The notes: a model not told the origin generated them from the letters alone. A stretch of DNA of 40,724 bases from Candidatus Sulfobium sp. (GCA_037380845.1 JARRRI010000047.1:1-40724); one strand, 5' to 3'; shown: positions 1 through 40,724, counted from the stretch's first letter. Numbers and translations: made by a program.

Positions 1-28
1 GTCCTGGGCCGGGCTAGACGATGGGGAC
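1..28 (-). tRNA. 5' part of a tRNA, probably tRNA-Glu, cut by the window edge
   Basis: Reverse complement GTCCCCATCGTCTAGCCCGGCCCAGGAC resembles the acceptor 5' strand and D-arm of bacterial tRNA-Glu; begins 4 nt after the tRNA-Lys CCA. Anticodon lies outside the window. Confidence 0.75.
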
Positions 29-32
29 GTCT

Positions 33-108
33 TGGTGAGCCGCGTTGGATTCGAACCAACGACCCACGCCTTAAAAGGGCGTTGCTCTACCAGCTGAGCT
101 AGCGGCCC
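33..108 (-). tRNA. tRNA-Lys (anticodon UUU)
   Basis: 76-nt cloverleaf GGGCCGCTAGCTCAGCTGGTAGAGC...CGCC-CTTTTAA-GGCG...GGTTCGAATCC...CACCA with encoded CCA. Confidence 0.97.
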
Positions 109-125
109 GAAAACAATAGACTATA

Positions 126-155
126 AAAATACACTTTATAGTCTTTTCTTGTCAA
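126..155 (-). promoter_or_regulatory. sigma70-type promoter of the tRNA pair
   Basis: TTGACA (155-150), 18 nt, TATTTT (131-126), about 18 nt upstream of tRNA-Lys. Confidence 0.6.
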
Positions 156-198
156 TCGGTCTCCGGATGTTATCCCACTTTCGAGGGAAAAGTGGACA

Positions 199-2145
199 TC
201 AGGCAGAAGCGCGTACTCTGGTGTAAGGCAACAGCCCCCCCGTCTTTATAAGCTCCCTCTCACGTTCGTTGAAAACCGACTTAACATTGAAGGAATACCC
301 TTTGGTGGTGTTCTCTACACGGTACTCCTGCAACCCGTCAACTGTGAGAAAGAGGTCGCTGATCGACAGCTTGTCTCCCTGCTCGATACGGTCGTAATCA
401 GCTTCATCCTCGAAAACAAGCGGGAGAATGCCGAAGTTTATCAGGTTGGAGCGGTGTATCCTGGCGAACGATTTGGCGATGACAGCCTGAATGCCGAGGA
501 ACATGGGCGCGATGGCCGCGTGCTCCCTCGAAGAGCCTTGTCCGTAGTTTTCTCCTCCCACGATTATCCCTCCCCCCTTTGCCTTTGCCTCCTTCGCCCT
601 GGCACTGAAAGTGGCATCGATGTTACGGAATACGAAGTCCGATATGGCGGGTATGTTCGAGCGGAAGGGAAGGACGGCCGAGCCTGCCGGCATGATGTCG
701 TCCGTTGTGATATTGTCCCCCAGTTTGAGGAGCACTCCGGCCTCCATCCTGTCCTGCAAGGGGTCCTTTACGGAGACCTCTTTTATGTTCGGTCCCTTTA
801 CAACTTTTACGCCGGAGGTGTCCTCCTTCGGCGGGATGATGAAACCCCTGTTGATGAGATAATTAGCCGGCTCTTCGAACGACCCGGCATCAAGCCCGGA
901 TTCCCTGGGGTCGACCATTTCCCCCTTTACGGCGAAGGCTGCGCAGGATACGGGGCTTGCCAGATAGACGAAGGCATCTCCGGTGCCGCTCCGGCCCTTG
1001 AAATTCCTGTTGTACGAACGGACCGAGACCTGTCCGCTGCCGGGTGCGCCTCCCATGCCGATGCACGGGCCGCAGGAGGATTCGAGCATACGGGCACCCG
1101 CAGCTATCATATCTGAGGTTAGGCCCTCCCTCGCGATCATCTCATAAACCTGCTTTGATCCCGGGTTAATCAGGAGGTTCATTTTCTCGGAAACAATACG
1201 GTCTTTCAGCAGAGAGGCAACGGCCTTCATCGATTGATAGGAAGAATTCGTGCAGCTTCCGATGCAGACCTGATTCACCTTCGTCCCGGTAAGACTCTTT
1301 ACCTTCACCACGTTGTCGGGGCTGTGGGGCTGCGCGATCATCGGCTCGACGGAGCCGAGGTCCAGCTCTATCGTCTCTGCATATTCGGCGTCTTCATCCG
1401 GCAGGAGTTCGACCCAATCTTTTTCTCTGCCGACCGCTGTCAGATAAAACCTGGTCCTCTCGTCACTGGGAAATATCGAAGTCGTGGCCCCGAGCTCTGC
1501 GCCCATGTTTGTGATAGTGGCCCTTTCGGTGACATTCAGGTCCTTTACGCCCGGACCGCCGTATTCCATGATCTTCCCGACGCCCCCCTTAACGCTGAGC
1601 CTCTTCAGGATTTCCAGGATGACGTCCATGGCGGTTACCCACGGCCGCCGAAGGCTTCCGGTCAGGTTTATCTTTACGACCTTCGGCATGGTCAATTCGA
1701 AGTGCGCTCCCCCCATCACTGTCGCGGCATCAAGCCCGCCGACACCTATGGCGATCATGCCCATCCCGCCGCCTGTCGGGGTGTGGCTGTCGGTACCGAG
1801 AGCTATCCTGCCGGGCGCCGCGAACTGTTCGAGATGGACCTGGTGGCAGATCCCGTTTCCCGGTCTTGAGAAGTAGGCCCCGTATCTCGCAGCGATGGTC
1901 TGAAGGAATATGTGGTCGTCGGGGTTCATGTAGTTCGACTGGAGCATATTGTGGTCCACGTAGGATACCGCCAGCGGCACCCTCACCCTGTCGAGTCCCA
2001 GCGCCTCGAACTGCAGCCAGGCCATCGTGCCCGTCGCGTCCTGCGTGTAGACCTGGTCTACCCTGAGGCCGACCGTTGAGCCTTCCTTTATTTCTCCGTA
2101 TGAGAGATGCGCTTCGAATATCTTCTGTACCAGGTTTTTGCCCAT
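199..2145 (-). CDS. aconitate hydratase (short, Aquifex-type)
   Basis: QDATG, DHN, GICHQV, GTDSHT, IGSCTNSS, CGPCIG (4Fe-4S cysteines), NRNF, TTDDIMP and GQGSSRE motifs. Start set at MGKNLVQK, which has a GAGGT RBS. Confidence 0.92.
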   Translation of the reverse strand: MGKNLVQKIFEAHLSYGEIKEGSTVGLRVDQVYTQDATGTMAWLQFEALGLDRVRVPLAVSYVDHNMLQSNYMNPDDHIFLQTIAARYGAYFSRPGNGICHQVHLEQFAAPGRIALGTDSHTPTGGGMGMIAIGVGGLDAATVMGGAHFELTMPKVVKINLTGSLRRPWVTAMDVILEILKRLSVKGGVGKIMEYGGPGVKDLNVTERATITNMGAELGATTSIFPSDERTRFYLTAVGREKDWVELLPDEDAEYAETIELDLGSVEPMIAQPHSPDNVVKVKSLTGTKVNQVCIGSCTNSSYQSMKAVASLLKDRIVSEKMNLLINPGSKQVYEMIAREGLTSDMIAAGARMLESSCGPCIGMGGAPGSGQVSVRSYNRNFKGRSGTGDAFVYLASPVSCAAFAVKGEMVDPRESGLDAGSFEEPANYLINRGFIIPPKEDTSGVKVVKGPNIKEVSVKDPLQDRMEAGVLLKLGDNITTDDIMPAGSAVLPFRSNIPAISDFVFRNIDATFSARAKEAKAKGGGIIVGGENYGQGSSREHAAIAPMFLGIQAVIAKSFARIHRSNLINFGILPLVFEDEADYDRIEQGDKLSISDLFLTVDGLQEYRVENTTKGYSFNVKSVFNERERELIKTGGLLPYTRVRASA

Positions 2146-2343
2146 ATCTACCTCGACTGTCTGATAAAATCCTCCTATTTTTCTGCAAACCGACATCAAA
2201 AGTCAATTTTCATCCCGCGAGTCTTGTATATAGTATAATGACCGGTTATAATAACGAAATCGCCCCTTTTCCGCGTCATTTGACGGTTTTTGCACCATGG
2301 GAAAGGGGTTTATCTTCCAGGGCGAAGCGACTCCGGAGAGGAA

Positions 2344-3600
2344 ATGAATTTTTTCAATTACAGAGGCAGGGAGTTATACGCCGAGGACGTACAGGTCAGG
2401 TCCCTCGTCGAAAAGTACGGCTCTCCCCTTTACATTTACAGCCATAAGACGCTGGCAAGACACTTCAGGGCCTATGACGAGGCTTACAGTTCTTACCCCC
2501 ATATAATCTGCTTCGCCCTGAAAGCGAATTCCAACGGGGCCATCCTGCGCGTTCTGGCGCGAAACGGATGCGGCGCCGACATTGTCTCCGGAGGCGAACT
2601 CTTCAGGGCGCTCCGGGCCGGGATCAAGGCCGACAGGATCGTCTACGCCGGCGTAGGCAAAACCGAAAGGGAAATAGAATTTGCGCTGAAATCGAAGATA
2701 CTGATGTTCAACGTCGAATCGGTAGAGGAACTGAAGGCTATCGACGGTGTCGCGGGGGCCTTGAAGATGAAGGCACCTGTGGCACTGAGAATAAACCCCG
2801 ATATCGACCCCCAGACACATCCTTATATATCAACCGGGATGAGGGATCACAAATTCGGCATCGCCGTGGATAACGCACTGGAACACTACCGCACCGCGGC
2901 CAGGCTGAAAAATGTTGAGGTGGTGGGCGTGCAGAAGCACATCGGCTCACAGATAACGAAGATCGCCCCCTTTGTGGACGCGATGAAGAGGATCCTTTTG
3001 CTCGTGGACGAGCTAAACAGGAGGAAGTTCGGGATCAGGTACCTCGACATAGGCGGAGGACTGGGGATCCCCTATCTGGACGAAGAACCCCCGGAGCCGC
3101 GTGACCTCGCAAGGGAACTGCTGCCCCTGGTGGACGGCAGAAAGATAACCCTGATCATGGAACCCGGCAGGTCGATAGCCGGAAATGCGGGCATACTGGT
3201 TACCCGGACGCTTTATCTGAAGAAGGGCACGGGCAAGGAGTTTGTAATAGTCGACGCCGGGATGAACGACCTGATGCGACCGTCGCTTTATGGAGCATAT
3301 CATCACATCGTCCCGGTGGTGAAGACCAGGCGGTCCGAAATAACCGCGGACGTTGTCGGCCCAATCTGCGAAACGGGTGATTTCATGGCCAGGGGCAGGC
3401 GCATGGAGAAGGTGAGACCGGGTGAATACCTGGCGATAATGAGCGCAGGCGCCTACGGCATGTCGATGAGTTCCAATTATAACAGTCGTCCCACGGTGGC
3501 CGAAGTCCTCGTCCGGGGCAGGACGCACTCCCTGATAAGAAGACGGGGTTCCTGGGAAGATCTGGTGAGGGACGAGGTGGTCCCGGCTTATCTGAAATGA
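2344..3600 (+). CDS. lysA: diaminopimelate decarboxylase
   Basis: FALKAN (PLP lysine), HIGSQ, EPGR, GPICETGD, GAYG...SNYN. ATG at 2344 follows GGAGAGG. Confidence 0.96.
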   Translation: MNFFNYRGRELYAEDVQVRSLVEKYGSPLYIYSHKTLARHFRAYDEAYSSYPHIICFALKANSNGAILRVLARNGCGADIVSGGELFRALRAGIKADRIVYAGVGKTEREIEFALKSKILMFNVESVEELKAIDGVAGALKMKAPVALRINPDIDPQTHPYISTGMRDHKFGIAVDNALEHYRTAARLKNVEVVGVQKHIGSQITKIAPFVDAMKRILLLVDELNRRKFGIRYLDIGGGLGIPYLDEEPPEPRDLARELLPLVDGRKITLIMEPGRSIAGNAGILVTRTLYLKKGTGKEFVIVDAGMNDLMRPSLYGAYHHIVPVVKTRRSEITADVVGPICETGDFMARGRRMEKVRPGEYLAIMSAGAYGMSMSSNYNSRPTVAEVLVRGRTHSLIRRRGSWEDLVRDEVVPAYLK

Positions 3601-4469
3601 AACTTTACTTTACAAAGATGCACGGCATCGGCAATGACTTCATTCTCATCGACTGCCGGAGATTCGTTCCCGACGACCTCCCCGGTCTTGCACGCAGGCT
3701 CTGCCGCCGGCGTTTCGGGATAGGGGCCGACCAGCTCATTCTCCTGCATGATTCAAACAGGGCCGACTTCACGATGCGCATTTATAACGCCGACGGGGGC
3801 GAGGTCGAGATGTGCGGAAACGGCATCCGGTGTTTCGCCAAATACATCTGGGACAGGGGGCTGTCGGAGAAGGAATGCCTGGATGTCGAGACCCTGGCCG
3901 GGACCATACGCCCCGAGAGGGCCGGGGATATGGTGAGGGTAGATATGGGAGAACCCGTTCTTGAACCGGAAAAGATACCGGTAAAGATTCCCCCCGGCTC
4001 AGGGGCCGGGGTGCAGGGCGACATTTCACGCCTCGCGCCTCACGCTTCACGGGTTGTGGATTATCCCTTAAAGATAGAGGACCGGGAGTTCCGGATTACC
4101 TGCGTCTCCATGGGCAATCCCCATGCGGTGATCGTGGTGGACAGCGTCGGGGATTTCGATATTGGAAGATATGGACCTGTTATTGAACATCATAAAATGT
4201 TTCCGAAGCGTGTGAACGCAGAATTTATAGAGGTGAGGGGCAGGGACAGTCTCAGAATGCGGGTGTGGGAACGTGGCTCGGGCGAGACCATGGCCTGCGG
4301 TACGGGCGCCTCGGCAGCGGTCGTGGCGGCCGTCATCAACGGACTGACCGGCAGGCGGGTAAATGTGGCTCTGCTCGGAGGGGAACTGGTGGTAGAATGG
4401 AAGGAAGACAATCACGTCTATATGACCGGTGAGGCAGTGGAAGTCTTTGAAGGATGGGTCGATCTGTGA
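3597..4469 (+). CDS. dapF: diaminopimelate epimerase with a low-complexity insertion of about 20 aa
   Basis: KMHGIGNDF, EMCGNG, SMGNPH, ERGSGETMACGTG; ATGA overlap with lysA. Confidence 0.96.
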   Translation: MKLYFTKMHGIGNDFILIDCRRFVPDDLPGLARRLCRRRFGIGADQLILLHDSNRADFTMRIYNADGGEVEMCGNGIRCFAKYIWDRGLSEKECLDVETLAGTIRPERAGDMVRVDMGEPVLEPEKIPVKIPPGSGAGVQGDISRLAPHASRVVDYPLKIEDREFRITCVSMGNPHAVIVVDSVGDFDIGRYGPVIEHHKMFPKRVNAEFIEVRGRDSLRMRVWERGSGETMACGTGASAAVVAAVINGLTGRRVNVALLGGELVVEWKEDNHVYMTGEAVEVFEGWVDL

Positions 4470-4765
4470 AGACTGGCGACAGTGATGCCCGGAAAGAGAG
4501 GAGAAAACATCAGAGGGTCGGCTATGACATGCCGGTCGAGTATACGCTGTCCGTGCAGGAATTCGGCCACCTCAGGAAGCTCGACCTGGCCGGCATGGGT
4601 TTCGATATCAGCGAGGAAGGCATGGGGCTTTATACCGACTACCGGCTTCAGCCGGGAGATGTCATAAGGTTGAGAAAGGTAGAAGGGTCGCAGCGGAATG
4701 CGGTCGTGAGATGGGCCGCAGAGCTTGACGGAAGGTTCCGCATCGGGGTGCTTTTCTATAAATAG
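4466..4765 (+). CDS. stand-alone PilZ-domain protein (c-di-GMP binding)
   Basis: RRKHQR (RxxxR) and DISEEG (DxSxxG) motifs; GTG start overlaps the dapF stop (GTGA). Confidence 0.85.
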   Translation: MKTGDSDARKERRKHQRVGYDMPVEYTLSVQEFGHLRKLDLAGMGFDISEEGMGLYTDYRLQPGDVIRLRKVEGSQRNAVVRWAAELDGRFRIGVLFYK

Positions 4766-4789
4766 CAAGTTCTGACCGAAGGAGGACGT

Positions 4790-5668
4790 ATGTTTAAGGG
4801 TTCCATAGTTGCAATAGTGACGCCGTTCAGGAAAGGGCGGGTGGACGAGAAGGCGCTCGGAGACCTTATCGACTGGCACATAAAAGAGGGGACCAGCGCC
4901 ATCGTGCCCTGCGGCACGACCGGAGAGTCCGCTACTCTTGATTATAAAGAGCATCACAGGGTAATCGAATTTACGGTCAAGGCGGTCAGTAAAAGAGTGC
5001 CGGTCATTGCCGGAACGGGTGCCAACTCTACGGATGAAACGATAATGATCACAAAAGGGGCGAAGAAGGCGAAGGTCGACGGCGTCCTGCTGGTGGCCCC
5101 TTACTATAACAAGCCCACCCAGGAAGGGCTTTACAGACACTACAAGACCGTTGCCGAGGCTGTAGACGTGCCGATTGTACTTTACAACGTTCCGGGCAGA
5201 ACGGCCGTGAACATCCTCCCCGCCACGGTCGCAAGACTTGCCGAAATCAAGAATATTGTGGCGATAAAAGAGGCGACTGCCGATATGAAACAGGTCAGCG
5301 AGGTAATCAGGCTCTGCGGGGACAGGATTACCGTCCTCTCGGGAGACGATTTCACCACTTTTCCCCTTCTCGCGCTGGGAGGGAAGGGCGTCATCTCGGT
5401 GTCGGCAAACGTCATGCCCGGGGCCGTCTCCGGGATGTGTGCCTTGTGGGAAAAAGGCGACCTTGAAGGGGCCAGGGCGCTGCACTATCAACTTGAACCC
5501 CTTAATGCGGCCATGTTCCTGGAGACAAACCCCATCCCGGTCAAGACGGCCCTGGCCATGATGGGCAAGATACAGGAAGAGTTCAGACTTCCGCTCTGTG
5601 AAATGGCGGCCGCCAATAAGGATAAGCTCAGGAAGGTCCTCGCCGGACTGAAGCTGATTAAAGGTTAA
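4790..5668 (+). CDS. dapA: 4-hydroxy-tetrahydrodipicolinate synthase
   Basis: GTTGES, PYYNKP, YNVPGRT, IKEA, SGDD, NPIPVK; AGGAGG RBS. Confidence 0.96.
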   Translation: MFKGSIVAIVTPFRKGRVDEKALGDLIDWHIKEGTSAIVPCGTTGESATLDYKEHHRVIEFTVKAVSKRVPVIAGTGANSTDETIMITKGAKKAKVDGVLLVAPYYNKPTQEGLYRHYKTVAEAVDVPIVLYNVPGRTAVNILPATVARLAEIKNIVAIKEATADMKQVSEVIRLCGDRITVLSGDDFTTFPLLALGGKGVISVSANVMPGAVSGMCALWEKGDLEGARALHYQLEPLNAAMFLETNPIPVKTALAMMGKIQEEFRLPLCEMAAANKDKLRKVLAGLKLIKG

Positions 5669-5859
5669 CTGCCTGGCAAAGCGGAGGCCGGCGGGCCGGC
5701 GCAGAGCCTGCCCGGGGTTCGCTCCACCTGCTCCGGGGAGTCTGGGGACGGCCTTTCGTTTGTGGAAATTCCTTCTTTATGTCATAATTAACGACGAATG
5801 CAGCAGCGTGTCTGTCGGGGTGCGCCCCGCACCGGGGACCGCCATTCAGAGGAAAACCA

Positions 5860-7563
5860 GTGAGATTTAAGCTTTTCTTTGTTGTAACTCTCGTCTTTTT
5901 GGCTACATCGTGCTCGACGGCGCAATCCAGGGTCGGGGGGACTGCGGACGTCCATTCATACGAGGCTGACTACTACTATATCCTCGGCTACCAGTCTTAT
6001 ATAAACCATCAATGGGATGACGCCGTTAAATATTACAAAAAGGCGCTGCAATACGACCCCGGCTCACCTTATCTGATAACCCAGATAAGTAATGTGCTCT
6101 ATCGGACGGGAAAGGTGTCGGAGGCGCTGCCCCTTGCCGAGGGGGTTGTCAGCAAAAGGCCTGACTACGTGCCCGCGCTGACGCTCCTGGCCGAGATCTA
6201 TTACGACCAGAAGAGGGTCGAAGATGCCATAGGCATTTACAGGAAGGTTCTGAAAATCAATCCTGACAACCGCGCCGCCGCCTTCTCCCTCGGAAAACTC
6301 TATTACGGGAACGGCCAGTTCGATGAAGCGGTGCATACCCTTGAGGGGATTCTGAAGAACCACCCGTCGGATGTGGCTGTCCTGGATTACCTGGGGTCCA
6401 TCTGCATCGAGAAGAAGAAGTACGACATGGCGGAAAAGTATCTGAAGAAGGCGCTCGATGTCAGCCCCGATCTCGACAGCATTTACTTCAAGCTTGGAGT
6501 CATCGGTGAAATGCGGGAGGAGTGGAAGAAGGCGGAGGAAAATTACAGGACGGCGCTGAAATACAATCCCCTTAATGAACAGGCCCGGGAGAGGCTCGCA
6601 CAGGTTTATGTAAAAGAGAAAAAAGTCGAAAAGGCGATAGGGGAACTCCAGACCCTGAGCCGGCAGGAGCCCGAAAATGTCGATATTAACGTGAGGCTTG
6701 GCATACTCTATTACGAACAGGAGGATTATGAGCGCGCACTGGACGAGTTCAGGGTCGCTCTGAAGGCCAAGCCCAGGAATACTTCTCTCATGTTTTACAA
6801 GTCCCTGGTTCTCAAGGAGATGGGGCGGTTCGACGATGCGGCATCGGAACTGAAGAAGATCATTGCCCTCGAACCGAAGAACGTGAACGCCTTCCTGAAT
6901 CTTGCATATATTTATACGATGCAGGAAAAAGTCGATGAGGCGATAAAAATGTATCAGGAGATACTTACTTTCAACAAGAAAAGCCCGGAGGTCTATCTGT
7001 ATCTTGCAGACGCCTATATTCACGAAGACAGATTTCAGAAGGCGGAACAGGTGCTGCGAGAAGGCATCGATGGTTTCGGAGACAACGACGAGTTGCATTA
7101 CACACTCGCCATAGTACTGGACAAAACGGGCCGGTTTGATGAAATGGTGGCTGAACTGAGGAAGGCAATCGAACTTAACCCGAAGAACTCTGACGCGCTG
7201 AATTATCTCGGGTACTCCTTCGCCGACAGGAATATCAATCTCGGCGAGGCCGAATCGCTGATAAAAAGAGCCCTGGAGATCAAGCCCGACAACGGCTACA
7301 TGCTCGACAGTCTGGGATGGGTATATTACCGGCAGGGCAGATATGAGATGGCGCTTGATGCTATACGGAAGGCCGCAGGCCTTACGAAGGACGATCCTGT
7401 AATAATGGAACACCTGGGCGATGTGTACAGCGCCCTCCACATGCCGGAAAAGGCGATCGGGTCGTGGGAAAAAGCCCTGGCCGGCCGGGAAAAAGATAAA
7501 GGCCTTAAAGAGAGAATAGAAAAGAAGATCAGGGAACTGAGGGGCAAGACGGGTGACGGATGA
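5860..7563 (+). CDS. tetratricopeptide-repeat lipoprotein
   Basis: Lipobox-like LATSC; many 34-aa TPR repeats; ALNYLGY/DSLGW C-terminus typical of the TPR gene found upstream of ispE. Confidence 0.88.
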   Translation: MRFKLFFVVTLVFLATSCSTAQSRVGGTADVHSYEADYYYILGYQSYINHQWDDAVKYYKKALQYDPGSPYLITQISNVLYRTGKVSEALPLAEGVVSKRPDYVPALTLLAEIYYDQKRVEDAIGIYRKVLKINPDNRAAAFSLGKLYYGNGQFDEAVHTLEGILKNHPSDVAVLDYLGSICIEKKKYDMAEKYLKKALDVSPDLDSIYFKLGVIGEMREEWKKAEENYRTALKYNPLNEQARERLAQVYVKEKKVEKAIGELQTLSRQEPENVDINVRLGILYYEQEDYERALDEFRVALKAKPRNTSLMFYKSLVLKEMGRFDDAASELKKIIALEPKNVNAFLNLAYIYTMQEKVDEAIKMYQEILTFNKKSPEVYLYLADAYIHEDRFQKAEQVLREGIDGFGDNDELHYTLAIVLDKTGRFDEMVAELRKAIELNPKNSDALNYLGYSFADRNINLGEAESLIKRALEIKPDNGYMLDSLGWVYYRQGRYEMALDAIRKAAGLTKDDPVIMEHLGDVYSALHMPEKAIGSWEKALAGREKDKGLKERIEKKIRELRGKTGDG

Positions 7564-7593
7564 GTCGCCGGTCAGTCCGAAGCCGAATCTGAA

Positions 7594-8430
7594 ATGAAGC
7601 TGAAACTCAGCGCCCCCGCGAAGATCAACTGGTTCCTCGCCATCCTGGGACAAAGGTCCGACGGATACCACGATATAATGAGTCCGACGCAGTGCATAAG
7701 TCTCTTCGACGACCTGTCTTTCGAAGATGCCGAAAACATAGAACTTATATCGGGGATGGAAACGCCCGCGGAAGAAAACCTGGTTTACAGGGCCGCCCGG
7801 ATGCTGAAAGAAATTTCCGGCTTCCGGAAGGGTGCAAAAATAACGCTGAGAAAGAGCATTCCCCTGGCGGCCGGGCTCGGCGGCGGGAGCAGTGATGCCG
7901 CTTCCACACTTATCGGGCTGAACCGCCTCTGGGCGCTGGGTTACAATAATGACCGACTGATGGAGGTCGCCGCACTGATCGGGTCCGATGTGCCTTTTTT
8001 CATAGGGGGCCGTTTCTCCCTGATTGAGGGGCGGGGTGAAAGGGTGCGTCCCCTGAAGGCCGAAAGCGCGGTGCCCATGCTGCTCGTCAAGCCGGATATA
8101 GAGATTTCATCGGAATGGGCATACCGCAATTGCGGGGTCGAGTTGACAAAAAGAAGCATTGATATTAAACTTTTCTGTCAAGCTCTGGACAGGATGGACT
8201 TTGCCCGGCTGCGGGAAATGGTATTTAACGACCTGGAGAAAGCGGTGGTTGAAGTGTACCCCGTAGTCGAGGAGATCAAGAAGAAGCTGGTCGAAAACGG
8301 AGCCGTGCTATCCTGTATGAGTGGAAGCGGTCCAACAGTGTTCGGGGTATTCGGTTCCGTCGATGAGGCCGGGAGAGCTTCACTGAATATGGGAGAAAAG
8401 ATGTGCAGGGTTGTGAGGACTCTGGTGTGA
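7594..8430 (+). CDS. ispE: 4-diphosphocytidyl-2-C-methyl-D-erythritol kinase
   Basis: APAKIN, GYH, AGLGGGSSDAA, GSDVPF, MSGSG; ispE-tRNA-Gln-prs synteny. Confidence 0.96.
   Translation: MKLKLSAPAKINWFLAILGQRSDGYHDIMSPTQCISLFDDLSFEDAENIELISGMETPAEENLVYRAARMLKEISGFRKGAKITLRKSIPLAAGLGGGSSDAASTLIGLNRLWALGYNNDRLMEVAALIGSDVPFFIGGRFSLIEGRGERVRPLKAESAVPMLLVKPDIEISSEWAYRNCGVELTKRSIDIKLFCQALDRMDFARLREMVFNDLEKAVVEVYPVVEEIKKKLVENGAVLSCMSGSGPTVFGVFGSVDEAGRASLNMGEKMCRVVRTLV
8143..8171 (+). promoter_or_regulatory. sigma70 promoter inside ispE, likely driving tRNA-Gln-prs-rplY-pth
   Basis: TTGACA (8143-8148), 17 nt, TAAACT (8166-8171), in an AT-rich patch of a GC-rich gene. Confidence 0.7.
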
Positions 8431-8458
8431 TTCGGAGTTCGATTATCCCGGTTACTGT

Positions 8459-8533
8459 TGGGGCGTCGACAAACGGCAAGTCAGGAGATTTTGGATCTCC
8501 CATGTGGAGGTTCGAATCCTCCCGCCCCAGCCA
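8459..8533 (+). tRNA. tRNA-Gln (anticodon UUG)
   Basis: TGGGGCG...GGAGA-TTTTGGA-TCTCC...GGTTCGAATCC...CGCCCCAGCCA, 75 nt. Confidence 0.96.
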
Positions 8534-8609
8534 CTGCGTCGTTATTGAGGAAAAAGGAAGAACGGGTCGTCCGTTGCTTCTCATCATTAAATAAGGTACA
8601 GGGGGTATA

Positions 8610-9554
8610 ATGCCACAGGGCCTGAAGCTTTTTACCGGTACGGCGCATGCCGAACTTGCGAAGGATGTTGCATCTTACCTTAACATCGGTGTAGCCGACG
8701 CCACGGTCTCGACATTCAGTGACGGCGAGATACTGATCCGCGTCAATGAAAACGTAAGGGGCTCCGACGTCTTTGTAATACAGCCGACATCCACCCCTGT
8801 AAACGACAACATCATGGAGCTGCTGCTTATTGTAGATGCGCTTAAAAGGGCTTCCGCCGCGCGGATTACGGCGGTCATCCCTTATTATGGATATGCGAGA
8901 CAGGACAGAAAGGTCCAGCCCAGGGTCCCGATATCGGCCAAGGCGGTGGCCGACCTGATCACCGCCGTAGGAACCAGCAGGGTCCTCACGGTTGACCTCC
9001 ATGCAGGCCAGATACAGGGGTTCTTCAATATCCCGGTCGATAATCTTTACGCCGCGCCGGTCCTGCTCGAATACGTACGTAAAGAATATGATGCCGACAA
9101 ACTGGTCGTGGTATCGCCGGATGCGGGGGGCGTGGAGCGCGCCAGGTCTTTTGCCAAAATGCTGAAATGTTCCATCGCCATCGTGGACAAGAGACGCGAA
9201 AAAGTGAACGAGTGCGAAGTGATGAACGTTATAGGGGATGTTGAAGGAGTCGACGCACTTCTCCTGGACGACATGGTCGACACTGCCGGAACGATCACCC
9301 AGGCTGCCGCCGCCCTTAAAGAAAAAGGGGCCAGGAGGGTCTCAGCCGCCTGCACCCACTCTGTCCTCTCGGGTTCTGCAGTAGAGAGGATTAACGGTTC
9401 CGCCATCGAGGAGATGATCGTCACCAATACGATCCCGCTTGACAGCAAGCAGCAGCAGTGCGGAAAGTTGAAGGTTTTGAGCATTGCCTCTCTTCTGGGA
9501 GAGGCGATACGGAGGATTCATGAGGAATCGTCCATAAGTTCTTTGTTTATATAG
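8610..9554 (+). CDS. prs: ribose-phosphate pyrophosphokinase
   Basis: [38 protein letters not shown]. Confidence 0.97.
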
Positions 9555-9568
9555 AAGAGGAGGAAGAA

Positions 9569-10240
9569 ATGGAAAGATTCAACATAATTGTGGAAAAGAG
9601 GGAAGTACAGGGGAAAGGCGCCGCCCGTTCACTCCGGAGGGAAGGGATGGTCCCGGCCGTTCTGTATAGAGAGGGAAGGTCGCAGTCGATCAAACTTTCC
9701 GGGAAGGAACTCGCGAAACTCATCAACACCATAAAGGGTGAACAGGTGATGGTGAACCTGGAGTTTGCCGGAGGAGAACAGAAGCTTGCTCTTCTGAAAG
9801 ACTATCAGGTGGACCCGATAAAGGGTGAACTTCTCCATACCGACTTCTTCGAGGTGTCGCTTACCGAAGAGGTCCGCGTGACCGTGCATGTTGCAACGGC
9901 GGGTGAACCCTTGGGGGTCAAGAGAGACCAGGGTATTCTCCAGCACGTTCTGAGAGAAGTCGAAATCGAGTGCCTTCCCAACAAGATCCCGGGGAGGATG
10001 GAGATCGATATAACCCCGCTGGAGATAGGCCAGGCTGTCCATGTCTCGGACCTGCAATTCGAAGAGGGGATAAAGGTGCTGACCGACCCCGGCGACGTTA
10101 TCGTTACTGTCACCGCGCCGGCCGTTGAAGCGGCGCCTGCGGAGGAAGAGGCCGCCGCAGCGCCGGCCGAAGCCGCCGAGCCTGAAGTCGCAAAGAAGGG
10201 AAAGAAGGAAGAAGAGGAAGCCGAAAAGAAGGAGAAATAA
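9569..10240 (+). CDS. rplY: 50S ribosomal protein L25 / Ctc
   Basis: GKGAARSLRREGMVPAVLY, HTDF, acidic Ala/Glu tail; position between prs and pth. Confidence 0.95.
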   Translation: MERFNIIVEKREVQGKGAARSLRREGMVPAVLYREGRSQSIKLSGKELAKLINTIKGEQVMVNLEFAGGEQKLALLKDYQVDPIKGELLHTDFFEVSLTEEVRVTVHVATAGEPLGVKRDQGILQHVLREVEIECLPNKIPGRMEIDITPLEIGQAVHVSDLQFEEGIKVLTDPGDVIVTVTAPAVEAAPAEEEAAAAPAEAAEPEVAKKGKKEEEEAEKKEK

Positions 10241-10243
10241 TTC

Positions 10244-10828
10244 TTGTGGATTATCGTGGGGCTTGGAAATCCCGGCAACAGGTATTCACGGACACGACAT
10301 AATATCGGGTTCCAGGTCCTGAATGAGCTCGCCAGGAGACGCGGGCTCGAATTCAGGGACAGGACAGATTACCGCATATGCAGCGGCTCCATGGAGGGCG
10401 ATGAGATCGTCCTCGTGGAGCCGTTGACGTTTATGAACAGGAGCGGGGCCGCCGTGAGGAAGGTTGTGGGCAGGTTTTATGCCCCTCCCGAACACATTAT
10501 CGTAGTCCACGACGACCTTGACCTTGAAACCGGGGTGCTGAAGATAAGGCGAAACGGGTCTTCAGGTGGGCACAAGGGGGTGGAGTCCGTCATACAGGGC
10601 CTGGGAACGAGGGAATTTGTCAGGGTCAAGATAGGTATAGGCAGGTCCGGGGTCATCCCGCCCGAAAAGTATGTACTTTCGAAGTTCACCGAGGGGGAAT
10701 TGCCGTCCGTCAGAGCTGCGGTAACAGAAGCGGCGGAATCGGTGCATGTGATCATCGCGGAGGGAGTAGAAAAGGCGATGAACAGATTCAACAGGGGCGG
10801 GAAGGCGGCGCCGGAAAGCGCAAAATAG
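10244..10828 (+). CDS. pth: peptidyl-tRNA hydrolase
   Basis: GLGNPG, TRHNIGF, TFMNRSG, HDDLD, GGHKG; TTG start. Confidence 0.96.
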   Translation: MWIIVGLGNPGNRYSRTRHNIGFQVLNELARRRGLEFRDRTDYRICSGSMEGDEIVLVEPLTFMNRSGAAVRKVVGRFYAPPEHIIVVHDDLDLETGVLKIRRNGSSGGHKGVESVIQGLGTREFVRVKIGIGRSGVIPPEKYVLSKFTEGELPSVRAAVTEAAESVHVIIAEGVEKAMNRFNRGGKAAPESAK

Positions 10829-10853
10829 GCAGGTCCCGAACGCCCGGCCGCCG

Positions 10854-10882
10854 TTGACAAATCAGGCCTGCTGTGATATTTT
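10854..10882 (+). promoter_or_regulatory. sigma70 promoter of the YeeE gene
   Basis: TTGACA (10854-10859), 17 nt ending TGA, TATTTT (10877-10882). Confidence 0.6.
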
Positions 10883-10930
10883 AAACAACTTTTAAGAAAA
10901 CAATAAAATAAAGAGTCGGGAGGGAGAGTT

Positions 10931-11992
10931 ATGGAAAGCGTATCATTGGGGTTTATCGTTTCCGCTTTGTTGGTCGGAGGCGCATTCGGATTCATCCTCC
11001 AAAGAGGAAGGTTCTGCATGAACACCGCCTTCAGGGATACCATATTCATCAAGGACTTCACGATGTTCCGGTCCTATCTGATCGCGCTGTCGGTTATGAT
11101 CATCGGTTCCAATATACTGAATGACGTCGGTATCATCCACCTGAGGGCCCAATCCTTTTTCCCTCTGGCCAATATCATCGGCGGCTTTCTGTTCGGACTG
11201 GGCATGGTGATGGCGGGAGGCTGCGGAAGCGGCATCGTTTACAGGGTGGGTGAAGGTCAGCTGGCCTCCTGGTTTGCGGTCCTGGGTTTCTTCCTCGGAA
11301 TCGGAGCAACCACGCACGGCGTTCTGCATCCGGTCTACGTTCTGCTGCGAAGCGTCAAGATAGGGCAGTCCGGTATGACGCTGCCCGGACTCATAGGAGG
11401 GGGCGAAATCATCAGGTGGGTCGTTATCTTTGTATTGTGCACGATATTCTTCCTTTTCACGCTCAAGAGCAAGCCCTTCGCCCTGAGGAAACAGAAAGGC
11501 TTCTACTGGTCGGTGACCGGCATTCTGGCCGGCCTGGTCGGCGTGATCGCCTTTTGGGCTTCGGAACACTGGGGTTCTCCGGGTTTCGCCAGAGGCCTTA
11601 ATTTCACCACCCCCACGGGAGAACTTTTCTTTACTCTTTTAACCCGCGATGCCCAGTCTCCGGTTTTCTTTCCGAAATACAGCATAGGCCCTTTCCTGAC
11701 GACGTGGGCGGCATTATATATAGTTGCCGTGCCGGTCGGCTCTTTTATAAGCGCCAAGATACTCAAGGAGTTCATATGGAAGGTCGCCCCTGCCAGGGAG
11801 CTTCTCACCGTCCTGGGCGGAAGTCTCATGATGGGATTCGGCGCCGTGACGGGCGGCGGATGTAATATAGGGCAGGCGCTTACTGGATTTTCCACCCTTT
11901 CGATCGGAAGTATCGTGGCCAGCGTTTTCATTATTCTGGGCAACTGGACGATGGTTTATTTCAAGTTCATCAAACCGATGAACGAAATGTAG
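10931..11992 (+). CDS. YeeE/YedE-family sulfur-compound (thiosulfate-type) transporter
   Basis: Polytopic membrane protein with the three family cysteine motifs RGRFC, GGCGSG and GGCNIG. Confidence 0.9.
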   Translation: MESVSLGFIVSALLVGGAFGFILQRGRFCMNTAFRDTIFIKDFTMFRSYLIALSVMIIGSNILNDVGIIHLRAQSFFPLANIIGGFLFGLGMVMAGGCGSGIVYRVGEGQLASWFAVLGFFLGIGATTHGVLHPVYVLLRSVKIGQSGMTLPGLIGGGEIIRWVVIFVLCTIFFLFTLKSKPFALRKQKGFYWSVTGILAGLVGVIAFWASEHWGSPGFARGLNFTTPTGELFFTLLTRDAQSPVFFPKYSIGPFLTTWAALYIVAVPVGSFISAKILKEFIWKVAPARELLTVLGGSLMMGFGAVTGGGCNIGQALTGFSTLSIGSIVASVFIILGNWTMVYFKFIKPMNEM

Positions 11993-12021
11993 CACCGCTT
12001 CTTCAAATAAATGTTCATGGC

Positions 12022-12053
12022 CTGGGGGATGCGTAGCGTCCCTCAGTTTTTTT
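12022..12053 (+). terminator. rho-independent terminator
   Basis: CTGGGGGATGC-GTA-GCGTCCCTCAG 11-bp stem followed by T7. Confidence 0.8.
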
Positions 12054-12198
12054 GGGGGTGTTTTCCGGCTCTTACCGGAAGACAAAATTGATTGAACTAG
12101 CCTGCGCCGGTTTGGGGTGCAAGGGCAATAAGCGCTGCATTCGCCCTTCTGATTCGCCCTTCTGGAAAAAAGACCCGTGTTATTTATAAACTAAAACG

Positions 12199-12429
12199 AT
12201 GACGACGATTGACGCGCGGGAGATTGAATTGCTGGATCTCTTTCTGCAGCTGAAGGACATATTCGCTGCTCAATGCGGGCTCGAGGTCAGCGTCGACGTT
12301 ATCGTAGGAAATTTTCGGGACTCGAAGAAGGTCGCGACCTTTGCCGCCATGTCGGGGTGCCAGACGGAAACGCTCGAGAGAGATGGTTGCTACCTTGTGC
12401 GTATAACCGGCAGCATCTGTTGCGGATGA
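12199..12429 (+). CDS. TusA/SirA-like small protein lacking the CPxP motif, with a C-terminal CCG
   Basis: 76 aa, TIDAR start and YLVRIT end as in the TusA fold; adjacent to YeeE. Confidence 0.6.
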   Translation: MTTIDAREIELLDLFLQLKDIFAAQCGLEVSVDVIVGNFRDSKKVATFAAMSGCQTETLERDGCYLVRITGSICCG

Positions 12430-12462
12430 GGAGAATCAGGAGCAGCAGAGGCAGATACTTTC

Positions 12463-13902
12463 ATGCACAAATCCATTGATCAGGATAATACGGCTGTCAT
12501 ATTGGGCGGAGGGCTCACGGGGCTTTCGGCAGGGTATGTGCTGTCTGACGCCGGTATGGCAGTGAAGGTCTTTGAAAGCGGTCCGACCGTGGGGGGCCTC
12601 TCCAGGACCATTGAAAGCGGCGGGTTTCGTTTCGATCTCGGCGGTCACAGGTTCTTTACCACGGATGAGAGGATCAACGATTTTGTACGGGAACTGATGG
12701 GTGAAGAGCTTATCACCGTGTCCCGCACCAGCAAGATATTCATGAGGGGCAGGTACTTCGATTATCCTCTGAAGCCCCTGAACGCAATGTTCGGTCTGGG
12801 GATACCCGTTACGCTTCGCATATTCGCCGACTACGGTCTGGAAAAGGCAAAGGGTCTGGTAAACAAGAGTGAAGCCGTGTCACTCGAGGACTGGGTGGTT
12901 AACCAGTTCGGCCGCACCATGTTCAACATTTATTTCAAGGGATACAGCGAGAAGGTCTGGGGCATCGGGTGCGACAGGATAAGCGCCGAGTGGGTCGCTC
13001 AGCGCATCAGGGGTCTTTCACTGGCGAAGGCGGTCAAGAACGCCTTTTTTAAATTCAGCGGGAAGGACGTGCCGAGTCTTGTGGACAGGTTCATGTATCC
13101 GAGGCTGGGAATAGGCCGTCTTTCGGACAGGATGAAAGAGGAGATAGACAAGGTGAATCGCGTTTATACCGGAAGCACGGTGGAGCGCATCAACCACAGC
13201 GGATATAACATCGAGAGCATAGTCGTCCGGAGGGGTGACCGGACGGAGACCGTGCCGGGCAGGCATTTTGTATCCAGCATGCCCCTGACCGCGCTGGCCA
13301 GGAGTCTCGATCCGGCCCCGCCTGAGGCCGTTCTGGAAGCTGCGGCGAGGCTAAGGTTCAGAGACCTCGTGGTTGTGGCGGTAATGCTGGACGGGAAACG
13401 GGCCACGGACCAGACGTGGATATACATTCCGGAGCAGAAAATACCCTTCGGGAGGGTCCACGAGCCGACCAACTGGAGCGAGGACATGGCTCCGGCCGGC
13501 AAGACTCTTCTGGTGACGGAATTCTTCAGTTTCAAGGGAGACGAGGTCTGGAGTGCCGACGACGAGACCCTTGCCGGCATGGCAGTGGACAACCTCGGAC
13601 GTCTCGGTTTTATAGATGGTCCGGAGGTCATCGGCAGCAGGGTGGTCAGGGTCCCCAACGCTTACCCCCTGTTTGATGTCGGGTATGGAAGCCACTGTGA
13701 CGAAATACATGACTACCTGCGCGGCTTTGAGAACCTTTATATGGCCGGAAGGTGCGGGATGTTTAAGTATTACAACATGGACCATGCCATAGAATCGGGG
13801 ATCAAGGCCGCCGAAGCCGTCATTAGCGGTGCCACGCGCCCAGAAGGAGGAACTGCAATGGAGACCGTTCTGGCCGGTGACGAACCATGCGCTGCGCGTT
13901 AG
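12463..13902 (+). CDS. FAD-dependent oxidoreductase (protoporphyrinogen oxidase / UDP-galactopyranose mutase-like)
   Basis: GGGLTGL dinucleotide motif, GGLSRT, FDLGGHRF, GRCGMFKYYNMDH. Confidence 0.85.
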   Translation: MHKSIDQDNTAVILGGGLTGLSAGYVLSDAGMAVKVFESGPTVGGLSRTIESGGFRFDLGGHRFFTTDERINDFVRELMGEELITVSRTSKIFMRGRYFDYPLKPLNAMFGLGIPVTLRIFADYGLEKAKGLVNKSEAVSLEDWVVNQFGRTMFNIYFKGYSEKVWGIGCDRISAEWVAQRIRGLSLAKAVKNAFFKFSGKDVPSLVDRFMYPRLGIGRLSDRMKEEIDKVNRVYTGSTVERINHSGYNIESIVVRRGDRTETVPGRHFVSSMPLTALARSLDPAPPEAVLEAAARLRFRDLVVVAVMLDGKRATDQTWIYIPEQKIPFGRVHEPTNWSEDMAPAGKTLLVTEFFSFKGDEVWSADDETLAGMAVDNLGRLGFIDGPEVIGSRVVRVPNAYPLFDVGYGSHCDEIHDYLRGFENLYMAGRCGMFKYYNMDHAIESGIKAAEAVISGATRPEGGTAMETVLAGDEPCAAR

Positions 13903-15329
13903 TCATTCCCTCCTGGGTGCCGGAGGACATTTTCTCTTCAAAGACGGCAAGTTCCCAGATTAACTACTGGCAGCCGCTCGGCACTCTTTACGTGGCCGCC
14001 GTCCTTCAGAGGGCGGGGCACAAAGTGAAATTCTTCAATGGGGCGTTCATGACCCACGAGGCGGTGCTCTCAGGCGTAAGCAGCTTCGAACCGGGGTTTG
14101 TCGGGATTTATTCGACCACCTTCGGCTGGCGGAAGGCTAAAAAGACCGCCGCCGATCTCAGGAGGTCGCTCGGCGGAGAGACCTTCGTTTGCGCCGGCGG
14201 TCCGTATCCCATCGCGGTTCAGGAACGTTGCCTCGAAGATGCGGGGGACTGCATCGATGCGGTGGTGACCGGGGAAGGCGAATTTACCGTCCTCGAGATG
14301 GTGGAGCGCATCGAGGCAGGGAAGTCCTTCGACGGGGTGCCGGGTATCGCCTTTCGGAAAGGGGGCAGGACCGTCAAGAATCCGCCGAGACCTCTGATCT
14401 CCGACCTCGATTCCCTTCCCTTTCCGGCCAGGGAACTCCTTGGCGACGCAAACCTCTACATACCTCCACCCGCTACTTACCGGAGGAAGCCGGTTGCCGT
14501 CCTGATGACCTCCAGGGGTTGCAACAGGAGGTGTATCTACTGTTTCCAGATCGACAAGGACCGGAAAACCGGGATCAGGTACCGCGGTGTAGAGAGCGTC
14601 CTGAGCGAGATAGAACACTGTCTCGGACAGGGTTACCGTGAGATAAAGTTTATCGATGATACGCTTGCGGCGGATTACGGCAGGGCGATGGAGATCGCCG
14701 GGGAAATAAAGGCGAGGCGTCTCGATTTTACCTGGTTTGCCTCCGCCTGCGTCAACCAGGTGGACAGGCCGCTCCTCCGCGCTTTCAAAGACGCCGGCTG
14801 CTGGGCCATACTCTTCGGGGCCGAAAGCGGTGTCCAGAAGAACCTGGCGGCGATCAGGAAGGGGACGACGCCGGAGCAGATCAGAAAGGCGGTGAAGGCC
14901 GCGCAGGAAGTGGGGCTGAAGGTTAGCACGCCGTTCATGTTCGGCATACCCGGCGAGACCTTTGAGGAAGGGCTTCAGACGATCGATTTCGCCGTGGACC
15001 TGGACCCCGACATCGCCAACTTCCACGCTATAACCCCTTTTCCCGGGACATATCTTTACGATAACCTGGACAAGTTCGGGACGATATCGGAGGAACTGAG
15101 CGATTTTACTTACCAGGGAGCGGCGTTCATCCCCCACACCATGACCAGGGAAGAGATCCTGAAGCTCAGGCAGATCGCCTTCCGCCGGTTCTACGGCAGG
15201 CCTTCATTCATGTTGAAGAGCCTGCTGCAGCTGCGCACCCCCCACGATTTTGCCGTCGCCCTCAAGGGCCTGAGAAGCCTCTTCTGGATCGCCGCGAAAA
15301 ACGACGTCTTCAAAAGGTCCGGGGCATAA
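13887..15329 (+). CDS. cobalamin-binding radical SAM protein
   Basis: N-terminal B12-binding domain (PLG..Y..A, GG, GEGE) and SRGCNRRCIYC (CxxxCxxC), FIDD, GAESG. Confidence 0.9.
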   Translation: MRCALVIPSWVPEDIFSSKTASSQINYWQPLGTLYVAAVLQRAGHKVKFFNGAFMTHEAVLSGVSSFEPGFVGIYSTTFGWRKAKKTAADLRRSLGGETFVCAGGPYPIAVQERCLEDAGDCIDAVVTGEGEFTVLEMVERIEAGKSFDGVPGIAFRKGGRTVKNPPRPLISDLDSLPFPARELLGDANLYIPPPATYRRKPVAVLMTSRGCNRRCIYCFQIDKDRKTGIRYRGVESVLSEIEHCLGQGYREIKFIDDTLAADYGRAMEIAGEIKARRLDFTWFASACVNQVDRPLLRAFKDAGCWAILFGAESGVQKNLAAIRKGTTPEQIRKAVKAAQEVGLKVSTPFMFGIPGETFEEGLQTIDFAVDLDPDIANFHAITPFPGTYLYDNLDKFGTISEELSDFTYQGAAFIPHTMTREEILKLRQIAFRRFYGRPSFMLKSLLQLRTPHDFAVALKGLRSLFWIAAKNDVFKRSGA

Positions 15330-15369
15330 CCTGTTTGTCAACGGTATACCGATGTGCTAATTTAGTCAC

Positions 15370-16779
15370 ATGAGAAGAAGGGCAAAGATAATTTGCACAA
15401 TCGGTCCTGCCTCGGTTGAAAAGAAAGTCGTTGGGGGACTTATAAAGAGGGGCATGGATGTTGCTCGCCTGAATTTCTCCCACGGCACACACGCCTTCCA
15501 CGAATCTGCGATAAGGACGATAAGAGAGGAGGCAGAGAGGCACAGGAAAACGGTGGCCGTCATGCTGGACCTGCAGGGCATCAAGATTCGGGTAGGCACG
15601 CTGAAAGGCTCCCGGGTGGAGCTTAAGAGGGGGCAGATGGTGACGATAAGGCATGGAGGGGGGCCGGGCGACCAGGGCACTATCTATATAAAATACCCCC
15701 GCCTTATAGAAGCCTCCGGAGAAGGGCATCGCATATTGCTGAGCGACGGCCTGATAGAACTGCACATAACAGAAAAGGGGAAGGATTATTTGAGGGCGGT
15801 TGTAAAGACCGGCGGCATTTTAAGAGAAAAGAAGGGCGTGAATCTGCCGGGACTCAGGCCTGTCGATGTCTCCTTCACGAAGAAGGACGAGGCTGACCTG
15901 CGATTGGGCATGAGGATGGGAGTTGATTACGTGGCACTCTCGTTCGTGCGCACCAAAAATGACGTGCTCGCTCTCAGGGATTTCCTGTCACGGGAAAAGG
16001 CTGAAAGCCTGCCGGTCATAGCCAAGATAGAGACCCCGCAGGGGATAAAGAACCTGGATGAAATACTGCCCCTGGTGGACGGCATCATGGTGGCAAGGGG
16101 GGACCTGGGGGTGGAGATCCCGCCCGAGAACCTGCCGATGGTGCAGAAATCCCTTATCGAAAAGGCCAACATAGCCGGAAAATTAGTTATAGTGGCTACC
16201 GAGATGCTGGAGTCCATGACGCTGCGTCCGCGGCCGACGAGGGCCGAGACCACCGACGTCTCCAATGCCATACTCGACGGGGCCGACGCAGTCATGCTCT
16301 CTCAGGAGACATCGGTCGGGAATTATCCGCTGGAGGCTCTGGACATGATGGGTAGGATTGTGGAGGAGACCGAGCTCTCACTGCCGATTCACAGCCGTTA
16401 CCGGCAGAAGGGGACCTTTTCGGAGGCCGTGGCTCGTGCCGCGACCGATGCGGCACAGAGCGTGAAGGCCAGGTACATTATAGCCTTCACCCAGTCGGGC
16501 TCCACCGCGAAGTTGATCTCCATGCTCAGGCCCGAAGTGGAAATAATCGCCTTCAGCCCTTCCCGGCGGGTAATGCGCCGGATGGCTCTCTACTGGGGCG
16601 TATTGGCGAGGAGGATACGGAAGCTCAAGAGCATGGACGCACAGTTCAGGGAGGTAGAAAAAGCCCTGTTGTCCGAAAAACTGGCCAGGAAAGGCGATAC
16701 AATAGTCATCACCGCAGGCACCCCCAACGTACAGGGCACGACCCGGCTGATGAAACTGCATGTCATAGGGAGGGAATAA
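15370..16779 (+). CDS. pyk: pyruvate kinase
   Basis: KIICTIGPA, RLNFSHG, DLQG, IAKIE, MVARGDLGVE, RPTRAE, DAVMLS. Confidence 0.96.
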   Translation: MRRRAKIICTIGPASVEKKVVGGLIKRGMDVARLNFSHGTHAFHESAIRTIREEAERHRKTVAVMLDLQGIKIRVGTLKGSRVELKRGQMVTIRHGGGPGDQGTIYIKYPRLIEASGEGHRILLSDGLIELHITEKGKDYLRAVVKTGGILREKKGVNLPGLRPVDVSFTKKDEADLRLGMRMGVDYVALSFVRTKNDVLALRDFLSREKAESLPVIAKIETPQGIKNLDEILPLVDGIMVARGDLGVEIPPENLPMVQKSLIEKANIAGKLVIVATEMLESMTLRPRPTRAETTDVSNAILDGADAVMLSQETSVGNYPLEALDMMGRIVEETELSLPIHSRYRQKGTFSEAVARAATDAAQSVKARYIIAFTQSGSTAKLISMLRPEVEIIAFSPSRRVMRRMALYWGVLARRIRKLKSMDAQFREVEKALLSEKLARKGDTIVITAGTPNVQGTTRLMKLHVIGRE

Positions 16780-16829
16780 GAAGGACGGAAACCGGAGCCT
16801 GCATGAATTGATTCGCCGGGTGGAGCGGT

Positions 16830-17246
16830 TTATTTTTTTATGGTTATGGGCGTGTCCGGTGTCCCGGCGTAGAAGACCAGAATTTCCGCCGTCTTGCCGC
16901 CTTCATTTTTACCATAATGCCACTTGTTCACGACCTCGACTATCGGGTCTCCTGCCTTGAGATGTAATGTTTTGTTATCTTCGGTTACTACGGTCAGTTC
17001 CCCGCTCAGCAGCACGCCGGCATTTATCACCGGATGTTTATGCAGCGGCAGTTTCACCCCGGGTGGTATTTTGATTCTTAGGATGGTTATCTCCGGAGTG
17101 CCCTCCGGATAGTCCGGCAGGCGGCTGCCGTCCCAGCTTGAAGTCGTCTTTGCCAGCGTATCGACCCGCACCGAGTCCATATGGCCCGCCGGGACATTGC
17201 TTGACAATATCAATACAAAACAGATTGCGAAGACCAGCTTTTTCAT
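16830..17246 (-). CDS. exported cupin-domain protein
   Basis: Signal peptide; LPLHKHP...E...WHYG cupin metal motifs. Confidence 0.85.
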   Translation of the reverse strand: MKKLVFAICFVLILSSNVPAGHMDSVRVDTLAKTTSSWDGSRLPDYPEGTPEITILRIKIPPGVKLPLHKHPVINAGVLLSGELTVVTEDNKTLHLKAGDPIVEVVNKWHYGKNEGGKTAEILVFYAGTPDTPITIKK

Positions 17247-17450
17247 TCTTTATCCCTCCCGTTTACAGCTTTTGATCGACACGCCGCATAATCCGGAAAA
17301 CTTTCTGTGTGGAGGACTTTCACCTCTTTTTACTGATTCCACAGCCGGAAACAACATTATACGCAGATGAAGGCTGAAGTTGAACTCTTTCGTCGATGGA
17401 AGAGGGGAAAAGACCGGACAAACCGTCCGTATTGGGGTAAAATATGTACC

Positions 17451-18518
17451 ATGCTCAGGTTCATAAAGAAGAGGTCCGGGAAAAGCGGGCTGCCGCCCGG
17501 GAGCCTTATCCACATCGGGGAAAAGAAGACCGACAGGACGAAGATTGCCGTGATGGATTACGACGATCGGGAAGTGAGGGAAAAAGAAACAGGAGACGTC
17601 GAGGAATGTCTCCTGTTCAGGGACAGCCCGGCCGTCACATGGATCGATGTGGAGGGGATTCACGACACCCGGGTTCTGCAACGACTTGGCGACTGCTACG
17701 GTTTTCATCCCCTTGTCCTGGAAGACATACTCAACACCGACCAGCGGCCCAAGATGGAAGATTATACGGGTTATCTGTTCATTGTCCTTAAAAGGCTGTC
17801 AGCGAACGGGTCGGCAAACGGCATAGCCTCGGAGCAGATAAGTTTCATTCTCGGCCCCAGCTACGTGCTTTCGTTCCAGGAGGGCATGGCAGGCGATATC
17901 TTCGGCCCGACCAGGGAGCGGATAAGGAAGAACGGCGCCAAGCTCAGAAAAATGGGGGCGGACTATCTTGTCTATACGCTGATGGATGCAATAGTGGACA
18001 ACTATTTTACGGTCCTTGAAGCTATGGGAGAAAAAGTGGAGGTGCTCGAAGAAAAGCTGGTTTCGGCCCCGACCGACGAAACACTGAGGGACATCCAGTA
18101 TATGAAAAGAGAGCTTATCTTTCTGAGAAAGTCTGTATGGCCCCTGAGAGAGGTGGTCGGCAGCATGGTAAGGGGCGACTCCCCGCTGATAGGCGAAACG
18201 ACCCGGATTTATCTCAGAGACATCTATGATCATACCATCCACGTCATCGACACCATCGAGACCTTCCGTGACATGATCTCAGGCATGCTGGATATCTATC
18301 TTTCCAGCATGAGCAACCGGATGAACTCCATCATGAAAGTACTTACCATCATAGCCACGATATTCATGCCGCTTACCTTCATTGCCGGCGTGTACGGCAT
18401 GAACTTCAGGTATATGCCGGAACTTTCATGGCGTTACGCCTACCTCTGCTTCTGGGTCGTCAACGTTATTATCGCCGGCTCAATGCTTATTTTTTTCAGA
18501 AAAAAGAAGTGGCTTTAA
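17451..18518 (+). CDS. corA: magnesium/cobalt transporter CorA
   Basis: GLPPG N-terminus, HPLVLEDI, QRPK, GVYGMNF..MPEL. Start set at MLRFIKKRS. Confidence 0.95.
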   Translation: MLRFIKKRSGKSGLPPGSLIHIGEKKTDRTKIAVMDYDDREVREKETGDVEECLLFRDSPAVTWIDVEGIHDTRVLQRLGDCYGFHPLVLEDILNTDQRPKMEDYTGYLFIVLKRLSANGSANGIASEQISFILGPSYVLSFQEGMAGDIFGPTRERIRKNGAKLRKMGADYLVYTLMDAIVDNYFTVLEAMGEKVEVLEEKLVSAPTDETLRDIQYMKRELIFLRKSVWPLREVVGSMVRGDSPLIGETTRIYLRDIYDHTIHVIDTIETFRDMISGMLDIYLSSMSNRMNSIMKVLTIIATIFMPLTFIAGVYGMNFRYMPELSWRYAYLCFWVVNVIIAGSMLIFFRKKKWL

Positions 18519-18561
18519 TACTGCAGGCCTCTTCTTTCCCTGCCGGCTGCCTTTCCCGGTA

Positions 18562-19328
18562 TCAGGAGTGCCTTTGGACCATCGCGTTATTCAACAACCC
18601 GGCACTGAATCCCTGCGGTACCTCGCCGCTGCGCGCATACATGTAAAGTGCGGCCTGAAATATCGCCTGCAGTGCGGACTGGACCAGTGCAAGGCCGATG
18701 AGATAAACCGCCGCCAGGCAAATCACAAAGACCGTCGCCGCCCCGCTGCCGGTCGCAATCCCCAATACTATAAAGAGGAATGCCGGAATCCCAAGGAGAA
18801 AGAAGACCAGGCCGAAGCTGAAATTGCCGATCAGCTGCTCGCCCCAGGTCTTCTTCAGAAGGGCCGTGGATTCTTTTAACGCCGTCAGGGGTTCCTTTTT
18901 TTCGATGATCAAAAAGGGGACCACCAGAAAGCTTGCCACCGTCCAGGCCACTCCGAACAGGGCGGCAACGAATTGTCCCAGCCTTTGCGAGCGGTCTTCG
19001 ATCACGCGAAGGACCAGTCCCACTGTCGGCCTCCTTCCATGCGCATCACGGCACAGGCAACGATCGCCGAGTTGAAAAACACTATCACGAAATAATTGCA
19101 GAAATAAAACAGAAAGAGCGTGGCGTAATACACGACGTGCGAACCGGTGGAAGCATGCTCACCCGGGGGCCGCCAGCTGCCGCTGACGATTAAAGGTACG
19201 GCAAACGATGCCAGCACGACCAGGCAGCAGATACCCGAGATGAGCGGAAAAATCAATATCTCCCTGTCCTTCCGGAGCACCTGCCACGAAGCGCCCATCA
19301 GAGACCAAGTGCCGGAAAATTTACCCAT
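18562..19328 (-). pseudogene. membrane protein (DUF6159-like) broken by a frameshifting internal deletion near 19025
   Basis: Two overlapping ORFs (19328-19002 and 19023-18562) read as N- and C-halves of one polytopic protein; the frame changes between MRMEGG and TVGLVLRVIEDRS. Confidence 0.75.
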
Positions 19329-19360
19329 GGTTTCCTCCTCTCATGCAATTAACAATTTAT

Positions 19361-19825
19361 TCATTCTTTGCCTGTCTCCTCCAGAAGGTCCAGGGTCCTC
19401 GCATCCCGTTCGCCATGGAAATACTTGTCGATGACACGGTCAAATACCGAGGGCGGGTCTGCTACGGACGCGAAAAGGGTCATGGAGGATTTGAGCTTCA
19501 GGTCATCGGGGTAACCGAAGATTTCCGAGACCGATCGTCCCTCGACGGCCAGAACGGATTCAGTGCATTCCAGCAGTCTTTTTCCGAGAACGGGGTGTTT
19601 CAGGTATTGACGGGCTTCCGCCATGCTCTTGATGGCATAATATTGCGACGTCGGGCTGTGGCCCAGTCCGTCAATCTGCGGGAAGATATACCACATCCAG
19701 TGAGTCCGCTTCCGGCCGCTTCCCAACTCCCTCAGGACAGCGTTGTAAACGCCTTCCTGCGCCTTTGTGAAACGGCTCAAGTCAAAGGGATCATTACGAC
19801 CGGCTTCATCGCTTGTTTCTGTCAT
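19361..19825 (-). CDS. DUF1810 family protein
   Basis: DPFDLSRF..AQ, GRKRTHWMWYIFPQ, HPVLG.RL, DDLKLKSSMTLF. Confidence 0.9.
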   Translation of the reverse strand: MTETSDEAGRNDPFDLSRFTKAQEGVYNAVLRELGSGRKRTHWMWYIFPQIDGLGHSPTSQYYAIKSMAEARQYLKHPVLGKRLLECTESVLAVEGRSVSEIFGYPDDLKLKSSMTLFASVADPPSVFDRVIDKYFHGERDARTLDLLEETGKE

Positions 19826-20036
19826 GTCAGACGCCTGAAAAATCTCCGCTTGTCAGTCGCGAATTAAAGGGCCGGGAAACCCGGCTTACGTCGCGCCGGC
19901 TGCACGCATCAACACATGCATTAAGTATGCATTATTGATATGAAGCTATCAAGAGGGCGTTATTATTTGGGGGCCCTGGTAAGACGGGGCTCTTGACGCC
20001 TGTATGTGCTGCGGTTATCCCGATTCCGGCAATACC

Positions 20037-20291
20037 TTATTTCTGCCTGGCAACGCCGTTATAGACCCACGCGATGACGGCCCCGGCGACGGCTCCGTCC
20101 AGAAACCCCCATAGCGAGCCGATAATGCCGCCGAAAAAAGTCGGCCGGAACCCGATGTAGACGGAAGACATTGCCGCCACGAAGCCCGACCCCCATCCGA
20201 TCAGCCACGACGCCCAACCGATAAACAACATATACAGGCCCCAAAGTACTCCGCCAGCGACCATGAGTGCCTTGACGTTGAGTCTGTTCAT
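20037..20291 (-). CDS. small two-helix membrane protein (family often labelled 'bacteriophage holin')
   Basis: LNVKAL...YIGFRPTFFGGIIG..WGFLDG...AWVYN; ATG follows AGGAGG. Confidence 0.7.
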   Translation of the reverse strand: MNRLNVKALMVAGGVLWGLYMLFIGWASWLIGWGSGFVAAMSSVYIGFRPTFFGGIIGSLWGFLDGAVAGAVIAWVYNGVARQK

Positions 20292-20306
20292 TTTCAGCCT
20301 CCTTCT

Positions 20307-20386
20307 GCAGCAAGCTTTCAAGCGGGCAGGCCCGCGATGACTTCAAACGGCTTGAAGCTTGAAAGCCTGTAAGCCGGCCAGCCTGC
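20307..20386. repeat. degenerate 8-mer repeat arms in inverted orientation
   Basis: CAAGCTTT CAAGCGGG CAGGC ... GCTTGAAA GCCTGTAA GCCGGCCA GCCTGC; similar unit to the 26647-26750 array. Confidence 0.55.
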
Positions 20387-20388
20387 AG

Positions 20389-20802
20389 TTACATTTTTGC
20401 CTTCAGATGAGCACCCAGCCTCTTGTCCACCTTCGCGATATGGTCTAGTATCCAGTCCACCACGATGCGGTTTGTTTCCACGGATAGGTCGTAAGAACCG
20501 CGTTTCTTCCCGCCTTCGAGTTTCTCCAGTTCCTTCCTGAGTTCTGCAAACTCCCTCATAAAGTATTCATGCCGGGCCTTGTGACTCTTATATTCCGGAT
20601 AGTCGTGTTTCCGCATCAGTTCCTCTTCTTCGCCGAAGTGGACGACGATGTACTCTTCCAGGAACTTTATCACGTCTCCTATCTTGTACTTGCAGGCCTT
20701 CTGCCTGACGGAATCGACCAGGTCGTTTATCCTGCTGATCAGCTCTTTGTGCTGCTCGTCGATCTCTTCGATGCCGACAGAAAGGTCTTCAGTCCATTTC
20801 AT
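20389..20802 (-). CDS. bacteriohemerythrin
   Basis: WTEDLSVGIEEIDEQHKEL, HFGEEE, HKARH, WILDHIAKVD. Confidence 0.93.
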   Translation of the reverse strand: MKWTEDLSVGIEEIDEQHKELISRINDLVDSVRQKACKYKIGDVIKFLEEYIVVHFGEEEELMRKHDYPEYKSHKARHEYFMREFAELRKELEKLEGGKKRGSYDLSVETNRIVVDWILDHIAKVDKRLGAHLKAKM

Positions 20803-20892
20803 TCAAAGAGGCCTCATATGATTAGCGGCTCTTACTGACATTTTAACAATAATGATATAGCATCGTCATTGGCGGTGAGTGTCTCTTTTAAG

Positions 20893-20971
20893 TAACTCCC
20901 CCTTGCCCCCTCTTAACCCAAGAGGGGGTTATGTTCCTCCCCTTAAGGTAAGGGGAGGTCAGGAGGGGTTA
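20893..20971. repeat. REP-like double-hairpin element
   Basis: CCCCCTCTT-aaccc-AAGAGGGGG and CCTCCCCTTA-agg-TAAGGGGAGG, enclosed by an outer stem TAACTCCCC...GGAGGGGTTA. Confidence 0.75.
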
Positions 20972-21015
20972 TGTCTTTCTGCCGTTTCTTGATCTTTCCC
21001 GCCGCAGACGGAAGA

Positions 21016-21831
21016 TCAGCGACCATGCTTCCCGCCGGCAGCAGCTCCCGCATCCATGGCGCACCTGAAGCCCATATCGTCGTCCTTCCAGACCATATAC
21101 TCATGGCCGGGGTCGCCGGCACGCAAGCGTACAGGATCACTGTACCAGGACCCGCCCTTCAGCGTTGCGTTGTCCACCCATTCCCTCACGTTGCCGGCCA
21201 TATCCTCTGCTCCGTATGGCGAGGCGCCCCGGGGGAAGCTGCACGAAGGCGCAAGTTTACGGTATCCGTCTGCTCTTCCTCCCTCGTCCCAGTTGGCCCG
21301 CGTTCCGTCCCACTCATTGCCCCAGGGATATTTCCTTCCGTCCGTGCCCCTTGCCGCCTTTTCCCACTCTGAGGCCAGGGGCAGTCTCTTGCCCGCCCAT
21401 TCGCAGTAAATGCCCGCCTGCCGCCAGGTTATGCCCACGACCGGGTAGTCTGCCATTGCTTTGTCGGTGTACCACTGCTTGCCTTCTTCGTGTATCGTCT
21501 TTGCATAATCGGTTATCAGCGAAGGGTCCTTGCAGGCCCCGCCGGCGACGCACTTATGGTAGAGGGCGTTGGTCACCTCGCACCGGTCGATATAGAAGGC
21601 CTTGAGGTGGACCTTCCTGAGAGGGTTCCTGCCGCTTCCGGGCTCTCCCGGTGGAAGGCCCATTATGAAATCTCCTCCCGGCACCGGGACCATCTGCGCT
21701 CCGTCCCGGCCGGCAGTCACATTCTCCCGGGCATATACTGCAGCTAAAAACAGGAGCGGGAGGAAGAAGATGATGATCAGGACGGCACAGGGACCGGTGA
21801 TGCCGGAGACAATTTCTTTACGGACTTTCAT
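21016..21831 (-). CDS. FGE-sulfatase (SUMF1/EgtB/PvdO) domain protein, membrane-anchored or exported
   Basis: VPGGDFIMG, EVTN, GKRLP..SEWEKAARG, YPWG, DMAGNVREW, GFRC. Confidence 0.9.
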   Translation of the reverse strand: MKVRKEIVSGITGPCAVLIIIFFLPLLFLAAVYARENVTAGRDGAQMVPVPGGDFIMGLPPGEPGSGRNPLRKVHLKAFYIDRCEVTNALYHKCVAGGACKDPSLITDYAKTIHEEGKQWYTDKAMADYPVVGITWRQAGIYCEWAGKRLPLASEWEKAARGTDGRKYPWGNEWDGTRANWDEGGRADGYRKLAPSCSFPRGASPYGAEDMAGNVREWVDNATLKGGSWYSDPVRLRAGDPGHEYMVWKDDDMGFRCAMDAGAAAGGKHGR

Positions 21832-22054
21832 TGCTGCCTCCCGACACGGACAAAGCCCTCATGACAAACAAAGTATTTTCACTGCAGAGCGGTGAATGAT
21901 TGCAGTCTTCTCCTCCGGAAAACGTGAAACAGTCATCACGTTTATATTATAATATCAGTCTTATTCTGGAATTCTATCTTTTTTCCGGAATTAAAGACGG
22001 CCGGATGAGAGTCGATTACAATCTATATAATCTATTTGTCAGAAGGGGGACGTT

Positions 22055-25000
22055 ATGAGCAGAAAGATGATAACCGTCGACGGTTGTACGGCATGCGCCC
22101 ACGTGGTGCATGCGACCAACGAGATCATCACGATCTATCCTATCACACCTTCATCGCCGATCGCCGAGATCTGCGACGCCAAGTCGGCTGCGGGGAAGGA
22201 AAACATCTGGGGGTCGGTGCCGAAGATAAGCCAGATGCAGTCGGAGGCCGGAGTGGCCGGTGCCGTCCACGGCTCTCTTACCGCAGGCGCAGTAGCCACC
22301 ACCGTTTCCGCTTCCCAGGGGCTCCTCCTGATCGTGCCGAACATGTACAAGATCGCCGGTGAGCTTACACCCACCGTCTTCCACGTGACAGCCAGGTCGC
22401 TGGCATGCCAGGGCCTGTCGATATTCGGAGACCATTCGGACGTAATGGCGGTGAGGTCAACGGGATTTGCACTGCTCTGCTCCGAAAACGTCCAGCAGGC
22501 GATGGACTTTGCTCTTATCTCCCAGACCGCCGCGCTTGAGTCCAGGATACCCTTCGTCCACTTCTTCGACGGCTTCAGGACGTCCCATGAGATACAGAAG
22601 ATAGAGGAGCTTACTTACGACGATATGAAGGCCATGCTGGACAACGATCTCGTCATAGCCCACAGGAAGAGGGGACTCACTCCCGACCGTCCCTCGATCC
22701 GCGGCACGGCGCAGAACCCGGACGTCTATTTCCAGGGCAGAGAGACGGTCAACCGCTACTATAATGCGACGCCGGCGATAGTACAGAAGGCGATGGACAA
22801 GTTCGCGGGTATCGTAGGACGCCACTACCATCTCTTTGATTATTACGGGGCACCCGACGCAGACCGGGTCATCGTGGTCATGGGGTCGGCGGCCGAGACG
22901 GTCGAAAGCACAGTCGATGCCCTTAACGCAAAGGGAGAAAAGCTGGGACTCGTGACAGTGAGGCTCTTCAGGCCGTTCTCCATCGACGACTTCGTAAAGG
23001 CCCTGCCTGCCACGGTCAAGGGCATAGCGGTGCTTGACCGCACGAAGGAGCCCGGCTCTATAGGCGAACCTCTCTATCTCGACGTGAGGACCGCCGTGGG
23101 CGAGGCGATGGAAAAGAAGACGGCGGCCTTCAAGGAGTACCCGAAGATCGTGGGAGGTCGCTACGGGCTCGGGTCGAAGGACTTCACCCCCGCGATGGCA
23201 AAGGCGGTGTTTGACAACCTTTCAGAGCCGTCGCCTAAAAACCATTTTACGATCGGGATCGACGACGATATCGCCGGCACCAGCCTGAAGTACGACGATT
23301 CATTCCGTATCGAAGGCAAGGGTGTATTCCGCGCCCTGTTCTACGGCCTCGGATCGGACGGTACCGTCGGAGCGAACAAGAACACCATAAAGATAATCGG
23401 CACCGAAACCGACAACTACGCGCAGGGATACTTCGTGTATGATTCGAAGAAGTCGGGCGCGATTACCATATCCCACCTCAGGTTCGGTAAGGAGAAGATC
23501 CATAACCCCTATCTGGTGCCGCAGGCCAACTTCATCGCCTGCCACAATACCTCGTTCCTCGAAAAATACGACATGCTTTCCAAGGCGGAGCAGGGGGGCA
23601 CTTTCCTTCTGACTACTCTGCACAACAAGGACGAGGTGTGGGACACTCTGCCGGCAGAGGTGCAGGAGCAGCTTATCTCGAAGAAGATGAAGTTCTACAT
23701 CATTGATGCGGTCTCCCTTGCCGAGGAGATCGGGCTGGGGACGAGAATAAACATGATCATGCAGACAGCCTTTTTCGTGATCGCCGGAATAATTCCGAAA
23801 GAAGAAGCGATCAAGTCGATCAAGGAGCAGATCAAGAAGACCTATATGAAAAAGGGCGAGCAGATCGTCCAGATGAACTACGCTGCGGTGGACAAGGCCC
23901 TTCAGAACATAGTCGAAGTGCCTGTCCCCGGCAAGGTCACAAGCACGCACAGGATGAGGCCCGCGGTCCCCGACGAAGCCCCGGAGTTCGTCAAGAGTGT
24001 GACGGCGAAGATGATAGCCGGGAATGGGGATTCCCTGCCGGTTTCGGCAATGCCCGAAGACGGCACCTGGCCTACCGGTACGACCCAGTATGAAAAGAGG
24101 AACATCGGCATCCATATCCCGGTATGGGAGCCTGACGTCTGCATCCAGTGCGGGCAGTGTTCCTTTGTCTGTCCGCATGCGACTATCAGGCTGAAGGCCT
24201 ATGATCCTTCCCGCCTGGGCAAGGCCCCGAAGACCTTCAAATCGACAGATGCCAAGGGGAAGGACCTGGAGGGCCTCAAATTTACCGTCCAGGTGGCACC
24301 GGAAGACTGCACGGGCTGCGGCTCCTGCGTCTACGTATGCCCCGGCTCCAAAAAGGACGCTGACGGCAACAAGATACCGGGCTTCAAGGCAATTAACATG
24401 CACCTGCAGGAGCCGTTGAGGGAGGCGGAGGTCGAGAACTACAGGTTCTTCCAGTCGCTGCCGGAGACGGACCCTTCCCGGTTCAACGTGATGACGATAA
24501 AGGGGAGCCAGCTTGTGAAGCCCCTGTTCGAGTACAGCGGCGCGTGCGCCGGATGCGGTGAGACGCCTTACATCAAGCTGCTCAGCCAGCTCTTCGGCGA
24601 CCGCCTGATGGTTGCAAATGCAACGGGCTGCAGCTCCATCTACGGCGGCAACCTGCCCACTACGCCCTATACGACCCGTGCAGACGGCAGAGGACCCTCA
24701 TGGTCCAACTCCCTGTTCGAGGACAACGCCGAGTTCGGTTTCGGCATGAGGCAGACGGTGGACAAGTTCAATGCCCAGGCGCTGGAACTGCTCGACAAAC
24801 TCGCGTCGATGCCGGCATATTCGGGTTCCAGGGGGCTTCTCGCTAACATAAAGAACGCCGACCAGTCGACCCAGAAGGGGGTCGAAGAGCAGAGGGGGCG
24901 GGTTGAAGAACTGAAGAAGCTCATCGCAGAAGACAGCTCATTCGAGGCGAAGAGCCTTCTTTCGCTCGCCGACTACCTGGTCAAAAAATCCGTATGGTGC

Positions 25001-25852
25001 ATCGGCGGTGACGGCTGGGCCTATGACATAGGATACGGCGGGCTCGACCATGTCCTGGCCTCCGGTGAAAACGTCAATATAATGGTGCTCGATACGGAAG
25101 TTTACTCAAACACGGGAGGACAGATGTCCAAATCCACCCCCCTTGCGGCGATGGCCCAGTTCGCAGCGGGAGGGAAGCGGACCCCTAAGAAGAGCATGGG
25201 CGCGATCATGACCACCTATGGGAACGTCTATGTCGCCCAGATCGCCTTCGGCGCCAACCAGGCCCAGGCGGTCAAGGCGATAGCGGAGGCCGAGGCATAC
25301 AACGGCCCTTCGCTGGTGATCTGCTATGCGACCTGCATCGCACAGGGCATAAACATGGGCAAGGGCGTTGACGAACAGAAGAAGGCGGTGGCCTGCGGCC
25401 ACTGGCCGCTCTTCCGCTATAACCCGGATCTCGAGGCACAGGGCAAGAGCCCTCTCACCATCGACAGCAAGGAACCGACGATTTCCTTCGAGGAATATGC
25501 CTACAAGGAGAACCGGTACCGTGCGCTTAGACAGAGCAATCCCGAACTGGCGGCGGCGCTCATGAAGCAGGCGGAGGAGAACACGAAGAGGAGGTGGAAA
25601 TACCTCAAACACCTCGCCGCCTGGAAGCTGGAGCCCTTTTTGCATAGACCCTCTCTCAAGAAGAAACCACCGTTGTCATTCCCGAGTCAGCAGTCGGGAA
25701 TCCATTGTCTTCGAAAACAAAAGGCAAAGCGGGTCCAGAATGGATGCCCGACTACGGACTTCGGGCATGACGAAAAAAGCAGAAGAAGCCTGTCATGGAT
25801 TTTCAATAGTTCATATGTGAGGCATGACTGCAATAATTTACATACATATTGA
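22055..25852 (+). CDS. nifJ: pyruvate:ferredoxin (flavodoxin) oxidoreductase, single-chain, with an anomalous C-terminal extension
   Basis: YPITPS, QSEAG, ASQGL, FDGFRTSHE, GSDGTVGA, two ferredoxin motifs (CIQCGQC..CP, CTGCGSC..CP), GACAGCGE, GGDGWAYD. Confidence 0.95.
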   Translation: MSRKMITVDGCTACAHVVHATNEIITIYPITPSSPIAEICDAKSAAGKENIWGSVPKISQMQSEAGVAGAVHGSLTAGAVATTVSASQGLLLIVPNMYKIAGELTPTVFHVTARSLACQGLSIFGDHSDVMAVRSTGFALLCSENVQQAMDFALISQTAALESRIPFVHFFDGFRTSHEIQKIEELTYDDMKAMLDNDLVIAHRKRGLTPDRPSIRGTAQNPDVYFQGRETVNRYYNATPAIVQKAMDKFAGIVGRHYHLFDYYGAPDADRVIVVMGSAAETVESTVDALNAKGEKLGLVTVRLFRPFSIDDFVKALPATVKGIAVLDRTKEPGSIGEPLYLDVRTAVGEAMEKKTAAFKEYPKIVGGRYGLGSKDFTPAMAKAVFDNLSEPSPKNHFTIGIDDDIAGTSLKYDDSFRIEGKGVFRALFYGLGSDGTVGANKNTIKIIGTETDNYAQGYFVYDSKKSGAITISHLRFGKEKIHNPYLVPQANFIACHNTSFLEKYDMLSKAEQGGTFLLTTLHNKDEVWDTLPAEVQEQLISKKMKFYIIDAVSLAEEIGLGTRINMIMQTAFFVIAGIIPKEEAIKSIKEQIKKTYMKKGEQIVQMNYAAVDKALQNIVEVPVPGKVTSTHRMRPAVPDEAPEFVKSVTAKMIAGNGDSLPVSAMPEDGTWPTGTTQYEKRNIGIHIPVWEPDVCIQCGQCSFVCPHATIRLKAYDPSRLGKAPKTFKSTDAKGKDLEGLKFTVQVAPEDCTGCGSCVYVCPGSKKDADGNKIPGFKAINMHLQEPLREAEVENYRFFQSLPETDPSRFNVMTIKGSQLVKPLFEYSGACAGCGETPYIKLLSQLFGDRLMVANATGCSSIYGGNLPTTPYTTRADGRGPSWSNSLFEDNAEFGFGMRQTVDKFNAQALELLDKLASMPAYSGSRGLLANIKNADQSTQKGVEEQRGRVEELKKLIAEDSSFEAKSLLSLADYLVKKSVWCIGGDGWAYDIGYGGLDHVLASGENVNIMVLDTEVYSNTGGQMSKSTPLAAMAQFAAGGKRTPKKSMGAIMTTYGNVYVAQIAFGANQAQAVKAIAEAEAYNGPSLVICYATCIAQGINMGKGVDEQKKAVACGHWPLFRYNPDLEAQGKSPLTIDSKEPTISFEEYAYKENRYRALRQSNPELAAALMKQAEENTKRRWKYLKHLAAWKLEPFLHRPSLKKKPPLSFPSQQSGIHCLRKQKAKRVQNGCPTTDFGHDEKSRRSLSWIFNSSYVRHDCNNLHTY
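25675..25771 (+). repeat. REP-like element GTCATTCCCG..CGGGAATCCA..TGGATGCCCG..CGGGCATGAC, copy 1
   Basis: Two GC hairpins inside GTCA/TGAC ends; the same architecture recurs at 27558, 29319 (half copy) and 31659. Confidence 0.85.
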
Positions 25853-25877
25853 CAAAGCCCGGGCGCGGGCATATAGT
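25849..25877 (+). promoter_or_regulatory. near-consensus sigma70 promoter with no credible downstream CDS
   Basis: TTGACA (25849-25854), 17 nt, TATAGT (25872-25877). Confidence 0.7.
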
Positions 25878-25883
25878 GGAATT

Positions 25884-25989
25884 AAAGACGGAGTTTGCAA
25901 TACCCTTGGCCGGGTTCTTACCAGAGAACAGGGACACTGGGCCAGGGGGCTCGGGCAGGCGTCAGAGCGACTGCCCGAGCTCCCCTTTT
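25884..25989 (+). ncRNA. candidate small RNA (about 105 nt)
   Basis: Lies between the promoter at 25849 and a strong hairpin GGGGGCTCGGGCAG...CTGCCCGAGCTCCCC-TTTT; contains an upstream stem CCCTTGGCC/GGCCAGGG enclosing GTTCT/AGAAC. Confidence 0.45.
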
Positions 25990-26042
25990 AAAAAAACAAG
26001 CTTCGTGCTTACCGGGACCGGGGTATTGCAGCTTACACGCCT

Positions 26043-26612
26043 TTAAATGAATTTGACCACCGGCCCTTTCTTGGCAGGCGGCTCCGGGTACACCTTGGGA
26101 TATCCCAGGATTATAGGTCCGTAAATTTTTTCGTCGTCCTTCAGCTCAAGGGCCTTCACTACCCCGGCATCTTCCGTTACCATCGATCCGAAGCCCACCC
26201 AGCAGCTTCCTATCCCGAGAGAATATGCGGCCAGCATGATATTTTCGCAGGCCAGAGGGCAGGAATTGTCCGCATACCTGCCGGAACCTATCACGAAAAG
26301 GACGGTGGGCGCGGAATAGTAAACAGGGTCTTCCATTTCTTCATAGCGCTTCTTGATCTGGGCGTACCTTTCCGGGTCGATTTCCTTCACATTTTCGAGT
26401 ATGCCCATCGCCTTCGGCCGGGCGGCGTTCAGCAGCTTCCGCTTCACGTCCTGGTCCTCGACGACGACGAACCGCCAGGGCTGGCTGTTCATAGCCGAGG
26501 GGGCCTGATTCCCCGCCTCTATGATTGTCTGTAAAACGTCCCTCGGGACCGGCTTCGTTTCATAGGACCTCACCGACCTTCTCTTCGCTATCGCTTCAAT
26601 GACAGGATTCAT
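26043..26612 (-). CDS. nitroreductase family protein
   Basis: RRSVRSY, APSAMNSQPWRFVV, ENIMLAAYSLGIGSCW, LGYP. Confidence 0.92.
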   Translation of the reverse strand: MNPVIEAIAKRRSVRSYETKPVPRDVLQTIIEAGNQAPSAMNSQPWRFVVVEDQDVKRKLLNAARPKAMGILENVKEIDPERYAQIKKRYEEMEDPVYYSAPTVLFVIGSGRYADNSCPLACENIMLAAYSLGIGSCWVGFGSMVTEDAGVVKALELKDDEKIYGPIILGYPKVYPEPPAKKGPVVKFI

Positions 26613-26646
26613 TTCGACCTCCTTGAGAAGTTCTTTCCTGCACTTT

Positions 26647-26750
26647 GCTTGTCAGCTTGCCAGCTTGTCAGCTTGCCAGCCTGCCAGCTTGTTAGTTTGT
26701 CAGCCTGTTAGCTTGCCAGCTTGTTAGCTTATCAGCTTGTCAGCTTGCCT
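26647..26750. repeat. tandem array of 13 degenerate octamers (consensus GCTTGYYA)
   Basis: GCTTGTCA GCTTGCCA GCTTGTCA GCTTGCCA GCCTGCCA GCTTGTTA GTTTGTCA GCCTGTTA GCTTGCCA GCTTGTTA GCTTATCA GCTTGTCA GCTTGCCT. Confidence 0.95.
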
Positions 26751-26862
26751 GATAGACTTCAGGCTACATTTTACCTCAGGGGAGGGGAGTTATCAAAATC
26801 GATGACGGATCACCCTTTCGGGCCGTATCGAATATAATGATATTTGAGGGAGATGGGGATTG

Positions 26863-27309
26863 ATGGCCGAAGGTACAGTGCTTCTCAGATGCCATAGCTG
26901 CGGGACGGTAAACCGCATACCCGTTTCGAAGCTCGGGGCGCAGCCGAAATGCGGGAAGTGCAGGTCTGTCCTGGATTTTCCGGTGAAACCGGTCGAAGTT
27001 ACTGCGTCCAATTTCGACCGGGAGGTCCTGGACCATCCCGGGGCGGCCCTGATTTTTTTCTGGGCGCCCTGGTGCGCCCACTGCCGCGCAATGATCCCGC
27101 TGATGGAAGAGGTTGCCCGGGAGAAGGCAGGGATGATAAAAGTCGGGATGATAAACAGCGAAAAGGAACCCGCTCTTGCGAGGCGGTTTGAGGTGATGTC
27201 CGTACCCAGGCTGATACTCTATCGTTACGGCAAGAAGCTGAACGAACTCAATGGAGAAGTGCGAAAAGGCCAGCTCGAAGAGTGGATAGTACATTCCCTC
27301 GGCAGATAG
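26863..27309 (+). CDS. TrxC-type thioredoxin with an N-terminal Zn finger
   Basis: CHSCGTVNR...CGKC zinc module; WAPWCAHC active site; SVP cis-Pro loop. Confidence 0.9.
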   Translation: MAEGTVLLRCHSCGTVNRIPVSKLGAQPKCGKCRSVLDFPVKPVEVTASNFDREVLDHPGAALIFFWAPWCAHCRAMIPLMEEVAREKAGMIKVGMINSEKEPALARRFEVMSVPRLILYRYGKKLNELNGEVRKGQLEEWIVHSLGR

Positions 27310-27557
27310 CCCCGTTGCAAAACAGCCCGGCAGGAAAGCCGAAAAAGTCTCGTAATGACGACATGATCTTATCTTTTACATGAATGCCGGCGTAACCCTG
27401 TGACTTGCAAAAAATGGCTGTCTGGCCCCTTTTGGGACAGTAAGTGCGGCTGCAAGACATTTTTCACCGCCCCCTGACGGGCTTCGGGGATGTTTTAAAA
27501 TGTTTCAGCCACGGATTAACGCGGAATCTTGCCTTCCAGGTCATAGTCCCTTCTTCC

Positions 27558-27634
27558 GTCATGCCCGAGGACTTCAGTCGGGCATCCAATCTGCCTGAAG
27601 AACCTGGATTCCCGATTACTACCTCGGGAATGAC
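27558..27634 (-). repeat. REP-like element, copy 2 (inverted)
   Basis: GTCATGCCCG..CGGGCATCCA..TGGATTCCCG..CGGGAATGAC. Confidence 0.85.
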
Positions 27635-27723
27635 GAATGTGAAGTGCAGGCCTTTTCGACATAAAAGGGTTTGAGGGATACTCTCTTTGCCTGCACTCAA
27701 CAGCAGTACAGAAAGTCATTCCT

Positions 27724-28566
27724 TTAACCCTCGTCAAGACGCTGAATGTCCGGGTCCTCATTCTCCGGCAGGATAAAGGTGTCCTCTTCTTCATCCCGGA
27801 CGGCCTGGCCCCTGTCGCCCAGCTCCCGGTATATGAAAGGTCTCGTCGAGGAAGGCAGCTTCGGGTCCGAATAGAGGTCTCTCAGGTCGGGGCTCTTCAT
27901 TCCCTTGATGAACTTCGCCACGTATGTCATGGGCGTATGGAAGTTGCGTATAAGCCCGAACCTGATAAAGTACCTCGAAGACCACTTCTTGTGTTCCGCT
28001 GTCATCCGTATGAAAACTGGCTTTGCGGATGCCCTGTTGAGCAGTTTATAGAGCATCCCTTCCGTCAGAAAGGGGCTGTCAAGACAGGCCGCGACGACTC
28101 CTGCATCGCCGCTTTCCAGCAGGAGGGCCAGGATGTTGCCATTGGCCCTTCTGGCGAGGGCCTTCCTGATTCCGGAAGGCATGGAAGACATCCTCTCGGC
28201 CATCATGTATTCTATCTTCCGGCGCACGTTGATGTTGACCTGCTGGTCCTTTGCCAGGTCCGCAAGATCGAAGACCCGAAGGAACTTCAAAAGAGAAAGG
28301 ACGACTTTCTGGGGAGTTCCGGGGTTCCTGCACAATGCGGACTTCAGCTTATAGCTGCCTCTGAATCTTGTATCGGCGGCGAGAAAAGCAAGTATTTCGA
28401 AGTGCACATCCCTGCGTTTGGCGAGGAAGAGCGCCATGTCCTCGGAAAAATTCCTGTTGTGCACCGCCCTCGTCAGGACTTCGGGATGCGGGTCCCTCAA
28501 CAATGCCCACAGCTCCTCCGCTTCGGCCCTGGCCGCCCTTCTTGTCCTTTCGCCGGGAGAGTCCAT
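27724..28566 (-). CDS. helical-repeat (leucine-rich-variant/HEAT-like) hypothetical protein
   Basis: 280-aa ORF with recurring RNP.TP / RNF.TP and A.L..P units; promoter TTGTCA-17-TAAACT immediately upstream. Confidence 0.75.
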   Translation of the reverse strand: MDSPGERTRRAARAEAEELWALLRDPHPEVLTRAVHNRNFSEDMALFLAKRRDVHFEILAFLAADTRFRGSYKLKSALCRNPGTPQKVVLSLLKFLRVFDLADLAKDQQVNINVRRKIEYMMAERMSSMPSGIRKALARRANGNILALLLESGDAGVVAACLDSPFLTEGMLYKLLNRASAKPVFIRMTAEHKKWSSRYFIRFGLIRNFHTPMTYVAKFIKGMKSPDLRDLYSDPKLPSSTRPFIYRELGDRGQAVRDEEEDTFILPENEDPDIQRLDEG

Positions 28567-28682
28567 GACTGTAGTTTAACCGGAAGGGACGGAATTGACA
28601 AAGGTCTCCCTTGTCATCGGGAGCGATTAGCACTATCATGTAAATAAGCCTGAAAAGGCGACCAAAAAAAGAGGAGGTAAAG

Positions 28683-29162
28683 ATGGACATTTACGAGTAC
28701 GCCATGAAGATGGAAAAGGACGGGGAGAACCTTTACCGGGAGCTTGCGTCGAAGTCCGGTAATAAGGGGCTGACGTCTATCCTCGGCATGCTGGCAGACG
28801 CGGAGGTGAAGCATTACAAGCTCTTTCAGAACATGAAGAACAACGAAAAGGTTACGATGACCGACACCACCATCCTGGACGACGTAAAGAATGTCTTCGA
28901 AAAGATAAAAGAAGAAAAACAGTTCGAGGTCAACGTCTCGGAGATAGACCTTTATAAGGAAGCCCGGGATATAGAGAAAAAGAGCCGGGACTTCTATATT
29001 GAAAAGGCCGATGAAGTCGGCGCCGACAGGAAGGAAATATTCCTGAAGATAGCGGATGAGGAAAAGAGGCACTATTTCATCGTCGAAAACATCATTAACT
29101 TCGTGAACAAGCCCAACACCTGGCTGGAAAACCCCGAGTGGTATCATCTGGAAGAATATTAG
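28683..29162 (+). CDS. ferritin-like / rubrerythrin-family protein
   Basis: Duplicated E..(G/S)..Y and E..H di-iron motifs (MEKDGENLY, AEVKH, IEKKSRDFY, EEKRH); GAGGAGG RBS. Confidence 0.9.
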   Translation: MDIYEYAMKMEKDGENLYRELASKSGNKGLTSILGMLADAEVKHYKLFQNMKNNEKVTMTDTTILDDVKNVFEKIKEEKQFEVNVSEIDLYKEARDIEKKSRDFYIEKADEVGADRKEIFLKIADEEKRHYFIVENIINFVNKPNTWLENPEWYHLEEY

Positions 29163-29235
29163 CCCGACCCGGACAGCCTGAAAAGAGAAAAAGGGCGAGG
29201 ACCCGGCCCGCCCTTTCATTTCTACAGACATCCTA

Positions 29236-29413
29236 ACCGCAGAGATTCGCGGACAGGCGCAGACAAAAGACCGGAACCTGCTCAAAAAATTGATTTTGTC
29301 ATTATCGGGTATTTTTTTGTCATTCCCGCGGAGGCGGGAATCATCAGCCGAAGAAAATAACCCGGTAGTTGGATTTGCGGTTGTCTGCCCGACCGTCTGC
29401 GTCCGTCTGCGGT
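29236..29413. repeat. inverted arms of CGCAGAC-type ~10-mer units enclosing a half REP-like hairpin (29319-29342)
   Basis: ACCGCAGAGATTCGCGGACAGGCGCAGACAA ... TTGTCTGCCCGACCGTCTGCGTCCGTCTGCGGT, with GTCATTCCCGCGGAGGCGGGAATC inside. Confidence 0.7.
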
Positions 29414-29464
29414 CAAGGAGATCCTTTCCTGTATAATCTATAGAAACGAACGGAGAAAAAGGTC

Positions 29465-29668
29465 ATGGCAAAGTATACGGCAACAATCGACGAAGGTACA
29501 CGGCAGCGGATCCTTGCATTACCGGGGCACGTGCGTTTTTCGGCCTTCATGCGAAAAGCGATCAGCTTTTTTGTAGAGGAGCTTGAGAAGAACCCGGACC
29601 TCCAGCCGGAGAATTTCATCATCACCGCCACCGCCCGGAAGGACAAAACGGACAAAAAAGGAAAATAA
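29465..29668 (+). CDS. small hypothetical protein, possibly ribbon-helix-helix DNA-binding
   Basis: GGAGA RBS; KYTATID strand followed by two predicted helices (FSAFMRKAI resembles RHH helix B). Confidence 0.5.
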   Translation: MAKYTATIDEGTRQRILALPGHVRFSAFMRKAISFFVEELEKNPDLQPENFIITATARKDKTDKKGK

Positions 29669-29784
29669 GGTCTCAGGCGGCTTTATATATCGGATGCGTC
29701 CCGCCAAAAAGCCTCTATTTCCCCGTGGGCTTAAGGAGACGAAGCCGCCTTGACAACTTGTGCATCTTGTAATTACAGTAAGGC

Positions 29785-30327
29785 ATGACTAAGGAGCAAA
29801 GGCCTGCCGGTTTTTTCAAATATGTTCCCTGCCATTCTGATGGCAGTATGGCTTCAATCAGGGTTTATATCATATCGGTTATTCTGGTATTCCTGGCTCT
29901 GGCTGCGGCTGCTGCAGCGGCAAATGCGGCCGGGACGCGGGAGATCGAGCTTGTGGACGGCAGTGTCATCATCGGGGAGGTCGTGTCTTTGTCCGGCGGG
30001 ATCTACACGGTCAGATCGGCCACGCTCGGGACGCTCCGGATCAAAGAATCCGATATCCAGGTCATCCGTATGAAGAATTCCACCGTCCGGGATGACGTCC
30101 GGGAGCAGGAGAGGGCCCTTCAGAACAGTATGCCTGATGGCGCCGAGATCCAGGCCTTCATGAACGCCCTTCAGAACGATCCAGACTTGCAGAAGTTGGT
30201 CCAGGACCCGGAAATCATGAAGGCGGTGCAGGCAGGAGATATCGGTGCCCTTATGAGCAGTCCGGAGTTCACGAAGCTCCTGGAGAAGTATCGTTCTCAG
30301 GATATCAATAAGAATCCCTCCCGATAG
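29785..30327 (+). CDS. exported hypothetical protein with a C-terminal STI1-like (DP) helical region; start at 29785 or 29848
   Basis: Hydrophobic signal stretch ending AAAAANA; IELVDGSVIIGEV beta domain; LQNDPDLQKLVQDPEIM. Confidence 0.75.
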   Translation: MTKEQRPAGFFKYVPCHSDGSMASIRVYIISVILVFLALAAAAAAANAAGTREIELVDGSVIIGEVVSLSGGIYTVRSATLGTLRIKESDIQVIRMKNSTVRDDVREQERALQNSMPDGAEIQAFMNALQNDPDLQKLVQDPEIMKAVQAGDIGALMSSPEFTKLLEKYRSQDINKNPSR

Positions 30328-30329
30328 GT

Positions 30330-30689
30330 TTAACGAGCAGTTCGCCTGCTCCTCAGATACATCCATGCGCTGAAGCAGACTACCAGAACTGTGCCGGCCA
30401 GAATGACGGTGGGGGGAAGCTCGATGTAGACCAGCTTCTCGGCGTAATGGACAATGAACGAACCTGTATAGGTTGCGGAGGGGTTCTGTTTTGAGCGCAG
30501 CCACACCTCCAGGTCGGTCAACGGGCAATACCAGCCGAATGCCTGAATGACCACCGCAAAGGCGAGGCCGGAGACGTGGATGATCTTCACGGCCTTCCAC
30601 CTGACGCCGGGGACGGCCCCAAAAATCAGAAAGAGGATCCAGAAAAAGTGGACCATTACCACAGCGTCTGCAAGAATTTTATAGACCAT
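30330..30689 (-). CDS. DUF2784 family membrane protein
   Basis: YKILADAVVMVHF, WYCPLTDLE.WLR, Y.GSFI.HY. Confidence 0.85.
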   Translation of the reverse strand: MVYKILADAVVMVHFFWILFLIFGAVPGVRWKAVKIIHVSGLAFAVVIQAFGWYCPLTDLEVWLRSKQNPSATYTGSFIVHYAEKLVYIELPPTVILAGTVLVVCFSAWMYLRSRRTAR

Positions 30690-31115
30690 CTCTCACGCTC
30701 ACGCAACGAAGGGAAGGACGTCACATTATGATGACATCATATCATCTTCAGGATAGATTGAATTATTAGCCGGGCGACAGAGTTTGAAGAGGATTACAAC
30801 ACGATGCTCTCAGGATGGAACATTGTGGGACTTGCGGGTCGGGCATGTGGAGCAGGCGCACGTGAAAGAAGTAGTCCCGCCGCAATTAGAGCAATATGTC
30901 AAATGCTTGCCTCGGTCCGACCACTCGGAGCCCCGCAGAGTCAGAGCCCGCAATATTTGATGCTTCCGTGATAATTTCGTGACAACTGTGGCGTAGACTG
31001 TTTTTAGGACCCGCTTAAAAAGAAGGTCAGGCGGTTTTTCGAAGAAGCCGTGGACTTCCGGCGGACCCTTTTTGATGGGACTGCCCTTGTGTGCGAAACA
31101 GGAAGATGAAAGGAG

Positions 31116-31496
31116 GTGAAAAACGTGAGGAAGACCATTTTCTTTGCGGTCGTTGTGCTGTTAGGTTCTGCTTTGGCTTTCGCCGATATGTCCGGCAAGA
31201 TGAACCTGAAGGTTGGCGACGAGGTCTATGCCTGCAACTGCGGGGAGAGCTGTGGATGCCAGACCATGTCGATGATGCCCGGCAAAGGCGCCTGTGGCAG
31301 CGAAATGGTGAAGGCAAAGGTGATGAAGGTCGAAGACGGCACTGTAATGCTGAAGGCAGATTCGTGGGAGAAGGCGCGTACCTTCAAAACAACGGGCAAG
31401 TATGCCTGCGCATGCGGACCTGACTGCAAGTGCGGAACCGTCAGCCAGAACCCGGGCAAGTGCCCATGCGGCATGGAAATGCAGAAGGTCGAGTAG
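31116..31496 (+). CDS. secreted Cys-rich protein with two tandem metal-binding repeats
   Basis: Signal peptide, then YACNCGESCGC.T.S..PGKGACGSEM and YACACGPDCKC.T.S..PGKCPCGMEM. Start is GTG 31116 or 31125, after AGGAGG. Confidence 0.8.
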   Translation: MKNVRKTIFFAVVVLLGSALAFADMSGKMNLKVGDEVYACNCGESCGCQTMSMMPGKGACGSEMVKAKVMKVEDGTVMLKADSWEKARTFKTTGKYACACGPDCKCGTVSQNPGKCPCGMEMQKVE

Positions 31497-31522
31497 TTTC
31501 AAAAACGGCGGTCAAGCGAGGG

Positions 31523-31548
31523 GGGCGGGGGATTTCCCGCCCTTTTTT
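31523..31548 (+). terminator. rho-independent terminator
   Basis: GGGCGGG-ggattt-CCCGCCC followed by T6. Confidence 0.8.
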
Positions 31549-31605
31549 CTTTCCCTGACACAACATCCCCCTCAACTTCCACGGTAGAAAAATGGGATGT
31601 GTGTC

Positions 31606-31763
31606 GAATGGCGCTGACTTAAGGAATTTTTCATTAAGAACAAAGAACTTTCTGCCTTGTCATTCCCGCATTTTTTAGGCTGGAATCCAGCAGGAGACAA
31701 GGCCCCTTGGATGCCCGACCGAAGTCCTCGGGCATGACGAAGATGCTTAAATTAGCGCCATTC
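31606..31763. mobile_element. 158-bp IS4-family-like MITE with an 11-bp target-site duplication, carrying REP-like copy 4 (31659-31738)
   Basis: TIRs GAATGGCGCTGACTTAAG and CTTAAATTAGCGCCATTC (16/18 complementary); direct repeat GGATGTGTGTC at 31595-31605 and 31764-31774. Confidence 0.88.
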
Positions 31764-31955
31764 GGATGTGTGTCCTGTTTACCCTACTCTGTTTTTATAT
31801 TAAGCGCAAGGTCATTATATCAACATTGCTGAAAAGGAAGCGGAAAAGCCGATGCCGTTAACACCCTTACTCGGAAGGGCGGTCTTTGTTGAGAACAACG
31901 GATTTGATATTCTGATATAATTTAGACAGGGAGGAGAAGAAAGGAGGACAGTCGT

Positions 31956-32306
31956 ATGAAGCCGCTTGTTGTTTTTATCGCTTTATTGTTCATTTTTCCG
32001 GCCGCTGTTTCCGCCCATGTTCACGTACGTGAATACAGTCCGAAGAAGGGCGCCGTTGTGACAGTTCCGCCCGCGAGGGTGAGCGTGACCTTTTCCGATT
32101 CCGTTGAGCCGATCTTTTCCGGGTTGACGGTTATTGACGGTTCGGGCGCGACGGTTTCCGGAAAAACAGAGTTTTTTAAGGACAATACTGTCATGGAAAC
32201 GGGGCTGACGAAAAACCTGGCACCGGGCAAGTATACCGTAAAGTGGAAATGCGTGAGCGAGGACGGGCACAAAGAGAACGGGTCATATACTTTCACCGTT
32301 AAGTAG
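31956..32306 (+). CDS. copC: copper resistance protein CopC
   Basis: Signal peptide ending AVSA|H (His1 of the mature protein), P..VSVTF, PGKYTVKW..VSEDGH...GSYTFTV. Confidence 0.92.
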   Translation: MKPLVVFIALLFIFPAAVSAHVHVREYSPKKGAVVTVPPARVSVTFSDSVEPIFSGLTVIDGSGATVSGKTEFFKDNTVMETGLTKNLAPGKYTVKWKCVSEDGHKENGSYTFTVK

Positions 32307-33257
32307 ATGGACCTCACTTACGCAGCCATGATCCTTTTTTACTGGATCTTCCTGTCCTGCATCTTTTTTATAGCCGGCTCGTATGCATCGAGAGTACTTG
32401 TCACCGATCCTTCAGGCGCGGATGTGTGTTATCTGCCGGGGAAACGGCAGTGCCTCGGCGAGACCTCGGCCCACACGATTTTTCTTGTTTCCATCCTCGC
32501 CCTGATCGCAGACGCCCTTTATCTCATACTCCAGGCATCTGTAATATCGGACACTCCGCTCAAAGGGGTTTATTCGGTAATTATCCCTTTTCTCCTGGAA
32601 ACGAGGTACGGAAAGTTCTCCGTAATCAGGACATGTCTTCTTGCTGCAGTGCTTGTTATGTCGTACAGTGCGGCAAAGAGGGCAGGCAGGCGGATTTCAT
32701 TCGCAGGCGCGGCTCTTTCCTTTCTGATCCTCCTGAGCCTGAGTATGTCCGGCCACCAGGGGACCAGGAGGGGAAGCCCTGTCCCGCTTTTCATCGATGT
32801 ATTTCATATCGGCGCAGTCTCCCTGTGGATCGGTGGACTCTTCTACATCCGTTTCTGTTATACCTTTTTTATGAGGCAGGCAGGCGTCGAGTTTTTTGCC
32901 ATTTTCAGGAACCTCATGGCGAGGTTCTCGCGTATGGCTACGGCCTGCGTCTTTATAGGGGCGTCAGCCGGGGTGGGTCTGGGCTTCATCAATGTCAAGC
33001 GATTATCCTATCTCATTAATGCCCCTTACGGCCGGGTCCTCCTGCTGAAAGCGCTGATTGTCGGCGTTCTTATTTCCCTCGGCGGGATCAATAAATTTAT
33101 CCTTCTTCCGCGCCTCGACAGGTCCGGTGCGGAACAGTGGACGGAAACGGCAACTTACCGGTCATGGCTGCGCAGGGTCATCACCGCCGAGGTCGTTACA
33201 GCCATGGTTGTGCTGCTCCTTACGAGTATCCTCACCCATCTTTCCCCTGAAGGCTGA
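32307..33257 (+). CDS. copD: copper resistance membrane protein CopD
   Basis: Directly follows copC; multiple TM segments, SGH, H...VSLWIGGL, RFS, YGRVLLLK. Confidence 0.88.
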   Translation: MDLTYAAMILFYWIFLSCIFFIAGSYASRVLVTDPSGADVCYLPGKRQCLGETSAHTIFLVSILALIADALYLILQASVISDTPLKGVYSVIIPFLLETRYGKFSVIRTCLLAAVLVMSYSAAKRAGRRISFAGAALSFLILLSLSMSGHQGTRRGSPVPLFIDVFHIGAVSLWIGGLFYIRFCYTFFMRQAGVEFFAIFRNLMARFSRMATACVFIGASAGVGLGFINVKRLSYLINAPYGRVLLLKALIVGVLISLGGINKFILLPRLDRSGAEQWTETATYRSWLRRVITAEVVTAMVVLLLTSILTHLSPEG

Positions 33258-33329
33258 CGTTTGCCTCCTCTAATTTCCCTGGCTGGCTGAGATCGCCTTG
33301 AGAATATGGGATGTGTCCCGGGTAGCAAA

Positions 33330-33374
33330 TTCACAATTCTTCATGAAGCCTTCATTGCAGGTTCATATTATATT
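33330..33374 (+). promoter_or_regulatory. four tandem TTCA(T/C) boxes plus a -10 element
   Basis: TTCAC 33330, TTCAT 33340, 33351 and 33362 (periods 10, 11, 11), then TATATT 33369-33374. Confidence 0.55.
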
Positions 33375-33430
33375 GTTACCCTTTGATCAAGAAGACAAGG
33401 ATACGTCTGGCAAGGCGGAGGAGGAGAAAA

Positions 33431-33796
33431 ATGAAGACGTTGTTTTCGACAGTATTGATTGGAGCTCTGGCCCTCGGTGTCCTGCTGGTGTTCAGCCCGG
33501 GCAGGGCGGATGCCTGGGATAGAGGGCCGGTCGTCGGTTTTTCGCTGGTGGTACCGCCTTTCGGCGTTTCGATAGGTGCACCCGCTCCCTACTACTATGC
33601 TGCTCCTGTTTACGTGGAGCCGCCCTATCCGGTCTATAGGCGCGCCTACTATTCGCCGTATTATGGCTATGGGCCGTATTTCCGGTACCGTCATCGGGAC
33701 CACAGAGGCTGGAGGGGTGACTGGGGCCACAGAGGCTGGAGAGGCGATTGGGGCCACAGAGGCTATGGAAGAAGGCACGGGCACTGGAGGCGTTAA
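33431..33796 (+). CDS. small exported Pro/Tyr/Arg/His-rich low-complexity protein
   Basis: GGAGGAGGAG RBS; signal peptide ending ADA; PAPYYYAAPVY; repeated HRGWRGDWG (27-nt unit). Confidence 0.75.
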   Translation: MKTLFSTVLIGALALGVLLVFSPGRADAWDRGPVVGFSLVVPPFGVSIGAPAPYYYAAPVYVEPPYPVYRRAYYSPYYGYGPYFRYRHRDHRGWRGDWGHRGWRGDWGHRGYGRRHGHWRR

Positions 33797-34208
33797 TAAA
33801 GCGGAAAAAGGCCTGCCTCCGGAAATTATACGAATGTCGGATGAGAAACGACTTTGACTGGGCGGTCTGAGGTGCCGCCCTGCCTATCTGCCGATGGAAG
33901 ATTTAGAGAGGTCTGTCCGCCTCGACGGCGAGGCCATGATATTTATGCGGGCTGTGGAGGTTAACCGGCCAGACCATGAATTATTATTTTTCCGCCCTCG
34001 GGTTCCTCCTGAAATAAAAAAAGTGGTGTTTGCTCCCTCATTATCAGGATTTCTGGATAAGAATTTGGTTCAGACTTTTTCAAGGTCTTAACTTACTCAT
34101 CTTGTCCGACATCCTGAACCTGAGAAGAGCAAAACCACCACTTGCCTGGTCGCGTTGCCTTTAATTCATTTATAGCTCTGTTGCGGACGGTTGTCAAGAA
34201 GTATTTTT

Positions 34209-34463
34209 TCAGCCATACTTTATCTTCAAAAGCAAAACCAGAAGCGTCAAGGTCAAGCCTACAGCATTGGTAATAATTATTGGCGTGGATTCTATTGCAA
34301 AGCCGTAGATAGTCCACAGCAGCAGACCGATGCCAAGGACGATGTACATGCCTATAGAGATATCTCGCGTTGATTTTGATTTCCATGCTTTGATGACCTG
34401 GGGCAAAAAGGAAATGGTAGTGAAAACCCCTGCCGCTAATCCTATGATTGTTGCGGTGTCCAT
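34209..34463 (-). CDS. SemiSWEET (PQ-loop) transporter
   Basis: 84 aa, three TM helices, SFLPQVIKAWKSKSTRDIS, LW..YG, IITN. Confidence 0.92.
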   Translation of the reverse strand: MDTATIIGLAAGVFTTISFLPQVIKAWKSKSTRDISIGMYIVLGIGLLLWTIYGFAIESTPIIITNAVGLTLTLLVLLLKIKYG

Positions 34464-34741
34464 ATCTGTTTAATGATACCGCCATTCACAACATCGGGTG
34501 CAAGATCCCACTTCATCATGAGATTATACAGGATTAAGGCAGGGATAGACAGCCCCGGGGACGAAACGGGTCTCAGGCACTGTTTGGAAATGGACCGCCT
34601 GACGGAGGAGGTCAAAGAGGTTCGGCCTGAAGGGAAAACCGGATTCGGGCCGCCCTGATATTGCATTGTTAAAGGATCCGAAAGAAAATATAAACAACGC
34701 TGTTCGTGACGAAGGCTTAATTTATCTCAAGGAGGCGGAGT

Positions 34742-34978
34742 ATGCCCGGAAGATGTGAATGCGGTGAAGTCACTGACTGGATGGAGGTGGGAAGCACCTG
34801 GATTTGCCGGAAATGCAGTGAAAAGGAAATAAGAAAGAGCATGAATGACCTGAGAACAGCCTTTCGGAAAATGTCGGCGGCGGAGCGTTCACTTTCATCG
34901 CTTTTTGTGGATACACTGACTCTCCCCGCGTTGCTTGACAACGTTGAGAAGGAAATCAAAAAGATTAAGGCAGCATAG
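34742..34978 (+). CDS. small Zn-finger plus coiled-coil hypothetical protein
   Basis: AAGGAGG RBS; CECG...WICRKC followed by an amphipathic helical region. Confidence 0.6.
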   Translation: MPGRCECGEVTDWMEVGSTWICRKCSEKEIRKSMNDLRTAFRKMSAAERSLSSLFVDTLTLPALLDNVEKEIKKIKAA

Positions 34979-35006
34979 ACGGGAAGAAGGAAAGGTAAGC
35001 GCAACA

Positions 35007-35066
35007 TTCCCAGTTGCGGGCCTCAGCGAATTTGGCAAGTCGTTGGCGGATGCTTTCAATGTTCAT
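35007..35066 (-). pseudogene. MazG-like pyrophosphohydrolase fragment A (codons 1-20)
   Basis: Translates MNIESIRQRLAKFAEARNWE; homologous to 39775-39889 and 39948-40004. Confidence 0.8.
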
Positions 35067-35234
35067 GGGATTTTCTTGCAGTATGCCCTGTTTTCAGTCG
35101 CCATAAAGAGGGGCAAAATAAGTCAACTAATTCATCATCGTCTCCTCAACTCCCATGTTGCTTAAATTGGCAACGCCCCCTACGCGTCGGCATTAAATCT
35201 CCATAAAATTCAGTATGTTATGATAGAATAGATT

Positions 35235-35390
35235 ATGCGGAAAAAATCGTTGCTCGAAACCAATCCTTACCTGAAGGTGCCTGGGAAATATCGCAAAGCG
35301 CTCATTGCCAACGTCGCCAGCTCAACAGCCATCGAGACCGGGGCATCAATCCCTTCCCGGAATGGATGGATAAGCACCAGCTCCGTATGA
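35235..35390 (+). pseudogene. Fic antitoxin copy 1, C-terminus replaced by the deletion junction at 35350/35351
   Basis: MRKKSLLETNPYLKVPGKYRKALIANVASSTAIETGASI matches the protein at 40145-40336 up to the junction. Confidence 0.8.
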
Positions 35391-35800
35391 GTTTCAGCGA
35401 GTGCGCGAATGACCTCGTGTCGATCCTTGAAATTGCAAGGTGTGTTGGGAGTAAGAACATCATTTTCGAACTGTGTCATAAGCGAAGGAATATGCAGAGA
35501 CGCCGCAAAAGGAAAATCACCCTTGCTCACGTTTACCTGTCGGTATTTTCCTGCCCATTCGTATATTCCTTCCAGCCAGATTTTGTGAAATTCGCAGATA
35601 TCCGCTGCAGTGAAACGATGGTCCGCGCCAAACTTCCGCACCAGCTTGTCTGTTGCCTCTTGCAATGCAATAGCTTCCGCATCCTCCATTGCTTCAGGCG
35701 ACCTGATGCCGAGCTTGTTCTTGAGCACTTTGCCGTTTGAACCCGGCTCGAATTGGTCTTCCACAAAGTTGGAAGTACTATAGCGGTCTTTCTTTCTCAT
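35351..35800 (-). pseudogene. Fic-family protein copy 1, truncated inside the catalytic motif (HPFREG|)
   Basis: VLKNKLGI, YEWAGKYR.VN.SKG, HPFREG, then runs into the antisense of the antitoxin. Comparison with 40308-40724 shows a 242-bp deletion. Confidence 0.88.
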
Positions 35801-35902
35801 ATCGCCTTAATGCAAGATTCAAGACGCGAGCCCATCCCCCTCCTTTTCAAGTTTATCTATATCAAATAGCGTTTTCTATCTCTTTTTTGCAGATGGATAT
35901 CT

Positions 35903-36010
35903 CTCACGCGACTGTTTGTCAATGTGCCACTGGAAGATTTCGAGGAGTTCGGCCGCCTCGGCTGCGAGGGGCATGAAGAGGTTTTTGCGACTGTGGAACT
36001 GGTCCCGGTT
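35903..36010 (-). pseudogene. MazG-like fragment B (codons 18-53)
   Basis: Translates NRDQFHSRKNLFMPLAAEAAELLEIFQWHIDKQSRE, matching the WDQFHSPKNL...EAAELLEIFQW pattern of dCTP pyrophosphatase-like MazG proteins. Confidence 0.85.
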
Positions 36011-36014
36011 TCAA

Positions 36015-36224
36015 TCAGTTTGCCACTGCGTATTCGACCGTTCGGGGGTTTTCCATTCGCTTGGAGGCGTCCAGTATTTCCATGCCCACGACGTTTCCGT
36101 CTTTATCGAAGTCAAGGATCACGCCTGGCTTCTCCTCGTCGCTCTCCTCAATCGGCGCGCTGCTGAAAACAATGCGCATAACATCGACATCGGCGTCATA
36201 GGTGATTTTCATGGTTGCCTCCAA
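36015..36224 (-). CDS. DUF2283 family protein (putative antitoxin)
   Basis: MKITYDADVD.M.I, ESDE..PGVILDFDKDGNVVG.EILDAS. Confidence 0.88.
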   Translation of the reverse strand: MEATMKITYDADVDVMRIVFSSAPIEESDEEKPGVILDFDKDGNVVGMEILDASKRMENPRTVEYAVAN

Positions 36225-36424
36225 TACTTGCTGATCTTGCTTGTTCTAAAAACTGTGACCACCCTGGGAGGATCATGCGTATCGTTTACGATAACCCTGA
36301 CAAGATAAGCCTTTCCCGTTCCTATATCCATTATGGACTGAAATGCCTTCTTGTTTCCATATTCATCAGCAATCTGCTGAGGATTTTGCAGGATGGTTTC
36401 GACGACATTCAAGGGAATCCTTCT
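36209..36424 (-). pseudogene. DUF4258 family protein (putative toxin), probably 5'-truncated
   Basis: RRIPLNVVETILQNP...YLVRVIVN...VVTVFRTSKISKY. The usual N-terminal H-A-x-x-x-M segment is absent, and the frame closes at the NERD stop 14 codons upstream of the TTG. Confidence 0.7.
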
Positions 36425-36451
36425 TGGCCTTCCTTGACCTTTCTTCGCACT

Positions 36452-37378
36452 TCAGCTGTCGTAACCCACTATGGCATGGCACTTGGGATAATTAGTGCAG
36501 CCCCAAAAAGGCTTATTGGCGTGAGCACCCTTTTTTGCGACGCGCACAACCATCGGCGCACCACACTGAGGGCAGGTCTTCTCTTTTGAGGAGGTTCCGG
36601 GAGACCGGCCCCCCGACTGTGAAGATGGAAGAGGGACCGGAGTTGAGTGTTTAATCCCAAAGCGCTTTCGATAGTCGATCTTAGCCGGTGTGTGCAGTGC
36701 GGCGATCTTTTCCGCCACGCCGAACATGGTATCCGTCGTCACGGTTTTGCCCACCGATGCCAGGGCGGAGAGATACGAAACGCGCTCCGCATTATCCATT
36801 ATAGTAGTTTCGAGGGTATCCGCCTTGATTACCATGCTTGTGTCGAACTTTTTCCGGGCCGGCCTGATTACTCTTGATTTTGGAGACACAAGGACGTAGT
36901 TCCTGAACGTCGGAGAGATGCGGAGGCCAAGTCGCGTCGGCATAATTCTTCTATCAACCAGTATCTTCCTCAGCAGATATATATGGCGATTATTCTGTTC
37001 GATGGGGGACTCGATCGAATAATACCTGTTCTTGTAGTCGACCAGGAATTCCCCGACCTCGGTGATCTTTACCGCATATGAATAATTCTTGGTCTCCAGA
37101 ACATAGAAATCGAAAAACCTGTCAATCATGAGATGATCGATCTGGGCGACCCTTCCGTCAAATTCCAGCCTTAAATCATGGATAACGGCCCAGTTCCTGG
37201 ACGAACTGTAAATGAAGTCGATGTAGTAAGCCGAACCTTTTTCGCCTTTGTCACCGGACTTCATAAACTTCAGTTCACGCTCGATCAGGAATCTGTTCTT
37301 TTCGGAGAGGGGCGATGAAAGCAGTGAGGTGAGTTCTTTAATGTCTGCTTCTTTCGAGTCGCGTTTCTTGATTATCAC
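36452..37378 (-). CDS. NERD nuclease-related domain protein with a C-terminal topoisomerase-type Zn ribbon
   Basis: G..GE, HDLRL, QIDHL, LETKN, SPIEQN.RH; CPQCGAPMV.R...FWGCTNYPKC. Confidence 0.92.
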   Translation of the reverse strand: MIIKKRDSKEADIKELTSLLSSPLSEKNRFLIERELKFMKSGDKGEKGSAYYIDFIYSSSRNWAVIHDLRLEFDGRVAQIDHLMIDRFFDFYVLETKNYSYAVKITEVGEFLVDYKNRYYSIESPIEQNNRHIYLLRKILVDRRIMPTRLGLRISPTFRNYVLVSPKSRVIRPARKKFDTSMVIKADTLETTIMDNAERVSYLSALASVGKTVTTDTMFGVAEKIAALHTPAKIDYRKRFGIKHSTPVPLPSSQSGGRSPGTSSKEKTCPQCGAPMVVRVAKKGAHANKPFWGCTNYPKCHAIVGYDS

Positions 37379-37433
37379 TTATCTTCGGTCTCCTCTTTCA
37401 GTTGAGTAACGTTTTTTCCCACAGCAGTTCTCG

Positions 37434-37667
37434 TCATCTCTTATTATATTTCGTGGCGTTGTTCTTCGACAATTCTACGGGATATTTCTTCTCGTTTACT
37501 TCGATCTTTTCCATGATCGCCTTTTCGATGTCTACGCCGAGCTTGTCGGACAGGCGGACGAGGTAGATCATCACATCGGCGATCTCCCGCCTGATAAGCG
37601 CCATCTCCTTTTTGTCATTGACGATCTCCCGTGACTGCTCGTCGGTGAGCCACTGGAAGATTTCGAG
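37434..37667 (-). pseudogene. MazG-like fragment C (codon 40 to stop)
   Basis: Open frame LEIFQWLTDEQSREIVNDKKEMALIRREIADVMIYLVRLSDKLGVDIEKAIMEKIEVNEKKYPVELSKNNATKYNKR*, with the EIAD metal motif and no N-terminus. Confidence 0.9.
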
Positions 37668-37712
37668 GGTTATCGAATAAAGGACCGATCTCCCGGTCCG
37701 GAAGGCCTCTTC

Positions 37713-38396
37713 CTATGCCCGTCGGCGGCGGAGGACATAGAGCGCCGCCCCGGCCAGACAGAGCACCATTACGGCGATGCCGACTGTGTCGAGAGCGGGC
37801 ACTGCGACGGCTCCGGCAGCGACGAGATCGCCAGTGACGTTGATGAAGAGGTTCCCCGGCGCAGACGGTGTAATATCGGTGGCCGGCGGGTAGGGCGCCG
37901 GGGAAAACGATTCCGCTTCCGAGCCGAGTTCCGTGACTCCGACCCCCGGGGTGCCCGAAGGGCTGCCTGATCCTTCCGGCGACATGGACAAGGGCGACGA
38001 GTTTGTGGAGGCCAGCACCACGTAATAATGCCCCGGCGGGAGCGTGAGCCCCGAGAAGAGCGTGCGCAGCGCAAACGTGTCGGTGAGGCCCGAAACCGAA
38101 ACCGGAGGCGCCACTTCGTTGGCAGAGGTGGTGCCGGGTCCGATCTGATTCACCAGGTAGACTGTGCCTTCAACTCCCCCGATCGGGCCTTCCACGCTTT
38201 GGTCGACCAACGGCATGGTTATGCTTACATTCGAGTACGTTACCGTCTGGCTCCAGCCCTCGACCATCACGATCTGGTTATAGAAGCCGAAGGGCTGCGG
38301 CCCCGTGATGGTAAGAACATTCGCGGCATGGCCGACCCCGACTGTGACAAGCAGAGCAAAAGCGGATATCAGAACAGAAACATATCTTTTCATCAT
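37713..38396 (-). CDS. surface protein with an IPTL-CTERM-like (exosortase) sorting signal
   Basis: Signal peptide, Ser/Thr/Pro/Gly-rich beta domain, C-terminal VPALD + TM helix + RRRR. Confidence 0.82.
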   Translation of the reverse strand: MMKRYVSVLISAFALLVTVGVGHAANVLTITGPQPFGFYNQIVMVEGWSQTVTYSNVSITMPLVDQSVEGPIGGVEGTVYLVNQIGPGTTSANEVAPPVSVSGLTDTFALRTLFSGLTLPPGHYYVVLASTNSSPLSMSPEGSGSPSGTPGVGVTELGSEAESFSPAPYPPATDITPSAPGNLFINVTGDLVAAGAVAVPALDTVGIAVMVLCLAGAALYVLRRRRA

Positions 38397-38471
38397 GGCC
38401 CATGGCCTCCCTGATTATTTTTCAATAAGCTAACAGAGCGCCTGCAAGAAGTCAAGGCTGCGGAAGGCCCC

Positions 38472-38613
38472 ACATTCAACCCTTTCGATAATCTCGACGA
38501 TAAAATACCTCCTCGATGCCGAAGGTATCCGCTATTTTTTCCAGGGTGAGCAGTTCAGCTATATGCAGCCGTTTGTTGGCCCGGAGAGGCTGATGATAGC
38601 AAAGGAGGATGTC
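38472..38613 (+). pseudogene. DUF2007-like (putative signal transducing protein) fragment
   Basis: TFNP, a frameshift, then IKYLLDAEGIRYFFQGEQFSYMQPFVGPERLMIAKEDV; abuts MazG fragment D through the shared GATGTC. Confidence 0.6.
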
Positions 38614-38681
38614 TTCAATATTCATGGGATGTCCTCAAACAGTACTCTGTCACAGTTCAAGGGCGGACCCCTCGTCCTCTT
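38608..38681 (-). repeat. conserved leader plus MazG-like fragment D (MNIEDI)
   Basis: AAGAGGACGAGGGGTCCGCCCTTGAACTGTGACA...CCC ATG AAT ATT GAA GAC ATC. Confidence 0.8.
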
Positions 38682-39049
38682 GTTTTATCTTAGTCTCACA
38701 TGTGTTTGGACGAGTTCACATCGCCCCAACTTACATTCCAGCCAAAAAAGTCGACCGGAAGGATATTCAGGACACAAGGAAGGTGAAGATCAATGCTGCT
38801 TAGAGGGACATTTTTGTAGTCAAAAAGAGGTGTTTAAGTCCAAAACAAGCCCTTTTCCCCTTATGTTCTTACGTAATTTCAGATAGTTATCTTGGTCCGA
38901 CCCCGGGGAATTTTCGCCATATCAAGGGCTGCCCCCCGGCCGTTCCGTTCTTTCAAAAGTTCTTAATTGCAGTCCCTTCCGGCAGCTGCTATTTTATTTA
39001 CAGAAAGTGGTCTCGATCATATCAACCGGTTCAGGTATATAGGGAGGAA

Positions 39050-39565
39050 ATGATGAAGAAGGCATTGATAACAATGGCAATGTGTTTTCTATGTGCGTCA
39101 ATATTGTGCGTATCCGCCCCTGCTCAGGCAGACATCCTCGTCAACAACGCCGGTCTCGACCTGCTGATCAAGAGCGAGGCGCAGACGGCGGTCAGCATGC
39201 TCCAGGCGATTTATGATAAACATCTGAAGGGGGAGATGACCCTCGAACAGGCGAAGAAGCTTGGCGCCGATCTTCTGCGGGAGATGAAGTACGGGACCGA
39301 GGGATATTTCTTTGCCGATACTACCGAAGGAGTCAGTGTGGTGATGTACGGGAGGAAGGATATAGAGGGAAAGAGCATACTGCAAAACAGGGACACAAAC
39401 GGTACGTACTACATAAAGGAGATGCTGGCGAAGGCGAAGGCCGGTGGCGGGTATGCGGAATACTTCTATATGAAGAAGGGACAGACCACGACCCACCTCA
39501 AGAGATCGTATGTTCTCCCGTTCAAGCCGTTCGGGTGGATCGTCGGCACCGGATACTACCGCTGA
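39050..39565 (+). CDS. exported stand-alone single Cache domain protein
   Basis: Signal peptide; G.MTLEQAK, LR.M.YG..GYFF, D.NG.YYI, GGGY..Y, KRSY...FKPFGWIVGTG.Y. Confidence 0.9.
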   Translation: MMKKALITMAMCFLCASILCVSAPAQADILVNNAGLDLLIKSEAQTAVSMLQAIYDKHLKGEMTLEQAKKLGADLLREMKYGTEGYFFADTTEGVSVVMYGRKDIEGKSILQNRDTNGTYYIKEMLAKAKAGGGYAEYFYMKKGQTTTHLKRSYVLPFKPFGWIVGTGYYR

Positions 39566-39579
39566 AGGGGAGGGCCTGA

Positions 39580-39679
39580 CGGCCGGGATCGAGGCGGATC
39601 GAGCTCGTCGATCGCAGTGTCATCACCGGAGAGGTGGTGTTTTTGTTGGGAGGCGTCTACACGGTCAGGTCGGTCACGC
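39580..39679 (+). pseudogene. decayed paralogous fragment of the exported-protein gene at 29785-30327
   Basis: GATCGAGCTCGTCGATCGCAGTGTCATCACCGGAGAGGTGGTG...TCTACACGGTCAGGTCGGTCACGC aligns with 29927-30025. Confidence 0.8.
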
Positions 39680-39774
39680 GCCCGGGAAATGAATAAGCCA
39701 ACCCCGTAGATTCCTTCCTTAAAATTCCAGCGAAGCAGTTCGGTCCCTGTCAGCCCGGCCATGCCGGGGAGCGG

Positions 39775-39942
39775 TACGGCCGCCCTCGGCGGCGAGGGCT
39801 ATGGAGAGGTTTTTGGGACTGTAGAACCGGGTCCAGTTGCGGGCCTCCGCGAATTTGGTCAGCCGTTGGCGGATTTCTTCAATGTTCATTGTATGTCTTT
39901 AAGTAACTGTCACATGTCAAGGGCGGACGCCTCGGCCTTTCT
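39775..39942 (-). pseudogene. conserved leader plus MazG-like fragment E (codons 1 to about 38; ATG at 39889)
   Basis: AAAGGCCGAGGCGTCCGCCCTTGACATGTGACA...; MNIEEIRQRLTKFAEARNWTRFYSPKNLSIALAAE, then a 1-nt insertion. Confidence 0.85.
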
Positions 39943-39947
39943 TTGAA

Positions 39948-40060
39948 CAGTTACGGGCCTCTTCGAATTTAGCAAGTCTTTTGCGGATTTTCTTCAATAT
40001 TCATGGGATATTCCCAGGGAAATGTCATATGTCAATGGCGGACCCCTCGGCCTCTTTTAT
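39948..40060 (-). pseudogene. conserved leader plus MazG-like fragment F (codons 1-19; ATG at 40004)
   Basis: AAGAGGCCGAGGGGTCCGCCATTGACATATGACA...; MNIEE, +1 frameshift, IRKRLAKFEEARN. Confidence 0.82.
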
Positions 40061-40144
40061 TTAATGCCCTCTTGCCTTAAAGTAGCCTGCCCCTTTTTCG
40101 TTCCCTATGCCTCCGGGGCATCGCGTTAAATGGTATAATATAAT

Positions 40145-40336
40145 ATGTCAAAAAAGTCATTACTCGAAACCAATCCTTACCTGAAGGTGCCCGGGAAATA
40201 TCGCAAAGCGCTCATTGCCAACGTCGCCAGCTCAACAGCCATCGAGACCGGGGCATCAATTGAATCCATAGCACACAAACTGGCAAAGACTGATAAGGTA
40301 CACAATCTCAAATCTCCTCAGCGCTCTTCCCGATAA
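40145..40336 (+). CDS. putative Fic antitoxin, convergent with fic
   Basis: 63 aa containing SSTAIETG, a variant of the (S/T)xxxE(G/N) Fic-inhibitory motif; extended -10 TGgTATAAT 5 nt before the ATG. Confidence 0.75.
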   Translation: MSKKSLLETNPYLKVPGKYRKALIANVASSTAIETGASIESIAHKLAKTDKVHNLKSPQRSSR

Positions 40337-40724
40337 TCAGCGAAAACAGTCTCTCCATAGGCTGGTAGTCTTGGTCCATTCCTGCCTGAATTGCTTCGAA
40401 ATAGTCTTTTTTCTTATCCCCGCTTATCAATTGGAAATCGAGTAAAGGCAACCCGGCCTGAAGTGCCATTAGAGTTGAGAGAATTCTCGCTACCCTGCCG
40501 TTCCCTTCCCTAAACGGATGGATAAGCACTAGCTCCGTATGAGTTTCAGCGAGTGCGCGAATGACCTCGTGTCGATCCTTGAAATTGCAAGGTGTGTTGG
40601 GAGTAAGAACATCATTTTCGAACTGTGTCATAAGCGAAGGAATATGTAGAGACGCCGCAAAAGGGAAATTACCCTTACTAATGTTTACCTGTCGGTATTT
40701 TCCTGCCCATTCGTATATTCCTTC
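40308..40724 (-). CDS. Fic-family protein copy 2 (5' end outside the window)
   Basis: Intact HPFREGNGRVAR motif; near-identical to 35351-35572. Confidence 0.92.
   Translation of the reverse strand, partial: EGIYEWAGKYRQVNISKGNFPFAASLHIPSLMTQFENDVLTPNTPCNFKDRHEVIRALAETHTELVLIHPFREGNGRVARILSTLMALQAGLPLLDFQLISGDKKKDYFEAIQAGMDQDYQPMERLFSLIIGKSAEEI

Follow-up and report, generated by a model that had tools for sequence, protein, structure and literature searches.

Diverged pieces of a MazG-like gene in a hypervariable accessory island of a Thermodesulfovibrionales genome

Organization of the island

The window, by which we mean the whole 40.7-kb stretch of DNA that was analysed, is one entire contig of a Thermodesulfovibrionales (Nitrospirota) MAG of 3.18 Mb in 104 contigs (genome G000), and its end falls within a duplicated Fic gene. 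A hypervariable accessory island takes up at least the terminal 7.4 kb of the contig; it has grown around successive diverged copies of a gene for a 116-aa (348-nt) MazG-like NTP pyrophosphohydrolase. At least seven pieces of this gene lie on the same strand at the contig end, separated by foreign blocks of 0.1 to 4 kb, and some of the incoming blocks have at their head a promoter region and gene start of their own, or else a complete copy of the gene. The pieces are listed below in reading order, with nucleotide (nt) positions within them counted from the A of the ATG.

40004..39948, minus: piece F, codons 1-19, frameshifted by one inserted A; break after AACTG (nt 56)
39889..39777, minus: piece E, codons 1-38; break after GGCGGCCG (nt 113)
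38625..38607, minus: piece D, first 19 nt of MazG plus about 60 nt of upstream DNA in common
37667..37434, minus: piece C, codon 40 to the stop
36010..35902, minus: piece B, codons 18-53
35066..35008, minus: piece A, codons 1-19/20; break after TGGGA (nt 59)
33866..33956, minus: piece G, degenerate MazG, about codons 19-50; repeat families D5/D9

The first six are the minus-strand pieces that a first-pass annotation had placed here, and all were recovered where it had them, with G as an addition. Piece C matches the Pfam MazG-like family PF12643 (E 3.7e-14, 53.2 bits versus a cut-off of 27); the remaining pieces are too short for this profile and align to intact 116-aa homologues of genomes G008, G040 and G028. 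A tblastn search with an intact homologue finds A (E 3.8e-4), B (1.8e-12), C (4.9e-37) and E (4e-11), gives a weak match to G at 33897-33956 (E 24), and misses F and D because they are too short or frameshifted. Piece D is fused in frame with 43 unrelated codons, a tail without family match in Pfam or NCBIfam, the resulting ORF occupying 38476..38625 (minus), and piece G encloses a small GC-rich hairpin (about 33868-33890).

Several patterns emerge from the arrangement of the pieces. First, the ends are complementary to within about 5 nt in two pairs, E (end nt 113) with C (start about nt 118) and F (end nt 56) with B (start nt 52-56), in agreement with the joins proposed at first pass; a third pair consists of A (end nt 59) and G, or its counterpart in genome G001 (start nt 46-60). 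Secondly, E starts no more than 63 nt past the break of F. Thirdly, all pieces share one strand, both here (7/7) and in the similar arrays G023:C48 (4/4) and G001:C118 (3/3), for which the chance with random orientation is about 2^-11 by our own arithmetic. A nested 'Russian doll' fits this layout, but a tandem 5' run of F, E and D before C, as seen in G023, fits it equally, and the simple six-piece scheme is spoiled because G and an eighth piece, B-prime (see below), are also present.

The other features of the island are as follows.

34209..34463, minus: SemiSWEET / PQ-loop transporter gene (Pfam PF04193; NCBIfam NF037968, 101 bits versus a cut-off of 80)
34742..34978, plus: 78-aa ORF, convergent on piece A (ORF list)
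35235..35390, plus: small ORF opposite Fic_A, copy of 40145-40336 (repeat D2, 92%)
35267..35800, minus: Fic_A, Fic/Doc-domain gene (Pfam PF02661; PADLOC PDC-S04, E 3.8e-51), lacking 242 bp in the window
36015..36412, minus: DUF4258 / DUF2283 gene pair, toxin-antitoxin-like (Pfam PF10049, E 8.6e-21)
36452..37378, minus: NERD nuclease-related protein with a C-terminal topoisomerase-type zinc ribbon (Pfam PF08378 and PF01396)
37713..38396, minus: secreted protein with an IPTL-CTERM-like sorting tail (TIGR04174, 20.5 bits, exactly at the cut-off)
38648..38671, minus: REP-like motif before D, with a weaker copy at 38913-38936
39050..39565, plus: N-terminal Cache-domain part of a sensor, without output domains (Pfam sCache_2, E 2.1e-32)
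39908..39931, minus: REP-like motif before E
40023..40046, minus: REP-like motif before F
40078..40096, minus: second conserved upstream motif (AAAGGGGCAGGCTACTTTA type), 3 copies in the genome
40145..40336, plus: 63-aa ORF opposite Fic_F (ORF list)
40308..40724, minus: Fic_F, Fic/Doc-domain gene truncated by the contig end (Pfam PF02661; PADLOC PDC-S04, E 3.2e-55)

Most of the cargo labels given at first pass stand: Pfam supports sCache_2, NERD, DUF2283 and Fic, and weakly DUF4258 (PF14076, E 0.0027, below cut-off), and the IPTL-CTERM assignment sits at its threshold, but the supposed 'DUF2007' piece has no match in Pfam or NCBIfam. The Cache fragment spans only positions 57-180 of a 457-position sensor kinase model. 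The SemiSWEET gene is kept in genomes G001-G003 (83-86%), and in G001 the counterpart of piece G (codons 16-48) directly adjoins it; the NERD gene also adjoins the broken MazG gene of G288. Stretches like the second upstream motif precede MazG starts in G001, G023, G182 and G288. A unit of a Fic gene and a small opposite-strand ORF precedes both A and F with 92-96% identity, and no further copy of Fic_F occurs in the 104 contigs. Neither the 78-aa nor the 63-aa ORF has a match in Pfam, NCBIfam or PADLOC, and the latter is a possible antitoxin.

Integrity of the assembly

The window layout was compared with Logan contigs from four marsh metagenome runs. Every MazG junction lies within a single Logan contig, so an assembly chimera does not account for the island; contigs next to each other share about 30 nt and follow the order of the window. 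The same layout is present in three runs from at least two studies, and in run X1 the depth is even over core and island (about 42-49). The pieces are 66-88% alike (12-34% diverged), and the earlier statement that these are diverged copies and not an assembly repeat holds.

Two details of the window are probably assembly errors. The first is an apparent 242-bp deletion in Fic_A at 35350, which is probably an assembly collapse of a gene that is intact in the population, because two contigs bridge the gap and depth doubles over 40224-40481; the 3' part of the small ORF opposite Fic_A is probably missing from the window through the same collapse. The second is the absence of a block that public contigs place between the NERD and DUF4258 genes:

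between 36419 and 36433: eighth piece B-prime (copy of 35987..35856) plus 101 nt, joint 35987/36433

This joint occurs in three of the four runs (depth 49.3 in X1, 5.5 in X9 and 2.9 in X10), and B-prime differs from B by 17 changes and 7 gaps. A MAG contig that ends in a repeat and carries two likely local errors could raise the suspicion that strain variants of one locus were chained together, but with all MazG junctions intact and in the same order, even depth, a layout repeated between studies, pieces too diverged to have assembler k-mers in common, and like arrays within single contigs of G001 and G023, the likelihood of such an artefact is close to negligible.

Break positions and related loci

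Two spots in the 5' part of the gene, nt 56-59 (site 1) and nt 106-118 (site 2), both within its first half, are cut repeatedly. Site 1 sits inside the palindrome AACTGG-GA-CCAGTT, and site 2 is at and just behind GCCGCC-GA-GGCGGC; these (nt 52-65 and nt 97-110/112) are the only perfect short-loop palindromes with a stem of at least 6 bp in the copies examined from the lineage of family f1. The same positions recur in G023, which belongs to a different genus: its four same-strand 5' pieces end at nt 56, 59, 114 and 114, compared with 56 (F), 59 (A) and 113 (E) in G000, a coincidence with an estimated chance of about 4e-5 under uniform breakage. F and one G023 piece end in AACTG, and A and another G023 piece end in TGGGA. 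The 60 nt behind matching breaks are unlike in the two genomes (local-alignment p 0.12-0.9), and with unrelated DNA behind them the breaks look like separate events. In G023:C48 the next start comes within 38 nt of the piece ending in AACTG; a further two 5' pieces follow, each with its upstream region, and the blocks between 5' pieces hold a toxin-antitoxin pair and an AAA/DUF4143 gene.

The locus differs in all three relatives of the same genus, in line with the variability expected of it at first pass. A count of partial pieces in 317 genomes, expressed over those with a match, found broken copies in 11 of 19 genomes of family f1 versus about 5 of 115 outside it. Breaks also occur at nt 19, 67, 129, 138-160, 189, 231 and 241-244, and those in G284 and G286, of the same genus, look like simple deletions of differing extent toward the same OmpA gene. 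Among 79 short proteins of a big database, truncations end anywhere between codons 32 and 58, which argues against a general hotspot across the gene family. Site 1 is unbroken, despite its palindrome, in the intact copy of G008 and in the G288 fragment, which retains codons 1-48 and 82-116 on either side of a toxin-antitoxin remnant. The prediction that break positions are non-random is upheld by the recurrence of the same spots in another genus, but not by the many breaks elsewhere or by the family-wide picture. Since related bacteria show cuts at the same few places, the 5' half of the gene has the look of a site at which foreign DNA can land again and again.

Possible origins of the array

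No integrase or other recombinase is encoded among the 46 ORFs scanned in the window, and an attC box-pair test found no attC-like array (see below), as the first-pass annotation had stated. A further 65 ORFs, scanned around the G001 and G023 arrays (10-12 kb) and six other broken copies, also contain none, and neither a common end structure nor a conserved element-end sequence was found in the blocks behind the breaks. Because the contig ends inside the island, an integrase may lie beyond it. No empty-site joint is present in the assembled public contigs, which drop rare variants.

The reading that we tentatively prefer, at somewhat short of an even chance, is that the two palindromes are attachment sites for one or more site-specific recombinases, acting in trans or encoded past the contig end. 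Small integrative blocks would pile up successively and one inside another, several of them delivering a replacement 5' end as dusA-targeting islands do, and the array would later decay through deletions, loss of recombinase genes, and duplication of pieces with their flanks (B and B-prime; Fic before A and F). We favour this candidate mechanism because of the shared strand, the matching positions in G023, the palindromes and the complementary ends, together with the replacement starts, the variability of the locus, the concentration of broken copies in f1 and the dusA precedent. The earlier proposal of a gene-accretion site at which the gene start is re-supplied agrees with E following F and with the tandem starts of G023, but the A/G and E/C breaks have no replacement start. 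Several points count against site-specific accretion. The breaks at site 1 are 3 nt apart (56 versus 59) and the partner starts scatter over nt 46-60, a spread wider than one precise crossover would give; to use two or three sites within a 348-nt gene would take several enzymes or one tolerant enzyme; and the blocks are far below typical genomic island size. To these are added the absence of a recombinase and of conserved ends in the scans above, the breaks elsewhere, the apparent G284 and G286 deletions, the lack of a family-wide hotspot, and the palindrome-bearing copies of G008 and G288 that are unbroken there.

An explanation that requires no dedicated enzyme is possible, though somewhat unlikely. 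Short palindromes would stall replication or be nicked, and illegitimate or microhomology-mediated joining would capture available DNA, often from relatives with the same gene and with one side anchored by homology; homologous recombination among direct repeats would then duplicate and delete blocks. Breaks that cluster at or beside the only perfect palindromes, yet not at one exact base, are consistent with such a process, as are the missing element ends and recombinase, the target loss that accompanies insertion in G288, and the small GC-rich hairpins within pieces of G023 (22 nt, unique in that genome), G001:C4 (about 60 nt) and piece G. B and B-prime also have their break and 20 nt of flank in common, which points to copying and not to fresh cutting. 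Random capture, however, should not leave every piece on one strand, and the agreement to within 0-1 nt at three places in two genera is tighter than structure-provoked breakage would be expected to give. The palindromes for which cleavage or fork stalling is known are far longer than these, whose stems have 6 bp, and the inverted repeat across the junction that template switching would leave is significant at only one of 13 junctions (A, p 0.02).

Decidedly unlikely is the view that there is no site preference, and that a few old broken pieces passed together by descent or by transfer from genus to genus while the rest is ordinary pseudogene decay in a junk-rich island. Decay is evident enough: F is frameshifted, G is degenerate, the G001 copy has no ATG and is cut at codon 77, and the cargo includes gene fragments (the N-terminal Cache part and the tail fused to D). 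Many breaks fall away from the two spots, a global hotspot is lacking, and related genomes are not independent samples. Shared inheritance is nonetheless hard to reconcile with unrelated DNA behind matching breaks in G000 and G023, with pieces still about 75-78% alike and mostly open (estimated by eye), and with the unlike order of pieces in the two genomes; furthermore, the complementary pairs E/C, F/B and A/G suggest insertion rather than independent decay.

We consider it very unlikely that a RAYT (Y1/HUH) or IS200/IS605-like single-strand process moves the blocks, with the REP motif as element end and the gene hairpins as target. The 24-nt motif before D, E and F, with 4-5 mismatches to its family consensus, belongs to a family that resembles REP/REPIN sequences in flanking RAYT genes as inverted pairs in relatives: in G021:C29 it forms a perfect 24-nt inverted pair around a RAYT gene (NF047646, 81.8 bits versus a cut-off of 80; PF01797), and it adjoins RAYT-type genes in G001:C119 and G023:C10. 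The copy before E begins about 14 nt past the break of F, the broken MazG gene of G288 has a RAYT-like gene (66 bits, below cut-off) 84 nt downstream of it, and G000 itself has two Y1 genes. Unlike REP/REPIN sequences, the motif is not dispersed, its three good and one weak copies in the 3.18 Mb all lying inside the island, and it is absent beside the genome's own RAYT-like gene on contig C22 and from half of the junctions, with none at those of A, B, C and G. Only one of the three copies folds better than shuffles; the copy before E alone folds with the end of F (DNA fold z -2.3, plus strand). The motif holds a TTGACA box at promoter distance from the ATG and so may simply be the promoter region of the gene, and no RAYT is known to carry or move cargo.

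It is highly improbable that an integron integrase put cassettes at secondary GTT sites in the gene, leaving an off-site cassette array. The genome does encode a true IntI, at C35:19856-20809 (TIGR02249, 406.7 bits versus a cut-off of 265), adjoined by classical attC cassettes, site 1 has AAC/GTT on both strands, and the island resembles integron arrays and CALINs in its small, promoter-less-looking blocks, its toxin-antitoxin and unknown genes, and its one-strand repeats. However, IntI and attI are absent beside the island, the integrase lying on another contig with its own array, and a regular-expression search of the island contig, C47, found no attC. A crude pairing of R'' ...AAC and R' GTT... 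boxes 50-140 nt apart gave one pair per strand in the island (inside the Fic gene) versus an average of 5.9 over 200 shuffles; an equal length of the genome's real cassette array gave 8 per strand. In addition, cargo is encoded on both strands, the 'repeats' are fragments of a coding gene, and the breaks of A, G023 piece 1 and the G001 piece are not at G/TT.

Relationship to known islands and significance

Cis-mobilizable elements stack at one attachment site, many of them without a recombinase, and SXT/R391 in prfC is, after the dusA islands, a second case of 5'-end targeting. In the account of Farrugia et al. (2015, PMC4482086), dusA-associated integrase islands land in the 5' end of a gene, leave a remnant and supply a new 5' end; each has its own tyrosine integrase beside the target, spans tens of kilobases and uses one site. 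The suggestion of an undescribed cassette-capture mechanism goes further than the evidence, and landing in and replacing a gene's 5' end is already covered in that account. The remnant 5' end followed by a new start at F/E and in G023:C48 is similar to the situation described there, but in the present case no integrase was found in the ORFs scanned, the blocks measure 0.1-4 kb, insertions fall at two or more sites of the gene, and some of them deliver no replacement, with no new start adjoining the 3' piece at A/G or E/C. A second parallel is provided by the ssrA islands of Dehalococcoides, which are reported (PMC3146451) to be tandem elements at one attachment site with repeated target-gene ends. 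Same-orientation copies of the target gene's end between elements, many of which have lost their recombinase, are common to both; there the copies are near-identical att sites at the 3' end of an RNA gene, whereas here the pieces are diverged, represent various parts of a protein gene and are partly nested.

We speculate, as an unlikely but more novel possibility, that in one Thermodesulfovibrionales family the MazG-like gene, a small gene of housekeeping type, serves as an embedded docking platform, whose two coding palindromes are reused by an unrecognised recombination system. If so, this system may read hairpins and may be linked to the adjoining REP/RAYT elements, and it would stack and nest small defence and accessory cassettes. 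Many of these would carry an additional promoter and gene start and so preserve the platform, and the locus would be, in function, an integron without IntI or attC.

Organization of the MazG-like locus

Contig C47, one of 104 contigs in a 3.18 Mb genome (G000), is spanned entirely by the window; the closest homologues with named records assign the organism to Thermodesulfovibrionales (Nitrospirota). From position 1 to about 33300 it carries core genes (aconitase, lysine biosynthesis, PRPP synthetase, L25, pyruvate kinase, PFOR and CopCD), and past about 33350 it turns into accessory DNA of lower G+C content that runs to the contig end. The first-pass annotation had placed six pieces of one MazG-like gene in this island, all on the minus strand, and sequence comparison bears out their positions. 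A tblastn search with an intact relative as the query recovers pieces A, B, C and E and adds a seventh, degenerate piece, G; pieces F and D were missed because they are too short or frameshifted. None of the pieces has any match in the rest of the genome outside C47.

Pieces of the 116-residue MazG-like gene (nt 1 is the A of the ATG)
40004..39948, minus strand, piece F, ending at nt 56 after AACTG, frame shifted by one extra A
39889..39777, minus strand, piece E, ending at nt 113
38625..38607, minus strand, piece D, 19 nt
37667..37434, minus strand, piece C, about nt 118 to the stop; PF12643 match of 53.2 bits (cut-off 27)
36010..35902, minus strand, piece B, nt 52-160
35066..35008, minus strand, piece A, ending at nt 59 after TGGGA
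33897-33956, piece G, degenerate, found by tblastn with the intact relative

A Fic gene and a small opposite-strand ORF precede both A and F, and the two Fic blocks are 92-96% alike, whereas A and F themselves are only 66% alike. The contig end falls within this Fic repeat, the remainder of which is on no other contig of the genome. A Fic-MazG pair as the ancestral unit was rejected: of 80 metagenome loci that contain a relative of Fic, at 41-77% identity, none has a MazG match, and Fic is therefore cargo. Elsewhere on the contig, a 100-nt stretch just past the Cache fragment (39580-39679) is 81% identical to 29927-30025 in the core part, and two adjacent overlapping minus-strand ORFs at 18562-19328 match the two halves of DUF6159 (positions 1-36 and 65-201 of the profile), reflecting a gene that is split or frameshifted, or else misassembled.

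Break positions in related genomes

The MazG-like gene is present in 134 of the 317 genomes of the order, with partial pieces in 11 of the 19 family-f1 genomes that have a match, as against about 5 of the 115 others. Comparison across relatives shows that the locus is not invariant, as all three same-genus genomes differ. G001 has pieces on a single strand: a copy that lacks its start and is cut at codon 77, a piece of codons 10-46, and one of codons 16-48, which is the counterpart of G because it directly adjoins the SemiSWEET gene. Neither G002 nor G003 has a MazG piece at the locus; instead, Fic 5' fragments, each consisting of the upstream region plus about 25 codons, flank SemiSWEET on one side in G002 (L049, C67, 9846-9938; the contig ends there) and on both sides in G003 (L050, C246, 7472-7574 and 8070-8189). 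These repeated fragments make Fic a second gene with the 'orphan gene start' pattern.

A parallel in break position comes from another genus. Contig C48 of G023 has four same-strand 5' pieces, each with its own upstream region, with a toxin-antitoxin pair and an AAA/DUF4143 gene between them. They end at nt 56 (AACTG), 59 (TGGGA), 114 and 114, the positions of F, A and E, and the 60 nt past the matching breaks are unrelated in the two genomes (four pairs, p 0.12-0.9). Junction DNA common to both was rejected, the short words CCGCTCCC and TGCGCT being within chance. Further breaks near the second position occur in G286 (nt 106), in G182 from another family (about nt 117), and in G012 (about nt 108-111, estimated from a protein alignment); others are at nt 19, 67, 129, 138-160, 189, 231 and 241-244. 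MazG pieces that start at codon 82 are associated in both G288 (L172, C4, 3473-4159) and G023 (L033, C32, 1567-2495) with one and the same small antitoxin-like gene, whose PIN toxin is present in G023 and only a remnant in G288; codon 82 may be a further break spot common to both. A survey of 79 short proteins (30-62 aa) gave no general hotspot at nt 106-118 in the MazG-like family, the proteins ending at any codon from 32 to 58, although many of them come from frameshifts or the ends of contigs, and the size range surveyed is blind to pieces of codons 1-19 and so uninformative for breaks at nt 56-59.

Palindromes and models of locus formation

The copies of the f1 lineage that were examined have just two perfect palindromes with a stem of at least 6 bp and a short loop, one at nt 52-65 (AACTGG-GA-CCAGTT) and the other at nt 97-110/112 (GCCGCC-GA-GGCGGC). 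The site-1 breaks (about nt 56-59) lie within or beside the loop of the first, and the site-2 breaks (about nt 106-118) within or just 3' of the second. The first palindrome alone is insufficient to break the gene, because intact copies that have it exist. An inverted repeat across the junctions, the signature of snap-back or template switching, was dropped as significant at only 1 of 13. Small hairpins rich in GC, which differ in sequence from one another, lie inside MazG pieces at or near break spots (L087, G023:C48, 3176-3198; L086, G001:C4, about 5440-5540; and the window at about 33868-33890 and 39744-39776); the 22-nt G023 hairpin was rejected as a dispersed mini-element, since it occurs once in G023 and not at all in G000 or G001.

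A nested layout, like the annotation's 'Russian doll', fits the order of the pieces, as F[E[..D..]C, NERD, toxin-antitoxin]B, then Fic, then A[orf78, SemiSWEET]G. A tandem layout also fits, in which orphan 5' pieces F, E and D come before C as in G023, A/G forms a second split copy, and B and B-prime (an eighth piece, found in public contigs) are copied. Both layouts would require repeated entry of DNA into the same gene, in one orientation and at preferred positions, with the incoming DNA often bringing a spare gene start, the pattern that results from site-specific accretion when the attachment site lies in a gene's 5' end. On these grounds we tentatively prefer site-preferring integration by a recombinase absent from the window, with decay and local duplication afterwards. 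The claim of a gene-accretion site is partly supported, by recurrent break positions in another genus with unrelated DNA behind them, and the window's lack of a recombinase counts against it; the undescribed cassette-capture mechanism also suggested is not demonstrated.

The main competitor, palindrome-provoked breakage with illegitimate joining and no dedicated enzyme, explains why the break positions are ragged, why target sequence is lost and why a recombinase is missing, but leaves the uniform orientation unaccounted for, and we consider it somewhat unlikely. That the gene holds within it a docking platform of integron type, read by an enzyme as yet unrecognised, is a doubtful proposition, and we judge it improbable that shared ancestry and decay gave rise to breaks that match in two genera and have unrelated DNA behind them.

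Mobile elements and integrons

About 60 nt of upstream DNA is common to D, E and F and contains a 24-nt motif that a genome search finds in G000 only at these three gene starts. Its consensus (GGGGTCNGCCCTTGACAT..) is widespread in the family, with 55 matches in 41 genomes compared to 26 for a reversed control (up to 3 mismatches), and many of the copies are identical. On G021:C29 (L084, 5543-6576) two perfect inverted copies bracket a gene with a DnaA-type HTH tail that reaches the NCBIfam cut-off for REP-associated tyrosine transposases (RAYT), and the motif also lies beside RAYT-type genes in G001:C119 and G023:C10; the motif is therefore a REP of that RAYT system. The REP family, with 24-nt core GGGGTCAGCCCTTGACATTGGACA, brackets RAYT genes with a DnaA-type HTH tail at L062 (G010:C140) as well, and spans several genera of Nitrospirota family f1, often near contig ends. 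That a RAYT/HUH process moves the blocks is nevertheless very unlikely. In G288 a RAYT-like gene does lie 84 nt past a broken MazG copy that consists of codons 1-48 and 82-116. In G000, a TTGACA box lies inside the motif, as far from the ATG as a promoter would be, and the role of the motif there may be no more than that of the gene's promoter region; the region folds better than shuffles in one of six strand and copy combinations, and the motif is absent from the intact homologues examined outside the lineage (G008, G040 and G028). A second, 19-nt motif, AAAGGGRCAGGCTACTTTA, has only three copies in the genome (window 40078-40096, C67:15234-15252 and C13:5413-5431), with similar stretches 20-45 nt ahead of MazG starts in G001, G023, G182 and G288, and could be a promoter or terminator element.

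The island was rejected as an integron array. A true IntI (TIGR02249, 406.7 bits) with at least five classical attC cassettes is on another contig (L260, C35:19856-34000), where a 154-aa IS200-like Y1_Tnp gene at C35:26012-26338 lies within or just past the array. A regex search finds no attC sites in the island, and R-box pairs are fewer than in shuffled sequence, as against eight per strand in the real array. Although this genome does encode an integrase, its off-site activity is a highly improbable source of the locus. Besides IntI on C35, candidate enzymes on other contigs are a RAYT-like gene (C22) and tyrosine recombinases (C1, C6, C55 and C90). An Rfam scan of 33000-40724 with E up to 1 gave no matches.

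Assembly of the locus in public metagenomes

The stretch is present in 14 public runs, 10 of which contain half or more of the sampled words, and contigs were compared from four of the 14. Each MazG junction sits within one contig, adjacent contigs have overlaps of about 30 nt and follow the same order as in the window, and depth in X1, a marsh metagenome, is even over core and island at about 42-49. The pieces are 66-88% identical to one another, and the annotation's view that they are diverged copies and not an assembly repeat is upheld; assembly error is scarcely credible as the origin of the pieces, even if the window departs from the runs in detail. B-prime, a copy of B (35987..35856) that differs by 17 changes and 7 gaps, is present together with 101 further nt between the NERD and DUF4258 genes in three of the four runs (X1 and the marsh runs X9 and X10), and was copied rather than newly cut, because B's break and 20 nt of flank are common to both. 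The 242-bp 'deletion' of the Fic copy ahead of A is bridged by contigs and depth is doubled over 40224-40481, so that this copy is probably intact and the window collapsed there. Joints within the Fic repeat (35282/40193 and 40530/35379 in X9, 40501/35350 in X1) were rejected as excision products and read as the intact gene. The contigs of the four runs, which drop rare variants, show no empty-site or circle joints. Six extra bases (AAAAAC) are present at 38360, near the start of the IPTL-CTERM gene, in contigs of three runs.

Relationship to known systems

The spare gene starts resemble what is described for dusA islands, where an incoming element replaces the 5' end of its target gene (PMC4482086), and the MazG pieces between blocks resemble the target-gene ends that are described as separating stacked islands at Dehalococcoides ssrA (PMC3146451). 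Keyword searches of the literature turned up no report of insertions targeting a MazG-like gene, which is not proof of absence. Should the site preference prove not to be real, the locus still serves as a warning that decay and duplication can mimic a tidy nested structure, and that MAG contigs can misreport such loci in detail. If it is real, the locus shows small defence and toxin-antitoxin genes being gathered in a poorly studied phylum without the usual integron or large-island machinery, and would widen the small set of known attachment targets by the 5' end of a protein-coding gene that has two sites inside it, raising the testable question of which enzyme reads the two palindromes.
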